Shown here: piece after piece, positions 1-64,000 of the stretch
Position numbering within the stretch: position 1 is the stretch's first letter
How the letters are laid out: each line of letters opens with the position of its first letter
Origin: a virus
Taxonomy: Duplodnaviria > Caudoviricetes
DNA length: 64,000 nt
Virus record (IMG/VR): IMGVR_UViG_3300031555_003309
Coordinates: 1-64,000 of that record
Direction: 5' to 3' (one strand)
Translations under genes and position numbers: made by a program
The notes under the pieces: model-generated
The model's input: only the letters and a program-made list of their open reading frames with translations
Told to the model about the DNA's origin: nothing
Database searches by the model: none

Positions 1-1
1 T

Positions 2-1255
2 GTTTGGAAACGTGAGTTAAGCTTATTCGAAGGACAAGTGAATTATGAATCAGTTTCTACGATATATTCACCATCACAAAATAATGATTCAGGAGATTCA
101 AATGGATCATCACAAGAAGAATTAGAAAGATTAAATTATTATGGTGATAAAGATATAGTTCCTACAGAGTCGGAATACATAATAGGTTCTGATGGTTCAT
201 TCTTTGTTGAAGAAGAGATAGATGTAGATACTTTTGTAGCTCCATATAAATTATCTGATGGTTCATTGGTTAGAGATCTTCACGACTTAAATATCAGAGC
301 TAATAAAATAATAATACCAAGTACTGTTACAGAATTTAGAGAAAATAGTTTTAGAGGTATAAAAGAAGTTATTATTCCAAAAAGTGTAAAAAATATATAT
401 TCAAGTGCTTTTAGGGATTCTATTATAACTGAAATTATAATTCCTAAGAATGTAGAAAAAATATATGAAGCTGCATTTAGTGATACCATTGAATTAAAAT
501 ATGTTTATTTTGAAAATGATAATGTTGAATTCTGTCATCCAAATATGTCTCCTGAAGATGGTGACTATGTATTTTATCTTAATGAGTGGTATTCAGATGA
601 TGAACCACCAAGAGCAATTGTAAATCCGAATTTAACATTTATTTGTAATCAAGGTTCTACAGCAGAAGCTTATGCTAAAAAATACGGAATTAAATATGAA
701 TATAATCACGTAGCTTCAAATAACGAAGATGGTAGAGCAACTAAAAAAGGTGGTTTTACAGCAGGAAGTTTACATGAAGATTATGCATATTACGAGGATA
801 ATTTTAGTGGTGTTCTTATAGGTGCAGAAGCAAATGCATCAATAGAAAGTTCAAATAGATCACCTGTAGTTATAGGACAAAAAGCATCAAGTTCTGATGG
901 TGGAGTTGTAATAGGTTGTGATGCAGGTAGTATAAACGATGGTGTAAGTATTGGATATGATGCACAAGGTGGCGGTGTAAGTATTGGATATAATGCAAAA
1001 GCAATTGGAACTATGGAATTCACTATGAACGGTGAAGTTATAGATGTTGCGGAAAATTATCCTCTCGATGCTATACAACTTGGAACAGGTACTAATGCCA
1101 ATAAAAAAACTTTCCAAGTATATGATTATCAGATGATGGATGCTCAAGGTAAAATTCCAGAAGAACGAATTTCTAATATGTTCTATTTAGATGGAGATAA
1201 TTTAAAAATCAACATTGGTGGAAAAACATTTACATTAACACCTGATAACGAATAA
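2..1255 (+). CDS. 5'-truncated fibre/adhesin-like protein with BspA-type leucine-rich repeats and YadA-head-like repeats
   Basis: Frame is open from position 2, upstream of the tracked GTG at 38. LRR_5 pattern (IIIPSTVTEF, VIIPKSVKNIYSSAF, IIIPKNVEKIYEAAF), the STAEAYAKKYGIKY cap, then GVVIGCDA/GVSIGYDA/GVSIGYNA repeats and AIQLG. Confidence 0.7.
   Translation, partial: VWKRELSLFEGQVNYESVSTIYSPSQNNDSGDSNGSSQEELERLNYYGDKDIVPTESEYIIGSDGSFFVEEEIDVDTFVAPYKLSDGSLVRDLHDLNIRANKIIIPSTVTEFRENSFRGIKEVIIPKSVKNIYSSAFRDSIITEIIIPKNVEKIYEAAFSDTIELKYVYFENDNVEFCHPNMSPEDGDYVFYLNEWYSDDEPPRAIVNPNLTFICNQGSTAEAYAKKYGIKYEYNHVASNNEDGRATKKGGFTAGSLHEDYAYYEDNFSGVLIGAEANASIESSNRSPVVIGQKASSSDGGVVIGCDAGSINDGVSIGYDAQGGGVSIGYNAKAIGTMEFTMNGEVIDVAENYPLDAIQLGTGTNANKKTFQVYDYQMMDAQGKIPEERISNMFYLDGDNLKINIGGKTFTLTPDNE
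941..997 (+). repeat. 24-bp direct repeat (23/24 identical) encoding two GVSIGY(D/N)A units
   Basis: ggtgtaagtattggatatgatgca at 941-964 and ggtgtaagtattggatataatgca at 974-997. Confidence 0.85.
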
Positions 1256-1266
1256 TAAAAATAAAA

Positions 1267-1300
1267 ATTTAGAGTCAGAGAATTTTCTCTGACTCTAAAT
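1267..1300 (+). terminator. Long hairpin, probable intrinsic terminator
   Basis: 16-bp perfect arms atttagagtcagagaa / ttctctgactctaaat just after a stop codon. Confidence 0.7.
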
Positions 1301-1304
1301 ATAT

Positions 1305-1319
1305 TAAAATACAAATATA
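1305..1319 (+). promoter_or_regulatory. Recurrent TAAAATAnAAnTATA motif (putative phage-sigma promoter)
   Basis: taaaatacaaatata between the hairpin and the RBS of the ORF at 1348; one of 10 exact intergenic copies seen. Confidence 0.55.
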
Positions 1320-1347
1320 AAGATTAATTAAAAGAGGTGATACATAA

Positions 1348-1881
1348 ATGGCATATGGAATTAGTGAATATCCTAATACATTTAAACGACAAGATTCTTT
1401 CCCATTAGATATGTATTCCAACTTTAAAAGCTATGAAGAAGCACTTAATTATGCTAATTATCATAAAGCTTCTTATGCAGGACAAATAATTACAGTAATA
1501 GAAAATGATATTGTAAGTGTTTATTATTTGCAAAAATCTGCAGATAGTGATAAAAGATTTGATTTGATTAGTAATACTCAGTCTGCATCATCTAATAATG
1601 TAGGAACTTGGACAGGAGCCATAATAGATGATTCAGTTTTATTCACCTATGATTTACAATTACCTTTAAATATAAATTATATAAAAATAAACAATGTTCC
1701 TTATATGTTCACTGAGGACATACGTATGACAAAAGATTTATTAGTGAATGGTACAGAATTTATATTTGGAACAACAAAATATGAAAATAATGAAATTATT
1801 TATAATGACATAATTAATGTTTCTATTAGTGTTTTAAAAGAAACAAATAATTTAATTATAGGTACATTTAAGCTTGTATAA
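1348..1881 (+). CDS. Putative virion fibre-associated protein, N-terminally paralogous to 13324
   Basis: FKRQDSFPLD...ALNYA...SYAGQIITV matches FTRTGALPLD...AQEYA...SYPGQFITV; RBS gaggtga. Confidence 0.55.
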   Translation: MAYGISEYPNTFKRQDSFPLDMYSNFKSYEEALNYANYHKASYAGQIITVIENDIVSVYYLQKSADSDKRFDLISNTQSASSNNVGTWTGAIIDDSVLFTYDLQLPLNINYIKINNVPYMFTEDIRMTKDLLVNGTEFIFGTTKYENNEIIYNDIINVSISVLKETNNLIIGTFKLV

Positions 1882-1899
1882 TAGAAGGGGTGTATTAGT

Positions 1900-2142
1900 A
1901 TGAAAAATGTTAAATCGGATACTATCGCAAGAACAGTATGTTTATTACTTGCAATTATAAATCAAGTTTTAGCAGTAGCTGGAAAAGAAATTTTACCATT
2001 TGCTGAAAATGATGTTTATCAATTATGTTCGTTACTTGCAACAATTGTTAGTTCTGCAGTTGCTTGGTGGAAAAATAATTCATTTACACCTGAAGCAATT
2101 ACATGTGATGAAAAGTTGGCTGAATTAAAAAGTAATAAATAA
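1900..2142 (+). CDS. Holin, SPP1-like family
   Basis: 80 aa with two hydrophobic helices; TIARTVCLLLAIINQVL...G..LP and AWWKNNSFT signature. Confidence 0.85.
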   Translation: MKNVKSDTIARTVCLLLAIINQVLAVAGKEILPFAENDVYQLCSLLATIVSSAVAWWKNNSFTPEAITCDEKLAELKSNK

Positions 2143-2188
2143 TATAACTATAAAACATAAATAATAAATCAATCTAAACAATTATCAC

Positions 2189-2243
2189 GACGTTAAATAT
2201 TTATTTGTAAATATAATTTTTATAAATATTTAACGTCTTTTTT
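2189..2243 (+). terminator. Intrinsic terminator
   Basis: 16-bp arms gacgttaaatatttat / ataaatatttaacgtc followed by a T-run. Confidence 0.7.
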
Positions 2244-2280
2244 AATAAAATAGAAAAATTTAATCAGAGGAGACTTAAGT

Positions 2281-2682
2281 ATGAGCGATACAGTATTAAT
2301 AGGACTTATAACAGGTAGCATTTCTCTAATAGCAGGGAGCGGAGGTATGTTTGTTTTTCTTAATAATAGACAAAAAAATAAACAAGATGAACACACCGAT
2401 GCAGTATCAGAATGGATGAAGTTATATGACGAAATGAAAGAAAGATTAGATAAACAAGAAGAAGAAAATGATAAATTAAAAGATGAATTAAGAGAATTAC
2501 GTCAAAGTGTTAGTGATTTAAATACAAAATTAGAAAATTATAAAACATATGACGCTTATATTGCATCTTTAGAAAATTATATAGATCATTTATTAAATAC
2601 CATCAAAACTGTTTCTACAGAAGAAGCATATAAAAATGCTAGTTTAAAAAGACCTGTAAAAAAATCTACAGTGCAAGTGTGA
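2281..2682 (+). CDS. Membrane-anchored coiled-coil protein, possible second lysis/holin-like protein
   Basis: One N-terminal TM segment (VLIGLITGSISLIAGSGGMFVFL), then a heptad coiled coil; next to the holin. Confidence 0.5.
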   Translation: MSDTVLIGLITGSISLIAGSGGMFVFLNNRQKNKQDEHTDAVSEWMKLYDEMKERLDKQEEENDKLKDELRELRQSVSDLNTKLENYKTYDAYIASLENYIDHLLNTIKTVSTEEAYKNASLKRPVKKSTVQV

Positions 2683-2693
2683 GGTGGTGTTAA

Positions 2694-2993
2694 ATGAAAT
2701 TACAAGATGTAACTAAAGGAGAATTAATTTTAACGTTACATGTTAAAGCTGATGAAATTTGGCCTATCCAATATGATAATGTATCTACATTGAATATTGT
2801 GAATTATACAGATGGAGCAATTTTTGCTTCAGAAAATAATAATTTTGAAATAAATAATAATGTTGGAAAATATCTAACTATTACTGATGGAAATGCGTAT
2901 AATGAATATGTTTTCTATAAATCAGGAAAAAATACAATATACATAAAAACTGAAGGAGACGGTTTTGTATGTGTAATTAAGAAACGTTGGTGA
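2694..2993 (+). CDS. Small beta-rich hypothetical protein
   Basis: RBS gaggtgg; compact ORF in the operon. Confidence 0.55.
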   Translation: MKLQDVTKGELILTLHVKADEIWPIQYDNVSTLNIVNYTDGAIFASENNNFEINNNVGKYLTITDGNAYNEYVFYKSGKNTIYIKTEGDGFVCVIKKRW

Positions 2994-2997
2994 TAAT

Positions 2998-4944
2998 ATG
3001 GGCTTTTTGTTCGGTATACCTAAAAAACTAATAAAAAGAATTACAGAAATTGAAATAGATACTCATTATTATGATACCGATGTTGTTCCTTCTAATCAAA
3101 GTTTATTCACTTATGAAATAGATGCAGAAAATAAAACTGCAATTATAACAGGATTAACTGATGAAGGTAAAAGAAGAAACAGTTTGGTAATACCATATAG
3201 AATAAAATATGGACATGATACATCTCCATTATATGCAAATGTAATTGCATTAAAAGATAATTGTTTTAAAAATAATTCTAATTTAAAAGATATAGTAATT
3301 CCTAATACTATTCATGAAATTCCAAAAGGAGCTTTTCAAGATTGTATTAATTTAAATAAAGTAACAATTCCTAAATCAATAAATCATATATACGAATATG
3401 CATTTGATAATTGTTATTCATTAGGCGGTCTTCTTATTCCTTATCAAGTAGATATAATAGAAGAAAATGCATTTAATAATTGTTTACTCAATGATAGTAA
3501 TTTTAATATTATTTGTTATAAAAATTCTCCAGCAGAATCATTTGCAATAGCGAATAATATACCTTATTCATTGATATCTTATAGAACAGGTATCATTGAA
3601 GAAAATAGTGATAATTTAGTTACAAGTCATGATATTTGGAGTGCTTTTAAACATATTCATGATAGATTGATAATTGCTAAAAATGAATTAACTGATAAAA
3701 TTAATACCGCTGTTCTTAATTTAACAAATCATATTAACGGAGTAGATGAAAAATTAACTAATAGTATAAACAATACTAACATAAATTTAAATGCACTTAA
3801 TGATGATTTAAATGAACATATAAGTAATAAGATTAATCCTCATGATGATAGTTCATTTACAAATACATCTTTAAATGGTGTTACTAATATTAATGAAGGA
3901 TTATTAACTAATGTCAGTGATAATGATTTATCATTAGTGAATAAAAAATATTTAAAAGATGCAATACAATCAATAGATGTAAATGTAGATGGTTTAGATA
4001 TAAGTGGTTTACAAAAGGTTTATGATTCAAACTTAATAACTACTAATAAAACTATAGTAGGTGCTATAAATGAATCAGTGAATAGAATACATAGTATTTC
4101 TGGAAAATTATTAGCAGGTTGGAATACTGTAAGTTTAGATTATTTATATCCCATAGGCTGGTCGTTTTTAGATAAGCCATATTGTTATACAGAAAATGGG
4201 GTAAGTGTAGATTTTAGAGTAAAAGAGTTACAACCTACTGAATTTAATATTATAAATAATTCTAATACATTTAACATGTATGTACCTATTGCATGTAATT
4301 ATTCATTATCTACAGTTGAAAATAATATAATTTCGGGATTTCCTATTGATTATCTCGTTATTAGTTACTATTATACAGGAAATGATGGTACTGATTTAGA
4401 TACTGTAACAGAAATTACAAATCCTAATTGGCCGACGACTATAAGAAAAAATATAGGATATGGATATAATCCAGATAGACCTATAACATTTAATAATATG
4501 GAACTAATTAAATTTTCTGGTGATAATACAGGTGGTGGTATCGCTCATGCCAATGATAAGTTTTACGAGTGTGTATATTTTAATATTAAAGCTATTCAAG
4601 AAATATTAACAGATGAAGATATTGAAATTATTTTATATGCAAGTTGGTATAAATCACGTGGAAATGGACACATAAATATTTCACTTCAAGCTTATGCAAA
4701 TGAAAAAACTCCTACAGTTGTAGATTTAGGAAATACATTTGCTGTAAAAGTAGATGATGTAGAGCTTAATCCTACATATAAAAATGTAAGTGAAATAGAA
4801 TGTTATATTGAAAGTTTTAGTAATAGTAATAAATCTTATTCTGAAAATTATACAACCAAATATACTCCCGCTTTTAAAATTATATTCCATAAAACAACAA
4901 ATGATTCAAATTATAGAACGGTTACAATAGTACCATTGAGTTAA
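2998..4944 (+). CDS. Tail fibre/receptor-binding-like protein with BspA LRRs
   Basis: LRR_5 repeats (LKDIVIPNTIHEIPKGAFQDCINLNKVTIPKSI), a coiled coil, the fibre motif LITTNKTIVGAINE and a C-terminal beta domain (DGTDLDT...FSGDNTGG). Confidence 0.7.
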   Translation: MGFLFGIPKKLIKRITEIEIDTHYYDTDVVPSNQSLFTYEIDAENKTAIITGLTDEGKRRNSLVIPYRIKYGHDTSPLYANVIALKDNCFKNNSNLKDIVIPNTIHEIPKGAFQDCINLNKVTIPKSINHIYEYAFDNCYSLGGLLIPYQVDIIEENAFNNCLLNDSNFNIICYKNSPAESFAIANNIPYSLISYRTGIIEENSDNLVTSHDIWSAFKHIHDRLIIAKNELTDKINTAVLNLTNHINGVDEKLTNSINNTNINLNALNDDLNEHISNKINPHDDSSFTNTSLNGVTNINEGLLTNVSDNDLSLVNKKYLKDAIQSIDVNVDGLDISGLQKVYDSNLITTNKTIVGAINESVNRIHSISGKLLAGWNTVSLDYLYPIGWSFLDKPYCYTENGVSVDFRVKELQPTEFNIINNSNTFNMYVPIACNYSLSTVENNIISGFPIDYLVISYYYTGNDGTDLDTVTEITNPNWPTTIRKNIGYGYNPDRPITFNNMELIKFSGDNTGGGIAHANDKFYECVYFNIKAIQEILTDEDIEIILYASWYKSRGNGHINISLQAYANEKTPTVVDLGNTFAVKVDDVELNPTYKNVSEIECYIESFSNSNKSYSENYTTKYTPAFKIIFHKTTNDSNYRTVTIVPLS

Positions 4945-4956
4945 GGAGTTGAAAAA

Positions 4957-5223
4957 ATGATAATAGAAACAATAGAATTATTTAATGAACATGAGTTAAC
5001 AATTGATGAATTAACAGAAAACATCAATAATGGAGTATACGATGATATTTTAAACGATTATTCATTTTTAATATTTACAGATAAAGGCGTAGTTAAAGTA
5101 AAAAGAGATAAATCGATAACATATAATGTTCTTATTGATAATTCAAAGTTAATGTCAGAAATAAATGATCTGAAACAACAAGTGCAAGATTTAACAGCGA
5201 TTGTAAATTCATTAAATACATGA
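4957..5223 (+). CDS. Small protein with C-terminal coiled coil
   Basis: RBS aaggag; ends INDLKQQVQDLTAIV. Confidence 0.5.
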   Translation: MIIETIELFNEHELTIDELTENINNGVYDDILNDYSFLIFTDKGVVKVKRDKSITYNVLIDNSKLMSEINDLKQQVQDLTAIVNSLNT

Positions 5224-5237
5224 TAGGAGATGAAAAT

Positions 5238-6146
5238 ATGCAACTATATGGAGCGATTCCAAGTCCAAAAGACGATAGAGATTATAAATTTGGTAGTTTG
5301 TGTGGACAAGTTAGTGAAATTTTACCTTATACAAACTTATCGGATGAACCTATGAAAGATCAAGAACAAACATCTATGTGTGGTGCATTTGCAGGAACAT
5401 CATATAGATATTCTCAAGAATGGTATCAAAATGGAAATACAGACTTATTTAGTTGTACAATGTTATATGGTGCAGATTCTACGTATTCAGGTGAAGGCAT
5501 GTATGGAAGAACACTTGCAAAATTACTTATTAATAGAATATGCAAAACATATGTATGGGAAACTCTTGGAACTAAATCAGAATGTAAAAAACTATTTAAA
5601 TATTATAAAGATAATGAAACTATAAAAAATGATTTTAAAAAATACAGAACTTCTAGTTATTATTTTTGTGATAATTGGACTGAAGTATTACAAGCAATAA
5701 GAACCACGAATGGTTGCATTTTAATGTTAGGTGTTTATGATTCATGGTATAATGATAATGAAGTTTTAGGCTTAATCGGAAAAAATACAGGTAAACTACA
5801 TGGTTATCATTTTGTTTTTGCTAAAGATTATATAAAAAAAGATAATGGAGCTTATAGAATAAGATTTAAAAATTCATGGGGTGCTTATTGGGGAGATTCT
5901 GGATACGGTTATATAGATACAGATACTAATGATTTTGAAGAAGCATTTGCAATTGTAGATGATGTAGAAGAGGTGAAGAGAAAGATGTATAGTGATATTA
6001 AACAAGATGCTTGGTATTATGAAAGTGTAAAAAAAGTGAGTGAAGCTGGTTTAATGAAAGGTTATGAAGATAATACATTTAAACCTGATAAACCTATTAC
6101 TCGTGCAGAAATGGCTACTATATTATGTAGACTTAAAAATTTATAA
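5238..6146 (+). CDS. Papain-like (C1) cysteine peptidase with C-terminal SLH domain
   Basis: PSPKDDRDY leader; catalytic set DQ...SMCGAFA (Q, C), GYHFVF (H), KNSWG..WGDSGYG (N); SLH YSDIKQDAWYYESV...GLMKGYEDNTFKPDKPITRAEMA. Start moved to ATG 5238 (RBS aggag). Confidence 0.9.
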   Translation: MQLYGAIPSPKDDRDYKFGSLCGQVSEILPYTNLSDEPMKDQEQTSMCGAFAGTSYRYSQEWYQNGNTDLFSCTMLYGADSTYSGEGMYGRTLAKLLINRICKTYVWETLGTKSECKKLFKYYKDNETIKNDFKKYRTSSYYFCDNWTEVLQAIRTTNGCILMLGVYDSWYNDNEVLGLIGKNTGKLHGYHFVFAKDYIKKDNGAYRIRFKNSWGAYWGDSGYGYIDTDTNDFEEAFAIVDDVEEVKRKMYSDIKQDAWYYESVKKVSEAGLMKGYEDNTFKPDKPITRAEMATILCRLKNL

Positions 6147-6169
6147 TTGAAGGAGTTTGATATTTTAAT

Positions 6170-6562
6170 ATGAATTATCAACTTGGTGATATAATAGAAG
6201 GACAAATAACAGGAATTAAGCCGTATGGACTATTTATTAAATTTGAAGATAAATATGGATTTTGTCACATTTCAAATGCTTCAAAAAGATTTATAAAAAA
6301 TTTGAATGACGAATTTTCATTAAATCAAACTGTTAAAGCTAAAATAGTTCAAATAGATGATAAATTTAATGTATCTATAAAAGAAGTTGAATCAGATAAT
6401 ATTTCTGATAAACACAGAACCATTCAGAATAAATCTAAACGTGGTTCTAATATAAATAATAATAAAGAATCATTTGAAGACATGTTGAAACATTTTTTAA
6501 AAAATTCAGATGAAAAAATAGATTCAATAAATAAAAGAACAAAAAAACATACTAAAAGATAA
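6170..6562 (+). CDS. S1 RNA-binding domain protein, YabR/YugI(GSP13)-like
   Basis: GDIIEGQITGIKPYGLFIKF..GFCHIS..VKAKIV S1 fold plus the SFEDMLKHFLKNSDEK tail. Confidence 0.85.
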   Translation: MNYQLGDIIEGQITGIKPYGLFIKFEDKYGFCHISNASKRFIKNLNDEFSLNQTVKAKIVQIDDKFNVSIKEVESDNISDKHRTIQNKSKRGSNINNNKESFEDMLKHFLKNSDEKIDSINKRTKKHTKR

Positions 6563-6588
6563 AAGGATACTCTTACGTATCCTTTTTT
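6561..6588 (+). terminator. Intrinsic terminator
   Basis: aaaaggatac-tcttac-gtatcctttttt. Confidence 0.75.
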
Positions 6589-6591
6589 AAA

Positions 6592-6606
6592 TAAAATATA
6601 ATTATA
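6592..6606 (+). promoter_or_regulatory. TAAAATAnAAnTATA motif
   Basis: taaaatataattata directly after the terminator, before the RBS of 6638. Confidence 0.55.
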
Positions 6607-6637
6607 AGATCATTTAATATAAGGTGGTGAGATTAAA

Positions 6638-7081
6638 ATGTCTCAAAACACAAATAACATATTTTATAAAGAAGATATAAAAGATAATTCTTATTCTATC
6701 AATAAAACCAATATAACAGATATAGATATTATTAAAAAAATATCTAATAGATTGATTATTAAAAAAGAAACAAATAACACAGGTAAAATTTATTTTGATT
6801 ATGCAGATGATAATAGAATTGAAATTACTTCAGATATTAGAATATGGTTTTATGATTTTAATGATTATTTAAAAGAAGATTCTAATGGAGATATTTTTAT
6901 TAATAAAAATGAACCTATAGTTTATATTCGTTCAGGATTAAACGATATAACAGAAATAAGAATAGGAGATTTAATATTTACTCATAATCAAATTGCAGTA
7001 ATAACCAATGTATCAATAAATGTTATAAAAATTAAATTAGTATATTCTAGAAAACCATTAAAGTGGAATGATAAATTTTGA
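6638..7081 (+). CDS. Fibre-module paralog (hypothetical structural protein)
   Basis: NRLII...GKIYFDYADDNRIEIT is shared with 10068 and 14542. Confidence 0.5.
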   Translation: MSQNTNNIFYKEDIKDNSYSINKTNITDIDIIKKISNRLIIKKETNNTGKIYFDYADDNRIEITSDIRIWFYDFNDYLKEDSNGDIFINKNEPIVYIRSGLNDITEIRIGDLIFTHNQIAVITNVSINVIKIKLVYSRKPLKWNDKF

Positions 7082-7089
7082 GGTAGCAT

Positions 7090-7341
7090 ATGAATAGTGT
7101 TTGTGAATATATTATTAATTGGCAAAAAGAAAATGATACTGAATTTAAACCGATACCTACAGATTTACATGCGAAATTAGTTTTAAACAACTTAAATGTT
7201 ATTGTAACTTTTATATTTTCTACAAAAAATAAAATGCATGAATGTATAAATTCAATAAACAACAATATATTAAATTTTGATTATATATTAGAACAAGAAG
7301 ATGGTTTGACATATTATTGGTTTAATAAGGAAAAGATGTGA
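7090..7341 (+). CDS. Hypothetical protein
   Basis: RBS gaggt; stop overlaps the next start. Confidence 0.5.
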   Translation: MNSVCEYIINWQKENDTEFKPIPTDLHAKLVLNNLNVIVTFIFSTKNKMHECINSINNNILNFDYILEQEDGLTYYWFNKEKM

Positions 7342-7619
7342 CAATTATGAAGCGTAAAATAAAAGGTTTTGATTTAACACAAATCATAAGTAAAGGTAAA
7401 GCTCCTATGGAATATAAATGTTCACATTGTAATAATTGCTTTATGATATCTGTAAATATAAAAAATAATTATTATAATAAACAAATTGTAACTTGTAATA
7501 AATGTGGATGGAAATTTAGTATAGGACAAATATATAATTTTAATAGTTATAGATCATTAGGTGATAGATTAGATAGTAGATATAGTCATAAAAATTTTGA
7601 TAAACAAATTTGGGAATAA
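7338..7619 (+). CDS. Zinc-ribbon protein
   Basis: CSHC...CNKC pair. Confidence 0.55.
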   Translation: MTIMKRKIKGFDLTQIISKGKAPMEYKCSHCNNCFMISVNIKNNYYNKQIVTCNKCGWKFSIGQIYNFNSYRSLGDRLDSRYSHKNFDKQIWE

Positions 7620-7636
7620 TGAGAGGTAAACCATAA

Positions 7637-8452
7637 ATGACGATTGGAAAAGATTCAACTTTAAAATGTAATGTTAAAGGTATATATGTAATATTAAACT
7701 TTTCTGAAGGTCAATGCGTGTCATTTAAAGAAGAAAATACAAATTTATTAAATGATAACAATGTTACTCTTTCTCATATAAATAAAATTATAAAAAATAG
7801 GACTACAACATTTGTAGGAGAAGTTAAAGCTGTTTTAACTATATTTAAAAAAGATTTCAAATATGTGTATGAAAAATCTACTAATGATTTTTTACAAACC
7901 ATTATGAATTGTATAATTGATGAAAATTATTTAACATATGTTAATTGCCTTATTTGGGGTTATCCTGATGGAATTGATACTTATGATGAAAATTATACAT
8001 GCGATTTATGTAAATTATTTAGCACTTTTTATAAAGTACCTAAACTTAAACTATTATATTCAATAAACAATAAAAAATTAAAAAATATTTTATATAAATG
8101 GTTAGATGATGTAGTATTTAATAACATATTAATTGATGGTAAATATGTATTTTATTGTTATAATTTATTAGATAAATATAAAATACAAAATGATATCATA
8201 AAATGGATTAAAAGAAATAATAATTATGATTTATACTTAAATATAGATAATAAGCTATTATCGATTGATACATCTTTATTATATGCAACAGATGATAATG
8301 ATTTAATAGAAGATAATATGATTTATATGTTAAAAGATAAATTAGTTTCGCATAATATTTTTAATACTATATATGAAAATATTATTCAATTGGATAACAT
8401 AAAATTTGTTAATGGAAGATTTAAATTAATAAACATAGGAGATGATAAATAA
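7637..8452 (+). CDS. Hypothetical protein
   Basis: 271-aa ORF with RBS gagagg; no recognisable motif. Confidence 0.55.
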   Translation: MTIGKDSTLKCNVKGIYVILNFSEGQCVSFKEENTNLLNDNNVTLSHINKIIKNRTTTFVGEVKAVLTIFKKDFKYVYEKSTNDFLQTIMNCIIDENYLTYVNCLIWGYPDGIDTYDENYTCDLCKLFSTFYKVPKLKLLYSINNKKLKNILYKWLDDVVFNNILIDGKYVFYCYNLLDKYKIQNDIIKWIKRNNNYDLYLNIDNKLLSIDTSLLYATDDNDLIEDNMIYMLKDKLVSHNIFNTIYENIIQLDNIKFVNGRFKLINIGDDK

Positions 8453-9699
8453 TGAGTGAGTCTTTAAATACAGGAAAATTATTTAAAGTTGTAGAAACCA
8501 ACAATGTAGATGCTGTTAATTTTGCACAAGGTCAATTCATTATACATGATGATGGTAGATTATTTTATGATTCTAGTGTAGCTACTAGTGTGAATGATAG
8601 AATTCAATTAACAGATAATAATAAAGTTACTAAGATTGTTAGAAATGATAATGTTGAAACAGATGAACAATTACTAAATAGTATTCAATCTCCAACTAAT
8701 GGTGATATTTGTATTATATGCAGAAATATTATATTGGATAAATATGAATTTAAAGGTTACATTAGATATGACGAATGGATTCCTTTAAGTTCAGATTATA
8801 CAGTAGATAATATTTATTTTAACGAAGATATAGTGGGTTCTGTTGCTTTAGGTGGAAAAGAATTAAATGAAAATGGAGTATGTGTTTATGATTTTGCAGG
8901 AAAATCGGTAAAAGATGCTTTTATAGAAATGTTAGCTCCTACAATATATCCTACTGTTGTTCAACCAAGTGCTAAATTTACATATACCAATGGAGAAAAC
9001 GGTGCTAAACTTGAAACAAAATATGAAAAAGGAACAACTATTAATCCTGCATACAAAATAGTGTTCGATAAAGGTTCATATAGTTTTGGTCCTTCTGATA
9101 CAGGCGTAGTTCCTACTTATAAAGTTATTGATTCTAAAAACAATGAAAGAGGAGGATCTACAGGAGTATTTAATAGTATTATTCTTAATGATGATTATAG
9201 TATGACCGCTACCGTTAATTACACTGGAGGAGACAGACCTAATACTTCTCCAACAGGTACATCTCTCGAGCATGCAATTGTCGCAGGAAGTATATCTGAT
9301 ATCTTTAGTATTTCTTCTTTTTATTCAGGTGGATATTATGGTTCATTAAACGTTGATAATCCTGATAATCATGTTATCGATAATTCAAATGTAAGAACGT
9401 TATTAAAGTCTATGGGAGATGTAAAAGCCGGTAACAAAATTAAATTTACAATTAATTCAGGTTCAACTGTAGTATATGTATTGGTAGCAAATGGAAAAAA
9501 TATAAAATCAGTATATAATTCAACGGTGTATGCAGAAATGTTAAATTCATTCATATATCAAAATACTATAACTATTTACGGTGGTGCTAATGTTAATGCA
9601 GGAACTGATTCATCAATAAGATGTGATTATAAAGTATATAAATTTGTACCTGCGGAAGCATATTCTGAACTAGCTAATATTGAAATAACTATAGGTTGA
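8452..9699 (+). CDS. Virion fibre/decoration protein, paralog of 11690
   Basis: Colinear similarity to 11690 (LFKVVET, GQFIIHDDG, GDICII, DYTVDNIYF, GKSVKD, EKGTTINP..FDKGSYSFG). Confidence 0.6.
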   Translation: MSESLNTGKLFKVVETNNVDAVNFAQGQFIIHDDGRLFYDSSVATSVNDRIQLTDNNKVTKIVRNDNVETDEQLLNSIQSPTNGDICIICRNIILDKYEFKGYIRYDEWIPLSSDYTVDNIYFNEDIVGSVALGGKELNENGVCVYDFAGKSVKDAFIEMLAPTIYPTVVQPSAKFTYTNGENGAKLETKYEKGTTINPAYKIVFDKGSYSFGPSDTGVVPTYKVIDSKNNERGGSTGVFNSIILNDDYSMTATVNYTGGDRPNTSPTGTSLEHAIVAGSISDIFSISSFYSGGYYGSLNVDNPDNHVIDNSNVRTLLKSMGDVKAGNKIKFTINSGSTVVYVLVANGKNIKSVYNSTVYAEMLNSFIYQNTITIYGGANVNAGTDSSIRCDYKVYKFVPAEAYSELANIEITIG

Positions 9700-9719
9700 T
9701 ATAGAAAGAAGGTTAAATT

Positions 9720-10049
9720 ATGATTAAAATTATTAATGAAAGTTCTATATTAAATCAAGATGAATTAAATGAAAAATATATGGATTTAACAGATAAAGTA
9801 ACTAGAACATACAAAGATGCAATAGATAAAATTTATAAAGATTTATATGATAATGAAGAAATCATACACGAAGTACTAAAAGAAATAGTAGGTGCAGAAT
9901 ATATACAAAAAAATGAATTAGTTAATATTGATACTTTAGATAATGAAGATAAAATTATATTATCAAATTCAGTTAGTAATAATGTAGATTCTGATGAATT
10001 AAATTCTACATTATTATCTTATATAAAAGAATTTATATCAGACATATAA
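9720..10049 (+). CDS. Small acidic protein with MIKIINES leader (candidate internal head protein)
   Basis: N-terminal hydrophobic-x-E motif shared with other acidic ORFs. Confidence 0.45.
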   Translation: MIKIINESSILNQDELNEKYMDLTDKVTRTYKDAIDKIYKDLYDNEEIIHEVLKEIVGAEYIQKNELVNIDTLDNEDKIILSNSVSNNVDSDELNSTLLSYIKEFISDI

Positions 10050-10067
10050 TGAAGTAGGTGATATTAA

Positions 10068-10478
10068 ATGAATGAATATAATAATTCATCTAATAATTAT
10101 TTTTCCTTATTAAAAACTAGCAAAGATATAAGTATGATTGATAATAGAATTGCTGATAGAATCATTATAACTCAAACAGGTGAAATGTATTTTGACTATG
10201 ATGAAAATACTAGAATACAAATTACAAGTAATTCTCAATTTTATATGTCTAGTGCAGTATTAGATTTTTCCAATAGTGAAATAATAGAAATAGAGTTTGA
10301 TAAATTTAAAGATTATAATGGAGACTCTATAACTATTCCTACTATAGGAGCTTTTGTTTTTGATACAGCGGGAGGTATTGGAGTTATTATAAACAAAGAT
10401 GATGCAAAAAGAATTTGTAGCATAAAATTATTGACCTCTAACGGTTTGAGTATAATGAGAGTAAATTCAAACAATTAA
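10068..10478 (+). CDS. Fibre-module paralog (hypothetical structural protein)
   Basis: DRIIITQTGEMYFDYDENTRIQIT; colinear with the N-terminus of 14542. Confidence 0.5.
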   Translation: MNEYNNSSNNYFSLLKTSKDISMIDNRIADRIIITQTGEMYFDYDENTRIQITSNSQFYMSSAVLDFSNSEIIEIEFDKFKDYNGDSITIPTIGAFVFDTAGGIGVIINKDDAKRICSIKLLTSNGLSIMRVNSNN

Positions 10479-10492
10479 ATATTTAATTAAAG

Positions 10493-10537
10493 ATAATAAG
10501 ATTTTGGTAATATTTACTAAAGTCTTATTATTTTTTT
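10493..10537 (+). terminator. Intrinsic terminator
   Basis: ataataagattttggtaa / ttactaaagtcttattat stem (with G-U pairs) followed by a T-run. Confidence 0.65.
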
Positions 10538-10578
10538 GTTTAAATGTAATAAAGTTTAATACAATTATAAAAAAACTA

Positions 10579-10607
10579 TTTACAAATGAAGTAAAATGTG
10601 TTATAAT
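10579..10607 (+). promoter_or_regulatory. Host sigma-A-type promoter
   Basis: TTTACA - 17 bp - TATAAT with an extended -10 TG and an A-rich upstream tract. Confidence 0.75.
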
Positions 10608-10657
10608 TAAATCAGAAATTAAAACTACATAATTTTATTTAAAAAGGAGAATTTATT

Positions 10658-11569
10658 ATGACAAACACAAGAACAAGTACATGGAACTCTATAGGAACAG
10701 ATCTTAACACCACTGATTTTTCTACAGTGTTAAAAGATGCACATCTTGATTATACGGTTAAATGTCAAGACGTTACTACGGAAATTAATGGAGAACAAAT
10801 TGTTATTCCTGGTAGAAAAGCTATTGTTAGAGATGATGGACATATCTATGGTGTCTTATCTAAAAATTACACACCTATTCAAAATCAAACAGCATTTGAA
10901 TTTATAAATGATATTGATGAAGATATAAAATTTGTTAAAGCTGGGGAAACATATAATGGTCTGATTTACATCATAGGAGAGCTTAATAAAGTTAATATAC
11001 TTGGTGATGAATTTATCCCACATGTTATTTTTAGAAATTCTCATAATGGTGGATATTCTTTAGCTACAAGTATCTGTCCGTTAAGAGTAGTTTGTCAGAA
11101 TCAATTTAATTTGGCATTTAAAGAAAGTAATTCAACATTCATTATAAAACACACCATAAATGCTGAAAATAAAATGGCCATTGCTTCTGACGCTCTTAAA
11201 AACATATCACATTATATGAAAGTGTTTAATGAAAAAGCTGAATTATTTGCTACACAAAAAATAGATGAAGCAAAAGTAACCAAGTTTATAAACTTTATGT
11301 TTCCAATAAATGAAGAAATGACACCTAAGGCAATTGAACAGGCTGAAGAACAAAAAACTAGATTTATTAAGGCTTATCAATCAGATGATAACCTAAACTT
11401 TAGAGGAACAGCTTGGGGATTAATTAATGGATTAACCGATTATATAACACATAAAACATATAAGAGAAAAGTAGAAAATGCAGATGAAAAAAGATTTATA
11501 GATACCATTTGCATCGGCGATAAATTAAATGAATCAATGGACTTTATTAAAGCTTTATCAGTAGCTTAA
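10658..11569 (+). CDS. DUF932/DUF945 (LGT_TIGR03299-like) phage/plasmid protein
   Basis: AIVRDD..YGVLSKNYTPIQNQTAFEF, FRNSHNGG, PLRVVCQNQ, KHT, RGTAWGLINGLTDYITH. Confidence 0.85.
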   Translation: MTNTRTSTWNSIGTDLNTTDFSTVLKDAHLDYTVKCQDVTTEINGEQIVIPGRKAIVRDDGHIYGVLSKNYTPIQNQTAFEFINDIDEDIKFVKAGETYNGLIYIIGELNKVNILGDEFIPHVIFRNSHNGGYSLATSICPLRVVCQNQFNLAFKESNSTFIIKHTINAENKMAIASDALKNISHYMKVFNEKAELFATQKIDEAKVTKFINFMFPINEEMTPKAIEQAEEQKTRFIKAYQSDDNLNFRGTAWGLINGLTDYITHKTYKRKVENADEKRFIDTICIGDKLNESMDFIKALSVA

Positions 11570-11585
11570 AAATATATATAAAAAT

Positions 11586-11614
11586 AAAGGTGAGATTTAA
11601 ATCTCACCTTTTTT
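11586..11614 (+). terminator. Intrinsic terminator
   Basis: aaaggtgagatt / aatctcaccttt stem plus T-run; a TAAAATAAAACTAAT motif variant follows at 11621. Confidence 0.75.
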
Positions 11615-11689
11615 ATGTATTAAAATAAAACTAATGGATTAAACACGGTCCAGTATATAAAAAAATTTATTATGAAAGGGCTTGATAGA

Positions 11690-13309
11690 ATGGCTGATTT
11701 ACATTTATTTAAATTAATTGAAACTTCTAATGAAGCTCTAGTCACTTCCAGAGTTCCTGGACAATATATTGTTCAAGATGATGGTCAAATGTATTATGAT
11801 AATACATTAGGTGCTAGAGTTAAATTATCTCCGGATTTATCTGGACTTTTAACTAAAAGTTTCGCTAGTGCAGTAAATAATGAAACTGTTGCAGGAATTA
11901 AATATTCACAAAATACAGTTGATACAAATGCAACTGATATTGTAGTGACATATATAAATCCTACAAACAGCACTACTCGTGAAGAAACATTTACTGTAAA
12001 ATTATCAAATGGTAAAGTATTATTTAATTCTGAAAATGGTGAAATCTTAATTGACATTGATGCTACAGATAGTGTTGAAGTTGATAATGATGCACCTATC
12101 ACAAGTAACGCAGTTGCTCTTTTAAAGAGTGAATTAATTACTATGATTAATGAATCAAAAGAATTAGGTGTACCTACTATTAAGACATTCTCATTAACAG
12201 GAACTGCAACTGCAGATTCAGTATTGGCAACTTGGCAAACCGAAACAGGAAAACCTGCAAAAGCTGGTGACATTGCTATCTTAACAAAAAATATAGGTGA
12301 AACACTTAAAGTTGAATATACAGCGTATGTATTTGATGGAAATACATGGCAGGCTATGGATGGTAATTATGATGCATCTAATGTGTATTTAGGCACAGAT
12401 ATTTTGTTAGCAGGTAATTATAAAACAGTTGGTAATATTGATAAAACTTCAACTAGTGCTACTAAAAATGCTGGTTGGGTTGGTAAATCTATTGCTGATA
12501 TTCTTACCAATATCTTTACGCAGACTCTAAATCCTTCAAAACCTACTCCATCTGTAAGTGTTGCTTTAGATAATGCTGGTGCAAAAGAAGTTGGTACAAC
12601 TATTACTCCATCATTTACTGTAACATTCGATCCTAAGACATATTCATATGGTTCAGCTAGAGATAATGGTAAAGCTGGTGGTTCTACATATGCAGAACCA
12701 GGAGTGGCTACTGTTACTTTATCTGAAGGTGGTCCATTGTCTGGTGAAATGGTAGAAGGAGATAATTGGAATGGTGGTAAAGTTACTCTTACATTAACTG
12801 CTACACCTATCAAAGTTACATCTGCTACTAGTTTTAATGCTACTAAAGTAACATGTGTGTACGATGATGGTGAAATTCCTTATACAAATACAAAACAAGA
12901 GTATGCAAGTTCTCAAGTTATTGGTAATACTGCAAGTAGTACAACTGCTACTTCTAAGATTACAGGGTATTATGCTAAACTATGGGGTTATACAACTGCT
13001 GATAATTTAATTGCTGATCCTGCAAATCTTACAGCTGATGATATCGCTACTTTGACAAAAGTACAATCAGTTCCTACTTCAACTACTAATAGTGCAATGA
13101 GACAAATTTTCTTTATTGTACCTAAAGATAGTGTAAGCAAAGTAGATGTTATTGCTTCAACAACGATTCCGTTTGGTACTGCTGCTAAAGGAACTGCTGT
13201 TTCAATAACTGATGCAAGTGGTGTAGACACATATGAATGTGATGTATGGTACATTAGCCAGCCTCTTCCTGGAGCAGATAATGAAACATACAGCATTTCT
13301 TTATCATAA
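11690..13309 (+). CDS. Virion fibre/decoration protein (Thr/Gly/Ala-rich)
   Basis: Paralog of 8452; beta-rich, with GCT/GGT/ACT codon bias like the capsid gene. Start moved to ATG 11690 (RBS gaaaggg). Confidence 0.6.
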   Translation: MADLHLFKLIETSNEALVTSRVPGQYIVQDDGQMYYDNTLGARVKLSPDLSGLLTKSFASAVNNETVAGIKYSQNTVDTNATDIVVTYINPTNSTTREETFTVKLSNGKVLFNSENGEILIDIDATDSVEVDNDAPITSNAVALLKSELITMINESKELGVPTIKTFSLTGTATADSVLATWQTETGKPAKAGDIAILTKNIGETLKVEYTAYVFDGNTWQAMDGNYDASNVYLGTDILLAGNYKTVGNIDKTSTSATKNAGWVGKSIADILTNIFTQTLNPSKPTPSVSVALDNAGAKEVGTTITPSFTVTFDPKTYSYGSARDNGKAGGSTYAEPGVATVTLSEGGPLSGEMVEGDNWNGGKVTLTLTATPIKVTSATSFNATKVTCVYDDGEIPYTNTKQEYASSQVIGNTASSTTATSKITGYYAKLWGYTTADNLIADPANLTADDIATLTKVQSVPTSTTNSAMRQIFFIVPKDSVSKVDVIASTTIPFGTAAKGTAVSITDASGVDTYECDVWYISQPLPGADNETYSISLS

Positions 13310-13323
13310 GGAGGCGATAAGTT

Positions 13324-14514
13324 ATGAGTAATATTTCAAATTTCTTTAACTCGTTAGCAACCGGTAATAAATGGAAAGCCGGTGTCGCATTTACTAGAAC
13401 AGGTGCTTTACCACTAGATGATAGCTCAGTATTTGCATCTGTGACAGCTGCTCAAGAATATGCAGCTACAGGAGGAAATAGTTATCCTGGTCAATTTATT
13501 ACAGTTGTTACTGAATCAGAAGTAATTGCATTTGTTGTTACTCCTGCTAAGACAATTCAAAGATTAGCTTCTACTTCAATTGAAGGAGATGTAGATAGTG
13601 CTATTTCTAAATTAAATAATGATTTGACCACATTGACAGGTACTGTAAATGGATTAAGTACAACTGTGGGAAATCATGCAACTGATTTAGCTAAGAAAGA
13701 ATATAAACTTACAGATAGTAATACAGTTACTTTTGATAGAACGAATGCAGAAGCTCCAGTAGCAAATGTAAAAGTAAGTTCTAAAGATGGTAATTCATTA
13801 TCTATAGATGAAGATAATGGTGGATTGTATGTTGAAGTTCCAGAAGTTGATGTTCCTGAATATACAGTAGCTGTATCTGCAGTGACTACTGAAGGATATG
13901 CTAAATCATATGAGTTACAAAAAGATGGAGTAGCTATTGGAGCTAAAATAGATATTCCTAAGGATATGGTTGTTCAGTCTGGTAGTGTTCAAACATATAC
14001 AACTGAAACTTTGCCTGATGATTTAACAACTCCTGGTACTTACATTGTACTTACATTATCTAATGCAGCTAATGATACAATTTATATTCCTGCAGATAGT
14101 CTTATTGAATATGTAACAAGTGGTAGTGATACCGATGATGCTGTTCAAATTACTATCGGAAGTGATTATAAGGTAACTGCAGCTATTAAAGATGGATCTA
14201 TTGTTACAAGTATGCTTGCAGCAGCAGTTGTAACAACTGAAAAAATCAATGACAAAGCTGTTACAAAAAATAAGTTATCAGAAACTCTTCAGGATAGTAT
14301 TGATAAAGCTGATTCAGCTGTACAGCCTGATGATATTAAATCAGATTTAGATGCAGCAGCTGATACAGATTTAGTAAATGCAGGTGCTATTAAAACTGCA
14401 ATTGCTAATAAAGAAGTTCCAGAATATGGTGCTATTACAGATACTGCTACAAACGACACTTGGGCTGGTTCTAAAGATGTATATGATTTATTGACAATTA
14501 CACATATCGGTTGA
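13324..14514 (+). CDS. Virion fibre protein
   Basis: N-terminus shared with 1348; coiled coil; DGSIVTSML/VTTEKI/DKAVTKNKL short repeats typical of fibres; RBS aaggagg. Confidence 0.6.
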   Translation: MSNISNFFNSLATGNKWKAGVAFTRTGALPLDDSSVFASVTAAQEYAATGGNSYPGQFITVVTESEVIAFVVTPAKTIQRLASTSIEGDVDSAISKLNNDLTTLTGTVNGLSTTVGNHATDLAKKEYKLTDSNTVTFDRTNAEAPVANVKVSSKDGNSLSIDEDNGGLYVEVPEVDVPEYTVAVSAVTTEGYAKSYELQKDGVAIGAKIDIPKDMVVQSGSVQTYTTETLPDDLTTPGTYIVLTLSNAANDTIYIPADSLIEYVTSGSDTDDAVQITIGSDYKVTAAIKDGSIVTSMLAAAVVTTEKINDKAVTKNKLSETLQDSIDKADSAVQPDDIKSDLDAAADTDLVNAGAIKTAIANKEVPEYGAITDTATNDTWAGSKDVYDLLTITHIG

Positions 14515-14541
14515 TAAATCTGCTTGTGAGGTGAATATGGT

Positions 14542-15456
14542 ATGTCGCAATATTTACAAGTAGTTAAGACTCCAAAAAGTATTGAAGAAATTACAGACTT
14601 AGTAAGTGATAGATTGATTATAACTAAGAGCGGACAATTATATTTTGATTATTCTTCTGATTTACGTATTGAAATATCAAATTCATCTAAACCATATTTA
14701 TGTCACTATAATTTTTCAACTAAATCATTAAATGATATACTTACATTAAAATTATCCGATATATTTGAATTAGACGCTGAAGGTGATGAACGTCCTGTAA
14801 CTTCCATTAAAAATAATTCATTAATATTTGATGAAAATGGTAATTATGCTTTAATTTTTAAAGTGGCTAGTAATCACCAACAGTGCGAATGTAAAATAAT
14901 TGGATTAATAAATCAGAATGTAAAAGATACAATCACTGATAAATTAGGAAATGAAATAATTGGAAGTTTTATTGTGGCTAAATATATTTATGGTGTTGAA
15001 ATTTCGTTTAGCAAACTAAATATAACCACAGGTGAAATTACTTCTGAAAATATAATTTTAAAGTCAGATGATTCTCTTAATATTACTCAAAATGAGGATA
15101 ATCCTAATCAAATAGATTTTGGAATAAAAGTATCTAAGTTTACAGATAATCTTTTACAAGTTGTTAGTGATGGATTATTGGTTATTAATCCAAATAATAA
15201 TGAATTTAATAAACTATATAAATTTTCAAATCCTTATAATAGCTTAGATGATATTTCTATGCCGTATGATGAAAATGTTATATATTTGATTGGAACAGAA
15301 GCTCCATATAAAACATACGTTGCAATAGATTCTGATTTAGTATATTTAGGTGACAGTGGTATATCGGATGAATATAAAGAAGAATTTATGGATGAATTAT
15401 TATTAATGATTAATAAAAATCAATCAGTTACACGTATTGATTTAGATGATGAATAG
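14542..15456 (+). CDS. Fibre-module paralog (structural)
   Basis: DRLIITKSGQLYFDYSSDLRIEIS; VSKFTDNLLQVVSDGLLV resembles VSSKDGNSLSIDEDNGGLYV of 13324. Confidence 0.5.
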   Translation: MSQYLQVVKTPKSIEEITDLVSDRLIITKSGQLYFDYSSDLRIEISNSSKPYLCHYNFSTKSLNDILTLKLSDIFELDAEGDERPVTSIKNNSLIFDENGNYALIFKVASNHQQCECKIIGLINQNVKDTITDKLGNEIIGSFIVAKYIYGVEISFSKLNITTGEITSENIILKSDDSLNITQNEDNPNQIDFGIKVSKFTDNLLQVVSDGLLVINPNNNEFNKLYKFSNPYNSLDDISMPYDENVIYLIGTEAPYKTYVAIDSDLVYLGDSGISDEYKEEFMDELLLMINKNQSVTRIDLDDE

Positions 15457-15472
15457 TTTGTATAAATTTTAT

Positions 15473-15505
15473 AAATGAGGGAAATAATCAAAGCCCTCAT
15501 TTTTT
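15473..15505 (+). terminator. Intrinsic terminator
   Basis: aaatgaggg / ccctcattt stem with a T-run. Confidence 0.6.
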
Positions 15506-15544
15506 ATTGTATTTAATATAGTAGTTAAAAAGGAGGTGACAAAA

Positions 15545-16423
15545 GTGTTTACAAGTCCTCATGCAAAAATGAGGTTCGTTGAAAGAGTGAAAAATTGTGG
15601 ATTACCAAAAAATAATAAAAAAAGAGTAACATTTATTGAAGATTATATAAAGAGAGCATATAAATTAGGATTAACTCCTAAAGAAATAAATGACACTTAT
15701 TTAAGAGATTATATGTACAGTAAATTAAAAAGAAATAATCATGAGGTAATTATAACTAAAATCACATGTTATAAAGATAATTTATTTTTATTTCATAATG
15801 CTACATGTGTAACAATATTAGAATTACCAGATAAAGCAAAATCATCTATAAATAAAGCGGTTTATGCAACTAATTTAAAATCATTTATAAATATGTTAAA
15901 TGAAAATAAAGCTGTTAAAAAATGGTTAACCGAAAATGCAAGTCATCTGGAAAACGGTAATACTCTTAATAGATGCGTTATAAGAAAATTAAAAAATATT
16001 AATTATAACTATGTTTTAAATAACATTCCTTTAAATTCAATAATATATATTAAAAATCCAGAATCTATTAAGAAAATAATTATAAATAACAATAATAATA
16101 GAGAAGAAAACATTAAAATGTTATATTATTTTATATCAGCTCTTATATTGCTTTTACCAAAAAAACAAATAATGAAATTGCAAAATAAACTTAAAAATAA
16201 TAAACAATCTGTGTTCACTATTATTAATAATAAAGGTTTTACTCAAAAACAGTTAGATGTATGCTATAAACAGTTGTTCATAATGTTAAACGGAAATATA
16301 ACTCCTAAATATAAAAAATTTAATGTAGATGATAATAAATGTTTTGATTTAATAAATGATTATATCACAAACGTTATATTTAATTATATTGAAAAAATAA
16401 AACATATTTATGAAACAAAATAA
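15545..16423 (+). CDS. Basic protein with N-terminal DUF4258/RelE-like motif
   Basis: FTSPHAKMRFVER...LFLFHNATCVTIL; very Lys/Asn-rich; GTG start after aaggagg. Confidence 0.45.
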   Translation: MFTSPHAKMRFVERVKNCGLPKNNKKRVTFIEDYIKRAYKLGLTPKEINDTYLRDYMYSKLKRNNHEVIITKITCYKDNLFLFHNATCVTILELPDKAKSSINKAVYATNLKSFINMLNENKAVKKWLTENASHLENGNTLNRCVIRKLKNINYNYVLNNIPLNSIIYIKNPESIKKIIINNNNNREENIKMLYYFISALILLLPKKQIMKLQNKLKNNKQSVFTIINNKGFTQKQLDVCYKQLFIMLNGNITPKYKKFNVDDNKCFDLINDYITNVIFNYIEKIKHIYETK

Positions 16424-16435
16424 GGAGATGAAGTA

Positions 16436-18373
16436 ATGTCATTGACATTAGAAAAAATTAAAGAATATAATTCAAAAATACCAGAACATGTTTTTAAAAA
16501 TGGAGTAAATAAAAATTCACCATTTTGTTTTTTAGACTTTGAAGTATTTAAACATGATTGGTTAATATGTTTTTCAACCGACGGTGTCAACATAAAACAC
16601 ATAATCAACGATCCTGTGCAATTAAAAAAATTATTCTTAAAATTGCATGACAGAATTCATATTGCCTATAATGGTAATAACTATGATAAACTTATTGCTT
16701 TAGGATTATTAAATGATTTAAATCCTAAAGAAATAAATGATAATATAATTAATAATTTCAATTTTAATTTCAATATGACATATGGAAATTTAATAAGAGA
16801 AGGTAGAGAGTTAATGTGGTACGATCCATCTAGTAGATTAGGTGGATCGCTTAAAACTTATGAGGCCTGTGAAGGTGAAAATATATATGAATCAGAAGTT
16901 GATTTTAATTTAGACAGAAAATTAACTCAAGAAGAAATAGATGAAACTATTAAATATTGTTCATTTGATGTTGAAAAACTTATTCAATATTTTTATAAAG
17001 AAAATTTTGATTCATTCTTAGGTCATATAGGTTTAATAGACCAAACATTACAAGCTAGACCTTGGTTAGATTTTTCAGTTTGTTTACCAAAAACAGATGC
17101 ATCTTTAGTAGGAACTTATTTATGTACTGAGAAAAAAGATGATCCAACTAAAGACACAGATGTAATACAGTTGCCTGATAATATTATGTTAGGTAAGTAT
17201 GAAAATCAAATTAAAGAATTTTTGGAAATACCAATTAAAACTTTGAAAAAAGGTATATATAATTCATTAAATGCATGGTCTTTAAAAACAATAGAAAAAT
17301 CAATTAATAGATGTACCGATGAAACATTTCTTAATAAATTAAAAAATAAAGAAGAAAAAGCATTAAATAAAATTAAAAAGTTAAAAACAAGTGTAATAGA
17401 ATTTAAAAATAAATCGGTATTAACAGACAAACAACAAGAAAAATTAGAAAAAACCACTGAAGATATTAAAGTTGCTGTTAGTGAGTTAAATGAAATAAGA
17501 ATAGCAATAGATACTGAAAATAAATTATTACATCGATTGCAAGCATTAAAAATAAAATTAGATGAACATAAGTGTTTAGATTTTTGCAATCCATTATATA
17601 ATGAGATTTTAGCTAACATAGTAGATATAGCATATGAAACTAATAGTCCTAGTACTACAAGTAAAAAAACATTATTGATTGACTATCTTAACTCTTCACT
17701 GCAAAAATTATTTGATTTAAAATACACTTTAAACAAAAAAGAAACACCATTTAATTCGATTTTAATTGAATGTTCTTTTGAAGTTATATTAAACATAAAA
17801 GGAATTCCTCATTTATTTAAAACAGGTGGTATACATAGTGTTGCAGGTAAATCACTATTTTTTGATAAATCAACAGAGCATGATAAAAATAGAAGATTAT
17901 TAATTGCCGATGTAGGATCACTATATCCTAATTTAATGAGAGTGTTTGGATTGTGTTCAATAGGTATGGATAATCCACAACAATTTGCACAAATGATATT
18001 TGATAGAATAGAATTAAAGAAAAAGAAAGATCCATTCGCAAATGTATTAAAACTTATTCTTAATACTACATATGGATGTATGGGAAGTGTTTATAATAAT
18101 TTGTATGATCCAACCAATAGATTAAAAGTATGTATTTTCGGACAATGTACTATTGTAGATTTATTAGATAAATTAGAAGACCAAGTTCCAGGATTAGAAA
18201 TTTTTCAATCTAACACAGATGGTATCATTATTTCTTGTGAAGATCATGAATACGATAATGTTGAAAGAATAATTCATGAATGGGAATCAAGAACTGGATT
18301 AGAAATGGAAATCGAGGAGTGTTTATATTTGGCACAACGAGATGTTTCTAATTACATCCTTATAGAGAAATAA
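16436..18373 (+). CDS. Family B DNA polymerase, N-terminal part (exonuclease + palm/fingers)
   Basis: ExoI LDFEV, ExoII YNGNNYD, ExoIII YCSFD; motif A DVGSLYP, motif B KLILNTTYG, motif C NTDG; ends right after RDVSNYI. Confidence 0.9.
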   Translation: MSLTLEKIKEYNSKIPEHVFKNGVNKNSPFCFLDFEVFKHDWLICFSTDGVNIKHIINDPVQLKKLFLKLHDRIHIAYNGNNYDKLIALGLLNDLNPKEINDNIINNFNFNFNMTYGNLIREGRELMWYDPSSRLGGSLKTYEACEGENIYESEVDFNLDRKLTQEEIDETIKYCSFDVEKLIQYFYKENFDSFLGHIGLIDQTLQARPWLDFSVCLPKTDASLVGTYLCTEKKDDPTKDTDVIQLPDNIMLGKYENQIKEFLEIPIKTLKKGIYNSLNAWSLKTIEKSINRCTDETFLNKLKNKEEKALNKIKKLKTSVIEFKNKSVLTDKQQEKLEKTTEDIKVAVSELNEIRIAIDTENKLLHRLQALKIKLDEHKCLDFCNPLYNEILANIVDIAYETNSPSTTSKKTLLIDYLNSSLQKLFDLKYTLNKKETPFNSILIECSFEVILNIKGIPHLFKTGGIHSVAGKSLFFDKSTEHDKNRRLLIADVGSLYPNLMRVFGLCSIGMDNPQQFAQMIFDRIELKKKKDPFANVLKLILNTTYGCMGSVYNNLYDPTNRLKVCIFGQCTIVDLLDKLEDQVPGLEIFQSNTDGIIISCEDHEYDNVERIIHEWESRTGLEMEIEECLYLAQRDVSNYILIEK

Positions 18374-18390
18374 TTATAATTTTTGGTATT

Positions 18391-18496
18391 AAAATTACCA
18401 TTCAATTTAATGTTTTAACCATTTAATATATATTTCTATTTAAAATAGTTTATTATTTTCTAAAATGGTTTATGGACATATTTGAATGGTAATTTT
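18391..18496. repeat. Long imperfect hairpin inside the polymerase split
   Basis: 15-bp perfect arms aaaattaccattcaa (18391-18405) / ttgaatggtaatttt (18482-18496); inner stems atgt/acat, aaccattt/aaatggtt and ctatt/aatag. Confidence 0.85.
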
Positions 18497-18549
18497 TATT
18501 AATAATTTTTACTTTAAAATGCTATTATATATTATCGGGAGGAGATATC

Positions 18550-19044
18550 ATGGATTATCCGGCATTTATTAAAACTATTGAAATTAAAAACGGATTTAAA
18601 GTTAAAGTGAAAGGAGGTTCTGTTGGTAAACCTAATGAATTTAATAAAAATCTTATAATTATTAAAAAAGCATTAGTTAATCATTTTATAGAACACAAAA
18701 CTATATATGACACAATTAGAGAAAATCAAGATTTAATAGATTATCAAATTATAAAGAAAAGAACAGCAAAAACTAAATATAAAGATATGTTAACAAATAC
18801 AGACTTACCAGATAAAGTATTACGTTTATTTCCTGTAACTCAAGGTGGTATGCAAATATTGACTGACACTTATAAACAAATACCTGATGTTCCAGAAAGA
18901 ACAGTACTAATTAAAGATGATATTCGAAATAAAACTATCAATGATATTCCAAATTTTGATATAAATTATTACATTGAAAAATTCAATGATGAATTAGAAT
19001 CATGGTTGTCTGGAAAAGAAGAAATTAATGAAGAAAATATTTGA
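18550..19044 (+). CDS. Family B DNA polymerase, C-terminal (thumb) part
   Basis: KVKVKGG (the KxKG motif that normally follows D-V-x-N-Y), IIKKALVNHF, DLIDYQIIKK, FDINYYI; own strong RBS gggaggag. Confidence 0.75.
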   Translation: MDYPAFIKTIEIKNGFKVKVKGGSVGKPNEFNKNLIIIKKALVNHFIEHKTIYDTIRENQDLIDYQIIKKRTAKTKYKDMLTNTDLPDKVLRLFPVTQGGMQILTDTYKQIPDVPERTVLIKDDIRNKTINDIPNFDINYYIEKFNDELESWLSGKEEINEENI

Positions 19045-19167
19045 TAATTTTTTTGAATTTATTTTTGTTCATAAATGGCTAGATGTATAATAGAATTTTC
19101 TAATTGTAAGGTATACGTAATTTAGAAATGAATAAATATTTAGTTTAATTCAAACTAAATTTCAATT

Positions 19168-19182
19168 TAAAATACAACTAAA
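19168..19182 (+). promoter_or_regulatory. TAAAATAnAAnTATA motif variant upstream of nrdD
   Basis: taaaatacaactaaa after the hairpin atttagttt/aaactaaat. Confidence 0.4.
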
Positions 19183-19209
19183 ACAATTTGAAAAGGAGAC
19201 TTATTTAAA

Positions 19210-21369
19210 ATGAACATTATAAAAAAAGATGGTACACTGGAAGCTTTTAATAAACACAAAATATTTAATGCTATTTCTAAATCTTCAAATAGAGTGATGG
19301 TACATTTATCTAATGAAGATAAAGAAATGATATATAACAACATTGTTGATTTAATTAAATCTCACGGATGGTCTGATGTGAGTGTTGAAAATATGCATTA
19401 TGCTGTAGAGACTGTTTTAGAAGAATTTAATAGTAAAGTAGCTAAATCATATAAAGATTATAGAAATTATAAACAAGATTTTATTCATATTTTGGATAAA
19501 GTATATGAAAAATCTCAATCTATCATGTATATAGGAGATAGAGATAATGCAAATACTGATAGTGCATTAGTTCCTACACAAAGAAGTCTAGTATATAATG
19601 AGTTAAATGGAGAGCTATATAAAAAATTCTTTTTAAGCATAGAAGAAAAACAAGCTATGAAAGATGGATATATTTATATTCATGATAGAAATGCTAGAAG
19701 AGATACAATGAATTGCTGTTTATTTGATATGTTTAATGTAGTTCTTAATGGATTTGAAATGGGCAACATTTGGTATAATGAACCAAAAACATTAGATGTA
19801 GCATTTGATGTTATTAGTGATGTAACAATGTCAGCAGCTGCTTGTCAATATGGAGGATTTACAATTCCACGAGTAGATTCATTATTAGTACCTTTTGCTG
19901 AAAAATCATATGATAAATATTATAATGAATATTTAGAAATTTATAATGATATTTGTGAACTCGATAAAACTAATAGTACTTTTGATGAAATATATGCACA
20001 AGCTGATGAGTATGCTATGAAAAAAGTAGAAAGAGATATGGAACAAGGATTTCAATCTTGGGAATATAGGTTTAATACTGTTGGTTCTTCTAGAGGAGAT
20101 TATCCATTTATTGCAACTAGTTTTGGTATAGATACAACTAAATTTGGAGTACTTGCTACAAGAATTATTTTAAAAGTAAGAAAAAATGGTCAAGGCAAAA
20201 CAGGCTATAAAAAACCGGTTTTATTTCCTAAACTTACATTTTTATATGATGATACTTTGCATGGAGAAAATAAAGCATTTGAATTTCTGTTTGATGAAGC
20301 AATTGAATGTAGTAGGAAATGCATGTATCCGGATTTCTTATCTCTTACAGGAGAAGGTTATATTCCATCAATGTATAAAAAATATGGTAAGGTTGTTTCA
20401 TTAATGGGATGTAGAGCAAGTTTATCTCCTTGGTATGAAAGAGGCGGAATGGAACCTGCAGATGAAAATGATGTACCTGTATTTGAAGGCAGATTTAACA
20501 TGGGTGCTATTTCATTACATTTACCAATGATACTTGCAAAATCAAGAGAAGAAAATAAAGATTTTTATGAAGTGTTAATTCATTATTTGGAAATAATAAG
20601 AAATCTTCATAAAAAAACATATAATTATTTAGGTGAAAAGAAAGCATCTACAAATCCATTAGGATTTATGCAAGGTGGATTTTATGGCGGACATCTAAAG
20701 GCAGATGATAATATTCTTCCATTATTAGCACCTATGACAATGAGTTTCGGTGTAACAGCTCTTAATGAATTACAAGTATTATACAATGGAAAAACCATAA
20801 CAGAAGATGGTGAATTTGCATTAGAAGTTATGAAATTCATAAATGAATATATTAATAAAATTAAAAAAGAAGATAAAATTTTATATGCAATTTATGGAAC
20901 TCCAGCTGAATCATTAGCAGGCTTACAAGTTACTCAATTTAGAGAAAAATATGGAGTAATAAAAGGTGTTTCTGATAAACCATATGTTTCAAATAGTTTT
21001 CATTGTGCAGTATGGGAAGATATTACTCCTATAGAAAAGCAAGATAAAGAAGAAAGATTTTGGAATTTATTTAATGGCGGTAAAATTCAATACTGTAAAT
21101 ATCCGATAGATTATAACATTGAAGCTATAAAAACATTGGTGAGAAGAGCAATGGCTAAAGGATTTTATGAAGGTGTAAATCTTTCATTGTCTTATTGTGA
21201 AGAATGTGGTCATGAAGAATTAAACATGAATGAATGTCCTAAGTGTGGAAGTGAATTAGTCACCAAAATAGATAGAATGAATGGATATTTAGGATTTAGT
21301 AGAGTTCATGGAAAAACAAGATATAACGATTCAAAAATGGCTGAAATAGCAGATAGAATATCAATGTAA
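19210..21369 (+). CDS. nrdD: Anaerobic (class III) ribonucleoside-triphosphate reductase
   Basis: N-terminal ATP cone (IIKKDG), YIHD..MNCC, MGCR, TPAESL, CEEC/CPKC zinc site, glycyl-radical loop RMNGYLG. Confidence 0.95.
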   Translation: MNIIKKDGTLEAFNKHKIFNAISKSSNRVMVHLSNEDKEMIYNNIVDLIKSHGWSDVSVENMHYAVETVLEEFNSKVAKSYKDYRNYKQDFIHILDKVYEKSQSIMYIGDRDNANTDSALVPTQRSLVYNELNGELYKKFFLSIEEKQAMKDGYIYIHDRNARRDTMNCCLFDMFNVVLNGFEMGNIWYNEPKTLDVAFDVISDVTMSAAACQYGGFTIPRVDSLLVPFAEKSYDKYYNEYLEIYNDICELDKTNSTFDEIYAQADEYAMKKVERDMEQGFQSWEYRFNTVGSSRGDYPFIATSFGIDTTKFGVLATRIILKVRKNGQGKTGYKKPVLFPKLTFLYDDTLHGENKAFEFLFDEAIECSRKCMYPDFLSLTGEGYIPSMYKKYGKVVSLMGCRASLSPWYERGGMEPADENDVPVFEGRFNMGAISLHLPMILAKSREENKDFYEVLIHYLEIIRNLHKKTYNYLGEKKASTNPLGFMQGGFYGGHLKADDNILPLLAPMTMSFGVTALNELQVLYNGKTITEDGEFALEVMKFINEYINKIKKEDKILYAIYGTPAESLAGLQVTQFREKYGVIKGVSDKPYVSNSFHCAVWEDITPIEKQDKEERFWNLFNGGKIQYCKYPIDYNIEAIKTLVRRAMAKGFYEGVNLSLSYCEECGHEELNMNECPKCGSELVTKIDRMNGYLGFSRVHGKTRYNDSKMAEIADRISM

Positions 21370-21427
21370 TTAAATAATAAATATAAATAAAATCAATTAT
21401 AATATATAGAACAAAATATATCAAATT

Positions 21428-21474
21428 AAGTCTGAATTATAAAGATTTACAGTCTAATGTAATTCAGACTTTTT
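21428..21474 (+). terminator. Hairpin/terminator between nrdD and nrdG
   Basis: aagtctgaatta / taattcagactt followed by T's. Confidence 0.55.
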
Positions 21475-21503
21475 ATTATAAATATATGAAAGAGGCGAAT
21501 TAG

Positions 21504-22004
21504 ATGAAATATCAAAATGTAACACACAATGATATACTAAATGGAGAAGGTATAAGAGTAGTATTATGGGTATCTGGTTGTCAACATCAATGTAAAAATT
21601 GTCATAATCCTATAACATGGGATGTAAATGATGGATTAGAATTTGATGAAACTGTAAAACAGGAAATAATAGAAGAATTACATAAAGATTATATATCAGG
21701 AATTACCTTTTCTGGAGGAGATCCATTTCATCCATCAAATATAACAGATGTTTTAAATTTTACACATGAAATTAAACAAATATTTTCTAATAAAAATATA
21801 TGGGTTTATACAGGATATTTAATGGAAGAAATTCTAGAATGGAATTTGGATATATCTGATATAGATGTAATCATAGATGGAAAGTTTATAGATGAATTAC
21901 ATTCTACAGATTTACACTGGGTGGGTTCTTCTAATCAAAGAATTATAGATGTAAAACAAACTTTGCATGAAAATAAAATAATATTATATAAGGAGTTAAT
22001 TTAA
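21504..22004 (+). CDS. nrdG: Anaerobic RNR activating protein (radical SAM)
   Basis: NGEGIRVVLWVSGCQHQCKNC (CxxxCxxC), GITFSGGDP, IDGKF, GSSNQR; follows nrdD. Confidence 0.95.
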   Translation: MKYQNVTHNDILNGEGIRVVLWVSGCQHQCKNCHNPITWDVNDGLEFDETVKQEIIEELHKDYISGITFSGGDPFHPSNITDVLNFTHEIKQIFSNKNIWVYTGYLMEEILEWNLDISDIDVIIDGKFIDELHSTDLHWVGSSNQRIIDVKQTLHENKIILYKELI

Positions 22005-22006
22005 TA

Positions 22007-22318
22007 ATGATTGGAAAATATAAAGTTATTACACTTTGTGGTTCAACTAAATTTAAAGATGAATTTTATCAAGCGCAAAAGAAATTGACATTACAGGGTA
22101 ATATTGTTATTTCAGTTGGATGTTTTGGACATTCTGATAATAATGAAATTTTTGATGAAAATACTAAACTAATGTTAGATGATATGCATAAAAGAAAAAT
22201 TGACATGGCTGATGAAATCGTAGTAATTAATAAAAATGACTATATAGGTCCATCTACTAAATCTGAAATAGAATATGCAAAAAAGACAGGAAAACCTGTT
22301 AATTACTATTTTAATTAA
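22007..22318 (+). CDS. Nucleoside 2-deoxyribosyltransferase-like (DUF4406-like) protein
   Basis: VITLCGS...MHKRKIDMADEIVVIN...GPSTKSEIEYAK..GKPV. Confidence 0.55.
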   Translation: MIGKYKVITLCGSTKFKDEFYQAQKKLTLQGNIVISVGCFGHSDNNEIFDENTKLMLDDMHKRKIDMADEIVVINKNDYIGPSTKSEIEYAKKTGKPVNYYFN

Positions 22319-22330
22319 AATATAATTATA
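22316..22330 (+). promoter_or_regulatory. TAAAATAnAAnTATA motif
   Basis: taaaatataattata before the ORF at 22361. Confidence 0.55.
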
Positions 22331-22360
22331 AGAATTTAATTAAATAGGAAGTGAGTTATA

Positions 22361-22852
22361 ATGATAAGAATAGTAGAATCATTAGGTGATAAAGAAGGTA
22401 AATTAGTAATTGATGTAAAAGATTCTGAAGGACAATTAAAAGAATTAATTGATTATATTAAAGAGGTTGCAAACGCTGGACATACTTTTGATGTTGTAGT
22501 AGACCCTGGTAATAATGATTGGGAAAAATCTTTTGAAATTGATGGTGACGGTGCATTTAGTATTAAAGAAGTGAAATTTGAAAAAGATGACGAAGATGAA
22601 GAAGATGACGATGATAATGAAATTGAAATTGAAATTAAAAAAGAAAGCGTAAATAGTGAAGATGATTTCATTTTAGCTTTGACAGATGTATTAAAATCCA
22701 TGAGAGTATTAAATGAATTATGGCATCAAGGGGATATAACCGCAGAATGTTTAAATAATGAAAAATATCCATTTAATAAAAGTTTTGATGAAGTATGTGA
22801 AGATGTAAATAATTGGTTAACTGAAACAAAGAAAATTTCTATATCAGGTTGA
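22361..22852 (+). CDS. Acidic protein with MIRIVES leader (candidate internal head protein)
   Basis: Leader motif, poly-acidic linker, internal KKES. Confidence 0.5.
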   Translation: MIRIVESLGDKEGKLVIDVKDSEGQLKELIDYIKEVANAGHTFDVVVDPGNNDWEKSFEIDGDGAFSIKEVKFEKDDEDEEDDDDNEIEIEIKKESVNSEDDFILALTDVLKSMRVLNELWHQGDITAECLNNEKYPFNKSFDEVCEDVNNWLTETKKISISG

Positions 22853-22884
22853 TATATATTTAAATTTAATAGTTTTATTAATTA

Positions 22885-22912
22885 AAAAGAGTTGATTAAT
22901 ATCAACTCTTTT
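22885..22912 (+). terminator. Intrinsic terminator
   Basis: aaaagagttgat-taat-atcaactctttt. Confidence 0.75.
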
Positions 22913-22925
22913 GTTTGTTTTTAAA

Positions 22926-22940
22926 TAAAATATAATTATA
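22926..22940 (+). promoter_or_regulatory. TAAAATAnAAnTATA motif
   Basis: taaaatataattata between the terminator and RBS gaaaggag. Confidence 0.55.
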
Positions 22941-22967
22941 ATATATAAAATGAAAGGAGATATATAA

Positions 22968-25016
22968 ATGTCAGATATGTTTTTAGGTTCACAAACTCCT
23001 TTATATCAAAATGTAACAATTAAAAGAAGAAGTAAAACCGGAAAAATATTAGAAGAAAGACATGCTAAAAATAGAGTAACTAGATTAATGTTATATGGTA
23101 TCGGTAAATTTTTATTAGGACATTTTAATAATAGCTCACCTGACAAAATTTATGAGCATATACCAAGATATTTAGCATTAGGCACTAATGTAGCGCCCCT
23201 TGATGAAACAAATGTAGGCGTAGGTATAAATTCTACAGTTAATGATACTAGATTATTAAATGAAATAAAATATGCAACTGTAAAAGGTGGAACTGAAACA
23301 GTTAATAGAATATGGATTGCAGAACGTAATATGTGTAAATTAAATACAAAATTTTCAGATCCATTTATTAAGCTTACAATAAAAACATATGTTAGTTCTT
23401 ATCAATACGATGGAGTAACTATAGGAGAAGCTGGTTTATTTAGTAAAGAACAAAATAACAATTGTTTAGCAAGGGTATGTTTTGCTCCTATAACTAAAAA
23501 TCCAGGTGAAGTATTAGATATACAGTGGGATATTACACTGCTGTCATATGGAGAAACAAAATATGCTGAAAAGTTAGAAATTGAAAATGGATATGATATT
23601 GTTATTCCTTTGACATACACTAATAAGGTCTTTAAAACTATCGGTTTAAAAACATATATTTTTAAAGAAAATAATACGATTGGAACATCAGAACAAGAAT
23701 TATATTTTAAGTATGATACAAACGGCGTTATAACGCCTTTAGTGTCAGATGCTTATTTTCCAGGAACAACTTTATATTCCAGATTGAAATATTATGATGT
23801 GTCTGATTCATTTGATAGTATATTAGAACAAATAAAAACTTCCAAATTAAATGATGTATCTAATCCATTTTATTTAATATCGAATAATCAAAAAGTTCCG
23901 TGTATAATTCATATAGGACCTTTATATGATTATGATGATATAGAAGATATTGAAGAAAATGAGTTAGCAATGACATTATTATATGATGAAGATATTCATG
24001 AAGAGTATATTGAAACTGGATGGACTTATCAATATGATGGAGGATTAAATGAATACAAAATCTATTCTCCACAATTTGATACAGATAAATATAAATTACT
24101 CAATAATGAATTTTTTATTAAAGAAGATGATAAATGGATAACTACTAATACATTTTTATATAATACTATGGTTATAAATTTAGATAAAGAAAGACTTGAA
24201 TATTCTTTACGCGATGGAAACATTTATAAAGTTAAAATCACTAATGAAAAAATATTTACCAATCAATATCTAAATTATTCAGATATAATAGATGAAAAAA
24301 CATTATTACCTGATGAAAAATTACATTTATATTCTATAGAAAAGCATAATACGCTTATTAGAACAGGTTGGACTGTTGATACTAAAGATTATATGAAATT
24401 ATATAAAGATGGTGAATATGCAGAATATCATATTAGTAGGGATAATTATTGGATCATGTCTAATTATAGCAAATTAATACCTGTTATAACTCCTAAAGAT
24501 GCAACCGATAAATCTATAACATGGATTATACAAAACACAGATATAGCAACTATAAATTGGGATGGTGTCGTTACAGGATGGAATATAGGTGAAACAACAG
24601 CTATTGCATCTACTACAAACGGAATAAAAACAAAAGTAAGAGTAAGAGTGATTAAAGAAACAAGTTATATAGACATAAGCAATATAGAAGTGACGCCTAA
24701 TGAAATAATTTTAATTGTCGATGGTGATGAAAATCAAAACTTTACATTAAAAGCAAATGTATCGCCTTTAATAGCTACTAATCCTACCGTTAAATGGAGT
24801 GCATCATATGAAATAGCTAATTGTATTTCATTAATAGATTTAGGAGATAATAAAGCAAGGGTAATGTTAAGCGGAAATGGATCTACAGGAAGTGGAGAAA
24901 TTATAGCAACTTCTCATACGGGATTAACTGCTAAATGTAAAGTTACAGTTTTATTTTCAAATGCAAATAACACATGTGATTGTGACGATCCATCACATTT
25001 ATTACAAGAAGGATAA
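22968..25016 (+). CDS. Tail-collar/baseplate-type protein with C-terminal Ig-like (Big_2) domains
   Basis: YLALGT...DTRLLNEI...IGEAGLF...LARVCFAPITK...LDIQWDI N-domain; ITPKDATDKSITW...DGVVTG and VSPLIATNPTVKWS...AKCKVTV. Confidence 0.7.
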   Translation: MSDMFLGSQTPLYQNVTIKRRSKTGKILEERHAKNRVTRLMLYGIGKFLLGHFNNSSPDKIYEHIPRYLALGTNVAPLDETNVGVGINSTVNDTRLLNEIKYATVKGGTETVNRIWIAERNMCKLNTKFSDPFIKLTIKTYVSSYQYDGVTIGEAGLFSKEQNNNCLARVCFAPITKNPGEVLDIQWDITLLSYGETKYAEKLEIENGYDIVIPLTYTNKVFKTIGLKTYIFKENNTIGTSEQELYFKYDTNGVITPLVSDAYFPGTTLYSRLKYYDVSDSFDSILEQIKTSKLNDVSNPFYLISNNQKVPCIIHIGPLYDYDDIEDIEENELAMTLLYDEDIHEEYIETGWTYQYDGGLNEYKIYSPQFDTDKYKLLNNEFFIKEDDKWITTNTFLYNTMVINLDKERLEYSLRDGNIYKVKITNEKIFTNQYLNYSDIIDEKTLLPDEKLHLYSIEKHNTLIRTGWTVDTKDYMKLYKDGEYAEYHISRDNYWIMSNYSKLIPVITPKDATDKSITWIIQNTDIATINWDGVVTGWNIGETTAIASTTNGIKTKVRVRVIKETSYIDISNIEVTPNEIILIVDGDENQNFTLKANVSPLIATNPTVKWSASYEIANCISLIDLGDNKARVMLSGNGSTGSGEIIATSHTGLTAKCKVTVLFSNANNTCDCDDPSHLLQEG

Positions 25017-25030
25017 TGAGGTGATTAACT

Positions 25031-25483
25031 ATGAATAAATATAAAGTTACATTTGATTTTGACATGGATGAAGTATTAGATTCAGATTATCATGTAGAAA
25101 TTGAATCTTTTGATGATAATAAGCTATATGATGTATTTGATGAAGATGGAACACAAGTATTAGAAGATTGGTATAATTCTGATAATAAAGATGATATAAA
25201 AATACAAAGTATTCAATATGAATTTGATAAAGAATGGTCAGGAGAAATTATTATTATCACAAATAAAGAGCCAAAAGAGTTACAAAGCTTGGGTGATTTT
25301 TCTGTAGAACAATTATTTGAACTCGATTGTGTATATGTAACTGCTCATTATGAAGGTACCGATTATGAACCTTATTGGAATTATAGTAGATCAGAACCGG
25401 ATGAAAGAAAAGTTCGTATTGATTATAGTGAAGATTTTTCTATTTATGATTATTCAAATGTGCAAATTAACAAAATAAATTAA
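25031..25483 (+). CDS. Acidic hypothetical protein
   Basis: RBS gaggtga; 150 aa. Confidence 0.55.
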   Translation: MNKYKVTFDFDMDEVLDSDYHVEIESFDDNKLYDVFDEDGTQVLEDWYNSDNKDDIKIQSIQYEFDKEWSGEIIIITNKEPKELQSLGDFSVEQLFELDCVYVTAHYEGTDYEPYWNYSRSEPDERKVRIDYSEDFSIYDYSNVQINKIN

Positions 25484-25496
25484 TGATATTTTTGTA

Positions 25497-25545
25497 AAGA
25501 GAACCATATACAGAATTAAAAAACTATGGTTCTCTTTTATTTTTT
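25497..25545 (+). terminator. Intrinsic terminator
   Basis: aagagaaccata / tatggttctctt followed by T-runs. Confidence 0.65.
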
Positions 25546-25551
25546 CTTAAT

Positions 25552-25566
25552 TAAAATAGAAATATA
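25552..25566 (+). promoter_or_regulatory. TAAAATAnAAnTATA motif
   Basis: taaaatagaaatata before the giant ORF. Confidence 0.55.
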
Positions 25567-25588
25567 TATAACAAAATTTTTATATTAG

Positions 25589-28500
25589 GTGGTGACAATT
25601 TTGACTAATTCAGATTTTTCTTCAAATATACAAGCTGTAACGTTTAAACAAAATTCAGGCGGTATTATTGGAATGTTTATTGATGTGAATGCAGATACAA
25701 TTTTTAAAGAAATAACATTGTATATAGGACATTCGTCAACTAATAATCATTTTGCTCCTGCTAATGGAAGAAATATCACCGTTGGATATTGGATTGTTGA
25801 TGAAACGTTTGATAAAAATTTTAATATTGATGATTTAAATATTCCTATTTTAGATAAAAGCGAAAATATATTACAGCCTATATATTGCAATAAGATAAAT
25901 TGTTTAAGTCCTACAGATAACGTTGATTCTATAATTTATGGTAATGGTGATAAAACCTTTATAAATACAAATAACATACCATTAGATTCAATGTATAGAT
26001 TTTCTTTTTCATTTGATCTAAATGATGTTGATCAAGAAAAACTTTTAGTAAAAAATGGAAAGATATTTTTAGCTATAATATCTAATTCATTAAGTTATAG
26101 CACGACTGCATTGACAATCGGTATGAATGTAGGTGGTACTTATTATTATACTGAAATGCAAGATAATTCAAAAACTCATAAATCTAATTTGTTTAGTATA
26201 TATTATGAAAATATAGTGACTGGAAAATTATTAGATGATGCAAATGTAGAATTAGAATCATCAAAACCTCCTAAAATAAGGTGTAGTGATATAAGGTATA
26301 GAACATTATCTCAAATAGAAGATAATGTTTATAGTGATGGTTCATTTACTCCAGGGTATGATGATGGTGGTGAAACATTTGAAGAAGCTTATAAGAGATA
26401 TTTAGATAATGGAAAAAATCCACAATATTGTATTTTTAATGAAGATTATAAATTCAATAGTGATTTTAACATATCTCAAGGTAATCTAAAAGATGTAATA
26501 TTTGCCAAGCCTGAATTAGAAGCATTTAATAGAGGTGGAGAAGGAGATTTAGATGAAGCGAGATGGGTGTTTAAACGCTCGAGAATAAAATTTACAATAC
26601 CACCGGTAAGAGATAAAAACGGTAATATTAGAAAAGTAACAATGTATGTTAGATATAAAGTTGTAGCTGATATTCATGACACTTATTCTATAAATGGAGT
26701 TAAAGCATATAGAAACAAATATGTAACTAAGATATATTCTTATGATGAAACAAATAATGGTTATATAGACTTAGTTATTTGTCCTCGTGATGAAGGAGTT
26801 TTAGATAATGGTGAATTTAAAGTTGTACTGGAAAGAGCATATGCAAATATTAAAACATATTCAGAACCAGCAGAATATTATTTTAAAACTTATCAAAAAC
26901 CTATAGTTAACATAGCTTATCCTAAAATAACCCGAAATCAATACACTGGAAAACATGGATTTAATTATTGTAAAATTCCTACATATAATTTATATGCTAA
27001 TTTTAAAGGTGAAAATTCAATATGTAGTAAACATGTATGTGATGCATTAAATTTACAATTGGCTAGTCCTAAACCAGACACGAGTGGCATTCCATTATTT
27101 GTTCGTTTTTATATAGCTGAATATAAATATGGAAGAAATGGATGTTTAAAAGAAACTAAATATGAAGATGCAAATCCAGATTTTGATTTAGATAAATTTG
27201 ATACTTTGCAAGATTTATATGTATCTAAAAATAAAAATGATTATACCAGTGAAGAAGATATATTATCAGGTAATGCAGTTCCTTTATCATATATGACAGG
27301 AATTAATAATTGTGATGGTAATCCAATAGTATTATCTGGAAGATTAACTGATAAAAATATAAAAGATTTAATAACTGATAAAAATGGTCAACAATTAAAA
27401 CTTTGGACTTATAGACAATGGGATGCTATTCCTAAAGAACAAGATGACATATTAGTGGGTAATTATTCATCATACACTAATAATGGAAACATACAAATAG
27501 GGTTAAAATTATGTGTAGAAAAAATAAATGGTACATACAATGTTTATGTTAAACTTCCTCGTTGGTTAACTATAACACAATTAATTAATCAAGCAAATAC
27601 TATAACGTTTAAAGCTAAAATTGATAATAAACCTACTTCAAATGTAGCCATATGGCTTTTAGATCCTAACTACAAAAATGGTAATGAAACAGTATATTTA
27701 TCATATGCTGTAACTAATAAAGATACAGGACTTGCAACATTACCTGATAACAAAATTAATAACAAAATTTTAGAAGTTGATATTGCATCTAAAACTTTCA
27801 CTAATGAAACTTATGGAACTTATAGTGATGGTGCTCTTGAATTAAATTTTTCATTATCTTCTCCATATAATTTAACTAATAAAGTAGTACCTGATCATTT
27901 TGGACCGCCTGTAGTTATAAATTATGATTCTCAAGATAATCCTACAGAAGTAAAACAAGAAATGAGTAAAGCGTTATTATTTAGAGCAGGATATATATAC
28001 TTAGTTAAAGCTAGAGTTTTTCATGGAGCTGCTGCAGGAGCTATATATGAAAAATACGGCGATATTAATCCTATTATTTACGGATATGGAAAAAGTAATG
28101 GCAATAGCGGAAAATATGATTATTCGCGTTTTACACTATATGGAGGCAAATATCCTTATAATGATAGTAGTAAATTTGGAGATGATAAACCGTATTATGA
28201 TGAAGACAGTAGATTAAAATGGCATGGTCCTGAAGATGGTACAACTAATGTTGCATTAAATGAAAGTTTAGTTAATCAAGTATATCCTGGATTTTCAGAA
28301 GCAGATCATACATTTTTTATTCCTACATGTTCATTTACATCTAAAAGTAATTTAATAACAATGCATCCTACTAGTCCGCAAATTTCTGCTAATCAATGGA
28401 TTACTTTTAATTACAGACATTTAGCTAAAAACATAGCTGGGATAGATAATAATGCATTTATAGGACTTACTTCTGATTCAGAATCTAATAAATTAGTATA

Positions 28501-31500
28501 TCAAACTAAAGGTAATTGTTTAGGAAACACTATCGGTGGTGTTCAAAACACCATGACAAGAATATTATCTATGTATAAAACATGTGTTGAAAATATGATT
28601 TGGAAATTTCATACATTAGGCGCAGGTTATCCAGATATACCATTGAATGTAGAAGAATATAAAACTAGAGTAAGAACTGGAAAATTTTATGATACATTGC
28701 TTACTTTAGCTAATTCATATTATAATTTAGGATATGTTTCTCATGATAAAGAGTGTGAGTGTGAACCTAAAATTATGTCTGAAAAATTATATATTTATAT
28801 AGATCCCATTTATAAACGTGATGTATATGAAGATGGAATTAATTATAAAAATGAATATTTATATACTGAATCATTATCTAAGAAAAATATACCTTTAGTG
28901 TACGGTTGTGAACTTAAAAATAAAACATACAATGATATAAGAAATGATGCTTTTTATACCCATATAAATAAACAAGGGGATAATGAATCTACTGACAGAT
29001 ATATAATAAAAGATGATCACGGTAATGAATTATATAAAGGTGAATGTGGATGTTATGCTCTTACTAATTATTTATCTCATTTTTCAAATGATAGTTATTA
29101 TGAAATAAATGCACCTCATGAAATAAAATATTTAGAAAATGGTAAAAATGTAACACATAAAGTTGTGCATTCGCCTAATATATGGCCTGAAACAAATATT
29201 ATTTATAGAAGATATATAGGTAACGGTGGTACTGAAACAAAAAGAAAGAAACTATTAGAACCATTAGGAAATACATATAGATGGCAAGTAGTTATTAATG
29301 CAAGTAACGTATCATTAAATAATAATGAATATGATGTTAAAGAAATAAAAATTCAACATGATAAAGATGAAATTCCTGACGCATATAAAGATAATCGTGG
29401 AAATGTACTTAAAGAATTTATGAATAATGATAATACTACTAAAGATATATTAAGATATTTCCATAGACCATATAGTGGTAAAAACACCATATATAATAAA
29501 AATGAAGCAGATGCAGAAAAATCATTTTTAATAGGAAGTCATGAAGAATTAGTTTATTACGATAACATTCAAAATTCATATTTTTATAATGAAATAAAAG
29601 ATCCGAATTTTAAATATGACAATTTAATATCAAAAGATAGTAATTATTTTAGAAGATTTACAATTAATGAATTTGCAGGTATTACTACTGGACATGCTTC
29701 ATATTCATCAGGTTATCCTGCAATGTATACTACTAAATGTTCTTCTAATACAAATTATTATAGCCATATTGAATATAGTAAATATTTTAGTAATAAATTG
29801 ATTATTCCAAAAGATTATGGAGAATTATATACAAGAATACCTACAATGTTAGATTGTGAAAATGGTATAATTAGCAAAGATCAAAACAATATTCCTAATT
29901 CAGGAGGTATTGGCTTTACTAATCACAACAACAATATAGATGATGTTAAATCTAATTGCATTCCATATGTAAGGACTACCCATTACTTATATTTTAAAAC
30001 TTGGATAAATACTCAATTTAAATTTGTTATAAAAGTTAATTTGAAAACAATAAAAGCACATGAATATGATGTGAGTTTAGATGAAGAAGGAAATCCAGAA
30101 TTGATACTTAAATGTTTTGATAGTATAGATGAGCATAATGAAGAAAATATTCAAGATGTTACTTATGCTATTCATTTTGGATCTAGAGCACTAAGAGCAG
30201 AATTCACATCAGGTGCTGAAAATTTATATGAAATTTATTCAAATATTTTGACTAAAGATAATATATTCGTTGAAAAAATAAATGAATCAGAAATATATCC
30301 GTGGGATCCAAACATGATAGTTAATGAACATGGACACTATGTAAGATACGGAAATGAATGTGGATTATCAGAAGTTTATGGTGAAGATAATGGTGGCTGG
30401 GGAAGATGTTTATCTGCAGATGATGCTTCATCTAAAGTATTATTAAAAAATGGTAACATAAGTAGAGAAAAAACTAAATCTGGAGGATTAGAAGTTCCCA
30501 TATTTGTTAGAAGAACTCCATTATTGCAACCTCAATTACTATCCGACACAATTTATGATGGACAAGAACTTATAAATATATTTGCAGGAACTAGAACTAT
30601 AGAATTAGTAAAAGTTAGAGATGAATATGACACGCAGATAACTCATTGTGATCCAAATTGGTGTTTTACTGAAAATGACGCTATGAGTGGTTTTCATTAT
30701 GTAGCTCAATTTGCATTAGGAGAAGGTTTTAGTGATACACATTTACGGACTGTAACTGGATATTATTTAAATGTATATTATCCTCATTTAGCTGAATACC
30801 AGTTATATAACACGGTACCTCCAAATGGTGGTAATGCAAATAATGTGGTATATGAAAACTATCACATAGATGCAGATACAGACCCAAGTAAATCTATAAG
30901 CAATGATTTAGATGCATTAGATGCTACAAATTTAGATTTTTTAGGTGGTTCAGGTATATGTACCGCATACACAATACTACTTATCCCAAGTGATCCAGTT
31001 TTACCGAATTCTGATGATGAAGAAATGCAATATTTCACTAACACTTTTGGACACTGGAATTATTATAAACAGCCTGCAAATTATTATATGAAACCGGATA
31101 TATTCAAAATACGATCTAAAAGTATAAAAGATGCAGGTCCTGTAGTTATTACTTATTGCAGTGCTCCTTCAACTGAAAAAATTAATACCACTGATGATGG
31201 AGATTCATTAAATAAACTTATAAGTAGTTATACAAATCCTTTTAGTAAAATAGATAAAAATACTAGAGCAATAGATCCACCACCAAGTTGGAATATAAAA
31301 GATAGAGAAAAAGTTACAGGGCATTGCTTTAAAAGAATACCATTGAATTTTAATAATTTAGTAAAAGGTTATGCAGAAGTATTTAATGAAAAAAATAATG
31401 TAATATCAACATTAAATGACTTTTTTGGAAGTCAGGTATTAACTCATGATAATACTTTAAAAGTGGGATTATCTTATGATTTAGTTATAATTCCTATATA

Positions 31501-33406
31501 TACAAATGATTTAATAAATGAATTTGATTTTAACGGACTATCAGGTACACTTAATAATAATATATTAGGTGGTACAATAACTGAATCATATGAAAATATA
31601 AATAAATATTATTTTGCAGGTTCTAATCCATATGTAGGATTTAATCAATTGCAAATTGCTCAACTTACTGAAGGTATAGGTGAAATAACTGAGTCAGATG
31701 ATACTCCTGAAGGTTCTTTTGTAGATTATTCAAGTATTACTAAACGACCTTGTGATGATTGTGATATAACCAGTACTGATCATGCTATCGTTTTTCCAAA
31801 TGTAGATAATGAATTATATAATCATTCAAGTGGTGAAATAAATGAAGGTCCAGGATTCTGGCTTGATAATTCATTTAAATTGATATTAAGAATGCCATCA
31901 TTTAGAACATTAAAACCCGACAGTAATCCTGCAGGAAGTGTCGTACAAACAGATGATGGTAATTTTGATAAAGGTACTATAGAACATTGTTCTAATGGAA
32001 TGTTAGACAGTTATGATGGAGACACCGCCGATGATTTTGAATTTGAAGATATTCAAATTCACATAGGCAAAATAAATGAATTAGAACCATATGGATATCC
32101 TAATAATATGAAAACTAATTTGAACAAAATTACTAGTCATGATGAATTAGGTAAATTGCATATTATTTCATATTCAATGTGCAAAGAAAAAGGTTGGAAT
32201 GTATTTAGTAAAAAATTAGATCATTTAGATGATGATAATGATTTAGATGTAGTAACAGGTGGGTATCCGGTTCCAAATAACAAAAAATATAAAAATAGAT
32301 TTATAGAAGTAAATTTATTAAATGCAAAAATAAAAAATTCAAAAGGTGAATGGGTACCTATTTATACAGATTATCCTGAAGGCTATTACATTCAATTTAG
32401 ATGGAAGAATAAATATGTAGGAATGAATAGTTCTATGAAATGGTCTAATTGGCATGGTGGTTCATGGGATGGTGGAAAAAAATGGTGGGGTGATAAAGGC
32501 ACTGACTATTTTGTTCCTGTAAGAAATTATACCGACATAATAATAGGGTTTAGGGATTTTATTCAAGATTCTTATCCAGGTTCATGCAATAAACTTTATG
32601 ATATAAATGGTTACACTACACTACCTAATTTATATGGAGATGGTAATCACGATGCATCTGCTATAATTCCTAATTCTAAAGATTACAACATTAAAGATAT
32701 TAGAATTACAGACAGTGATAATAAAAACTATAAATTAAATAAAATATTACAAGATTTTCCATATAATAGTCAATATAAAGTATCTTATAACAAGAATGTT
32801 AAAGAAATTCCGGATAATTTAAGTAATTTCTCTAACACCATGTGGGATATTTTATATATAGATTATATCATAAGAAATATGAGTAAATTATATTGTAAAT
32901 TAAAACATAATGAAATTCATCCTGAAAGTGAAATAGTAAAAAGACCATATTGTCATTTAGCTCTTCCATATAATGATGATAATCGTGCTATTACATTAAA
33001 TTATAAATGTGCCGGATGGGATGACATGGATAATAAAAATATATCTCAAAATATAAATGTACAAAATAAACCACATCCTCAAATGTGGGATAGAAATAAA
33101 TACTATAGAAAAGTTATAACTATAGATGATTTTAAAGAATTAAATACACACTTAATTGAATTATTGGAATATATAAGGAACATTAATTTTACTGGAAAAC
33201 ATGTTTTTAATAATAAATTTGTATTACCCATAAATCCAGCTAAATTTAATACTTTTCTAGATAGAGATAAAAATTATAATTTAATTATTGGTGATTCAAT
33301 TGATATAAATCAAGGACACTCAAACATTAATAATGTTAATTATAAAAATATAACAAGTAATTATATACAAGATATCTGGGATAATATTTTATCTACATGT
33401 AGTTAA
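25589..33406 (+). CDS. Giant (~2600 aa) putative virion/baseplate protein of unknown family
   Basis: Uninterrupted 7.8-kb ORF, Tyr/Asn/Gly- and beta-rich, no catalytic motif recognised; true start may be TTG 25601 (RBS aggtgg). Confidence 0.55.
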   Translation: MVTILTNSDFSSNIQAVTFKQNSGGIIGMFIDVNADTIFKEITLYIGHSSTNNHFAPANGRNITVGYWIVDETFDKNFNIDDLNIPILDKSENILQPIYCNKINCLSPTDNVDSIIYGNGDKTFINTNNIPLDSMYRFSFSFDLNDVDQEKLLVKNGKIFLAIISNSLSYSTTALTIGMNVGGTYYYTEMQDNSKTHKSNLFSIYYENIVTGKLLDDANVELESSKPPKIRCSDIRYRTLSQIEDNVYSDGSFTPGYDDGGETFEEAYKRYLDNGKNPQYCIFNEDYKFNSDFNISQGNLKDVIFAKPELEAFNRGGEGDLDEARWVFKRSRIKFTIPPVRDKNGNIRKVTMYVRYKVVADIHDTYSINGVKAYRNKYVTKIYSYDETNNGYIDLVICPRDEGVLDNGEFKVVLERAYANIKTYSEPAEYYFKTYQKPIVNIAYPKITRNQYTGKHGFNYCKIPTYNLYANFKGENSICSKHVCDALNLQLASPKPDTSGIPLFVRFYIAEYKYGRNGCLKETKYEDANPDFDLDKFDTLQDLYVSKNKNDYTSEEDILSGNAVPLSYMTGINNCDGNPIVLSGRLTDKNIKDLITDKNGQQLKLWTYRQWDAIPKEQDDILVGNYSSYTNNGNIQIGLKLCVEKINGTYNVYVKLPRWLTITQLINQANTITFKAKIDNKPTSNVAIWLLDPNYKNGNETVYLSYAVTNKDTGLATLPDNKINNKILEVDIASKTFTNETYGTYSDGALELNFSLSSPYNLTNKVVPDHFGPPVVINYDSQDNPTEVKQEMSKALLFRAGYIYLVKARVFHGAAAGAIYEKYGDINPIIYGYGKSNGNSGKYDYSRFTLYGGKYPYNDSSKFGDDKPYYDEDSRLKWHGPEDGTTNVALNESLVNQVYPGFSEADHTFFIPTCSFTSKSNLITMHPTSPQISANQWITFNYRHLAKNIAGIDNNAFIGLTSDSESNKLVYQTKGNCLGNTIGGVQNTMTRILSMYKTCVENMIWKFHTLGAGYPDIPLNVEEYKTRVRTGKFYDTLLTLANSYYNLGYVSHDKECECEPKIMSEKLYIYIDPIYKRDVYEDGINYKNEYLYTESLSKKNIPLVYGCELKNKTYNDIRNDAFYTHINKQGDNESTDRYIIKDDHGNELYKGECGCYALTNYLSHFSNDSYYEINAPHEIKYLENGKNVTHKVVHSPNIWPETNIIYRRYIGNGGTETKRKKLLEPLGNTYRWQVVINASNVSLNNNEYDVKEIKIQHDKDEIPDAYKDNRGNVLKEFMNNDNTTKDILRYFHRPYSGKNTIYNKNEADAEKSFLIGSHEELVYYDNIQNSYFYNEIKDPNFKYDNLISKDSNYFRRFTINEFAGITTGHASYSSGYPAMYTTKCSSNTNYYSHIEYSKYFSNKLIIPKDYGELYTRIPTMLDCENGIISKDQNNIPNSGGIGFTNHNNNIDDVKSNCIPYVRTTHYLYFKTWINTQFKFVIKVNLKTIKAHEYDVSLDEEGNPELILKCFDSIDEHNEENIQDVTYAIHFGSRALRAEFTSGAENLYEIYSNILTKDNIFVEKINESEIYPWDPNMIVNEHGHYVRYGNECGLSEVYGEDNGGWGRCLSADDASSKVLLKNGNISREKTKSGGLEVPIFVRRTPLLQPQLLSDTIYDGQELINIFAGTRTIELVKVRDEYDTQITHCDPNWCFTENDAMSGFHYVAQFALGEGFSDTHLRTVTGYYLNVYYPHLAEYQLYNTVPPNGGNANNVVYENYHIDADTDPSKSISNDLDALDATNLDFLGGSGICTAYTILLIPSDPVLPNSDDEEMQYFTNTFGHWNYYKQPANYYMKPDIFKIRSKSIKDAGPVVITYCSAPSTEKINTTDDGDSLNKLISSYTNPFSKIDKNTRAIDPPPSWNIKDREKVTGHCFKRIPLNFNNLVKGYAEVFNEKNNVISTLNDFFGSQVLTHDNTLKVGLSYDLVIIPIYTNDLINEFDFNGLSGTLNNNILGGTITESYENINKYYFAGSNPYVGFNQLQIAQLTEGIGEITESDDTPEGSFVDYSSITKRPCDDCDITSTDHAIVFPNVDNELYNHSSGEINEGPGFWLDNSFKLILRMPSFRTLKPDSNPAGSVVQTDDGNFDKGTIEHCSNGMLDSYDGDTADDFEFEDIQIHIGKINELEPYGYPNNMKTNLNKITSHDELGKLHIISYSMCKEKGWNVFSKKLDHLDDDNDLDVVTGGYPVPNNKKYKNRFIEVNLLNAKIKNSKGEWVPIYTDYPEGYYIQFRWKNKYVGMNSSMKWSNWHGGSWDGGKKWWGDKGTDYFVPVRNYTDIIIGFRDFIQDSYPGSCNKLYDINGYTTLPNLYGDGNHDASAIIPNSKDYNIKDIRITDSDNKNYKLNKILQDFPYNSQYKVSYNKNVKEIPDNLSNFSNTMWDILYIDYIIRNMSKLYCKLKHNEIHPESEIVKRPYCHLALPYNDDNRAITLNYKCAGWDDMDNKNISQNINVQNKPHPQMWDRNKYYRKVITIDDFKELNTHLIELLEYIRNINFTGKHVFNNKFVLPINPAKFNTFLDRDKNYNLIIGDSIDINQGHSNINNVNYKNITSNYIQDIWDNILSTCS

Positions 33407-33437
33407 AAAATGGAGACTAAAAAGTCTCCATTTTTTT
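33405..33437 (+). terminator. Intrinsic terminator
   Basis: aaaaaatggagact-aaaa-agtctccattttttt. Confidence 0.8.
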
Positions 33438-33490
33438 AAATAATATATTATTCATAAAACTATTATTAATATATAAGAGGTGTTGTGTAA

Positions 33491-33766
33491 ATGAGTGATA
33501 TTAATTTTATACAAATTACTAATTTTAAATGTAAAAGGTGTGGTTGTACATCATATGATAAAATAATTCATACAGGATTAAAAACTATAGATGAAGAAAA
33601 TTCAATTATAAACGAACAATATGTGTGTAGAAATTGCGATTTTCCTATATCCATAAATGAATATAATTTAAATGAAGAAATAAAAATGCCTGTAAATGAA
33701 TTATTAAACCAAGCGAAAATTATAGATGAAGGAATAGATATAAGGGAGGATGAAATAAATGAATGA
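33491..33766 (+). CDS. Zinc-ribbon protein
   Basis: CKRC...CRNC. Confidence 0.55.
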   Translation: MSDINFIQITNFKCKRCGCTSYDKIIHTGLKTIDEENSIINEQYVCRNCDFPISINEYNLNEEIKMPVNELLNQAKIIDEGIDIREDEINE

Positions 33767-33971
33767 TAATTTACAATACGTGATAGCTGATAATAAAATT
33801 TTATTATATAAGCTAAATAAAATAAGAAATCATATTGAATCTAGAAGTAAAATAGTAGATGTGGTTACAAAAAATGAATTAGCAGTAATATTAGACATGA
33901 TTAGTCAATTTGAGGTAGTTCCTAATGATTGGACTTTAGATAAACCATTAGTTGTTAAGGAGGAAGAATAA
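33759..33971 (+). CDS. Hypothetical protein
   Basis: RBS gggagg; overlaps its neighbours. Confidence 0.5.
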   Translation: MNDNLQYVIADNKILLYKLNKIRNHIESRSKIVDVVTKNELAVILDMISQFEVVPNDWTLDKPLVVKEEE

Positions 33972-34591
33972 TGAATTTCAAACGTGATAAAGAAGATAAA
34001 GATGAAATAATTAAAAATTTACAACATCAAATAGAATATTTAAATGAAGAATTAATAAAAGCTGCAAGTGCTAATGGCAATTTAATAGTTAAACAACTTC
34101 CTAATGGACAAGTAGAATTAAATGGAGAAGTAATAGATAATACAACTGAAGTAGAATATTATAATTCATCTCAAGCTACATATGGTGAATTAACAATGTT
34201 TAGAATAGGTAAAGAATTTAAACAAAGAGAAATAAATAAATTAGTTAATATGCATATGGATGAAATAGATGAATTAAATTTAAAAATTTCTCATTTAGAA
34301 CAAGATAACGCAATGTTGAATGGTAAATCAACCATAGATAATGATACTATTAAAATGCATGAAAAAAGAGAACAAGATTTAGAATCTGAAATAATTGCTC
34401 TTAAAAAACAAAATGAAGCAGATAAAGAATTAGCTATACATGAGTTAAATGAAACTAAACAAACATATGAAAGCATGATAACTCATTTAGAATCAGATAT
34501 TAAATTATGGAAAGAAAGATATTTGTTAAAAAATAATATACAAATAGATGGAACTATTATAACTACACATGGAAAATTATTAGGTTTATAA
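33971..34591 (+). CDS. Coiled-coil protein
   Basis: RBS aaggagg; long heptad region. Confidence 0.55.
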   Translation: MNFKRDKEDKDEIIKNLQHQIEYLNEELIKAASANGNLIVKQLPNGQVELNGEVIDNTTEVEYYNSSQATYGELTMFRIGKEFKQREINKLVNMHMDEIDELNLKISHLEQDNAMLNGKSTIDNDTIKMHEKREQDLESEIIALKKQNEADKELAIHELNETKQTYESMITHLESDIKLWKERYLLKNNIQIDGTIITTHGKLLGL

Positions 34592-34615
34592 TACAAAGTG
34601 AAAGGAAAATAGATA

Positions 34616-34990
34616 ATGAATGAAAAATATTTTAAAGTTAATAAAGAAGTAGAATTTGCTAAACATGTAAATAAACAAAGACTTTTAGAAAGACATGGAG
34701 AAATATGTGATCAACTAAAAGATTTAAGAAAGAGAAAAGGTAATGATTATGGAAGTGTATTTGAAGATACATTTTCAGATTATGGTTTATTAGCACCTAT
34801 AGTAAGATTTAGAGATAAAATGGGTAGAATTGAATCATTAACGAAGGTAAAACAAATGGTAAACGATGAAAGTATTAAAGATACTATTTTAGATTTAGCA
34901 AATTATTGCATTATGACTGCAGCTTTAATTGATTGTATAGAAGAATATAAAAAAGATTTAGAAGTTGGTCAAGCAGATGATGCAAAATGA
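34616..34990 (+). CDS. DUF1599 / nucleotide-modification-associated domain 1 protein (all-alpha dNTPase-like)
   Basis: KGNDYGSVF...RFRDKMGRI...DESIKDTILDLANYCIM. Confidence 0.8.
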   Translation: MNEKYFKVNKEVEFAKHVNKQRLLERHGEICDQLKDLRKRKGNDYGSVFEDTFSDYGLLAPIVRFRDKMGRIESLTKVKQMVNDESIKDTILDLANYCIMTAALIDCIEEYKKDLEVGQADDAK

Positions 34991-35498
34991 TGAATTATTA
35001 AATTTATTAAATAATGAATTAGATAATGCTAATGATTTTAAAAGCATTTCTAATGCATTTGAAAAAATTACCATTAATTTAAATAAATCATGTAATGCTT
35101 TATATTCTGCAATTTTTGATTATAAATTTTCTAATTATTTATATTATCATTATATTTTACATAATAAAACAAAAATGGAAATATCAAAAATGCTAAACAT
35201 AGCACCGTCTACTCTTTATTATTATATTAAAAAATATAATTTAAAAAAAGATAGAAAGTTAATAAATGCAAATATAGTAGAATCATTAAAGATTACATGC
35301 AATGAAAAATATAATGTAAATCATCCAGGTGAATTGCCAGAAGTTCATAAGAAAAGAATAAAAAACATTTATAACAAAACTAATGGTAATTATAATAAAA
35401 CTTATTATGCAAAATTAAATAGATCTATTGAAACAAAAGAGAAAATGAAAATAGCTCAACAACAAAGACGTTATAATGAAAAGAAGGTGACTAAATGA
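34965..35498 (+). CDS. HTH DNA-binding protein with NUMOD3-like motif
   Basis: TKMEISKMLNIAPSTLYYYIKKYNL HTH; EKYNVNHP and RSIETKEKMK motifs seen in homing-endonuclease DNA-binding regions; exact start uncertain. Confidence 0.5.
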   Translation: MVKQMMQNDELLNLLNNELDNANDFKSISNAFEKITINLNKSCNALYSAIFDYKFSNYLYYHYILHNKTKMEISKMLNIAPSTLYYYIKKYNLKKDRKLINANIVESLKITCNEKYNVNHPGELPEVHKKRIKNIYNKTNGNYNKTYYAKLNRSIETKEKMKIAQQQRRYNEKKVTK

Positions 35499-35995
35499 TA
35501 GAAGATAACACGACTGTAGAACATACACCTAACGCTAATATAATTTCTTTAACTTCACAAGATAATGCAGATAAAATATTAGAGAGTATATCCAAAGGTG
35601 AAAATGTAGAATTAGATATAAATAAACAAACATTAGTAAATAATTTTAATACTTTTATGTTAGCCGAAGCATATAGTCAATTACCGACTATTTTAAAATT
35701 ACATGATTTACAAATGAAATGTTTAGATAAATATTATGAACAAGCCAATGAAATGTTAGATGATGATGATGTAAATATATTTTTATTAGAAAAAATGATA
35801 AATATGATAAATAATACTATTGATAGATGTAATAATATAATATTAAAATTAGGGTTAAATGGTGATATTACAGATCAACTAATAATTAATAAAATTGATA
35901 ATCATCAAAATGTAAACGTATTTCAGTCGCAAATATCTAAACAAAAGGTTTTAGATACAGTTAAAAATATATTAGCAACTATTAACCATGAATAA
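35495..35995 (+). CDS. Helical hypothetical protein, possible terminase small subunit
   Basis: 166 aa, two long helices then a beta-like segment; the TerS call rests only on size and architecture. Confidence 0.3.
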   Translation: MIEDNTTVEHTPNANIISLTSQDNADKILESISKGENVELDINKQTLVNNFNTFMLAEAYSQLPTILKLHDLQMKCLDKYYEQANEMLDDDDVNIFLLEKMINMINNTIDRCNNIILKLGLNGDITDQLIINKIDNHQNVNVFQSQISKQKVLDTVKNILATINHE

Positions 35996-35999
35996 AAAT

Positions 36000-36035
36000 A
36001 AAAATCTTATCGCTGCAGAACGATAAGATTTTTTT
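36000..36035 (+). terminator. Intrinsic terminator
   Basis: aaaaatcttatcg / cgataagattttt; followed at once by the motif taaaatataactata (36035-36049). Confidence 0.75.
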
Positions 36036-36080
36036 AAAATATAACTATATTATAATTATTTATAAGGTGGTGAACCGCTC

Positions 36081-37301
36081 TTGGCTGCGATTATAAGGTG
36101 TAATCAAAATGACTTGCTTCACTTAAAACCTGTTCTTGGAAAAATGTATTATTGCGCTGATAGCAGAATATTGTATAAAGATCATGGTCCTGCTATACAA
36201 AATAGATTAAGATTTAACGCTACTATTTTACAAACAGATAATCAAAGAGTAAATGATATAAAGCCAACTGTTGGAAAATTTTATTATGTAATAGAAAGTA
36301 ATTCATTATGGTTGTTTGATACAAGATGGGTGTTAAAAATAGGAGATAATACTGCTTATAATACATATGGAATAGAATATTCACAAACATATAATGGTCA
36401 ATATTATACTCCTGTTATAAATACTGATACTTCAATAAGTGGAATTTACGGTGATAAAATAATAGATAATAATGGATTGTTAGGTGATGGCTCGGTCGTT
36501 ATTAGAGACACTAATAGAATAAATAGAGGACAAATTTCTGCGGATAATGTTTATCAACAATTAGTTGTAGAATCTAAATTGGATAATGGTTTTTTATTTA
36601 TACCGAATGGCCATATGCCTTATAAAGATTTATCTACATCTTTTGGTGCATTGCACTTAACAGTTGATAAAAAACTTGTTGATGAATTAAATGATTATAG
36701 TGAATTTCAAGGATGCGCTCATTATTATGGTACTTGGCATAACTATGGCGACATGTATATAATTGAAAAAAATAAATATCCGACGGTTAAAGCTAATTTT
36801 ACTCCAAGTGTTAATTCACAAATCTTTAAATATAGTATAAATTGCTATAAATATGAAAATGAAAGTAGTACTAAAATAATAAAAACAATGATGGTTATAA
36901 GACCTGTAACCGATACAACAGCGATAGTAAACATTGTGAGTGTATATTTATCCGATGCATCTTCTGTTGTAAAAAATGACATGGATGAATTAATATATAC
37001 TCATTCAGAAAATTTATTGGACAATGGAGTGTTTGAAGCTACTAGATCTATATATTCGGAAAATGGTTATATTTGTAGCAAATATGTTTTAGATGATTAT
37101 GAAGATAATAATGCTTATATAATCATAAAAACAAATGAATTTGAATCAAAATGCGAAATATCATCTATTTGGCACGAAGAAGGTATTGCTGGATATGATA
37201 TCCATTTAACATCTACATTGTGGAATAAAAATAGATTATTAACCACTGCTGATTTAGATTCTACAGATACCAAAAATTATATACACCGAGTTATTTCATA
37301 A
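36081..37301 (+). CDS. Putative structural/fibre protein
   Basis: TTG start after aaggtggtga; two GKMYY/GKFYY modules resembling the fibre-paralog motif. Confidence 0.45.
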   Translation: MAAIIRCNQNDLLHLKPVLGKMYYCADSRILYKDHGPAIQNRLRFNATILQTDNQRVNDIKPTVGKFYYVIESNSLWLFDTRWVLKIGDNTAYNTYGIEYSQTYNGQYYTPVINTDTSISGIYGDKIIDNNGLLGDGSVVIRDTNRINRGQISADNVYQQLVVESKLDNGFLFIPNGHMPYKDLSTSFGALHLTVDKKLVDELNDYSEFQGCAHYYGTWHNYGDMYIIEKNKYPTVKANFTPSVNSQIFKYSINCYKYENESSTKIIKTMMVIRPVTDTTAIVNIVSVYLSDASSVVKNDMDELIYTHSENLLDNGVFEATRSIYSENGYICSKYVLDDYEDNNAYIIIKTNEFESKCEISSIWHEEGIAGYDIHLTSTLWNKNRLLTTADLDSTDTKNYIHRVIS

Positions 37302-37302
37302 A

Positions 37303-37317
37303 TAAAATAAAATTATA
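37303..37317 (+). promoter_or_regulatory. TAAAATAnAAnTATA motif
   Basis: taaaataaaattata before the GroES-like gene. Confidence 0.5.
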
Positions 37318-37342
37318 ATAAAAAAAGGAGATTACTATAATA

Positions 37343-37660
37343 ATGAAACCATTAAAAGGTCATATAATACTTAAAGAAATACAAGAAAAGAAAACTATTA
37401 AAGGAATAATAATCCCAAAACAAATTGCTGCAAATCAAATAGTATTTGCACGTGTTATAGCTTTACCTGAAGAAACATTAGATACAAAAGATTTAAAAGT
37501 GGGGGATTATGTAGTATTAGGATATTCTCCTGTTTGGGAAAAAAAATTCAAACATAAGCTATATGATGAAGAATATCTCATAGTCGATGAATATTCAATA
37601 TTAGCTATAGTTAAAAATAGTGAATTAATGGATTTAATTGACACGGAGGCAGTATGTTAA
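37343..37660 (+). CDS. groES: Co-chaperonin GroES-like protein
   Basis: MKPLKGHIILK..EKKTIKGIIIP..ARVIAL..LKVGDYVV..EEYLIVDEYSILAIV. Confidence 0.8.
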   Translation: MKPLKGHIILKEIQEKKTIKGIIIPKQIAANQIVFARVIALPEETLDTKDLKVGDYVVLGYSPVWEKKFKHKLYDEEYLIVDEYSILAIVKNSELMDLIDTEAVC

Positions 37661-37914
37661 CATTTGAAAAATTTTCTATATCTCCTATGAAAATAAGAGT
37701 ATTATTTACAAAAATAATATTAAATAATATTCAAAATGCATCTTTGGATGAAAATTATTTAGAAGATAAAAGATATAAAAAAGCGTTAAAATTATTTCAA
37801 AAAAATAATAATTTAGGTGAAAATTGCATGCTAACTCGTGGAACTTTTGATGCTCTTATTAGTAATTTTCCAACATATAATGAATTATGGAATGATTTAA
37901 AAAAGATGAGGTGA
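37654..37914 (+). CDS. Small protein with degenerate PG_binding_1-like motif
   Basis: KKALKLFQKNNNL...RGTFDAL. Confidence 0.35.
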   Translation: MLTFEKFSISPMKIRVLFTKIILNNIQNASLDENYLEDKRYKKALKLFQKNNNLGENCMLTRGTFDALISNFPTYNELWNDLKKMR

Positions 37915-37918
37915 TAAA

Positions 37919-38335
37919 ATGGCCATTCATGAAAAATATACTTTAACATATCAATCATGCTATAAAGTAACTAAAGGAGAAGGAATAGAGCCTCCATTAA
38001 GATTAGGAAGATTAGATGAAGAATTAGTATATAGAAATCAAAAATGTATAAATACTATTTATGGTGAAAATAAATTTATTCCTTTAGTAACAGTTGAAGT
38101 GATAGATAATGAAATAAATAAATATTCACTTAATGTTACAATTAGTGATAAAACTAATAAGCAAACATTAAAACAATTTGTTATTAGAACACAAGTAAAT
38201 AATTTAGAATTATCTGATATCAAAGAGCATTATGATAAAATAAAAACTATTTTGGATGAAAATAATGAAAATACTCTTATCACATTAATAGAGTATATTA
38301 GAAATAGTGAGTTAATTTATGAAGAATATTGTTGA
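37919..38335 (+). CDS. Hypothetical protein
   Basis: RBS gaggtga. Confidence 0.5.
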   Translation: MAIHEKYTLTYQSCYKVTKGEGIEPPLRLGRLDEELVYRNQKCINTIYGENKFIPLVTVEVIDNEINKYSLNVTISDKTNKQTLKQFVIRTQVNNLELSDIKEHYDKIKTILDENNENTLITLIEYIRNSELIYEEYC

Positions 38336-38344
38336 ATATAAGGA

Positions 38345-39094
38345 TTGTTGTTTATGATTCATATTTATTTGAAAAATCTTTTAGAAGCTAATAGAAGAGA
38401 TTTATTACTTAAACAAAAAAGAGAAACTCCTGAAAGAATAGAAAGATCAAAAGCCTATAGTATTAATAATTTATCAGTAGATCCAAATGCATTTTTAAAT
38501 GATTGGCTAGTTGTAACAGTTGACATTAACGGAAATGGAAGTACCTATAAAGATAGTATAGCTTTTGCAAAAATTTTATCTGATTTAATTGACAATGCTA
38601 AAATTGATAGCACTCATAATGTTAATTCTAAATTAATTCAAAAAACATTAAAATCATCTTTAGATAAGCATGATATTTATATAGATTGTACCTGTGATGA
38701 TTTTAAGTATAGATATGCATATTTTGCAACTCAAGGAAAATTTAAATGGGGCAAGTTACAAAATTCAAATGGAAAAAAAATAAGAAATCCTAATAATGAT
38801 ATAGGAAGCATGTGTAAACATTTATATACATTATTGAGATCTAATAAATTTATGGAACATATATCTGATAAAATAATGAGAACCATAATGGCTAATTTAG
38901 ATGTTATAGTAAAAAAATATAATATAAATTTATTAGAATTTAAAGTTAATAACAAATCATATGATAGATTGCTTAATATGAATTTAAGTAGAGATAAATC
39001 TGGTAGATTTATAAAAAATAAAGATGATGTAGATGATAAAAATAATTCTGCAAATAACGAACCTGAGGAGAGTGATTCAAATGGAAATGAATGA
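38345..39094 (+). CDS. SWIM zinc-finger protein
   Basis: CTCDDFKYR...NPNNDIGSMCKHL (CxC...CxH); start uncertain. Confidence 0.7.
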   Translation: MLFMIHIYLKNLLEANRRDLLLKQKRETPERIERSKAYSINNLSVDPNAFLNDWLVVTVDINGNGSTYKDSIAFAKILSDLIDNAKIDSTHNVNSKLIQKTLKSSLDKHDIYIDCTCDDFKYRYAYFATQGKFKWGKLQNSNGKKIRNPNNDIGSMCKHLYTLLRSNKFMEHISDKIMRTIMANLDVIVKKYNINLLEFKVNNKSYDRLLNMNLSRDKSGRFIKNKDDVDDKNNSANNEPEESDSNGNE

Positions 39095-39335
39095 TACATC
39101 TAAAATATTAAATTATTTCACTTGTGCTCAAGTTTTAGAATTATTAAAACTATTATTAAAGGAAAATGAATATTATATGTTTTTATCAAATAAAGAGTTT
39201 AAATCAGAAAATTTATCTAATGAAACATTTATTATAGAAAAAATGTCTATAATTACTTTATTTGATATTATTAAAAAATATAATTCAACATTATATAATA
39301 ACTTATTAAACGAAATGATAAATACTTTATATTAA
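39081..39335 (+). CDS. Hypothetical protein
   Basis: ATG 39081 after gaggag. Confidence 0.45.
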   Translation: MEMNDTSKILNYFTCAQVLELLKLLLKENEYYMFLSNKEFKSENLSNETFIIEKMSIITLFDIIKKYNSTLYNNLLNEMINTLY

Positions 39336-39350
39336 AAAGGAGAAATAAAT

Positions 39351-39548
39351 ATGCAAAAATTAATTGATGAACAAGTAAATAAACTAGTAGAAGAAAGAAA
39401 TTCAATTATAACAGAATTAAATGAATTAGATAAAGCGAAAAATATTCGAATTGAAAGATTACATGAGGTTGTAGGAGGCTTAAAAACCCTTCAAGAATTA
39501 AAAGATATATGTTCTAATATATCAACTAAAGAAAATACAACCGAATAA
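39351..39548 (+). CDS. Small coiled-coil protein
   Basis: RBS aaggag. Confidence 0.5.
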   Translation: MQKLIDEQVNKLVEERNSIITELNELDKAKNIRIERLHEVVGGLKTLQELKDICSNISTKENTTE

Positions 39549-39586
39549 TTCTGATTTAAAAATAAAGAATCTGGTAGGTGAAATTT

Positions 39587-40414
39587 ATGATTAATTTAAC
39601 TGTATTTCAAACTGGAGATGTATCAGGTGATAAAGGTAAGATTGTTGGATATGTAGGACAAGCGTATTCAGAAATTATTCACATTACTCATCCTATTTTT
39701 TCTGGTAGTGATGATGCAAATGGAGTAGAATATTTTTTAGAATATAAATACAATTCAACTATTTATAGAGATAAATTAGATTCTTATGATAGAGTAAGAT
39801 TAAAAATAGAAAATAACGGATATATGAAATGTTCATTTATTGCAATAGATATTGTAACTGGAAATATTTTATTCAAATCTGAGCCTTGGAATTTTATTGT
39901 AAAAAATAATACAAAATTAGAACCTTCTCATTATCCTTGTGATTCATTTATAAAAGGTCCTATGCCTCATCCACATATGATACATAATCATTCTAATTAT
40001 CCAATATTTAATTATAATTCTAATAATGATTTTAACGCATATGAGGCGTATCATAAACTAATGACAGCTTTACAAAATGAAGAAGATATTAGATATAATG
40101 AAATAGCTGAATTAAAAGAAGATATAGTTCTTATTAAAGCAGCTTTAAATATTTCTAAACCTAAGCCGTCTATTATTGATGCAAATGAAATAATATTGGA
40201 AGGTAAATATTTTGCAAATAATAAATCTATTAATTTTCCAGAAGCTAATAATGCTTATATTTTAGATGTTACTAAATATTCTACTTCCGTTGTTATACAA
40301 ACTGCATATGAGGTTGATGGTGATAATAGTTGGTTTAGAACTGGAGCTATATCTAATGGAATTGTAACTTGGACTTCTTGGGCACAAAATATCACTAGAG
40401 TTGCAGAAATATAA
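39587..40414 (+). CDS. Baseplate/fibre protein with C-terminal knob-like domain
   Basis: N-domain paralogous to 40433 (GYVGQAYSEIIHITHPIF); C-terminal IDANEI..EGKY..NFP..VIQTAY..WFRT..WTSW typical of tail-fibre knob domains. Confidence 0.55.
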   Translation: MINLTVFQTGDVSGDKGKIVGYVGQAYSEIIHITHPIFSGSDDANGVEYFLEYKYNSTIYRDKLDSYDRVRLKIENNGYMKCSFIAIDIVTGNILFKSEPWNFIVKNNTKLEPSHYPCDSFIKGPMPHPHMIHNHSNYPIFNYNSNNDFNAYEAYHKLMTALQNEEDIRYNEIAELKEDIVLIKAALNISKPKPSIIDANEIILEGKYFANNKSINFPEANNAYILDVTKYSTSVVIQTAYEVDGDNSWFRTGAISNGIVTWTSWAQNITRVAEI

Positions 40415-40432
40415 TCAAATGGAGGTGTTAAC

Positions 40433-41281
40433 ATGGATATTACTATATTGCAAAATGGGTTTGTTACAGGTGATTTTTTAGAGCCAGTTGCATATGCAGG
40501 CGAAATGAATTCAAGAATCATAAACATAACTCATCCTTTATTTGATAATTCATTTTATCAACTTATAATAATAAAAGAAAACAGACCTTATAGAATAGGA
40601 ATAAATAATGGAACATTTATATTACCTCCTTCATTGACAGATGTTGCTTGTACATTACAATGTCAATTTGTTGCTGCTAGAAAAAATGATAATGCGCAAT
40701 TAACTAATTGTGGTTGTACCCCTATATCATCAAATGATTGTTCTAATTTAGTTTTTAAATCTGATTCATTTAATATGATTGTTAAAGAAGGTTTAAAATT
40801 AAATGGATTAACACCTATACCTCCATATGAACAATTAGTTGATATGTATAATAACTTGGAAAAAGCAAAAATGCTTGTAGAAAAAAGTAAATTAGAAAAT
40901 CAACATATTGCAGAAAAAATAAATGATAAAATAGAAGATTTACAATCTTCACAGTATCTTAATTCTTTAGATAATGAAAGACAAGTGAGAAATAATCAAT
41001 ATGTTAATATTCAACAACAATTGACTAATTTAAATACAGTGTTAAATAATATCACTGAATTAATTGAAAGTAAATCTATATATACTATTAAATATTATGT
41101 GAATGATAAATTAGTTAAAACTGATTATAAAAGACATAATGAAATAATTAGTATATCTGATTTACAATTTGTTGTTGAAGATAAAGAATTTGAATATTGG
41201 GTTGATAATGGAACAATTTATTATGTAAATGATGATTATACTGAAAATAAAGATTTAATATTACGTGCTTCATGGAAGTAA
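40433..41281 (+). CDS. Baseplate-upper-like protein with coiled coil and InlB B-repeat-like C-terminus
   Basis: AYAGEMNSRIINITHPLF N-domain; YTIKYY...FEYW...DLILRASWK. Confidence 0.5.
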   Translation: MDITILQNGFVTGDFLEPVAYAGEMNSRIINITHPLFDNSFYQLIIIKENRPYRIGINNGTFILPPSLTDVACTLQCQFVAARKNDNAQLTNCGCTPISSNDCSNLVFKSDSFNMIVKEGLKLNGLTPIPPYEQLVDMYNNLEKAKMLVEKSKLENQHIAEKINDKIEDLQSSQYLNSLDNERQVRNNQYVNIQQQLTNLNTVLNNITELIESKSIYTIKYYVNDKLVKTDYKRHNEIISISDLQFVVEDKEFEYWVDNGTIYYVNDDYTENKDLILRASWK

Positions 41282-41294
41282 GGAGGAAAATAAA

Positions 41295-43322
41295 ATGAAT
41301 GGAAAAGAACATTTTGAATCATTATTAAATGATTTTAATGCGACAGATATTAAATATACTAATGAATCTAAAATAGAAGATGGAATTCAATATGTTGCAA
41401 ATATTAAAAATATTGATAATGAATATGATGAAACATTTAGTAATTTAATAAACACTGGATTTGAATTAAATGAATTTAATGAATATATTAAATATGAAGA
41501 TTTTGGATATATTACACTATCAAATGAAAATAAAATGATCACAATTGAAGTGGTTGATTACCAAGGTGATTTATTAGAAAATGATAATTTAAAATCTGAA
41601 TGTGAAACTGTTTTTCAAGAAATTCTTAAAAATTTTATAGCAACAGATATTAAGTATTGTAATGAAGAAAAAATGTCAGATAATTCAATAGAATATGTTG
41701 CTAGTATTATCAATGTTGAAAATTATGAAGATTTTATAAATGATATAAAAAATAATGAAGAATACAAATATGATGAAGAAAGTAATAGCTATATAACATA
41801 TACTCCATTCGGATTTATTTCATTTGAATTTACAGATAGAATTGTTATATATATTAGAAACGAAAATGACATGGAAGAATACAATGAATCAAATAGTAAT
41901 AAGTCTAAAAAATTAAATGAATCCGGAATTTATCCTGTACGTTTATATGGTGGTGCATCTGATGCATTTTTAAAAATAATAAATGAAATTCTTAATGGAA
42001 ACGTCGTTGAAGTAAATACATTAGAATTAATTCCTTCATTAGGTTATAGCGGAGGAAGATATTGGTATAAAGCTAACATCACATTAGATGAAGATACAAT
42101 TGTTAATTTTATTTCAAATAAAGACACTCCCGAAGCTAAGCGTTTACTAGATAATGAAACTCTCATCATTAATCCATATAGTGATATATCTATTGATTGT
42201 TCGGCAAACGTTATACAATATGTGAACGGAGTAAGTTTAGAAGCATTAAGTGATTCAGATGCAGATATGAAAGCATTAAATAATGATGCCGAATTTATCG
42301 GTGACAAAATTATACAACTTTTAATTTCTAATGAAGAAAGAATATTAAATGTTTTAAAAGCATATGAATGGGATGAAGATGTTTTTGATGATCAATATGA
42401 ATCTGTTATTCCTATTCAAGAAGAATGGGATGATGTTGAATTAGCATCTATTTATGGTGGTGATACTGCTCAATCTCAAAAAGACATTGCAAAAGATGAA
42501 TTATTATCAACTAAAAACTTTTTAGATATTTATCTGAATTCTTCAATTAATGCAGATGGTTTTATAGTAGAAATTAGAGATACTGAAAATAAAGTCATAT
42601 ATAAAGAAAAATATAGTTATGGATATAATGCTTCATATGATAAAGATTTTGCTAATAATGAAAAACCTTTTGTAACAGACATTATCAAGAATATATGTAA
42701 GCAATATGATATTCCTAAAGAAAATATTGCAGTATCAACCGGCAAAAATAAATTTAATGGTGAAAATGTAAATGATTCTAAAGTGAATGAATTTAAAACT
42801 AATTATTTAAAAGACTTAATGTTAGAAGCATTTGACGATTGGAAAGAACCAAAACTTGGTAAAAAAATTAAACAACTTAAAGGTTGGAAAATTTATCAAG
42901 GAACCGATAGTTCAGGTGACGAAGTATTTAGATGTTTTACACCTGATGATTATAGACCTGAAGTTGGTTATGAAGATTGGGAATGTGAAACATTAGAACA
43001 AGCTATATCTTGGGTTCAAAATTATGACTTAGAAGAATCGATTAAAGAAAATAATGAAATGATTGCTATAGAATATGTCACTGATGAGAATGATAAAGAA
43101 GAATTAGAAGATATTAATATGAAAAAAACATCTAACAAATCATTAAAAGAATCCAAATACATGAATAATATATATGATTGTTTAGATAATATTGGTGAAG
43201 CTGCAAGTGAATATAGTGAAGAATATGACGATGAAAAATTAACATATTTACATCAAATTATAGATTTAATTGAAGACAATTTAAAATCTATAAAAGATTT
43301 TATGAAATTTCCATTAGAATAA
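41295..43322 (+). CDS. Large acidic multi-module protein (candidate processed head cargo)
   Basis: ATG 41295 after aggagg; tandem ~95-aa repeat at the N-terminus; many x-x-E-S/A/N motifs between modules. Confidence 0.55.
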   Translation: MNGKEHFESLLNDFNATDIKYTNESKIEDGIQYVANIKNIDNEYDETFSNLINTGFELNEFNEYIKYEDFGYITLSNENKMITIEVVDYQGDLLENDNLKSECETVFQEILKNFIATDIKYCNEEKMSDNSIEYVASIINVENYEDFINDIKNNEEYKYDEESNSYITYTPFGFISFEFTDRIVIYIRNENDMEEYNESNSNKSKKLNESGIYPVRLYGGASDAFLKIINEILNGNVVEVNTLELIPSLGYSGGRYWYKANITLDEDTIVNFISNKDTPEAKRLLDNETLIINPYSDISIDCSANVIQYVNGVSLEALSDSDADMKALNNDAEFIGDKIIQLLISNEERILNVLKAYEWDEDVFDDQYESVIPIQEEWDDVELASIYGGDTAQSQKDIAKDELLSTKNFLDIYLNSSINADGFIVEIRDTENKVIYKEKYSYGYNASYDKDFANNEKPFVTDIIKNICKQYDIPKENIAVSTGKNKFNGENVNDSKVNEFKTNYLKDLMLEAFDDWKEPKLGKKIKQLKGWKIYQGTDSSGDEVFRCFTPDDYRPEVGYEDWECETLEQAISWVQNYDLEESIKENNEMIAIEYVTDENDKEELEDINMKKTSNKSLKESKYMNNIYDCLDNIGEAASEYSEEYDDEKLTYLHQIIDLIEDNLKSIKDFMKFPLE

Positions 43323-43335
43323 TTAAAGTATTATT

Positions 43336-43373
43336 AAATAAAAGTGATTTTAAAAAATCACTTTTATTTTTTT
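43336..43373 (+). terminator. Intrinsic terminator
   Basis: aaataaaagtgatttt / aaaatcacttttattt plus T-run. Confidence 0.75.
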
Positions 43374-43473
43374 ATATATTTTTATGAAAAAATAAATAAT
43401 ACTTGATACTGATTTTTATTATATATAATAAAGATTAGGTAGTTTAATGTTAAAAGAAGGTGAAATATGTATA

Positions 43474-45444
43474 ATGGATGAAATTGATGAATTATTAAAT
43501 AATTTATCAGATTTAGAAAAACATCAAGTCATGAATATTTTGCATGACATAACCGCTGGAACTTCAGATACATATAGCACACTAGTAAATGATATATGGG
43601 ATGAAATTCCAGTTGACTTAGATACATTCATAGATGATGAAAGATATATGAGAAATTATTTTTATCCAGATAATAAATCGTGTATAGTTTATCCTCGTTG
43701 GAGACAAGAATTAAAAAATATATTTATGGATCCATATCAATACAGTGAAATATGTTTTACTGGAGGTATAGGTCTTGGTAAATCTGAAGCAGGCAAATTA
43801 GGTTTATGTTATTTATCATATAGATTAATGTGTTTGAAAAATCCACAATTATTTTATAACAAACCTGTAGGTAAACCTATTGTTATATTATTCTTTAATA
43901 ACACTAAAGATTTAGCGGAAAAAGTATTATTACAACCTTTTATAGACATGATAATTACTTCTCCTTGGTTTTTAGAAAGAGGTAGATTGGTTGGTAGAGA
44001 ACACGTAAGATACATACCTGATAAGAATATAAGATTTGAAGCTGGTTCACGAGATAGTCATGCTATTGGTCAGGATATTTTTGCAGCTATACTTGATGAA
44101 ATTAACTTTGCTGCTGGACAAGATGTATCTATGGAAAAATCTAAAATTATGAAAACCTATGCAGCTATTAATACTCGTATTACAAACCGTTTCCGTGTAG
44201 AAGGATATGTACACGGTAAGTTGTTTATGATTTCATCTAAAAAATCAGAATATGACTTTTTGGAGCAATACGCTCAAAAGATGAAAGACCAATTAAATTT
44301 TTATATAGTAGATGATAAAGTATGGAATATAGTTCCTCCAGAAAAAACAGGTTATTCTGGAAATATGTTTAATTTAGCTATAGGTGGAGATATATTGCCA
44401 TCTAAAATCATCCCTGATAATGAAAGTATAGATGATTATATAAAACAAGGATATTCTATATTAGAAGTACCAGTAGAAGAGAAACAGAAATTCGTTTTAG
44501 ATATGGATAGATCTTTAATGGATATTGCAGCTGTTTCTCTTTCTTATGTTACGAAATATTTGAATTATGATATTATTTCACAATGTTATTGTGAAGATGA
44601 AAATCCATTCACTCAAAGTGTAATTTCAACAGGTATTCATGATGAATTAGCTATTTCCGATTTTTTTATATTAAAAGAAATTCCAAGAGAAATAAGAAAA
44701 AAACCAACATTTATTCACATAGATACATCATTAACGGGAGATAGAACAGGTATTGGAGCTGTGTGCATGTTAGGTAGAGAAAAAATAGAAACATTTGATA
44801 TGGTTGCTAATAAAACTATAAAAACATATCAAACTATATACAAACATATTTTTAACATAGAAATACAATGTCCTAAAAATTCAGAAATAAGCTTTCACAA
44901 AACTAGACAATTTATTTCTTATTTACGACAAAATAGCTTTAATATTTGTGGGATTACAACGGATGGTTATCAAAGTGCAGATACCAGACAAATGTTGATG
45001 TTAGAAGGTTTTGAAAATGTAGAAAGATTACATTTCGAAAAAACTCCAGACATTTATTTATCTTTTAGAAATGGTTTGATAGAAAAAAGAATAAAACTAT
45101 TAAATATTCCAATTTTAGAAAGAGAATTATTACAAGTTGAAAGAAATAATCAAACCGGAAAATTTAGTCATCCTGAAAACACAGGAGATGGTCACGGCGA
45201 TGGCGCAGATGCATGCGCAGGAGCGTATTATAATGCAATATCACATGAAAGTGAATATAATGATGTATTAACAACAATACATACATTATCTCCTAATGAT
45301 GGAGATATAAGTAAAAGAGAAATTTTAAAAATTGCAGCAGGATTAGACAATTTAACACATGAAATAAATACAACTACAACTAACAATATTACATCAAATG
45401 AAAATAATGAAATAAAAAGTAGTATAAGTAATTGGATCTTATAA
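43474..45444 (+). CDS. terL: Terminase large subunit
   Basis: Walker A TGGIGLGKS, Walker B AILDE, motif III ISS, RNase-H-like nuclease IHIDTSLTGDRTG, TTDGYQS, HP...GDGADA; ATG 43474 after gaaggtga. Confidence 0.9.
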   Translation: MDEIDELLNNLSDLEKHQVMNILHDITAGTSDTYSTLVNDIWDEIPVDLDTFIDDERYMRNYFYPDNKSCIVYPRWRQELKNIFMDPYQYSEICFTGGIGLGKSEAGKLGLCYLSYRLMCLKNPQLFYNKPVGKPIVILFFNNTKDLAEKVLLQPFIDMIITSPWFLERGRLVGREHVRYIPDKNIRFEAGSRDSHAIGQDIFAAILDEINFAAGQDVSMEKSKIMKTYAAINTRITNRFRVEGYVHGKLFMISSKKSEYDFLEQYAQKMKDQLNFYIVDDKVWNIVPPEKTGYSGNMFNLAIGGDILPSKIIPDNESIDDYIKQGYSILEVPVEEKQKFVLDMDRSLMDIAAVSLSYVTKYLNYDIISQCYCEDENPFTQSVISTGIHDELAISDFFILKEIPREIRKKPTFIHIDTSLTGDRTGIGAVCMLGREKIETFDMVANKTIKTYQTIYKHIFNIEIQCPKNSEISFHKTRQFISYLRQNSFNICGITTDGYQSADTRQMLMLEGFENVERLHFEKTPDIYLSFRNGLIEKRIKLLNIPILERELLQVERNNQTGKFSHPENTGDGHGDGADACAGAYYNAISHESEYNDVLTTIHTLSPNDGDISKREILKIAAGLDNLTHEINTTTTNNITSNENNEIKSSISNWIL

Positions 45445-45458
45445 AGAGGTGATGTAAT

Positions 45459-46157
45459 ATGTATAAAAAATATCCAAAAGGTTTGAAACTTACTCCCGAA
45501 AAAGAATATTTAGTACATGAAAATTTAGGTATTGCTCATAAATTAGCTCATAATTGGTTTAATGGTGTTGTGGATTTTGAAGATTTAAAACAACAAGCTT
45601 ATTTAACTTTAGTAGATTGTGCTACTAAATATGATCCAGATAGTGGAAATAAATTCAGTACATATGCATATAATTGTATATCAATAGTTTTAAATAATTA
45701 TGTACAAAATTATAATAAAATAGTTAAAATACCATTAAATAAAATTTATAAAATACATGAATATTTAAATTTATCAGATGATAAAAAAGAAGAATTTAGA
45801 ATTAAAAATAAACTTACTCAAGATGATATTAAATTTTATGTTAGTTATGAAATAGTATCAATGGATGCTCAAGTGGTAGATGATTATGATGATGTTAGTA
45901 ATTTTTATGCAATAGATGAAGAAGGTTATGAAAGATCAGATAATCAAATGATAATAGATAATATATTAAATAAATTAAATGATTTAATTCCAGATCAATT
46001 ATATAAAAATGTATTTTATGACGTTATAAAATGCGGATTTGATCAGACATATTATAAAGATATAATGAAAAAACATCATATTAAACTTAAAGACATAACT
46101 AATATTATAGAAGTTTGTCAAGAAATAATGAAATTGCATAAATCAGAATTTATGTAA
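45459..46157 (+). CDS. Sigma-70 family sigma factor 1 (SigF/G/B-like region 2, degenerate region 4)
   Basis: LVHENLGIAHKLA, DFEDLKQQAYLTLVDCATKYDPDSGNKFSTYA, IVKIP, VSMDA. Confidence 0.85.
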   Translation: MYKKYPKGLKLTPEKEYLVHENLGIAHKLAHNWFNGVVDFEDLKQQAYLTLVDCATKYDPDSGNKFSTYAYNCISIVLNNYVQNYNKIVKIPLNKIYKIHEYLNLSDDKKEEFRIKNKLTQDDIKFYVSYEIVSMDAQVVDDYDDVSNFYAIDEEGYERSDNQMIIDNILNKLNDLIPDQLYKNVFYDVIKCGFDQTYYKDIMKKHHIKLKDITNIIEVCQEIMKLHKSEFM

Positions 46158-46212
46158 AAAATTTAAATAAAAAACTAAATTAATTTTTATTATATATTAA
46201 TAGAAAGAATTT

Positions 46213-46254
46213 TATATGCACTTATTTTTTATTATATAATTGTAAGTGCATATA
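46213..46254. promoter_or_regulatory. 12-bp inverted repeat flanking a TATAAT box (operator-like or RNA hairpin)
   Basis: tatatgcactta (46213-46224) / taagtgcatata (46243-46254); TATAAT at 46235-46240. Confidence 0.5.
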
Positions 46255-46327
46255 CTATTTTTCATTATTGAAATTTATAAATCAAATTAAATTTCATATT
46301 AAATTATAATAAAGGAAAGAAATAACT

Positions 46328-47614
46328 ATGACAAAAGAAAAAGCCGATGAAATAATCATAAAAAATCAATCTTTGGTTTATTATGTTATGAAAAAATATT
46401 TTAAATTTGCATATCATGATTTAGAACTAAAAGAAGAATTAAGTTCTGTAGGAACAGAAGGTTTAATAAAAGCAGCGTATAATTTTGATGAAACAACCGG
46501 ATATAAGTTTAGTACTTATGCAGTATCTAGCATTTGGGGCAACATTCAAAAATACTTAAGAGATAACAATTCTATAAGATATACAAGAAGACTTATAGAT
46601 TTAGGTAATCAAATTAAAAAAGAATTGAACACCGGTGACTTAACACTTGAGGATTTAAATGTTAAATTTAATTCATTAGATTTAACCTCTGATGATAAAT
46701 TAGGACTTACAAACTATATATTCGGAACAGATTCTATAGATAGAAATGTTTCAGTAAAAGAAGGAGAGGTAGATTTAATAGATGTACTTCCACATTATGA
46801 ACAACACGTGATAGATGATTTAATAGTTTCAGATTATATAAATAATGTATCTCGTGATGATAGAGATAAAAAACTTATAGACTATTTAATTCAAGGTTAT
46901 ACTCAGGAACAAATTGCTTCCAAATTTAATGTATCACAATGTCACATAAGTAGATTACAAACTCAAATTAAGTGTAATATAATTACATATTTAATAGTTA
47001 CACATGATTATATCACTGCTTGTAATTTATTAAAAATTATTCCAATTAATGAAATAACATTAATTAAAAAATATAAAATACCTATTCACTTAATTCCTTT
47101 GTCTATTTTAAATAAACATTATAAACCTATAAATTTTAATGATTTTTTAGATGAAGACTTAAATTTGGCAGAAATTAAAGCTTATGAAACTTTAAAAAAT
47201 ATTAAAGCTAATAATAAAAAAATAAACACAAATATTATTGAAATAAATAAACCGTCAGTAGAAATAATATACTCTAAAAAACAATTTCATAATTTATTGA
47301 TAAGAATTATAATTAATTTAATGCTACATGAAGAAATAAATAATCCATCTAAAGATGATATTTTAGAATATTTAAATAAAAATTATCGCGATATAAAAAT
47401 TAATGAACAGTTAAATAAAATTACAAAACAACAATTAATAAGTTTTAATAATAGATGTATAAATATTATTAAAACTAAAGAATTAACAAAAGATTGTAAA
47501 ATTTTATTAACCACCGAAGATGTGGCATTGATAGAAAGAAATATAACAATTAAATATATTTCAAATCAAATATTAGACATATTAAAGCAATTAAAATCTA
47601 TGAATTTATCATAA
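46328..47614 (+). CDS. Sigma-70 family sigma factor 2 (SigF/G-like) with ~200-aa C-terminal extension
   Basis: NQSLVYYVMKKY, GLIKAAYNFDETTGYKFSTYAVSSIWGNIQKYLRDN, region 4 GYTQEQIASKFNVSQCHISRL. Confidence 0.85.
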   Translation: MTKEKADEIIIKNQSLVYYVMKKYFKFAYHDLELKEELSSVGTEGLIKAAYNFDETTGYKFSTYAVSSIWGNIQKYLRDNNSIRYTRRLIDLGNQIKKELNTGDLTLEDLNVKFNSLDLTSDDKLGLTNYIFGTDSIDRNVSVKEGEVDLIDVLPHYEQHVIDDLIVSDYINNVSRDDRDKKLIDYLIQGYTQEQIASKFNVSQCHISRLQTQIKCNIITYLIVTHDYITACNLLKIIPINEITLIKKYKIPIHLIPLSILNKHYKPINFNDFLDEDLNLAEIKAYETLKNIKANNKKINTNIIEINKPSVEIIYSKKQFHNLLIRIIINLMLHEEINNPSKDDILEYLNKNYRDIKINEQLNKITKQQLISFNNRCINIIKTKELTKDCKILLTTEDVALIERNITIKYISNQILDILKQLKSMNLS

Positions 47615-47636
47615 GGAAAGAGGTACATAATAAATT

Positions 47637-49013
47637 ATGAGTCAAAGAGGAATAATGGTTAAAGGCATTTCATCAGAATTACAAGATATAGTTTTATCCA
47701 TGTTGATTTTTGATAATGAAATGTATGATGCAACAAAAGCTGTAATGTCAGAAAATTTCTTTTATGGAGATGATTATAAAACTTTATATAATGCATTAGT
47801 GGAATTTCATAAAATAAATAATGCAAATCCAACATTAAAAGATATGATGATACAAGTCTCATTATTGATAACAAATGCAAATGATTTATCAAGAATAAAA
47901 TCTTTATTAAAACAATTAAACAGTGATTATATAGAAGAATATATTGATAAAGAAGATACTGTTAAAAGAACTTATTTCGAAGAGTTTATAAAAAGAAATG
48001 GTGTAGAACATACATTTTCAAATGTTATAAATTTGGTTAAATCAGAAAAAACGGTTGAATGGTTAAATGAAGCTAATAAATTAGGAAAATATATTAATTT
48101 TACAATTGTTCAAACTCAACCATTTAATATGGGAAATGTTGATACTTTTTCTAAAGTAAGAGAAGCAGCTGTTGGAGATGAAAAAACAACTAGAAAAATA
48201 AGATTTTTTTTAGATGAAATAAATAAAACTTTAAATCACGGAGCATTAACTCCAGGCACATTAACCATGGTGTCTGCATCTCCTGGAGTTGGAAAAACAT
48301 TAACATTAGTTAATCAAGGTGTGAGTGCTACAAAAGATGGTTTTACTAATTTACATATATTTTTGGGAGATTTAAATCATTATGATGCAAGTTTGAGATA
48401 TTTAGCAAATTATAGTGAAAAACCATTAAGAGAAATAATAGATATGTCTTTAGAGCAACAATTAGAATTAATTAATGTGTTAAAGAATCAACCGGATTCA
48501 CCTGTTAATAAAAATTGGATATTACCTTTAACTTCAGGATTAATAACTGTAGAACAATTAACAAATGAAATACAAAAAATACAATTAACTCATAATGTGC
48601 ATTTTGACCAAATAATAATAGATTATGATGCAAATATAAAACCATCTACAGACAGCATGTATGATAATGCTGGAGCCATTTATAATCATATTCGATCTTT
48701 CGGTGTAAAAAATAAATCAGTTATGTTAATTGCTTCACAACCTAAAATAGCATTTTTTAATCAAGAAGTACTCACATTGGATGCTGCATCAGAAAGTTCA
48801 ATGAAACAACACATTATAGATTTAATGATAACAATGGGTAAACCTGGATCAACTGGGGCTCCGGTTGCCACAATGTTTATTCCTAAAAATAGAAATGGAA
48901 TAGCTAACAGAAAAATACATTTATATATAGATGGTGGAAAACAAAAGGTATATCCTATTTCAGAAGATGAATATGAAAGACAAAAAAGAGAAGCAGTTCT
49001 TAGAGAACAATAA
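47637..49013 (+). CDS. Replicative DnaB/gp41-like helicase
   Basis: Walker A SASPGVGKT, Walker B IIIDYD, IASQ, KQHIID, KNRNG. Confidence 0.85.
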   Translation: MSQRGIMVKGISSELQDIVLSMLIFDNEMYDATKAVMSENFFYGDDYKTLYNALVEFHKINNANPTLKDMMIQVSLLITNANDLSRIKSLLKQLNSDYIEEYIDKEDTVKRTYFEEFIKRNGVEHTFSNVINLVKSEKTVEWLNEANKLGKYINFTIVQTQPFNMGNVDTFSKVREAAVGDEKTTRKIRFFLDEINKTLNHGALTPGTLTMVSASPGVGKTLTLVNQGVSATKDGFTNLHIFLGDLNHYDASLRYLANYSEKPLREIIDMSLEQQLELINVLKNQPDSPVNKNWILPLTSGLITVEQLTNEIQKIQLTHNVHFDQIIIDYDANIKPSTDSMYDNAGAIYNHIRSFGVKNKSVMLIASQPKIAFFNQEVLTLDAASESSMKQHIIDLMITMGKPGSTGAPVATMFIPKNRNGIANRKIHLYIDGGKQKVYPISEDEYERQKREAVLREQ

Positions 49014-49027
49014 TATCAAAATGATAT

Positions 49028-49069
49028 AAATAAAAATGTCTTAGAAATATTTCTAAGACATTTTTATTT
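49028..49069. terminator. 42-bp perfect palindrome, probable terminator
   Basis: aaataaaaatgtcttagaaat|atttctaagacatttttattt; followed by the motif taaaataaaaatata (49074-49088). Confidence 0.75.
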
Positions 49070-49118
49070 TAATTAAAATAAAAATATATATTAAATTATA
49101 AAAGGAGAGATATAAATA

Positions 49119-49550
49119 ATGCCTATTGAAAATTGTGCTTGTGGCGGAAATGCAATTGATAGATTTTATTCTCTTTTTACTTGTGATCACGCAAATTGTT
49201 CAGAATGTAGTTGGACAAATAACAAATGTTGCAATGGGTATCCTACCAATACTGATTCAGAAATAGGTAATTGTATAAATTCATGTGTAAATTTTTATAA
49301 CATACCTATGCACGAAGTATTACCATCAAAGATAAAATCTTTTGGATTTTGTAAAACAAGTGAAGATACAGAAACAAATACTATTATAGGAGCATTGGCT
49401 ATACAATTCACAGATGGAACAAAAAAATTATATATGAATGTAAATAAAGAAATTTTTGATTCATTACTTAACGCAAATAAAGATTTTATGTTTATAAATT
49501 TATCACAAAACGTTTGTAATGAAGATAACCAATGCATAGTTATTCCATAA
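49119..49550 (+). CDS. KTSC-domain protein with Cys-rich N-terminus
   Basis: PSKIKSFGF...LAIQFTDG..LYMNVNKEIFDSLLNA; 9 Cys in the first ~56 aa. Confidence 0.6.
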   Translation: MPIENCACGGNAIDRFYSLFTCDHANCSECSWTNNKCCNGYPTNTDSEIGNCINSCVNFYNIPMHEVLPSKIKSFGFCKTSEDTETNTIIGALAIQFTDGTKKLYMNVNKEIFDSLLNANKDFMFINLSQNVCNEDNQCIVIP

Positions 49551-49577
49551 AAATATAAAGGAGATAATATTACAATT

Positions 49578-51149
49578 ATGGGAATTTTTAATAGAAATAA
49601 AAAGGAATCAGTGAGAGTTACTAATAATAAAAACGATGAAAATAGTCTATATTATGATCCAATATCTGCTGAATCGTTTTATAATGAAATAGGAGATATT
49701 TTAAATTGTAATGAAATAAATAACTTTAGATTATTAAAATCTGAAAGAAATGAAAAATTTGCTTCATTTGATATAATGAGTCAGGATTCAAGAGTTGCAT
49801 CAATATTGAACATGTATGCAGATGATTGTACTCAATATAATCAGTCTTCTCAAGTTATATGGGCTGAATCAAGTGATGAAAATTGTTCAGAATTTGTTAA
49901 TAGAATAATTAAAAATTTACAATTAAATAAACACGCTTGGAATCATATATATTCTTTATGTAAGTATGGAGATTTATATTTGGAATTATTTTATGATATT
50001 GTAGATGAAAATTCTCAAACAGATTTAAATATTTCTGCATCAACTTTATTAGAAAGAATAGAAATGGTTAAAAATCCGGCAAGCCTGTTTGATCTAATAA
50101 AAGATGGAAAAACAGCATATTATATTCAAATGAACACAGATGATCAAATTAATAATAGATTATCTAACATTGGGTATGTAGCTCAAAAAACAGATAAGAT
50201 ATTACCAGCTGATAAATTTATTCACATTTCTATAAATGATGCATATAATAGATTTCCTAACAAATATGTATTAACTAATAAGGAAACCGAAGTAGAAGAA
50301 GAATATGACGTTAAAGAAGGAAATTCTATTTTAGCAAATGTTTTTAAAACATGGAGCGAATTAAATTTATTAGAAGATTCAGTTTTATTAAATAGATTGT
50401 CTAAATCGGCAATTATTAGATTAATTCAGATAGAAGTTGGAAATACAGATGACAATGATGTACAAGAAATATTAAAAACATTAAGAGATAAAATTTCTAG
50501 AAATAGATATTTAGATAAATCTACAGGAGAATATAAAAATCAAGTAAATCCCGGTCCGTTAGAAAATATAATTTATCATGCTACTCATAAAGGCAATGGA
50601 GCAATAACTCATAGCACTATGGGCGGAGATGTGGATGTTAAAGCACTTGCAGACATTGATCACTTTTTAGAAAAATTTGCAATGGGCTTTCCCATTCCAG
50701 TTGCATATGTTAAACAAAAAAATGATGATGGTGGAGGATTATCAGCAGGTACATCTCTTACAAAATTTGATGCTAGATATGGTAGAACATTAAAAAGATA
50801 TCAAAATGCATATATAAATGGAATTACCGACTTAATAAATGTATTCGCATATAGAAGAGGAGTTACTGACTACATTAACAATTTTACAATTAAAATGGTA
50901 TCTCCATCTGCAGTTGAAGATAATGAAAGAGATGAAAAATTAAAATCACATATGGAAATTATTCGTGATTTAATGGATGTTATAAATGGTCAAGAAGAAT
51001 CTTATTCTTCAGATACCAAACGTAAATTATTAAATTATTTAGTTCAAAACATGTTACAAGATAATCATTTATTTGATATTTTACAAGAAGAACTAATTGA
51101 AGAAGTAAACATAGACGCAGATACAGATACAGACGTAGATATACAATAA
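49578..51149 (+). CDS. Portal protein, T4 gp20-like
   Basis: LNMYADD, LCKYGDLYLEL, GNSIL..LNLLEDSVLLNRL..IQIEVGN, DIDHF..IPVAY, RYGRTLKRYQ; 523 aa, upstream of the head genes. Confidence 0.85.
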   Translation: MGIFNRNKKESVRVTNNKNDENSLYYDPISAESFYNEIGDILNCNEINNFRLLKSERNEKFASFDIMSQDSRVASILNMYADDCTQYNQSSQVIWAESSDENCSEFVNRIIKNLQLNKHAWNHIYSLCKYGDLYLELFYDIVDENSQTDLNISASTLLERIEMVKNPASLFDLIKDGKTAYYIQMNTDDQINNRLSNIGYVAQKTDKILPADKFIHISINDAYNRFPNKYVLTNKETEVEEEYDVKEGNSILANVFKTWSELNLLEDSVLLNRLSKSAIIRLIQIEVGNTDDNDVQEILKTLRDKISRNRYLDKSTGEYKNQVNPGPLENIIYHATHKGNGAITHSTMGGDVDVKALADIDHFLEKFAMGFPIPVAYVKQKNDDGGGLSAGTSLTKFDARYGRTLKRYQNAYINGITDLINVFAYRRGVTDYINNFTIKMVSPSAVEDNERDEKLKSHMEIIRDLMDVINGQEESYSSDTKRKLLNYLVQNMLQDNHLFDILQEELIEEVNIDADTDTDVDIQ

Positions 51150-51163
51150 ACGAGGTTAATACA

Positions 51164-51619
51164 ATGACTTTTACAAAAAAAGAAATGTTATTCATGTTAA
51201 ATAAAATTAAAGACATAAAAGACACAAATATAGATACATATGTAGACGATATACTTGATAACGATATTCCTATGAAAGCTTTAAAATTTATAAACTTACA
51301 TATTCCTCTAAAAGATTTAGGAGTGTTTAATCTTATTTATTCTAAAAGACATAAAACTCCATTGTTTAATAATTTTACTAAAAGACAAATAGATGATTAT
51401 GAACAAGTGGTTTGTTTAGGTAGTTTATTAACTCAAATGCTTTGTTATATAAAAACTACCAAAGATGATGTAGTTAAACATTCGCAAATAATAGGAATAA
51501 ATTCAATAATGAATGCTATTAATGACTTTGTAAATACAGGGTCATTTAATAAAATAAATATCGTATACACTGAGTTTTCAGATATTTTTAAATATTTATA
51601 TATTAAGGATGGTGAATAA
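51164..51619 (+). CDS. Hypothetical protein after the portal
   Basis: RBS gaggt; helical. Confidence 0.55.
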   Translation: MTFTKKEMLFMLNKIKDIKDTNIDTYVDDILDNDIPMKALKFINLHIPLKDLGVFNLIYSKRHKTPLFNNFTKRQIDDYEQVVCLGSLLTQMLCYIKTTKDDVVKHSQIIGINSIMNAINDFVNTGSFNKINIVYTEFSDIFKYLYIKDGE

Positions 51620-51622
51620 TAA

Positions 51623-52216
51623 ATGTCTATAACAATTAGTAAACAAACTGTAGGTAATAAATTAAATGAAACAAGTGATTTAATTAAAACTGATAACTAT
51701 ATTATAACACCAATGTATGGTAAAATCAATGTTGTTTCAGGAATTAATCATAACAAATATTCCTATTTTGATACAATAGAAGATTATGATTTATTTATTA
51801 GTAATACAGCTAATGATACAGTAGCTGTTAAAATAGAATCTATATTAGAAAATTCTTCTGAGGATAATATAGACAATATTATTAATGAGATTAAAACTCA
51901 ATACAAAACAGATAAGATAGAATGGGATTCTACTGAAAATTCTATTATTATTAAAGCTGATAAAAATTCATTATTGGAAATAAGTAAAAAATATAATGAT
52001 GAATTTGAACCAAATTTAATCACAGATAATGTTTTATTTTTAGAATATAAAAATACAAACATAAAATTAGAAGATAATACAGATAACATTCTGGATAAAT
52101 TAGATGATTCATCTATGAAAGAGATATTAAATAAATCAGGAGTTAAAACTAATGGGTCTGAATCAAGAGATGAATTAAAAGGTATTATTAAAGGAACTAT
52201 GAATTCAAATAAATAA
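51623..52216 (+). CDS. Acidic hypothetical protein
   Basis: RBS ggtga; KLNET, KIES and ILEN motifs. Confidence 0.5.
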   Translation: MSITISKQTVGNKLNETSDLIKTDNYIITPMYGKINVVSGINHNKYSYFDTIEDYDLFISNTANDTVAVKIESILENSSEDNIDNIINEIKTQYKTDKIEWDSTENSIIIKADKNSLLEISKKYNDEFEPNLITDNVLFLEYKNTNIKLEDNTDNILDKLDDSSMKEILNKSGVKTNGSESRDELKGIIKGTMNSNK

Positions 52217-52231
52217 GGTAGGTGAAAACAA

Positions 52232-54301
52232 TTGTTAGTATTAAAAGAATCTAATTCTCCATATTGGCTTATTGGGGCTAGTAAAGGTAAAACATTAGCC
52301 GGTTCCAGTACGAATATTCCATGTTATTTCAAATCAATAAAAAAACAAAAAGAATTAGCTACTCAAATATTTAAAAATAATAATACTATTGATGAAGTAT
52401 ATGCATTAACTGGGATTCAGTGGGACAATATGCCAACAGGTGCTAAAGAAGAATATGGATATATTAAAAATAAAGGTAAATTGATTTTATCTAAAGATGA
52501 AATTACTGAAGGAGATTATCCTAAAGGTATATCAAGAGACCCACTCCCTAAAAAAGGAGTAAAAACATACACAAGTGCAGCTACGGCTTTAGAAGGTAAA
52601 GAAGGTGAAAAAATGAAATTAGAGTTAAATAAGGAAAAATTTATAAAAGAAGATATTGACGATATTCCGGAAATTCTTCAAGATAGATTTTTTAATGTCA
52701 TGGCTGATGGCAGACCTGAAGAATTTAAAAAATTTACAAAAACAGAACTTAAACAATTTGCTGAATTTGTTAAAGAATTGCCAAGTAATGAAGTGACTGA
52801 ATTAGAAAGAAGTTTATTGTTATATGCTATAAGTATGGCTCATGGAGATGATTTAACGGTAGAATCTATAACCGAATCTACTCAAGACTTAATTGATAAA
52901 TATGAAATAGATGTAGATTCTTTAAAATCAGATGGATATGATTTAATAGTGTTTAGATGTCCTGAATGTGCAGAAGATTTAAAAGAATATAACCCATATG
53001 TGTATGATGATGGAACAGAAATACCATTAGAAAAAATTAAAGTGATTGAAGTAGAAGAACATAATACCGATTGTGAAAATGCTGAAGATAATATGTATGA
53101 AGATCCACAAAAAATGGCACCTATTCAATTATATAAATATTCTAAAATTGATATTGTAAAAGAATCTAAAATAGTTACCCCTGTGGGTAATCCGCAAATG
53201 GCTTCTAGTTTTGTAAATATTGATGTAGATTTAGATCATATGGAAGTTTCTGATTTTATTGTAAGATTAGCACAAGCTATTCGTTCAGAACAAACATCTG
53301 TTCTTGAATATGTAGCACTACGCTCAGCAAACGGTATTACTAATGAAGAAAGAGCCAATATTGATGCTATTATTGAAGAAGAAAAGAATCATATGGTTGC
53401 ATTTACTACAATGTTATATAAACAACTTTTAACAAATCATAAACAAAACGTAGATGGAGCTAATGCAGAATTTACTCTTCCTACTTTCGGTAATGAAATT
53501 TTTGACAATTCTGAAGAAGGTAAACTTACAGAATCTATTGCATCAACAGTTGAAAAATTAGCAATTAAAGAAACAAGTATAAGAATGTCAGATGAATATT
53601 TTATAGGTAATAATGAAGATGGAAGAATGTATCATGGCCTCGGTTCAGCAATGAATGCTATTAAGAATGTTATTACAACCTCTGGAGAGCAAGTAATGAT
53701 TCAAAATGTCACTATTGCGGATTCTAAAAATGAAAGCATTAAATTAGAAGATACATTTAATTCCATTGATGAATTAGTTAATGAATTAAAAACAGATACA
53801 AATTATGATGAAATTGCATTACACATTCATGCTTATGCAAAAACTAATAAAGCTCGTGCATCTGAATTAATGGATAAATTATTTGAACTTGAAAGAAGTA
53901 AATCTCCAAAAGAATGTAGAGATGCTTTAATTGCTGATTTAGAAAATGAAAATAAACAATATAAAACTGAAGATACTAATATAACAGGTGTTAGTAGCAC
54001 AATGAGTCAAGATCAATATGAAATTGAAGTTGATGTTAATTATGATATAGATTGCACTATAAAATTAGGGTCATTGTTAGAAAAAACAATTAAAGCTATG
54101 AATCCAGAAACTGCAAAAAATCAATATTATGCTATTGCTGAAGATAATTTTACTCTTGGTGAAAAATTTAAATTCACACTATTGATTTTTAATAATTTTT
54201 ATAAAGATGGTAAAGAAGTAACAAAAGAATTTGTAGCAGGAGTTATTGATACACTATTTGACAGAACATCAACATATGAATGTTTCATTGAACGAGTATA
54301 A
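52232..54301 (+). CDS. Large acidic multi-module protein with internal ferritin-like segment
   Basis: MLVLKES leader; LAQAIRSEQTSVLEY...IIEEEKNH; many TES/KES/TEG motifs. Confidence 0.6.
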   Translation: MLVLKESNSPYWLIGASKGKTLAGSSTNIPCYFKSIKKQKELATQIFKNNNTIDEVYALTGIQWDNMPTGAKEEYGYIKNKGKLILSKDEITEGDYPKGISRDPLPKKGVKTYTSAATALEGKEGEKMKLELNKEKFIKEDIDDIPEILQDRFFNVMADGRPEEFKKFTKTELKQFAEFVKELPSNEVTELERSLLLYAISMAHGDDLTVESITESTQDLIDKYEIDVDSLKSDGYDLIVFRCPECAEDLKEYNPYVYDDGTEIPLEKIKVIEVEEHNTDCENAEDNMYEDPQKMAPIQLYKYSKIDIVKESKIVTPVGNPQMASSFVNIDVDLDHMEVSDFIVRLAQAIRSEQTSVLEYVALRSANGITNEERANIDAIIEEEKNHMVAFTTMLYKQLLTNHKQNVDGANAEFTLPTFGNEIFDNSEEGKLTESIASTVEKLAIKETSIRMSDEYFIGNNEDGRMYHGLGSAMNAIKNVITTSGEQVMIQNVTIADSKNESIKLEDTFNSIDELVNELKTDTNYDEIALHIHAYAKTNKARASELMDKLFELERSKSPKECRDALIADLENENKQYKTEDTNITGVSSTMSQDQYEIEVDVNYDIDCTIKLGSLLEKTIKAMNPETAKNQYYAIAEDNFTLGEKFKFTLLIFNNFYKDGKEVTKEFVAGVIDTLFDRTSTYECFIERV

Positions 54302-54316
54302 AGGAGGTAATATATT

Positions 54317-55216
54317 ATGATACAATATCATGATACATTAAATCCTAAGATTTGGGAAAATAATTCTTTAAAGTCAGATGTAAAAGTTAAGTTATTAGAA
54401 ATATATAAAACTTTTGTTTCTAAATTACATGAAGATAATATTCCTTTAGAAGTTATAGATGTATTATTATTGGGGTCTAATGCAGATTTTAATTACACTG
54501 ATTATTCAGATATTGATTTGCATATTATAACTGATTTTGATAATATAAGTATAAATAACACATTAACACAAATTTTTTATAACAATGAAAAAACAAAATT
54601 TAATACAGATTATGATATTACTATTAAAGGAATACCTGTAGAACTATATATTGAAGATATAAATGCTTGTAACATGACAAATGGAATTTATAGTTTATTA
54701 CAAGATAAATGGATAAAATTTCCTGAACATAATCCTCCGCAAGATGTTGATTATTCAAAACTTTTAAATCATTATAAAACTAAAATATCTAATGCTTTAA
54801 ATTCTAATTCATCTGAACAAATTAAAGAAATGATAAATGAAATCAAAATGTTAAGAAAAGTATCTCTTATGGATGAAGGAATTTATTCAAAAGGTAATTT
54901 AGTTTTTAAAGAATTAAGAAATGATGGGTCTATAGATAATCTTTATACAAAATTGCACGAATTAATATCTGATGAATTATCTTTAGAAAATTTAAATAAT
55001 CTTAAAGAAAAAATAAATAAGGTTCCATTGTTTACATTTGAATGGCAAACCGGATCTATAAATGATAATATCATTAAATACTTAAAAAATAAAAATATTC
55101 CTTGGAAATATAATGGACATTTTCAATTAGAAGGTAAAATTAAAAATAAATGGGTGACATTTGTTTATAATACAGATTCAAAAAATATTACTCATGTATA
55201 TATTAATGAAAGTTAA
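54317..55216 (+). CDS. Pol-beta superfamily nucleotidyltransferase
   Basis: LLLGSNADFNYTDYSDIDLHI (GS...DxD), IPVELYI, GIYS..W, GNLVFKELR. Confidence 0.8.
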   Translation: MIQYHDTLNPKIWENNSLKSDVKVKLLEIYKTFVSKLHEDNIPLEVIDVLLLGSNADFNYTDYSDIDLHIITDFDNISINNTLTQIFYNNEKTKFNTDYDITIKGIPVELYIEDINACNMTNGIYSLLQDKWIKFPEHNPPQDVDYSKLLNHYKTKISNALNSNSSEQIKEMINEIKMLRKVSLMDEGIYSKGNLVFKELRNDGSIDNLYTKLHELISDELSLENLNNLKEKINKVPLFTFEWQTGSINDNIIKYLKNKNIPWKYNGHFQLEGKIKNKWVTFVYNTDSKNITHVYINES

Positions 55217-55269
55217 CATTGATAAATATTAAATTAAATAAATAAAAATTATAGGATAGGTGATTTAAA

Positions 55270-56109
55270 ATGATGAATTTATTTGAAAATTTACAAATGA
55301 TAAAAGAATCAAATAATGTAAAAACAGAAGGTATATTTGGCAATAAAAAGAAAAAAGAAGAACAATATGAAAAAGAAATTAAAAAAGTATTTGATGAGAA
55401 TTCAACCGCTATAGCTAATAAAATAGCTAGTCGTATTTATTATATTATCTACGGTGCATATGAAAGCGATGAGTATGGAAATGCTAAACAACAAGCATTA
55501 AAAGTATTAAAAGTTGCCGGCAATGAAATAAAAAGATATCCTCAAAAGTTAATAAGAGATACAATTAGTTTAGGTGATGATTGTAATATTCCTGAATCTG
55601 ATGAATTAAAAGAATATTACGATAAGATAAAACAAATAAGAAATGTTGAAAAAATAGGACTTGAAATTGAAAAGTATTTATATACTAAAATTGCACCACA
55701 ACTCATGAATAAAATTGAAGTTCTTAAGAAAACTAAAATAGAATCTGCAATTCTTAAAGATGAAAAAGATATTGAACAAGTTGTTGAAAGCACCACATTG
55801 AGACCTTTTGATAGTAGAGATCATGCAGGTTGGGGTGGAGTTCATGATTTTGCGGATGGTAGTTCACCTATGATAGTAGATGGAGAATTTGCTACAATTT
55901 TAGTAGGCCAATCTGATGAAGAAGTTGGTACAGAAAGTGCAACGGTTTCTATATATTACGGCGATCCTGAAGCAGATGCACCACAATGGGCTTTCAAAGG
56001 ATATAATGACAAAGAATCAGCTATTAAAGATGCAAAATTCTTTGCAAAATTAGCTGATGAAGAAATTGATGAATCTCAACTTGAAAGATTTGGGTTTACA
56101 ATAGTTTAA
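55270..56109 (+). CDS. Protein with MNLFENL leader (candidate internal head protein)
   Basis: MMNLFENLQMIKES...KTEGIF; second module after VVES. Confidence 0.55.
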   Translation: MMNLFENLQMIKESNNVKTEGIFGNKKKKEEQYEKEIKKVFDENSTAIANKIASRIYYIIYGAYESDEYGNAKQQALKVLKVAGNEIKRYPQKLIRDTISLGDDCNIPESDELKEYYDKIKQIRNVEKIGLEIEKYLYTKIAPQLMNKIEVLKKTKIESAILKDEKDIEQVVESTTLRPFDSRDHAGWGGVHDFADGSSPMIVDGEFATILVGQSDEEVGTESATVSIYYGDPEADAPQWAFKGYNDKESAIKDAKFFAKLADEEIDESQLERFGFTIV

Positions 56110-56128
56110 TTGAATTCATTAAATAATT

Positions 56129-56165
56129 ATAAAAGCTTCTAATTTTTTAGAAGCTTTTATTTTTT
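56129..56165 (+). terminator. Intrinsic terminator
   Basis: ataaaagcttctaa-tttt-ttagaagcttttat plus T-run. Confidence 0.75.
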
Positions 56166-56167
56166 AT

Positions 56168-56182
56168 TAAAATAAAATTATA
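56168..56182 (+). promoter_or_regulatory. TAAAATAnAAnTATA motif upstream of the protease-capsid operon
   Basis: taaaataaaattata. Confidence 0.6.
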
Positions 56183-56210
56183 ATTATACGATAAAGTAGG
56201 TGATTTAAAA

Positions 56211-58130
56211 GTGAAAATGACAGATGTAAATATTTATGATTCATTTTTTGAATCTAATCTAAATTACATATCTGAAGAACAAGAAGATGTAGATAAATCT
56301 ATTAAAGGCAATCCTATTTCTGATGAAATTAAAGAAAATAGTAAACACAAAGGTGTTATTGGAAAAATTGGAGGTATCGGTGCTGATTCTAATGAACCTA
56401 CAAGAAATGGTAGAAGATATCCTTTACAATTGTGGCAAAATGTAGAAAAATCAGAATATTTTATTGAAGGTATGAAAAACAGAACTCTTATAGGTGAAGC
56501 TGATCATCCAACCGAACGATTAGATTATTCTGTAACTGAAGGTGCTGTTGTTCTAACTAAGTATGAAATTCAAAATAATGGACAGGTTTATACCGAATTT
56601 GATATTTTAGATACAATTCCTGGTAGAACTGTAAAAACTTATTTTGATGCAGGTTGTAAATTAGGGGTTTCATCAAGAGGTTTAGGTGAAGAAGTAATGT
56701 TAAACGGTGAAAAAATAATAGATCCTGAAACTTATCAATTTTATTGTTTTGATGTTGTAGCATTTCCAGCTGTTAAATCTGCAAGAATGGATTTAATTGA
56801 ATCTACTTCGCCTAAAAAACAGGTGCTTATAAATTCTATCAATGGTGAAATTAAAAAATGTAAATCTATTGATGAAGTATTATTTATTGAATCTATGTCT
56901 AAAGGTGTTAATTTATATTTAGATGAAATTAGAGAATCAATAGAAATTAAAAAGAAAGAATTATCTGAAAATAACGAAGATGATAATGTTAAAACATTAG
57001 CAACATCTATAGTTGATAAAATAAAAAATAGAGAAAATAAAACTGCTCAAGATATTCAACTTTGTGACTTTTTATCAGCTTGGTTAGATAAAAAAAATGA
57101 AAATATTGCAAATTTATTTAATAAACTTAAAGAAGAAAATGATAAATTAGATAAAAATAATAAAATAAAAATATCAGGACCTAATGATAATTCTGATGAA
57201 GATACGCCGGAAGTAGTTGATAGACAACCTGATAATAATTTAGAAATATTAGCTGAACTTCAAGAATCAGATAAAATTAATGTTTCTAAAATAAATAAAT
57301 TGAAAACTCAATTAGAACAAAAAAATGCTATTATAAGAAATTTATTAGCAAAATATCATGTAAAAACCGAAACTTTACATTCAATAAAAGAATCACATGA
57401 GTGGTTAAAGAATGAAAAAGATAAGGATGATAAAATTAATTCAGAAAATGAATCATTAAAAGAACAATTATCTCAAGTTACTTCTAAATATGAAAAATTA
57501 CAAGAAGTAAATAAAAATTTCTTATCTATGTTTGAAGAATTAAACAGCAACACATTATCTATCAAGCAAGAAAATGATTCATTAAAAAAACGTGTAAACA
57601 CTTTAAAACGCAACAACATTGCTATTACAGAAAATTACAAATCTTTAGTTAATGAAAATAAACAATTAAAAGAAAATATTAAGACTTATAAAGATGCAAA
57701 TAATCAAGTTAAAGTATTAAATGAAAATGTTATTCAATTAAAACAGCAAAATGAAAATTTAAAAAGTGATAATGAAAAAAGAGTTATTGCTCAAGAAAAA
57801 TTGATTAGCCAACTTAATAATAAAAATAAAAACTTGAATAAAAAATATATCGAATCATTAGATAAGTATATATCATCAGTATGCATGAAATATAATCTTA
57901 ATAGAAGTACTTTAATAAGATTATTAGGTGAATCTTATACAACAGATGATATAGATAAAATTGCTAAAGAATTAGTTGAAAATAATTCTAAAATTAATTC
58001 TTTACCATTTTCTCATTTGACGCCTAATAGACAAATTGTAAATGAAAACATTGCATTAACAAATAATTCTAATAATAATATAAGTAGTGAGTTAGAAACA
58101 TTTAATATGTTATTAACCCATAAAAATTAA
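56211..58130 (+). CDS. Prohead protease (T4 gp21-like) fused to a coiled-coil scaffold
   Basis: TRNGRRYP, GEADHP, ILDTIPGR, LGVSSRGLG, FDVVAFPA in the N-terminal ~200 aa; then a long coiled coil; directly upstream of the MCP. Confidence 0.85.
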   Translation: MKMTDVNIYDSFFESNLNYISEEQEDVDKSIKGNPISDEIKENSKHKGVIGKIGGIGADSNEPTRNGRRYPLQLWQNVEKSEYFIEGMKNRTLIGEADHPTERLDYSVTEGAVVLTKYEIQNNGQVYTEFDILDTIPGRTVKTYFDAGCKLGVSSRGLGEEVMLNGEKIIDPETYQFYCFDVVAFPAVKSARMDLIESTSPKKQVLINSINGEIKKCKSIDEVLFIESMSKGVNLYLDEIRESIEIKKKELSENNEDDNVKTLATSIVDKIKNRENKTAQDIQLCDFLSAWLDKKNENIANLFNKLKEENDKLDKNNKIKISGPNDNSDEDTPEVVDRQPDNNLEILAELQESDKINVSKINKLKTQLEQKNAIIRNLLAKYHVKTETLHSIKESHEWLKNEKDKDDKINSENESLKEQLSQVTSKYEKLQEVNKNFLSMFEELNSNTLSIKQENDSLKKRVNTLKRNNIAITENYKSLVNENKQLKENIKTYKDANNQVKVLNENVIQLKQQNENLKSDNEKRVIAQEKLISQLNNKNKNLNKKYIESLDKYISSVCMKYNLNRSTLIRLLGESYTTDDIDKIAKELVENNSKINSLPFSHLTPNRQIVNENIALTNNSNNNISSELETFNMLLTHKN

Positions 58131-58150
58131 ATATGAAAGGACTGTTATAT

Positions 58151-59608
58151 ATGAGTTATACAGAAAACAAAAAGGTAGCACAGTTATTAAATAAATATGC
58201 TACAAGAATTAAAATTTCAGAATTAACAGAAGCTGTTAATCGTGGTTTGATGGGGCAAGATGAAGTTGAAAAAGCTATTAAAGCTAATAAGCTTGAATCA
58301 TTACGTTCACCTATTAGTTTTTCACATGAACGTAAACTTATGTTGGCTCAGTGTTTAGAAAATACAAATGACAGATTAAAGTATATGGAAGCAACTAATC
58401 CTATGGCACTCGGTGCTTATAAGAGATATGCTCTTGATATTACTAATGCTGTTACAGCTAACTTGATTGCTCCTGAATTAGTTGGTACACATACTCTTGA
58501 AGGTAGAAACGGCATTGTTCGTTACTTCAACTTCAACTATGGTAGAACTAAAGGTCAGACAGAAGCTGGTCAGACATTTAATAGTTCACTTAATATGCCT
58601 AATAATGATCCACATTATGCTTCAAGTTTGGTTGATGGTGAAAAGATTACACTTGATGCTAATAAGCAGTATAGATTTAAATGGGTTCCTATTAAATTAT
58701 CAACTTTTAGCATTTTAGTTGATGGTAAATTGGCTTATATTGCTGATAACTTCGGCCAATTGACAGCTCCTGGTTCAACAGATGTAGTTGGTACTATTAC
58801 ACCTGCAGGTGTACTTACAATGACTGCTGAATTTGAAGGAGATGCAGTTGCTCAGTATAAGTATGATAATGAAGTTGTTCGTGATGATGGTACAAATTAT
58901 TATCCTGAATCAGCTGGATTTACAAATATTCCTACAGCTGACGTAGAAATTGGTGCTATTCCAGTATTTGCTGAAGTATATCCAATGAATGCTACATGGT
59001 CTACAATGGCTGAGTATGATTTGATGAAAGAAACAAAAATGTCAATGAGAGACATTCTTCAAACTCAAATCATTGGCGAATTACAGAGAGAAGTTGATAA
59101 TAAGATTATCACTCAGTTGCATGCTGGTGCAGATGCATCAAGACCTATTTCTTGGTCAGAAACTCCAGGTGTAGGTGTATCTCCTGATGCTCATTACAAT
59201 GGATTAAGAATTGAATTGAATAAAGCTTCTAAGAAGATTCGTCAAGCAAGCAATAAGTATTCAGCTAATTATGTAGTTGCTGGTACACAGGCTTCAGCTG
59301 ACATTGAATGCATTACAGGCTTTAAACAGGCTAATACAAATCAGGTTCCTGGTTCAAGATTAGTTGGTGAAGTTTCAGGTCTTAAGTTATATGAAACAAC
59401 CGCACTTGATGAATATGATTTATTCCTCGGATTTAAGTCTAATAATGCTATTGAAGCTGGTGCATTCTATTGTCCGTATATGCCAATCACAAGTTTGGGT
59501 ATGATTCAAACAGGCGATATGAGAAATCGTGAAGGATTTGCAACTGCTTATGCATTTACTTTAATCAATAGTAAATTATATCAGAAGGGTACAATTATCC
59601 CTGAATAA
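58151..59608 (+). CDS. Major capsid protein, T4 gp23-like
   Basis: NLIAPELVG, ATWSTMAEYDL, ELQREVDNKII, ANYVV, EAGAFYCPYMP, FATAYA; strong codon bias; ATG 58151 after gaaagga. Confidence 0.9.
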   Translation: MSYTENKKVAQLLNKYATRIKISELTEAVNRGLMGQDEVEKAIKANKLESLRSPISFSHERKLMLAQCLENTNDRLKYMEATNPMALGAYKRYALDITNAVTANLIAPELVGTHTLEGRNGIVRYFNFNYGRTKGQTEAGQTFNSSLNMPNNDPHYASSLVDGEKITLDANKQYRFKWVPIKLSTFSILVDGKLAYIADNFGQLTAPGSTDVVGTITPAGVLTMTAEFEGDAVAQYKYDNEVVRDDGTNYYPESAGFTNIPTADVEIGAIPVFAEVYPMNATWSTMAEYDLMKETKMSMRDILQTQIIGELQREVDNKIITQLHAGADASRPISWSETPGVGVSPDAHYNGLRIELNKASKKIRQASNKYSANYVVAGTQASADIECITGFKQANTNQVPGSRLVGEVSGLKLYETTALDEYDLFLGFKSNNAIEAGAFYCPYMPITSLGMIQTGDMRNREGFATAYAFTLINSKLYQKGTIIPE

Positions 59609-59620
59609 TAAATGATTATA

Positions 59621-59652
59621 TTGAAACAGGATATTAATTTATCCTGTTTCAA
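59621..59652. terminator. Hairpin after the MCP gene (stabiliser or partial terminator)
   Basis: ttgaaacaggata / tatcctgtttcaa with no T-run. Confidence 0.5.
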
Positions 59653-59678
59653 ATTAAATAATGAAAGGATTGATAATA

Positions 59679-60146
59679 ATGGCAGTAAAAAATTATGTTT
59701 ATAATGATGCTACTGAAATTAAAATTACAAATATTATTAATAAAGATGCTTACAAAGCATGTGACGCTGGTTCTCCAGTAAAGAAAGTAGAAATGCTTTA
59801 TGCCGATATTAAAGATAAGCCTTGTGTTAAATTTGATTATCTTTTTAATGAAGATGGTTCATTTAAGACTAAGACTGCAGGTGGTAAGGATTATGTAGTT
59901 GCTGTATACACAAAATCTAAAGTTACAGACAGAGATGTTCCTGCTTATAGAACAATGAATAAAAAGATTACACTTTGTGCAGCTGATGCAGCTGATGAAA
60001 ATGGTGCTTGGATTGGTGATTCAATGACATTTACAACTGATTTTAAGGATGAAGTTGTATTCTATGAAAAATTAGCTGAAGCTTTCAAGGGTGAACTTAA
60101 AGTTGAAATTGGTGGAAAAGTTGTTGGTGAAACTTACGGCGAATAA
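59679..60146 (+). CDS. Probable abundant virion (capsid decoration) protein
   Basis: Directly after the MCP with similar codon bias; ATG 59679 after gaaagga. Confidence 0.5.
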   Translation: MAVKNYVYNDATEIKITNIINKDAYKACDAGSPVKKVEMLYADIKDKPCVKFDYLFNEDGSFKTKTAGGKDYVVAVYTKSKVTDRDVPAYRTMNKKITLCAADAADENGAWIGDSMTFTTDFKDEVVFYEKLAEAFKGELKVEIGGKVVGETYGE

Positions 60147-60178
60147 TAAAATTAAATATATTTTAATTTAGACTCTTT

Positions 60179-60239
60179 AAGAGAGTGAGAATATAATGTT
60201 AATTGTATTTAGCATTCTCACTCTCTTTTATTTTTTATG
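60179..60239 (+). terminator. Intrinsic terminator
   Basis: aagagagtgagaat / attctcactctctt plus T-runs. Confidence 0.7.
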
Positions 60240-60252
60240 GAGATTTAATCAT

Positions 60253-60453
60253 ATGAATTTAAAAATAATAAATACGTTTAATAAAGAAAAATCTATAAAA
60301 GATATGAATAATAAAAAATATACATTAAAACCAAATGAAACATTAGAATTAATAGTAGATAATCTTGAATTTAATAATAATACATATAATTTCATTTATG
60401 AATTATTATTTAAAGGTTTTGAAGTAATTGAAACAAATATGGTTCTGAATTAA
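60253..60453 (+). CDS. Small hypothetical protein
   Basis: ATG 60253 after ggag; the tracked start at 60196 lies inside the terminator. Confidence 0.45.
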   Translation: MNLKIINTFNKEKSIKDMNNKKYTLKPNETLELIVDNLEFNNNTYNFIYELLFKGFEVIETNMVLN

Positions 60454-60559
60454 CAGAATATTGCTAGAAATTTATTTTTATAAATTATTTATATTTTTAT
60501 TTAATTAAACAAAAATTTTAATAGAATGTGGTTTTGATAATAATTTGGGAGGTGAATAT

Positions 60560-61258
60560 ATGAAAACAGGATGGACGGTTGCAGATTATGTAAAATATGT
60601 TAAACTGCAATTAGGTGGTTCTATATTACAATTATCTATTGAAGAGGATTTGCCATATATTGTTGAAAAAATAGCATTTGAAGAATTAAAAAATTATATT
60701 AGAACTATTCACACTATGACTGTAGGATATTCATCATCTATTAATTTAGCAGATAAAAAAGTCGCTAATGTGAAGTATGTATTAAGAAATGTAAATAATA
60801 GCACTACTATTACAGGAATGGACACTAATCTTTTCATATATCAACAACAAGGACAATATGGAATTAATAATGCAGCTATGGATCAGATAACATATAACTT
60901 ATTAATAAGTCAAGTGAAAAATACTATCAGTAGTGATTTAGATTTTCATTTTGATAAATTAAATGAAGTATTATATGTATACGCTCAAAATCCTATTCCA
61001 TCTTCTATAACTATAGGTTATATTCCTGATTTTGATAAAGTAGAAGAAATATATACACCTTATTGGATTTCTTATTTAAAAAGATTAAGTGTAGCTTATG
61101 CTAAAGAACAAGAAGGTAGAATTAGAAGTAAATATACTTTAAATTCTGCAACTTATAGTTTAGATGGAGATAAATTATTAGCAGAAGCTCAATCTGAATT
61201 AGCTCAAATAAGAGATGAATTAAACAATAACGTAAATATAATGCATACTATTTCTTAA
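60560..61258 (+). CDS. Neck/head-completion protein, T4 gp13-like
   Basis: YVKLQLGGSILQL, WISYLKRLSVAYAKEQEGRIRSKY..LDGDKLLAEAQSEL. Confidence 0.7.
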   Translation: MKTGWTVADYVKYVKLQLGGSILQLSIEEDLPYIVEKIAFEELKNYIRTIHTMTVGYSSSINLADKKVANVKYVLRNVNNSTTITGMDTNLFIYQQQGQYGINNAAMDQITYNLLISQVKNTISSDLDFHFDKLNEVLYVYAQNPIPSSITIGYIPDFDKVEEIYTPYWISYLKRLSVAYAKEQEGRIRSKYTLNSATYSLDGDKLLAEAQSELAQIRDELNNNVNIMHTIS

Positions 61259-61273
61259 TAAAATATAAATATA
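61259..61273 (+). promoter_or_regulatory. TAAAATAnAAnTATA motif
   Basis: taaaatataaatata. Confidence 0.5.
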
Positions 61274-61302
61274 ACAAATATAATTTGAAAGGAGACATAC
61301 TT

Positions 61303-62682
61303 ATGTCCAACGTAATGAATTTATTTGAAAATTTAATGACTTACAATGATTCAAAAAAAGTACAAGAAAATGACGAAACACTTTTAAATTTAACAATTGA
61401 ATTGCCTGGTGAAATTGAAGATTTAGATCCATCAGATGTAAATGTTAATGTAGGTGTTATGAACGTTAATACTGATGAACCTGAAGGTATTAAATTTGAT
61501 GATTCAGAAGAAGATGAAACAGATGTAGATGCTGATTTAGAAGATACTGAAGAAGATGCAACAGCTGGTAATGATGAATCAACTGAAGATGATCAAGATG
61601 CTGGTAAAGAAGAATCTTTATCTTTCAAAAAAGAATCAAGTGATGTTGAAACTGCAAAGAGCAATATTAAGAAAAGAGTATTAGCTAATGAAAATAAAGA
61701 TTGTGAAACAGGAGATTGTGATGCAAATAAAAGAGAAATTCTTCGTAAAAAATATGAAGAATATAAAAATAATAAATCAGTGAATGAAGGAATTTTTGAT
61801 AAATTTGGTTCAAAAAATATTGATTTAGATAAAACCAAAGCTAATAAAGTTTCTGCTAGTTCATTAAAACCAGGAGATTATATTCGCAATGATTTTTCAA
61901 CTTCTGCATCATCTAAAGTAAAAGCATTTAAAATTGTTAGTAAGAATCCTATTAAAGGAAAAAATAATGAATATTCATACAAATTGATTGATTCGACTGG
62001 TAAAAATTATACTGAAGAAATATCTGATGAACTTAAGGTATATAAATATGAAATTCCTAATGGTAAAACACCTCGAGGATTTAGTGAATCTATAAATCTT
62101 AATGATAGATCTATCAATAAACTTATTACTAAATTTGTTAGAGAAAATTATAAAAATGTAAATAAGGTTGTTATCAACAAAGCTCTATATGAAAATAAAA
62201 AACTTATTTTAAAAGGATATGTTGAAGATTTATCTGGAAATAAAGAAACTATAATTTTACAAAATAGAGGATTTGATCCAACTAAATTAGAAAATAAACG
62301 ATTTATGATGGATTTTAAAGATATATCAAATACATTCGGAGTGATTAAGGAATCTATTAAACATCCGTTTATGTTTACCTGCTCATTAAAAGAAGGTGTT
62401 TTATCTTTTGAAGAATTTAAATATTCATATAAAACAATGGTTGAATCTAAAACAATTGAAGTAACAGGTAAATGCGCATTGAATGAATCGGTAGAAATAA
62501 AGAATGAAAATGCAGATCAAGTTAAAAAATTCAATGAAATAGTTGAAAAGATTAAAGCTGCAAAATCAGCTAATGATTTAATTGCATGTAAAGATGAAAT
62601 GGATAAATCTAATATAGGCGACACGTTGTTATCAGCTGCTCAAATGGTATGGGATGATGTTAATTCCAGAATGAAAGGTTGA
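61303..62682 (+). CDS. Acidic protein with MNLFENL leader (candidate internal head protein)
   Basis: MSNVMNLFENL; KEES, KKES, VNEGIF, FSES, IKES, LNES motifs; ATG 61303 after gaaaggag. Confidence 0.55.
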   Translation: MSNVMNLFENLMTYNDSKKVQENDETLLNLTIELPGEIEDLDPSDVNVNVGVMNVNTDEPEGIKFDDSEEDETDVDADLEDTEEDATAGNDESTEDDQDAGKEESLSFKKESSDVETAKSNIKKRVLANENKDCETGDCDANKREILRKKYEEYKNNKSVNEGIFDKFGSKNIDLDKTKANKVSASSLKPGDYIRNDFSTSASSKVKAFKIVSKNPIKGKNNEYSYKLIDSTGKNYTEEISDELKVYKYEIPNGKTPRGFSESINLNDRSINKLITKFVRENYKNVNKVVINKALYENKKLILKGYVEDLSGNKETIILQNRGFDPTKLENKRFMMDFKDISNTFGVIKESIKHPFMFTCSLKEGVLSFEEFKYSYKTMVESKTIEVTGKCALNESVEIKNENADQVKKFNEIVEKIKAAKSANDLIACKDEMDKSNIGDTLLSAAQMVWDDVNSRMKG

Positions 62683-62715
62683 AAAAATGATATCATATAA
62701 TAGGAGGAAAGCTAA

Positions 62716-63297
62716 ATGGGATTATTGACTAATGAAGATTCTATGTTGTTTCAAACATTTTTTAAAGAAATGACAAAATTAAGAGGAATAAAGGTGCAAT
62801 ATATTTATCCTGTTATAGAAGACATAAGTATTCACGGTCAAATATTCCCTAAGTTTTCTTCTATTTTTGATTTAGATATAATGTTTGAAACAAATCCTAA
62901 AATAAAAACTCTTAAAAATTATGGTTGGATAAGTGAAGATTCAGAAAATAAACCATATATTGCATACTTGCCTATTGATACTCCTTATATACAAAGTAAA
63001 GCTAGATTAAAAATAAATCCTATAGGTTCAAATAAACAAGGTAAATGGTTTGAAATAACTGAAATATCTGAAGCAATTGAATATCCCGATGCATATGCTT
63101 GTAAATTGGCTCCTATATTTATAAATGAACCTGAGAAACTAGATTATAGTGAAACCAATAATAATTATATTGAAGGAGATAATCAACCAGATGAATCAAC
63201 AAACCATATTAAAGCTATAAATGAAAATCTTGAAGAGCATATAGAAAAAGATTTATCTCAAACATTAAATAAAAATTTTACTTATTTTAAAATATAA
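62716..63297 (+). CDS. Head-tail/neck protein, T4 gp14-like (tentative)
   Basis: FKEMTKLRGIKVQYIYP...KTLKNYGW; beta-rich; close to the gp13-like gene. Confidence 0.45.
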   Translation: MGLLTNEDSMLFQTFFKEMTKLRGIKVQYIYPVIEDISIHGQIFPKFSSIFDLDIMFETNPKIKTLKNYGWISEDSENKPYIAYLPIDTPYIQSKARLKINPIGSNKQGKWFEITEISEAIEYPDAYACKLAPIFINEPEKLDYSETNNNYIEGDNQPDESTNHIKAINENLEEHIEKDLSQTLNKNFTYFKI

Positions 63298-63314
63298 TAA
63301 AGGAGTGAATAGTA

Positions 63315-64000
63315 ATGAATTTATTTGAAAACTTACAAAATGCAGCTAATACAAAAATGCTGCATGAAAGAGATGTTTTATCTGTTTCAGAATATAATAA
63401 ACTTAAAATTGCACTTAATAAAAATAATTCTATGAAAGCTAATTTTATTCTTCATCCAGGTAAAATAGAAACAAATGAATATAAACTAAGACTTACTATA
63501 TACGGCGCGTTTAGAAGTTTTGAAAAAACTAAAAATGCATTTCGTGCATATGGTAATAATCGTGATTTAACTAATGACCAAGTTACACGAGAAGGTGTAG
63601 GAATACCTTTATATAATGTATATGTAAATCTTATAGATGAATCAATTAAATTTAATGATGTGGGATATTATTTTGAAATAGATAGATATTTAAAAAATTA
63701 TGAACAACGCCTAATATCTGATAATTCTTTAAGACCTGGAGACCTGGATTTAGAAAATCTTAAAGCAACTATTTTAGAAATAGCGAATACATCTAAAGCT
63801 GATTTGGAACAAGCTTTATTATCTAAAAACTTTATTTATAACTTAACAGGTAAAAGAAAAACAAAACAAAGTGATAGCCCTGAATATAATTTAGATTTAG
63901 AAAATGCAGTTTTAAAAGAAGATTTTGACCCAAGTATGCCAAACTGGTTAATGAGAGCTATTAAAATGAACAATAATAAAAAGGGTTTTGGTTACCATAA
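63315..64000 (+). CDS. 3'-truncated protein with MNLFENL leader
   Basis: ATG 63315 after aaggagtga; MNLFENLQNAANTKMLHE... runs off the window edge, so it is absent from the ORF track. Confidence 0.7.
   Translation, partial: MNLFENLQNAANTKMLHERDVLSVSEYNKLKIALNKNNSMKANFILHPGKIETNEYKLRLTIYGAFRSFEKTKNAFRAYGNNRDLTNDQVTREGVGIPLYNVYVNLIDESIKFNDVGYYFEIDRYLKNYEQRLISDNSLRPGDLDLENLKATILEIANTSKADLEQALLSKNFIYNLTGKRKTKQSDSPEYNLDLENAVLKEDFDPSMPNWLMRAIKMNNNKKGFGYH

Follow-up and report, generated by a model that had tools for sequence, protein, structure and literature searches.

In the window analysed here, a 64,000-nt stretch of a 113-kb phage genome, a family-B DNA polymerase (PolB) appears to be made as two chains, with the thumb encoded by a gene of its own. 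The reading that best accounts for our data, to which we give a probability of about 85%, is that of a conserved two-subunit PolB with a separate thumb, whose split site collects inserts and whose hairpin in the present phage probably acts as RNA punctuation. ORF1 would supply the exonuclease, palm and fingers, while ORF2 would supply the thumb, with a separate Shine-Dalgarno sequence and ATG for its translation. The polymerase would be cut in a beta-hairpin turn directly behind DVSNY, the last of the palm motifs. Structural modelling suggests that the chains assemble; the signals in front of ORF2 and their counterparts in relatives suggest that it is translated independently.

Two consecutive pieces of one polymerase

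ORF1 and ORF2 lie in separate frames with 176 nt between them (Table 1). The C-terminus of ORF1 reads ...RDVSNYILIEK and lies five residues past the Tyr of the DVSNY motif, whereas the N-terminus of ORF2 reads MDYPAFIKTIEIKNGFKVKVKGG; the ends and gap are as given in the preliminary description of this DNA. Comparison with the PHROG profile phrog_1252 (DNA polymerase, 663 positions) reveals that ORF1 matches positions 274-507 (E 3.3e-81) and ORF2 matches positions 506-656 (E 1.2e-17). Because ORF1 ends at about profile position 507 and ORF2 begins at about 506, the two are consecutive pieces of one polymerase. The earlier proposal that they are two halves of one enzyme agrees with this back-to-back coverage of the profile.

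Table 1. Features of the split polymerase locus, with positions in the window
Feature	Position	Strand	Basis or remark
ORF1, large PolB subunit (exonuclease + palm + fingers)	16436..18373	+	645 aa; phrog_1252, motifs
ORF2, small PolB subunit (thumb)	18550..19044	+	164 aa; phrog_1252, homologues, fold
Intercistronic untranslated spacer, 176 nt	18374..18549	+	lineage-specific
Long imperfect hairpin with nested inner stems	18388..18499	+	MFE, inverted repeat search
T-rich tract TTTTTATTAATAATTTTT	18493..18510	+	at/after 3' base of hairpin; terminator-like layout
Promoter-like TTAATA-18-TATTAT preceded by TG (extended -10 TGCTATTAT at 18520-18528)	18499..18528	+	weak, from scan
Shine-Dalgarno GGGAGGAG	18537..18544	+	5 nt before ORF2 ATG

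Alignment of 26 sequences shows that residues D34/E36, N79/Y83/D84, Y174/D178, D492/Y497, K539/N543/Y546/G547 and T594/D595 are invariant. We take these residues to be exonuclease motifs I-III and polymerase motifs A, B and C in canonical order, and their invariance bears out the earlier assignment of a full set of Exo and Pol A/B/C motifs to ORF1. The ordered exonuclease and polymerase motifs of ORF1, followed by a C-terminal thumb in ORF2, are those of a family-B DNA polymerase of the phrog_1252 type. Pfam gave no family match for either ORF1 or ORF2, and a sequence search of the PDB gave no match for ORF1 and only noise for an ORF2 profile.

Predicted assembly of the two chains

Co-folding of the two chains, which had been proposed earlier as a check, predicts a complex with an ipSAE of 0.85 (runs 0.84-0.86), against 0.00 for the best of three controls. 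The runs share at least 83% of their contacts, and the pLDDT of the partner is at least 85. Of 80 solved complexes 58 attain this ipSAE mark, as do 2 of 110 mismatched pairs; the counts serve as a rough guide here, since our co-fold used alignments of our own. In the predicted complex, the last strand of ORF1 lies against residues 16-25 of ORF2, so the two chains would re-form the beta-hairpin in which the cut falls, with added contacts between the thumb and the exonuclease. The N-terminal tail of ORF2 (residues 1-15) is located outside the confident interface. It is possible that the co-folding score reflects the likeness of the model to solved fused PolBs.

The model of ORF2 (pLDDT 83.9) aligns best with the C-terminal thumb regions of solved PolBs. 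In a VIA-wide fold search, PolB thumbs take ranks 1-10 with Z 3.7-4.5 and rmsd 4.3-5.5 Å over 95-120 residues, which are weak matches (Z below 5). Foldseek comparison of the ORF2 model with the PDB returned nothing at E <= 0.001.

Conservation of the split

Close homologues of ORF1 (n = 46, 53-71% identity) comprise 41 proteins of 634-650 aa, one partial protein of 514 aa and four fused forms of 809-811 aa. All of the 42 split proteins end 4-6 residues past the same Tyr. Among the other proteins found with ORF2, 44 of 46 are stand-alone, 154-178 aa in length and 52-73% identical. The same Met start is present in all 23 aligned ORF2 homologues, which also have 37 invariant columns. Residues 1-13 of ORF2 form a conserved N-terminal tail which is confined to the split forms and is absent from the four fused ones. 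A search for a conserved break in relatives, also suggested in the preliminary description, has thus placed the break at one position throughout the split homologues, alongside the stand-alone thumbs. Since the split, the start of ORF2 and the two halves themselves are all conserved in the clade, one of the options raised there is strongly favoured, namely a two-chain enzyme whose thumb has its own ribosome-binding site. As in the T4-related gp43A/B pair, two cistrons, each with start signals, are kept in relatives. In annotation, the name PolB thumb subunit can be given to the gene of 164 aa and to the 44 stand-alone homologues, which had no name.

The family was sought in two collections of viral sequences. 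Neither a blastn search with the locus nor a tblastn search with ORF2 matched any INPHARED phage, and ORF1 matched 950 records there, all of them below 60% identity and none covering 80% of the query. In IMG/VR no relative of the ORF2 family was found. At 49 of 80 distant IMG/VR loci, the ORF1-like match is continued in frame by an ORF2-like one, with the two at most 22 nt apart or overlapping by a few bases; the remaining 31 loci are without an ORF2 match. The same-frame arrangement at the 49 loci points to a fused ancestral state.

A tree was built from 51 rows, in which one of the fused forms branches off at the base and the other three are placed in a basal polytomy. The unconstrained tree requires two state changes, and a tree in which the 42 split rows are constrained to one clade is not rejected (p-AU 0.676). 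We infer that a fused ancestor gave rise to the split form, which a clade of large, uncultured, AT-rich animal-gut phages then inherited, an order of events that is read from the tree and the distant loci.

The gap in relatives

Only four relatives contribute DNA of the spacer. L082 has a spacer of 23 nt with AAAGGAG and an ATG, and L084 has a spacer of 14 nt with AGGAG and an ATG, both without a hairpin. These purine-rich motifs are in the same place as the Shine-Dalgarno sequence of ORF2. In L084 a stop in the thumb frame is present two codons before the ATG. L085 is fused (811 aa). A homing-endonuclease gene of roughly 1.7 kb occupies the gap in one relative: in L087, 63 nt past ORF1, there is an ORF of at least 478 aa which matches phrog_3339, a homing endonuclease (E 4.2e-67). 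The C-terminus of an endonuclease ORF of the same type precedes ORF2 in L083 and L081.

Compact spacers are found in both a basal split lineage (L084, which is P0092) and a derived one (L082, 98% to P0060). L087, the lineage with the endonuclease (96% to P0073), sits far inside the tree. No meaningful similarity was seen in the spacers of relatives. Because relatives have 14 nt, 23 nt, an endonuclease gene or a fusion at this position, the hairpin spacer is lineage-specific. The split probably began in the compact form of 14-23 nt, a distance that would suit translational coupling. A fused ancestor would thus have given way to a split gene with a compact spacer, and an endonuclease gene or a hairpin spacer would have been taken up later. 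The split site appears to collect inserts: one lineage has an endonuclease gene there, and the present phage has the hairpin spacer of 176 nt.

The hairpin spacer and the start of ORF2

The spacer is one of only 10 gaps of at least 150 nt in the 113-kb genome, where the median gap is 23 nt. The arms of the hairpin (18388-18424/18463-18499) are 37 nt in length and 76% complementary, with a perfect 15-nt base (18391-18405/18482-18496). The segment 18384-18503 has an MFE of -27.7 kcal/mol (z -4.78), and none of 200 dinucleotide shuffles is as stable; the long hairpin with 15-bp outer arms and nested stems that had been described from the letters is therefore confirmed. Genome-wide, it ranks between the 1st and the 5th percentile among 7,540 windows of 120 nt, which makes it strong, not unique. 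Covariation of the hairpin in related phages had been suggested as a further check, and the spacers of L082 and L084 contain no hairpin to compare. No tRNA was found in the window, and Rfam gave no match at 18374-18549 with E up to 10.

An A-run is present at the 5' base of the hairpin, and the perfect 15-bp base stem is followed by TTTTTATTAATAATTTTT. Other long gaps of the genome contain A-run/stem/T-run hairpins followed by promoter-like sequences, a layout to which the present spacer is comparable except for the hairpin interior, which is 76 nt where the others have short loops, from a few nt up to about 17. A terminator scan in which a loop of 3-8 was required gave 0 sites. The ribosome-binding site and extended -10 noted earlier are both present as sequences; however, promoter-like sites are no commoner than in shuffles (51 against 57.3 expected), and the promoter and terminator scan is uninformative in DNA as AT-rich as this. 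The hairpin, followed by the promoter-like site and the ribosome-binding site of ORF2, may set expression of the thumb apart from that of ORF1.

Regarding the role of the hairpin, our assignment is RNA punctuation. Its likelier form, with something short of an even chance, is a terminator-like or attenuating hairpin together with the T-tract; a less likely form is a site of double-strand processing or a determinant of RNA stability. Doubtful at best is an active translational device (coupling or shunting), in which folding would bring the stop of ORF1 to a distance of about 55 nt from the start of ORF2, or a new small palindromic element that homes to the split site. If a translational device were the answer, hairpin-mediated hand-over of ribosomes would keep the 1:1 subunit ratio which relatives obtain from spacers of 14-23 nt.

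The spacer could also be functionless, being what is left of a small palindromic element that was mobile, or of an endonuclease cassette since lost, in a gene that was already split. This reading competes with RNA punctuation only and is compatible with a two-subunit enzyme. The preliminary description had likewise mentioned the scar of a small inserted element, and the presence of an endonuclease gene at the exact spot in a relative is in its favour, as is the lack of the spacer from L082 and L084. The hairpin is bounded by inverted repeats of 18 nt that contain a single mismatch, and a 9-nt direct repeat, ATAATTTTT, is located just outside them at 18376-18384 and 18502-18510. However, this repeat consists of A and T only, is about as frequent as expected by chance and is not flush with the inverted repeats. 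No trace of an endonuclease is left in the gap (blastx E at least 3.7), and the genome is without a homologue of that endonuclease. The spacer is present as a single copy in the genome, where its best non-self matches are AT-rich and at most 24 nt. Multiple copies, terminal inverted repeats and target-site duplications would be expected of a MITE-like element, and no second copy was found either in the genome or by an exact search of IMG/VR with the hairpin arms. Taking both sides together, we consider a remnant rather unlikely, roughly a one-in-several prospect, and retain RNA punctuation as the working assignment.

Proposed ways of joining the halves

The preliminary description had also raised translational bypassing, in which ribosomes would pass from the AAA before the ORF1 stop to an in-frame AAA and make a full-length polymerase. 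In T4 gene 60, the gap is 50 nt, the hairpin is at the take-off site and the second part has no independent start. The window resembles gene 60 in having a stop directly after a candidate take-off codon, a stable hairpin inside an untranslated gap and, further on, a codon that matches it (AAA at 18517, in a thumb frame that is open from 18493). However, the gap is 176 nt here, and the hairpin begins 11-15 nt past the stop, away from the take-off codon. ORF2 has a strong ribosome-binding site and an ATG, unlike the second part of gene 60, and its Met start is kept throughout the aligned homologues. In addition, L082 and L084 are split by 23 and 14 nt, each with a ribosome-binding site and an ATG, and the stop in L084 closes the thumb frame and leaves no room for landing. 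Neither a dependent second start nor a conserved gap and hairpin, which would be expected of bypass of the gene 60 type, is found here. We therefore regard bypass as very improbable, and the hairpin appears dispensable for joining the halves. The similarity of IEK at the end of ORF1 and IEIK, pointed out earlier as an echo, is present in the sequence; however, local alignment places it at chance level in three pairs (p 0.39, 0.10 and 0.39), and a duplication at the junction was rejected on the same scores. A -1 frameshift fusion, suggested by the A-run before the stop and the open thumb frame of L082, was discarded, since that frame contains a stop in L084 and many stops in the window.

A decaying gene or an assembly error private to this contig would be another explanation for the break. 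No contig compared bridges 18387/18390, and contigs of a variant strain end at 18377 and restart at 18617. Part of the gap is without contig cover in run X3, the joint between ORF1 and the hairpin is supported by the source assembly alone, and among the contigs compared none spans the whole stretch. No RNA run was found among the sequencing runs that contain the stretch. However, the hairpin and ORF2 occur with zero differences in contigs of two further runs, one from each of two studies, which argues against misassembly. Decay, with a break unique to this contig, was named earlier as an outcome that would speak against a split enzyme; instead, the same break recurs in 42 homologues down to 53% identity, next to 44 intact stand-alone thumbs, the catalytic motifs are all invariant, and both halves fully match the profile. 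Damage or misassembly is highly improbable.

A small self-splicing intron or a split intein that joins the halves afterwards is the least credible of the alternatives: structured RNA does separate the halves of one gene, but group I and group II introns are longer than 176 nt, no Rfam family is found in the gap, relatives are split by 14-23 nt only, and there is no Pfam intein domain, with about 13 extra residues at the junction.

Comparison with known split polymerases

Natural two-gene PolBs have been described from archaea and from phages. In Methanothermobacter, a two-gene PolB is thought to stem from invasion by a mobile element (intein) (Kelman et al. 1999, as cited in PMC3061061, PMC4104785). 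That polymerase is split in the palm with its genes about 85 kb apart in an archaeon (PMC3061061, PMC4104785), whereas the genes here are those of a phage. In the chimallivirus PhiKZ, DNAP-N and DNAP-C have been reported to form a stable 1:1 complex with normal PolB architecture (PMC13648687). The present pair is similar in being a phage family-B polymerase made of two polypeptides, with its assembly predicted by modelling. According to the same account, however, the PhiKZ polymerase is split between motifs A and C, in an insertion of the palm, the genes (gp82 and gp50) are non-adjacent, and the C-terminal subunit contains part of the palm together with the fingers and thumb (PMC13648687).

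A different enzyme offers a parallel for the insertion site. [quoted passage not shown] Both cases concern an essential replication-related enzyme cut at the site of a free-standing homing endonuclease, with fragment tails that are absent from fused relatives. The tails of Aeh1 were shown to be essential (PMC3045599), whereas the tail of ORF2 is placed outside the confident predicted interface.

Among known cases, gp43 of T4-related phages, which is split too, comes nearest. In the Aeromonas and Acinetobacter phages 133, 44RR, 31, 25 and 65, gp43 is split as 43A/43B (Petrov et al. 2006, 2010, as cited in PMC3061061, PMC2988022). The intercistronic distance is reported to range from 2 bp to 3 kb, with an untranslated spacer (IC-UTS) in 44RR and a seg-type homing endonuclease in phage 25, and the two products co-purify and are active (PMC3061061, PMC2988022). 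Both systems make a phage PolB from two adjacent cistrons, with intercistronic sequence that varies among relatives. However, gp43 splits at the finger tip, as the preliminary description had said of the fingers and as the cited account states (PMC3061061), whereas here the break is downstream of motif C, past the last palm motif at the palm/thumb junction, and the small subunit is the thumb alone. The polymerase clade described here is also unrelated to T4-related gp43, having no Pfam or PDB sequence match, and its spacer is a long hairpin.

The literature searched describes no phage PolB split at the palm/thumb junction, and this split site is new relative to the described cases. Known split PolBs of phages and archaea have their cut in the fingers, within the palm or between the N-terminal domain and the palm, while here the thumb alone is separate. 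With one fused relative basal and three near the base of the split clade, these phages provide a natural test of how a polymerase copes when the domain that grips the DNA is detachable, a matter of interest for processivity, for subunit exchange and for the engineering of split polymerases. The clade also displays one split site as fused, compact split, endonuclease-bearing and hairpin-bearing, a range of states that bears on whether endonucleases cause splits or invade existing ones.

Two genes for one family-B DNA polymerase

The virus record holding the window is a single contig of 113,218 bp with about 25% G+C, among whose genes are those for a major head protein, a head protease and NrdD. 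The window occurs in sequencing runs from animal faeces and from bovine gut metagenomes. ORF1 and ORF2 are located in different frames of the same strand with 176 nt between them, and Pfam gives no family for either. ORF1 is matched by the PHROG profile phrog_1252 (DNA polymerase, 663 positions) up to position 507 (E 3.3e-81), and ORF2 by its positions 506 to 656 (E 1.2e-17). Because these matches run end to end, the two ORFs are consecutive parts of one family-B polymerase (PolB), which confirms the division proposed in the preliminary description. The sequence GGGAGGAG is present 5 nt upstream of the ORF2 ATG.

Coordinates of the features (window positions, unless a genome or relative's locus is named)
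Feature	Position	Strand	Description
ORF1	16436..18373	+	645 aa; exonuclease, palm and fingers
Lys/Glu-rich insertion	17230-17790		ORF1 residues about 265-451 (roughly 190 aa), between exonuclease and polymerase parts
Motif C	18208-18219		QSNTDG, ORF1 residues 591-596
Hairpin arms	18388-18424 and 18463-18499
Hairpin core	18391-18405/18482-18496		perfect 15 nt
ORF2	18550..19044	+	164 aa; thumb
Gap 3' of ORF2	19045-19209		165 nt
Long single ORF	25589-33406	+	2,605 aa
Examples of long gaps with A-run, perfect hairpin and T-run (G000, the phage's own genome)	10479-10657, 43323-43446, 99439-99652
Endonuclease-like gene, L087	3487-4920
Endonuclease-like gene, L083	3-495

The insertion in ORF1 is found in split and fused members of the clade alike and is missing from distant siphophage homologues, whose matches comprise residues 32-264 and 452-643 only. 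Motif C is invariant in 26 sequences; most PolBs have the first of two Asp where this motif has Asn.

Conservation and origin of the split

A search for ORF2 homologues, restricted to proteins of 90-287 aa, yielded 47 proteins, the window's own and 46 at 52-73% identity, on contigs reaching 224 kb. Stand-alone thumbs of 154-178 aa make up 44 of these 46, the other two being 107 and 223 aa long. Alignment of 23 of the 47 proteins, picked across the identity range, reveals the same Met start in all 23, 37 invariant columns and the N-terminal consensus M.DY..FIK.IEKKNG. Close homologues of ORF1 (search range 354-1129 aa) number 46 at 53-71% identity: 41 have 634-650 aa, four of 809-811 aa continue uninterrupted into the thumb, and the last is a partial of 514 aa. 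The break recurs in related phages: all 42 short ORF1-type proteins terminate 4-6 residues past the Tyr of DVSNY (TVSTY and DVSSY in two of them). Adjacency of the two genes is backed circumstantially by 12 ORF1/ORF2 pairs in which the longest contig is of identical size for both members. Stand-alone thumbs, ORF1-type proteins and shared contigs agree in indicating that the split is conserved.

Among 80 distant IMG/VR loci taken with ORF1 (30-44% identity), 49 have an in-frame ORF2-like match behind the ORF1-like one, separated from it by no more than 22 nt or overlapping it by a few bases; the remaining 31 have no ORF2 match at E <= 1e-3 and are uninformative on fused versus split. Sequence comparison indicates that the ancestral PolB was fused. 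A quick-search tree (LG+G4) was built from 51 rows, namely the query, 41 split forms, four fused forms trimmed at the junction and five outgroups, leaving out the partial P0086. One fused form is sister to all other rows and the remaining three form a basal polytomy with poor resolution. Without constraint, the tree has two changes of state, only one of them forced by well-supported branches; a tree made to keep the 42 split rows together as one clade is not rejected (p-AU 0.676) and scores above the free quick tree. The simplest reading would be one old split from a fused ancestor.

Spacers in relatives

Four observations describe the spacer in relatives' loci. L082 (67% and 66% identical to ORF1 and ORF2 of the window; 98% to P0060) is split by a 23-nt spacer with AAAGGAG, and its ORF2 is followed by two additional ORFs of 155 and 153 aa. 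L084 (P0092), of a basal split lineage, has a 14-nt spacer with AGGAG and a thumb-frame TAG two codons upstream of the ATG. L085 (P0091) is fused in one 811-aa ORF. In L087, a 641-aa ORF1 homologue (96% to P0073, ending DVSNYILIEK) is followed after 63 nt by an ORF at least 478 aa long, which has matches to the homing-endonuclease family phrog_3339 (E 4.2e-67), to the HNH-endonuclease family phrog_559 and to Pfam DUF7487. The ORF ending 47 nt upstream of ORF2 in L083 and L081 is the C-terminal part of this ORF, so that in this lineage the split is filled by a free-standing endonuclease gene. In L083, a low-coverage contig, the 3' part of the gene is frameshifted. L081 and L087 (G001) are pieces of a related phage on two contigs of one 1.6-Mb metagenome-assembled genome titled Bacillales bacterium, which may point to the host or may result from binning.

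Compact spacers are found in two split lineages, one basal and one derived, and the lineage with the endonuclease gene sits well inside the tree. By parsimony over the four observations, this suggests that the compact spacer is the older split state and that both the endonuclease gene and the hairpin spacer of 176 nt arrived later.

Two chains or one

The conserved break, the stand-alone thumbs and the AAAGGAG or AGGAG in relatives' spacers support the suggestion of a two-chain polymerase. Damage or misassembly as the cause of the split is rejected: the split is conserved in relatives, and the stretches 18390-18819 and 18398-18814, in the hairpin and ORF2, are identical in contigs of two other runs from two studies. 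Window 18142-18387 is carried by one contig; the joint of ORF1 and hairpin rests on the source assembly, because none of the contigs listed spans 18387/18390, at a coverage of only 2-4x. In run X3 a variant strain is represented by contigs that end at 18377 and restart at 18617, with 7 differences over 199 nt at the end of ORF1; the variant's spacer (18378-18616) may be different or simply uncovered. The gene-60-style bypassing put forward as the other possibility, or a frameshift, is rejected because in split relatives it would need to function in the hairpin's absence and, in L084, to get past the stop adjoining the ATG. The IEK/IEIK echo proposed as its landing site is at chance level (p 0.39, 0.10 and 0.39 for three pairs) in a proteome rich in Lys, Ile and Glu. 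Joining by intron or intein is dismissed, with no Rfam match in the gap and no intein domain by Pfam.

The hairpin spacer

The gap folds into a long hairpin as first described: the minimum free energy of 18384-18503 is -27.7 kcal/mol (z -4.78), as good a fold arose in 0 of 200 shuffles, and the value falls in the 1st-5th percentile of genome-wide 120-nt windows. The genome has no second copy and IMG/VR no exact match. The hairpin is real and lineage-specific.

Genes are densely packed in this genome: a rough map has 110 ORFs, of which 101 run on the plus strand, with a median gap of 23 nt, 22 gaps of at least 100 nt and 10 of at least 150 nt. The gap 3' of ORF2 is among the ten longest, and the thumb gene, with long gaps on either side, is therefore isolated on both. 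The 165-nt gap before nrdD contains a hairpin and a TGTATAAT-type site. Other long gaps typically carry perfect hairpins with short loops, an A-run before and a T-run after, then promoter-like sequences; two such hairpins in G000 precede TTTACA-17-TGTTATAAT, likely a promoter consensus of the phage or its host. The polymerase spacer shares this base layout (AAAA, 15-bp stem, TTTTTATTAATAATTTTT). However, its hairpin has a folded 76-nt interior in place of a short loop.

Our tentative reading is that the hairpin punctuates the transcript, either as a terminator-like or attenuating element (probability roughly 0.45) or, less probably, as a double-strand processing or stability site. It is rather improbable that the spacer is an insertion scar without function, although this is put slightly above the processing or stability site; no endonuclease remnant was found in it.

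Predicted structure of the two chains

The predicted ORF2 model is confident (pLDDT 83.9, pTM 0.79). Foldseek found no match to it in the PDB at E <= 0.001. An independent fold search ranked first the C-terminal thumb regions of ten PolBs: HSV-1 polymerase, yeast and human Pol alpha, Pyrococcus abyssi PolB, E. coli Pol II, RB69 gp43 (residues 720-888), Pyrobaculum PolB, Pol epsilon, Pol delta and Pol zeta. Although these matches are low-scoring (Z 3.7-4.5, rmsd 4.3-5.5 Å, 95-120 residues) and individually weak, they are consistent in kind and position and favour the thumb fold expected of ORF2.

Co-folding of ORF1 and ORF2, with our own alignments supplied, gave an ipSAE of 0.85 (runs 0.84-0.86) against 0.00 for the best of three controls. 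Among solved complexes 58 of 80 attain the mark, and among mismatched pairs 2 of 110. Solved structures include fused PolBs, so the pass shows likeness to them and does not demonstrate binding. Contact agreement between runs is at least 83% and partner pLDDT at least 85. In the co-fold, ORF2 residues 17-21 pair with ORF1 640-643, which would place the cut in a beta-hairpin turn, and ORF2 29-34 and 122-126 contact ORF1 136-152 in the exonuclease. Residues 1-13 of ORF2 are conserved among split forms and absent from the four fused forms; they form a helix in the predicted model, outside the confident co-fold interface.

Comparison with known split polymerases

Split PolBs described in PMC3061061 include those of five T4-related phages, cut at the finger tip with 2 bp to 3 kb between cistrons, of Methanothermobacter, cut in the palm, and of phage RM378, cut between the N-terminal and palm domains; that of PhiKZ is described as split within a palm insertion (PMC13648687). 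According to PMC2988022, the place taken by a seg endonuclease gene in phage 25 is untranslated intercistronic sequence in phage 44RR, and the T4-related 43A and 43B co-purify and are active. The split PolB of the window, known here from sequence and models, may be likened to 43A/43B. However, its phage clade is uncultured and unrelated to the T4-related group, and the cut falls at the palm/thumb junction instead of the finger tip. No report of a PolB split at this junction was found in the literature searched, and it would be a new cut site within an already known type of split PolB. Residues 1-13 of ORF2 call to mind phage Aeh1, whose split NrdA carries tails described as essential (PMC3045599).
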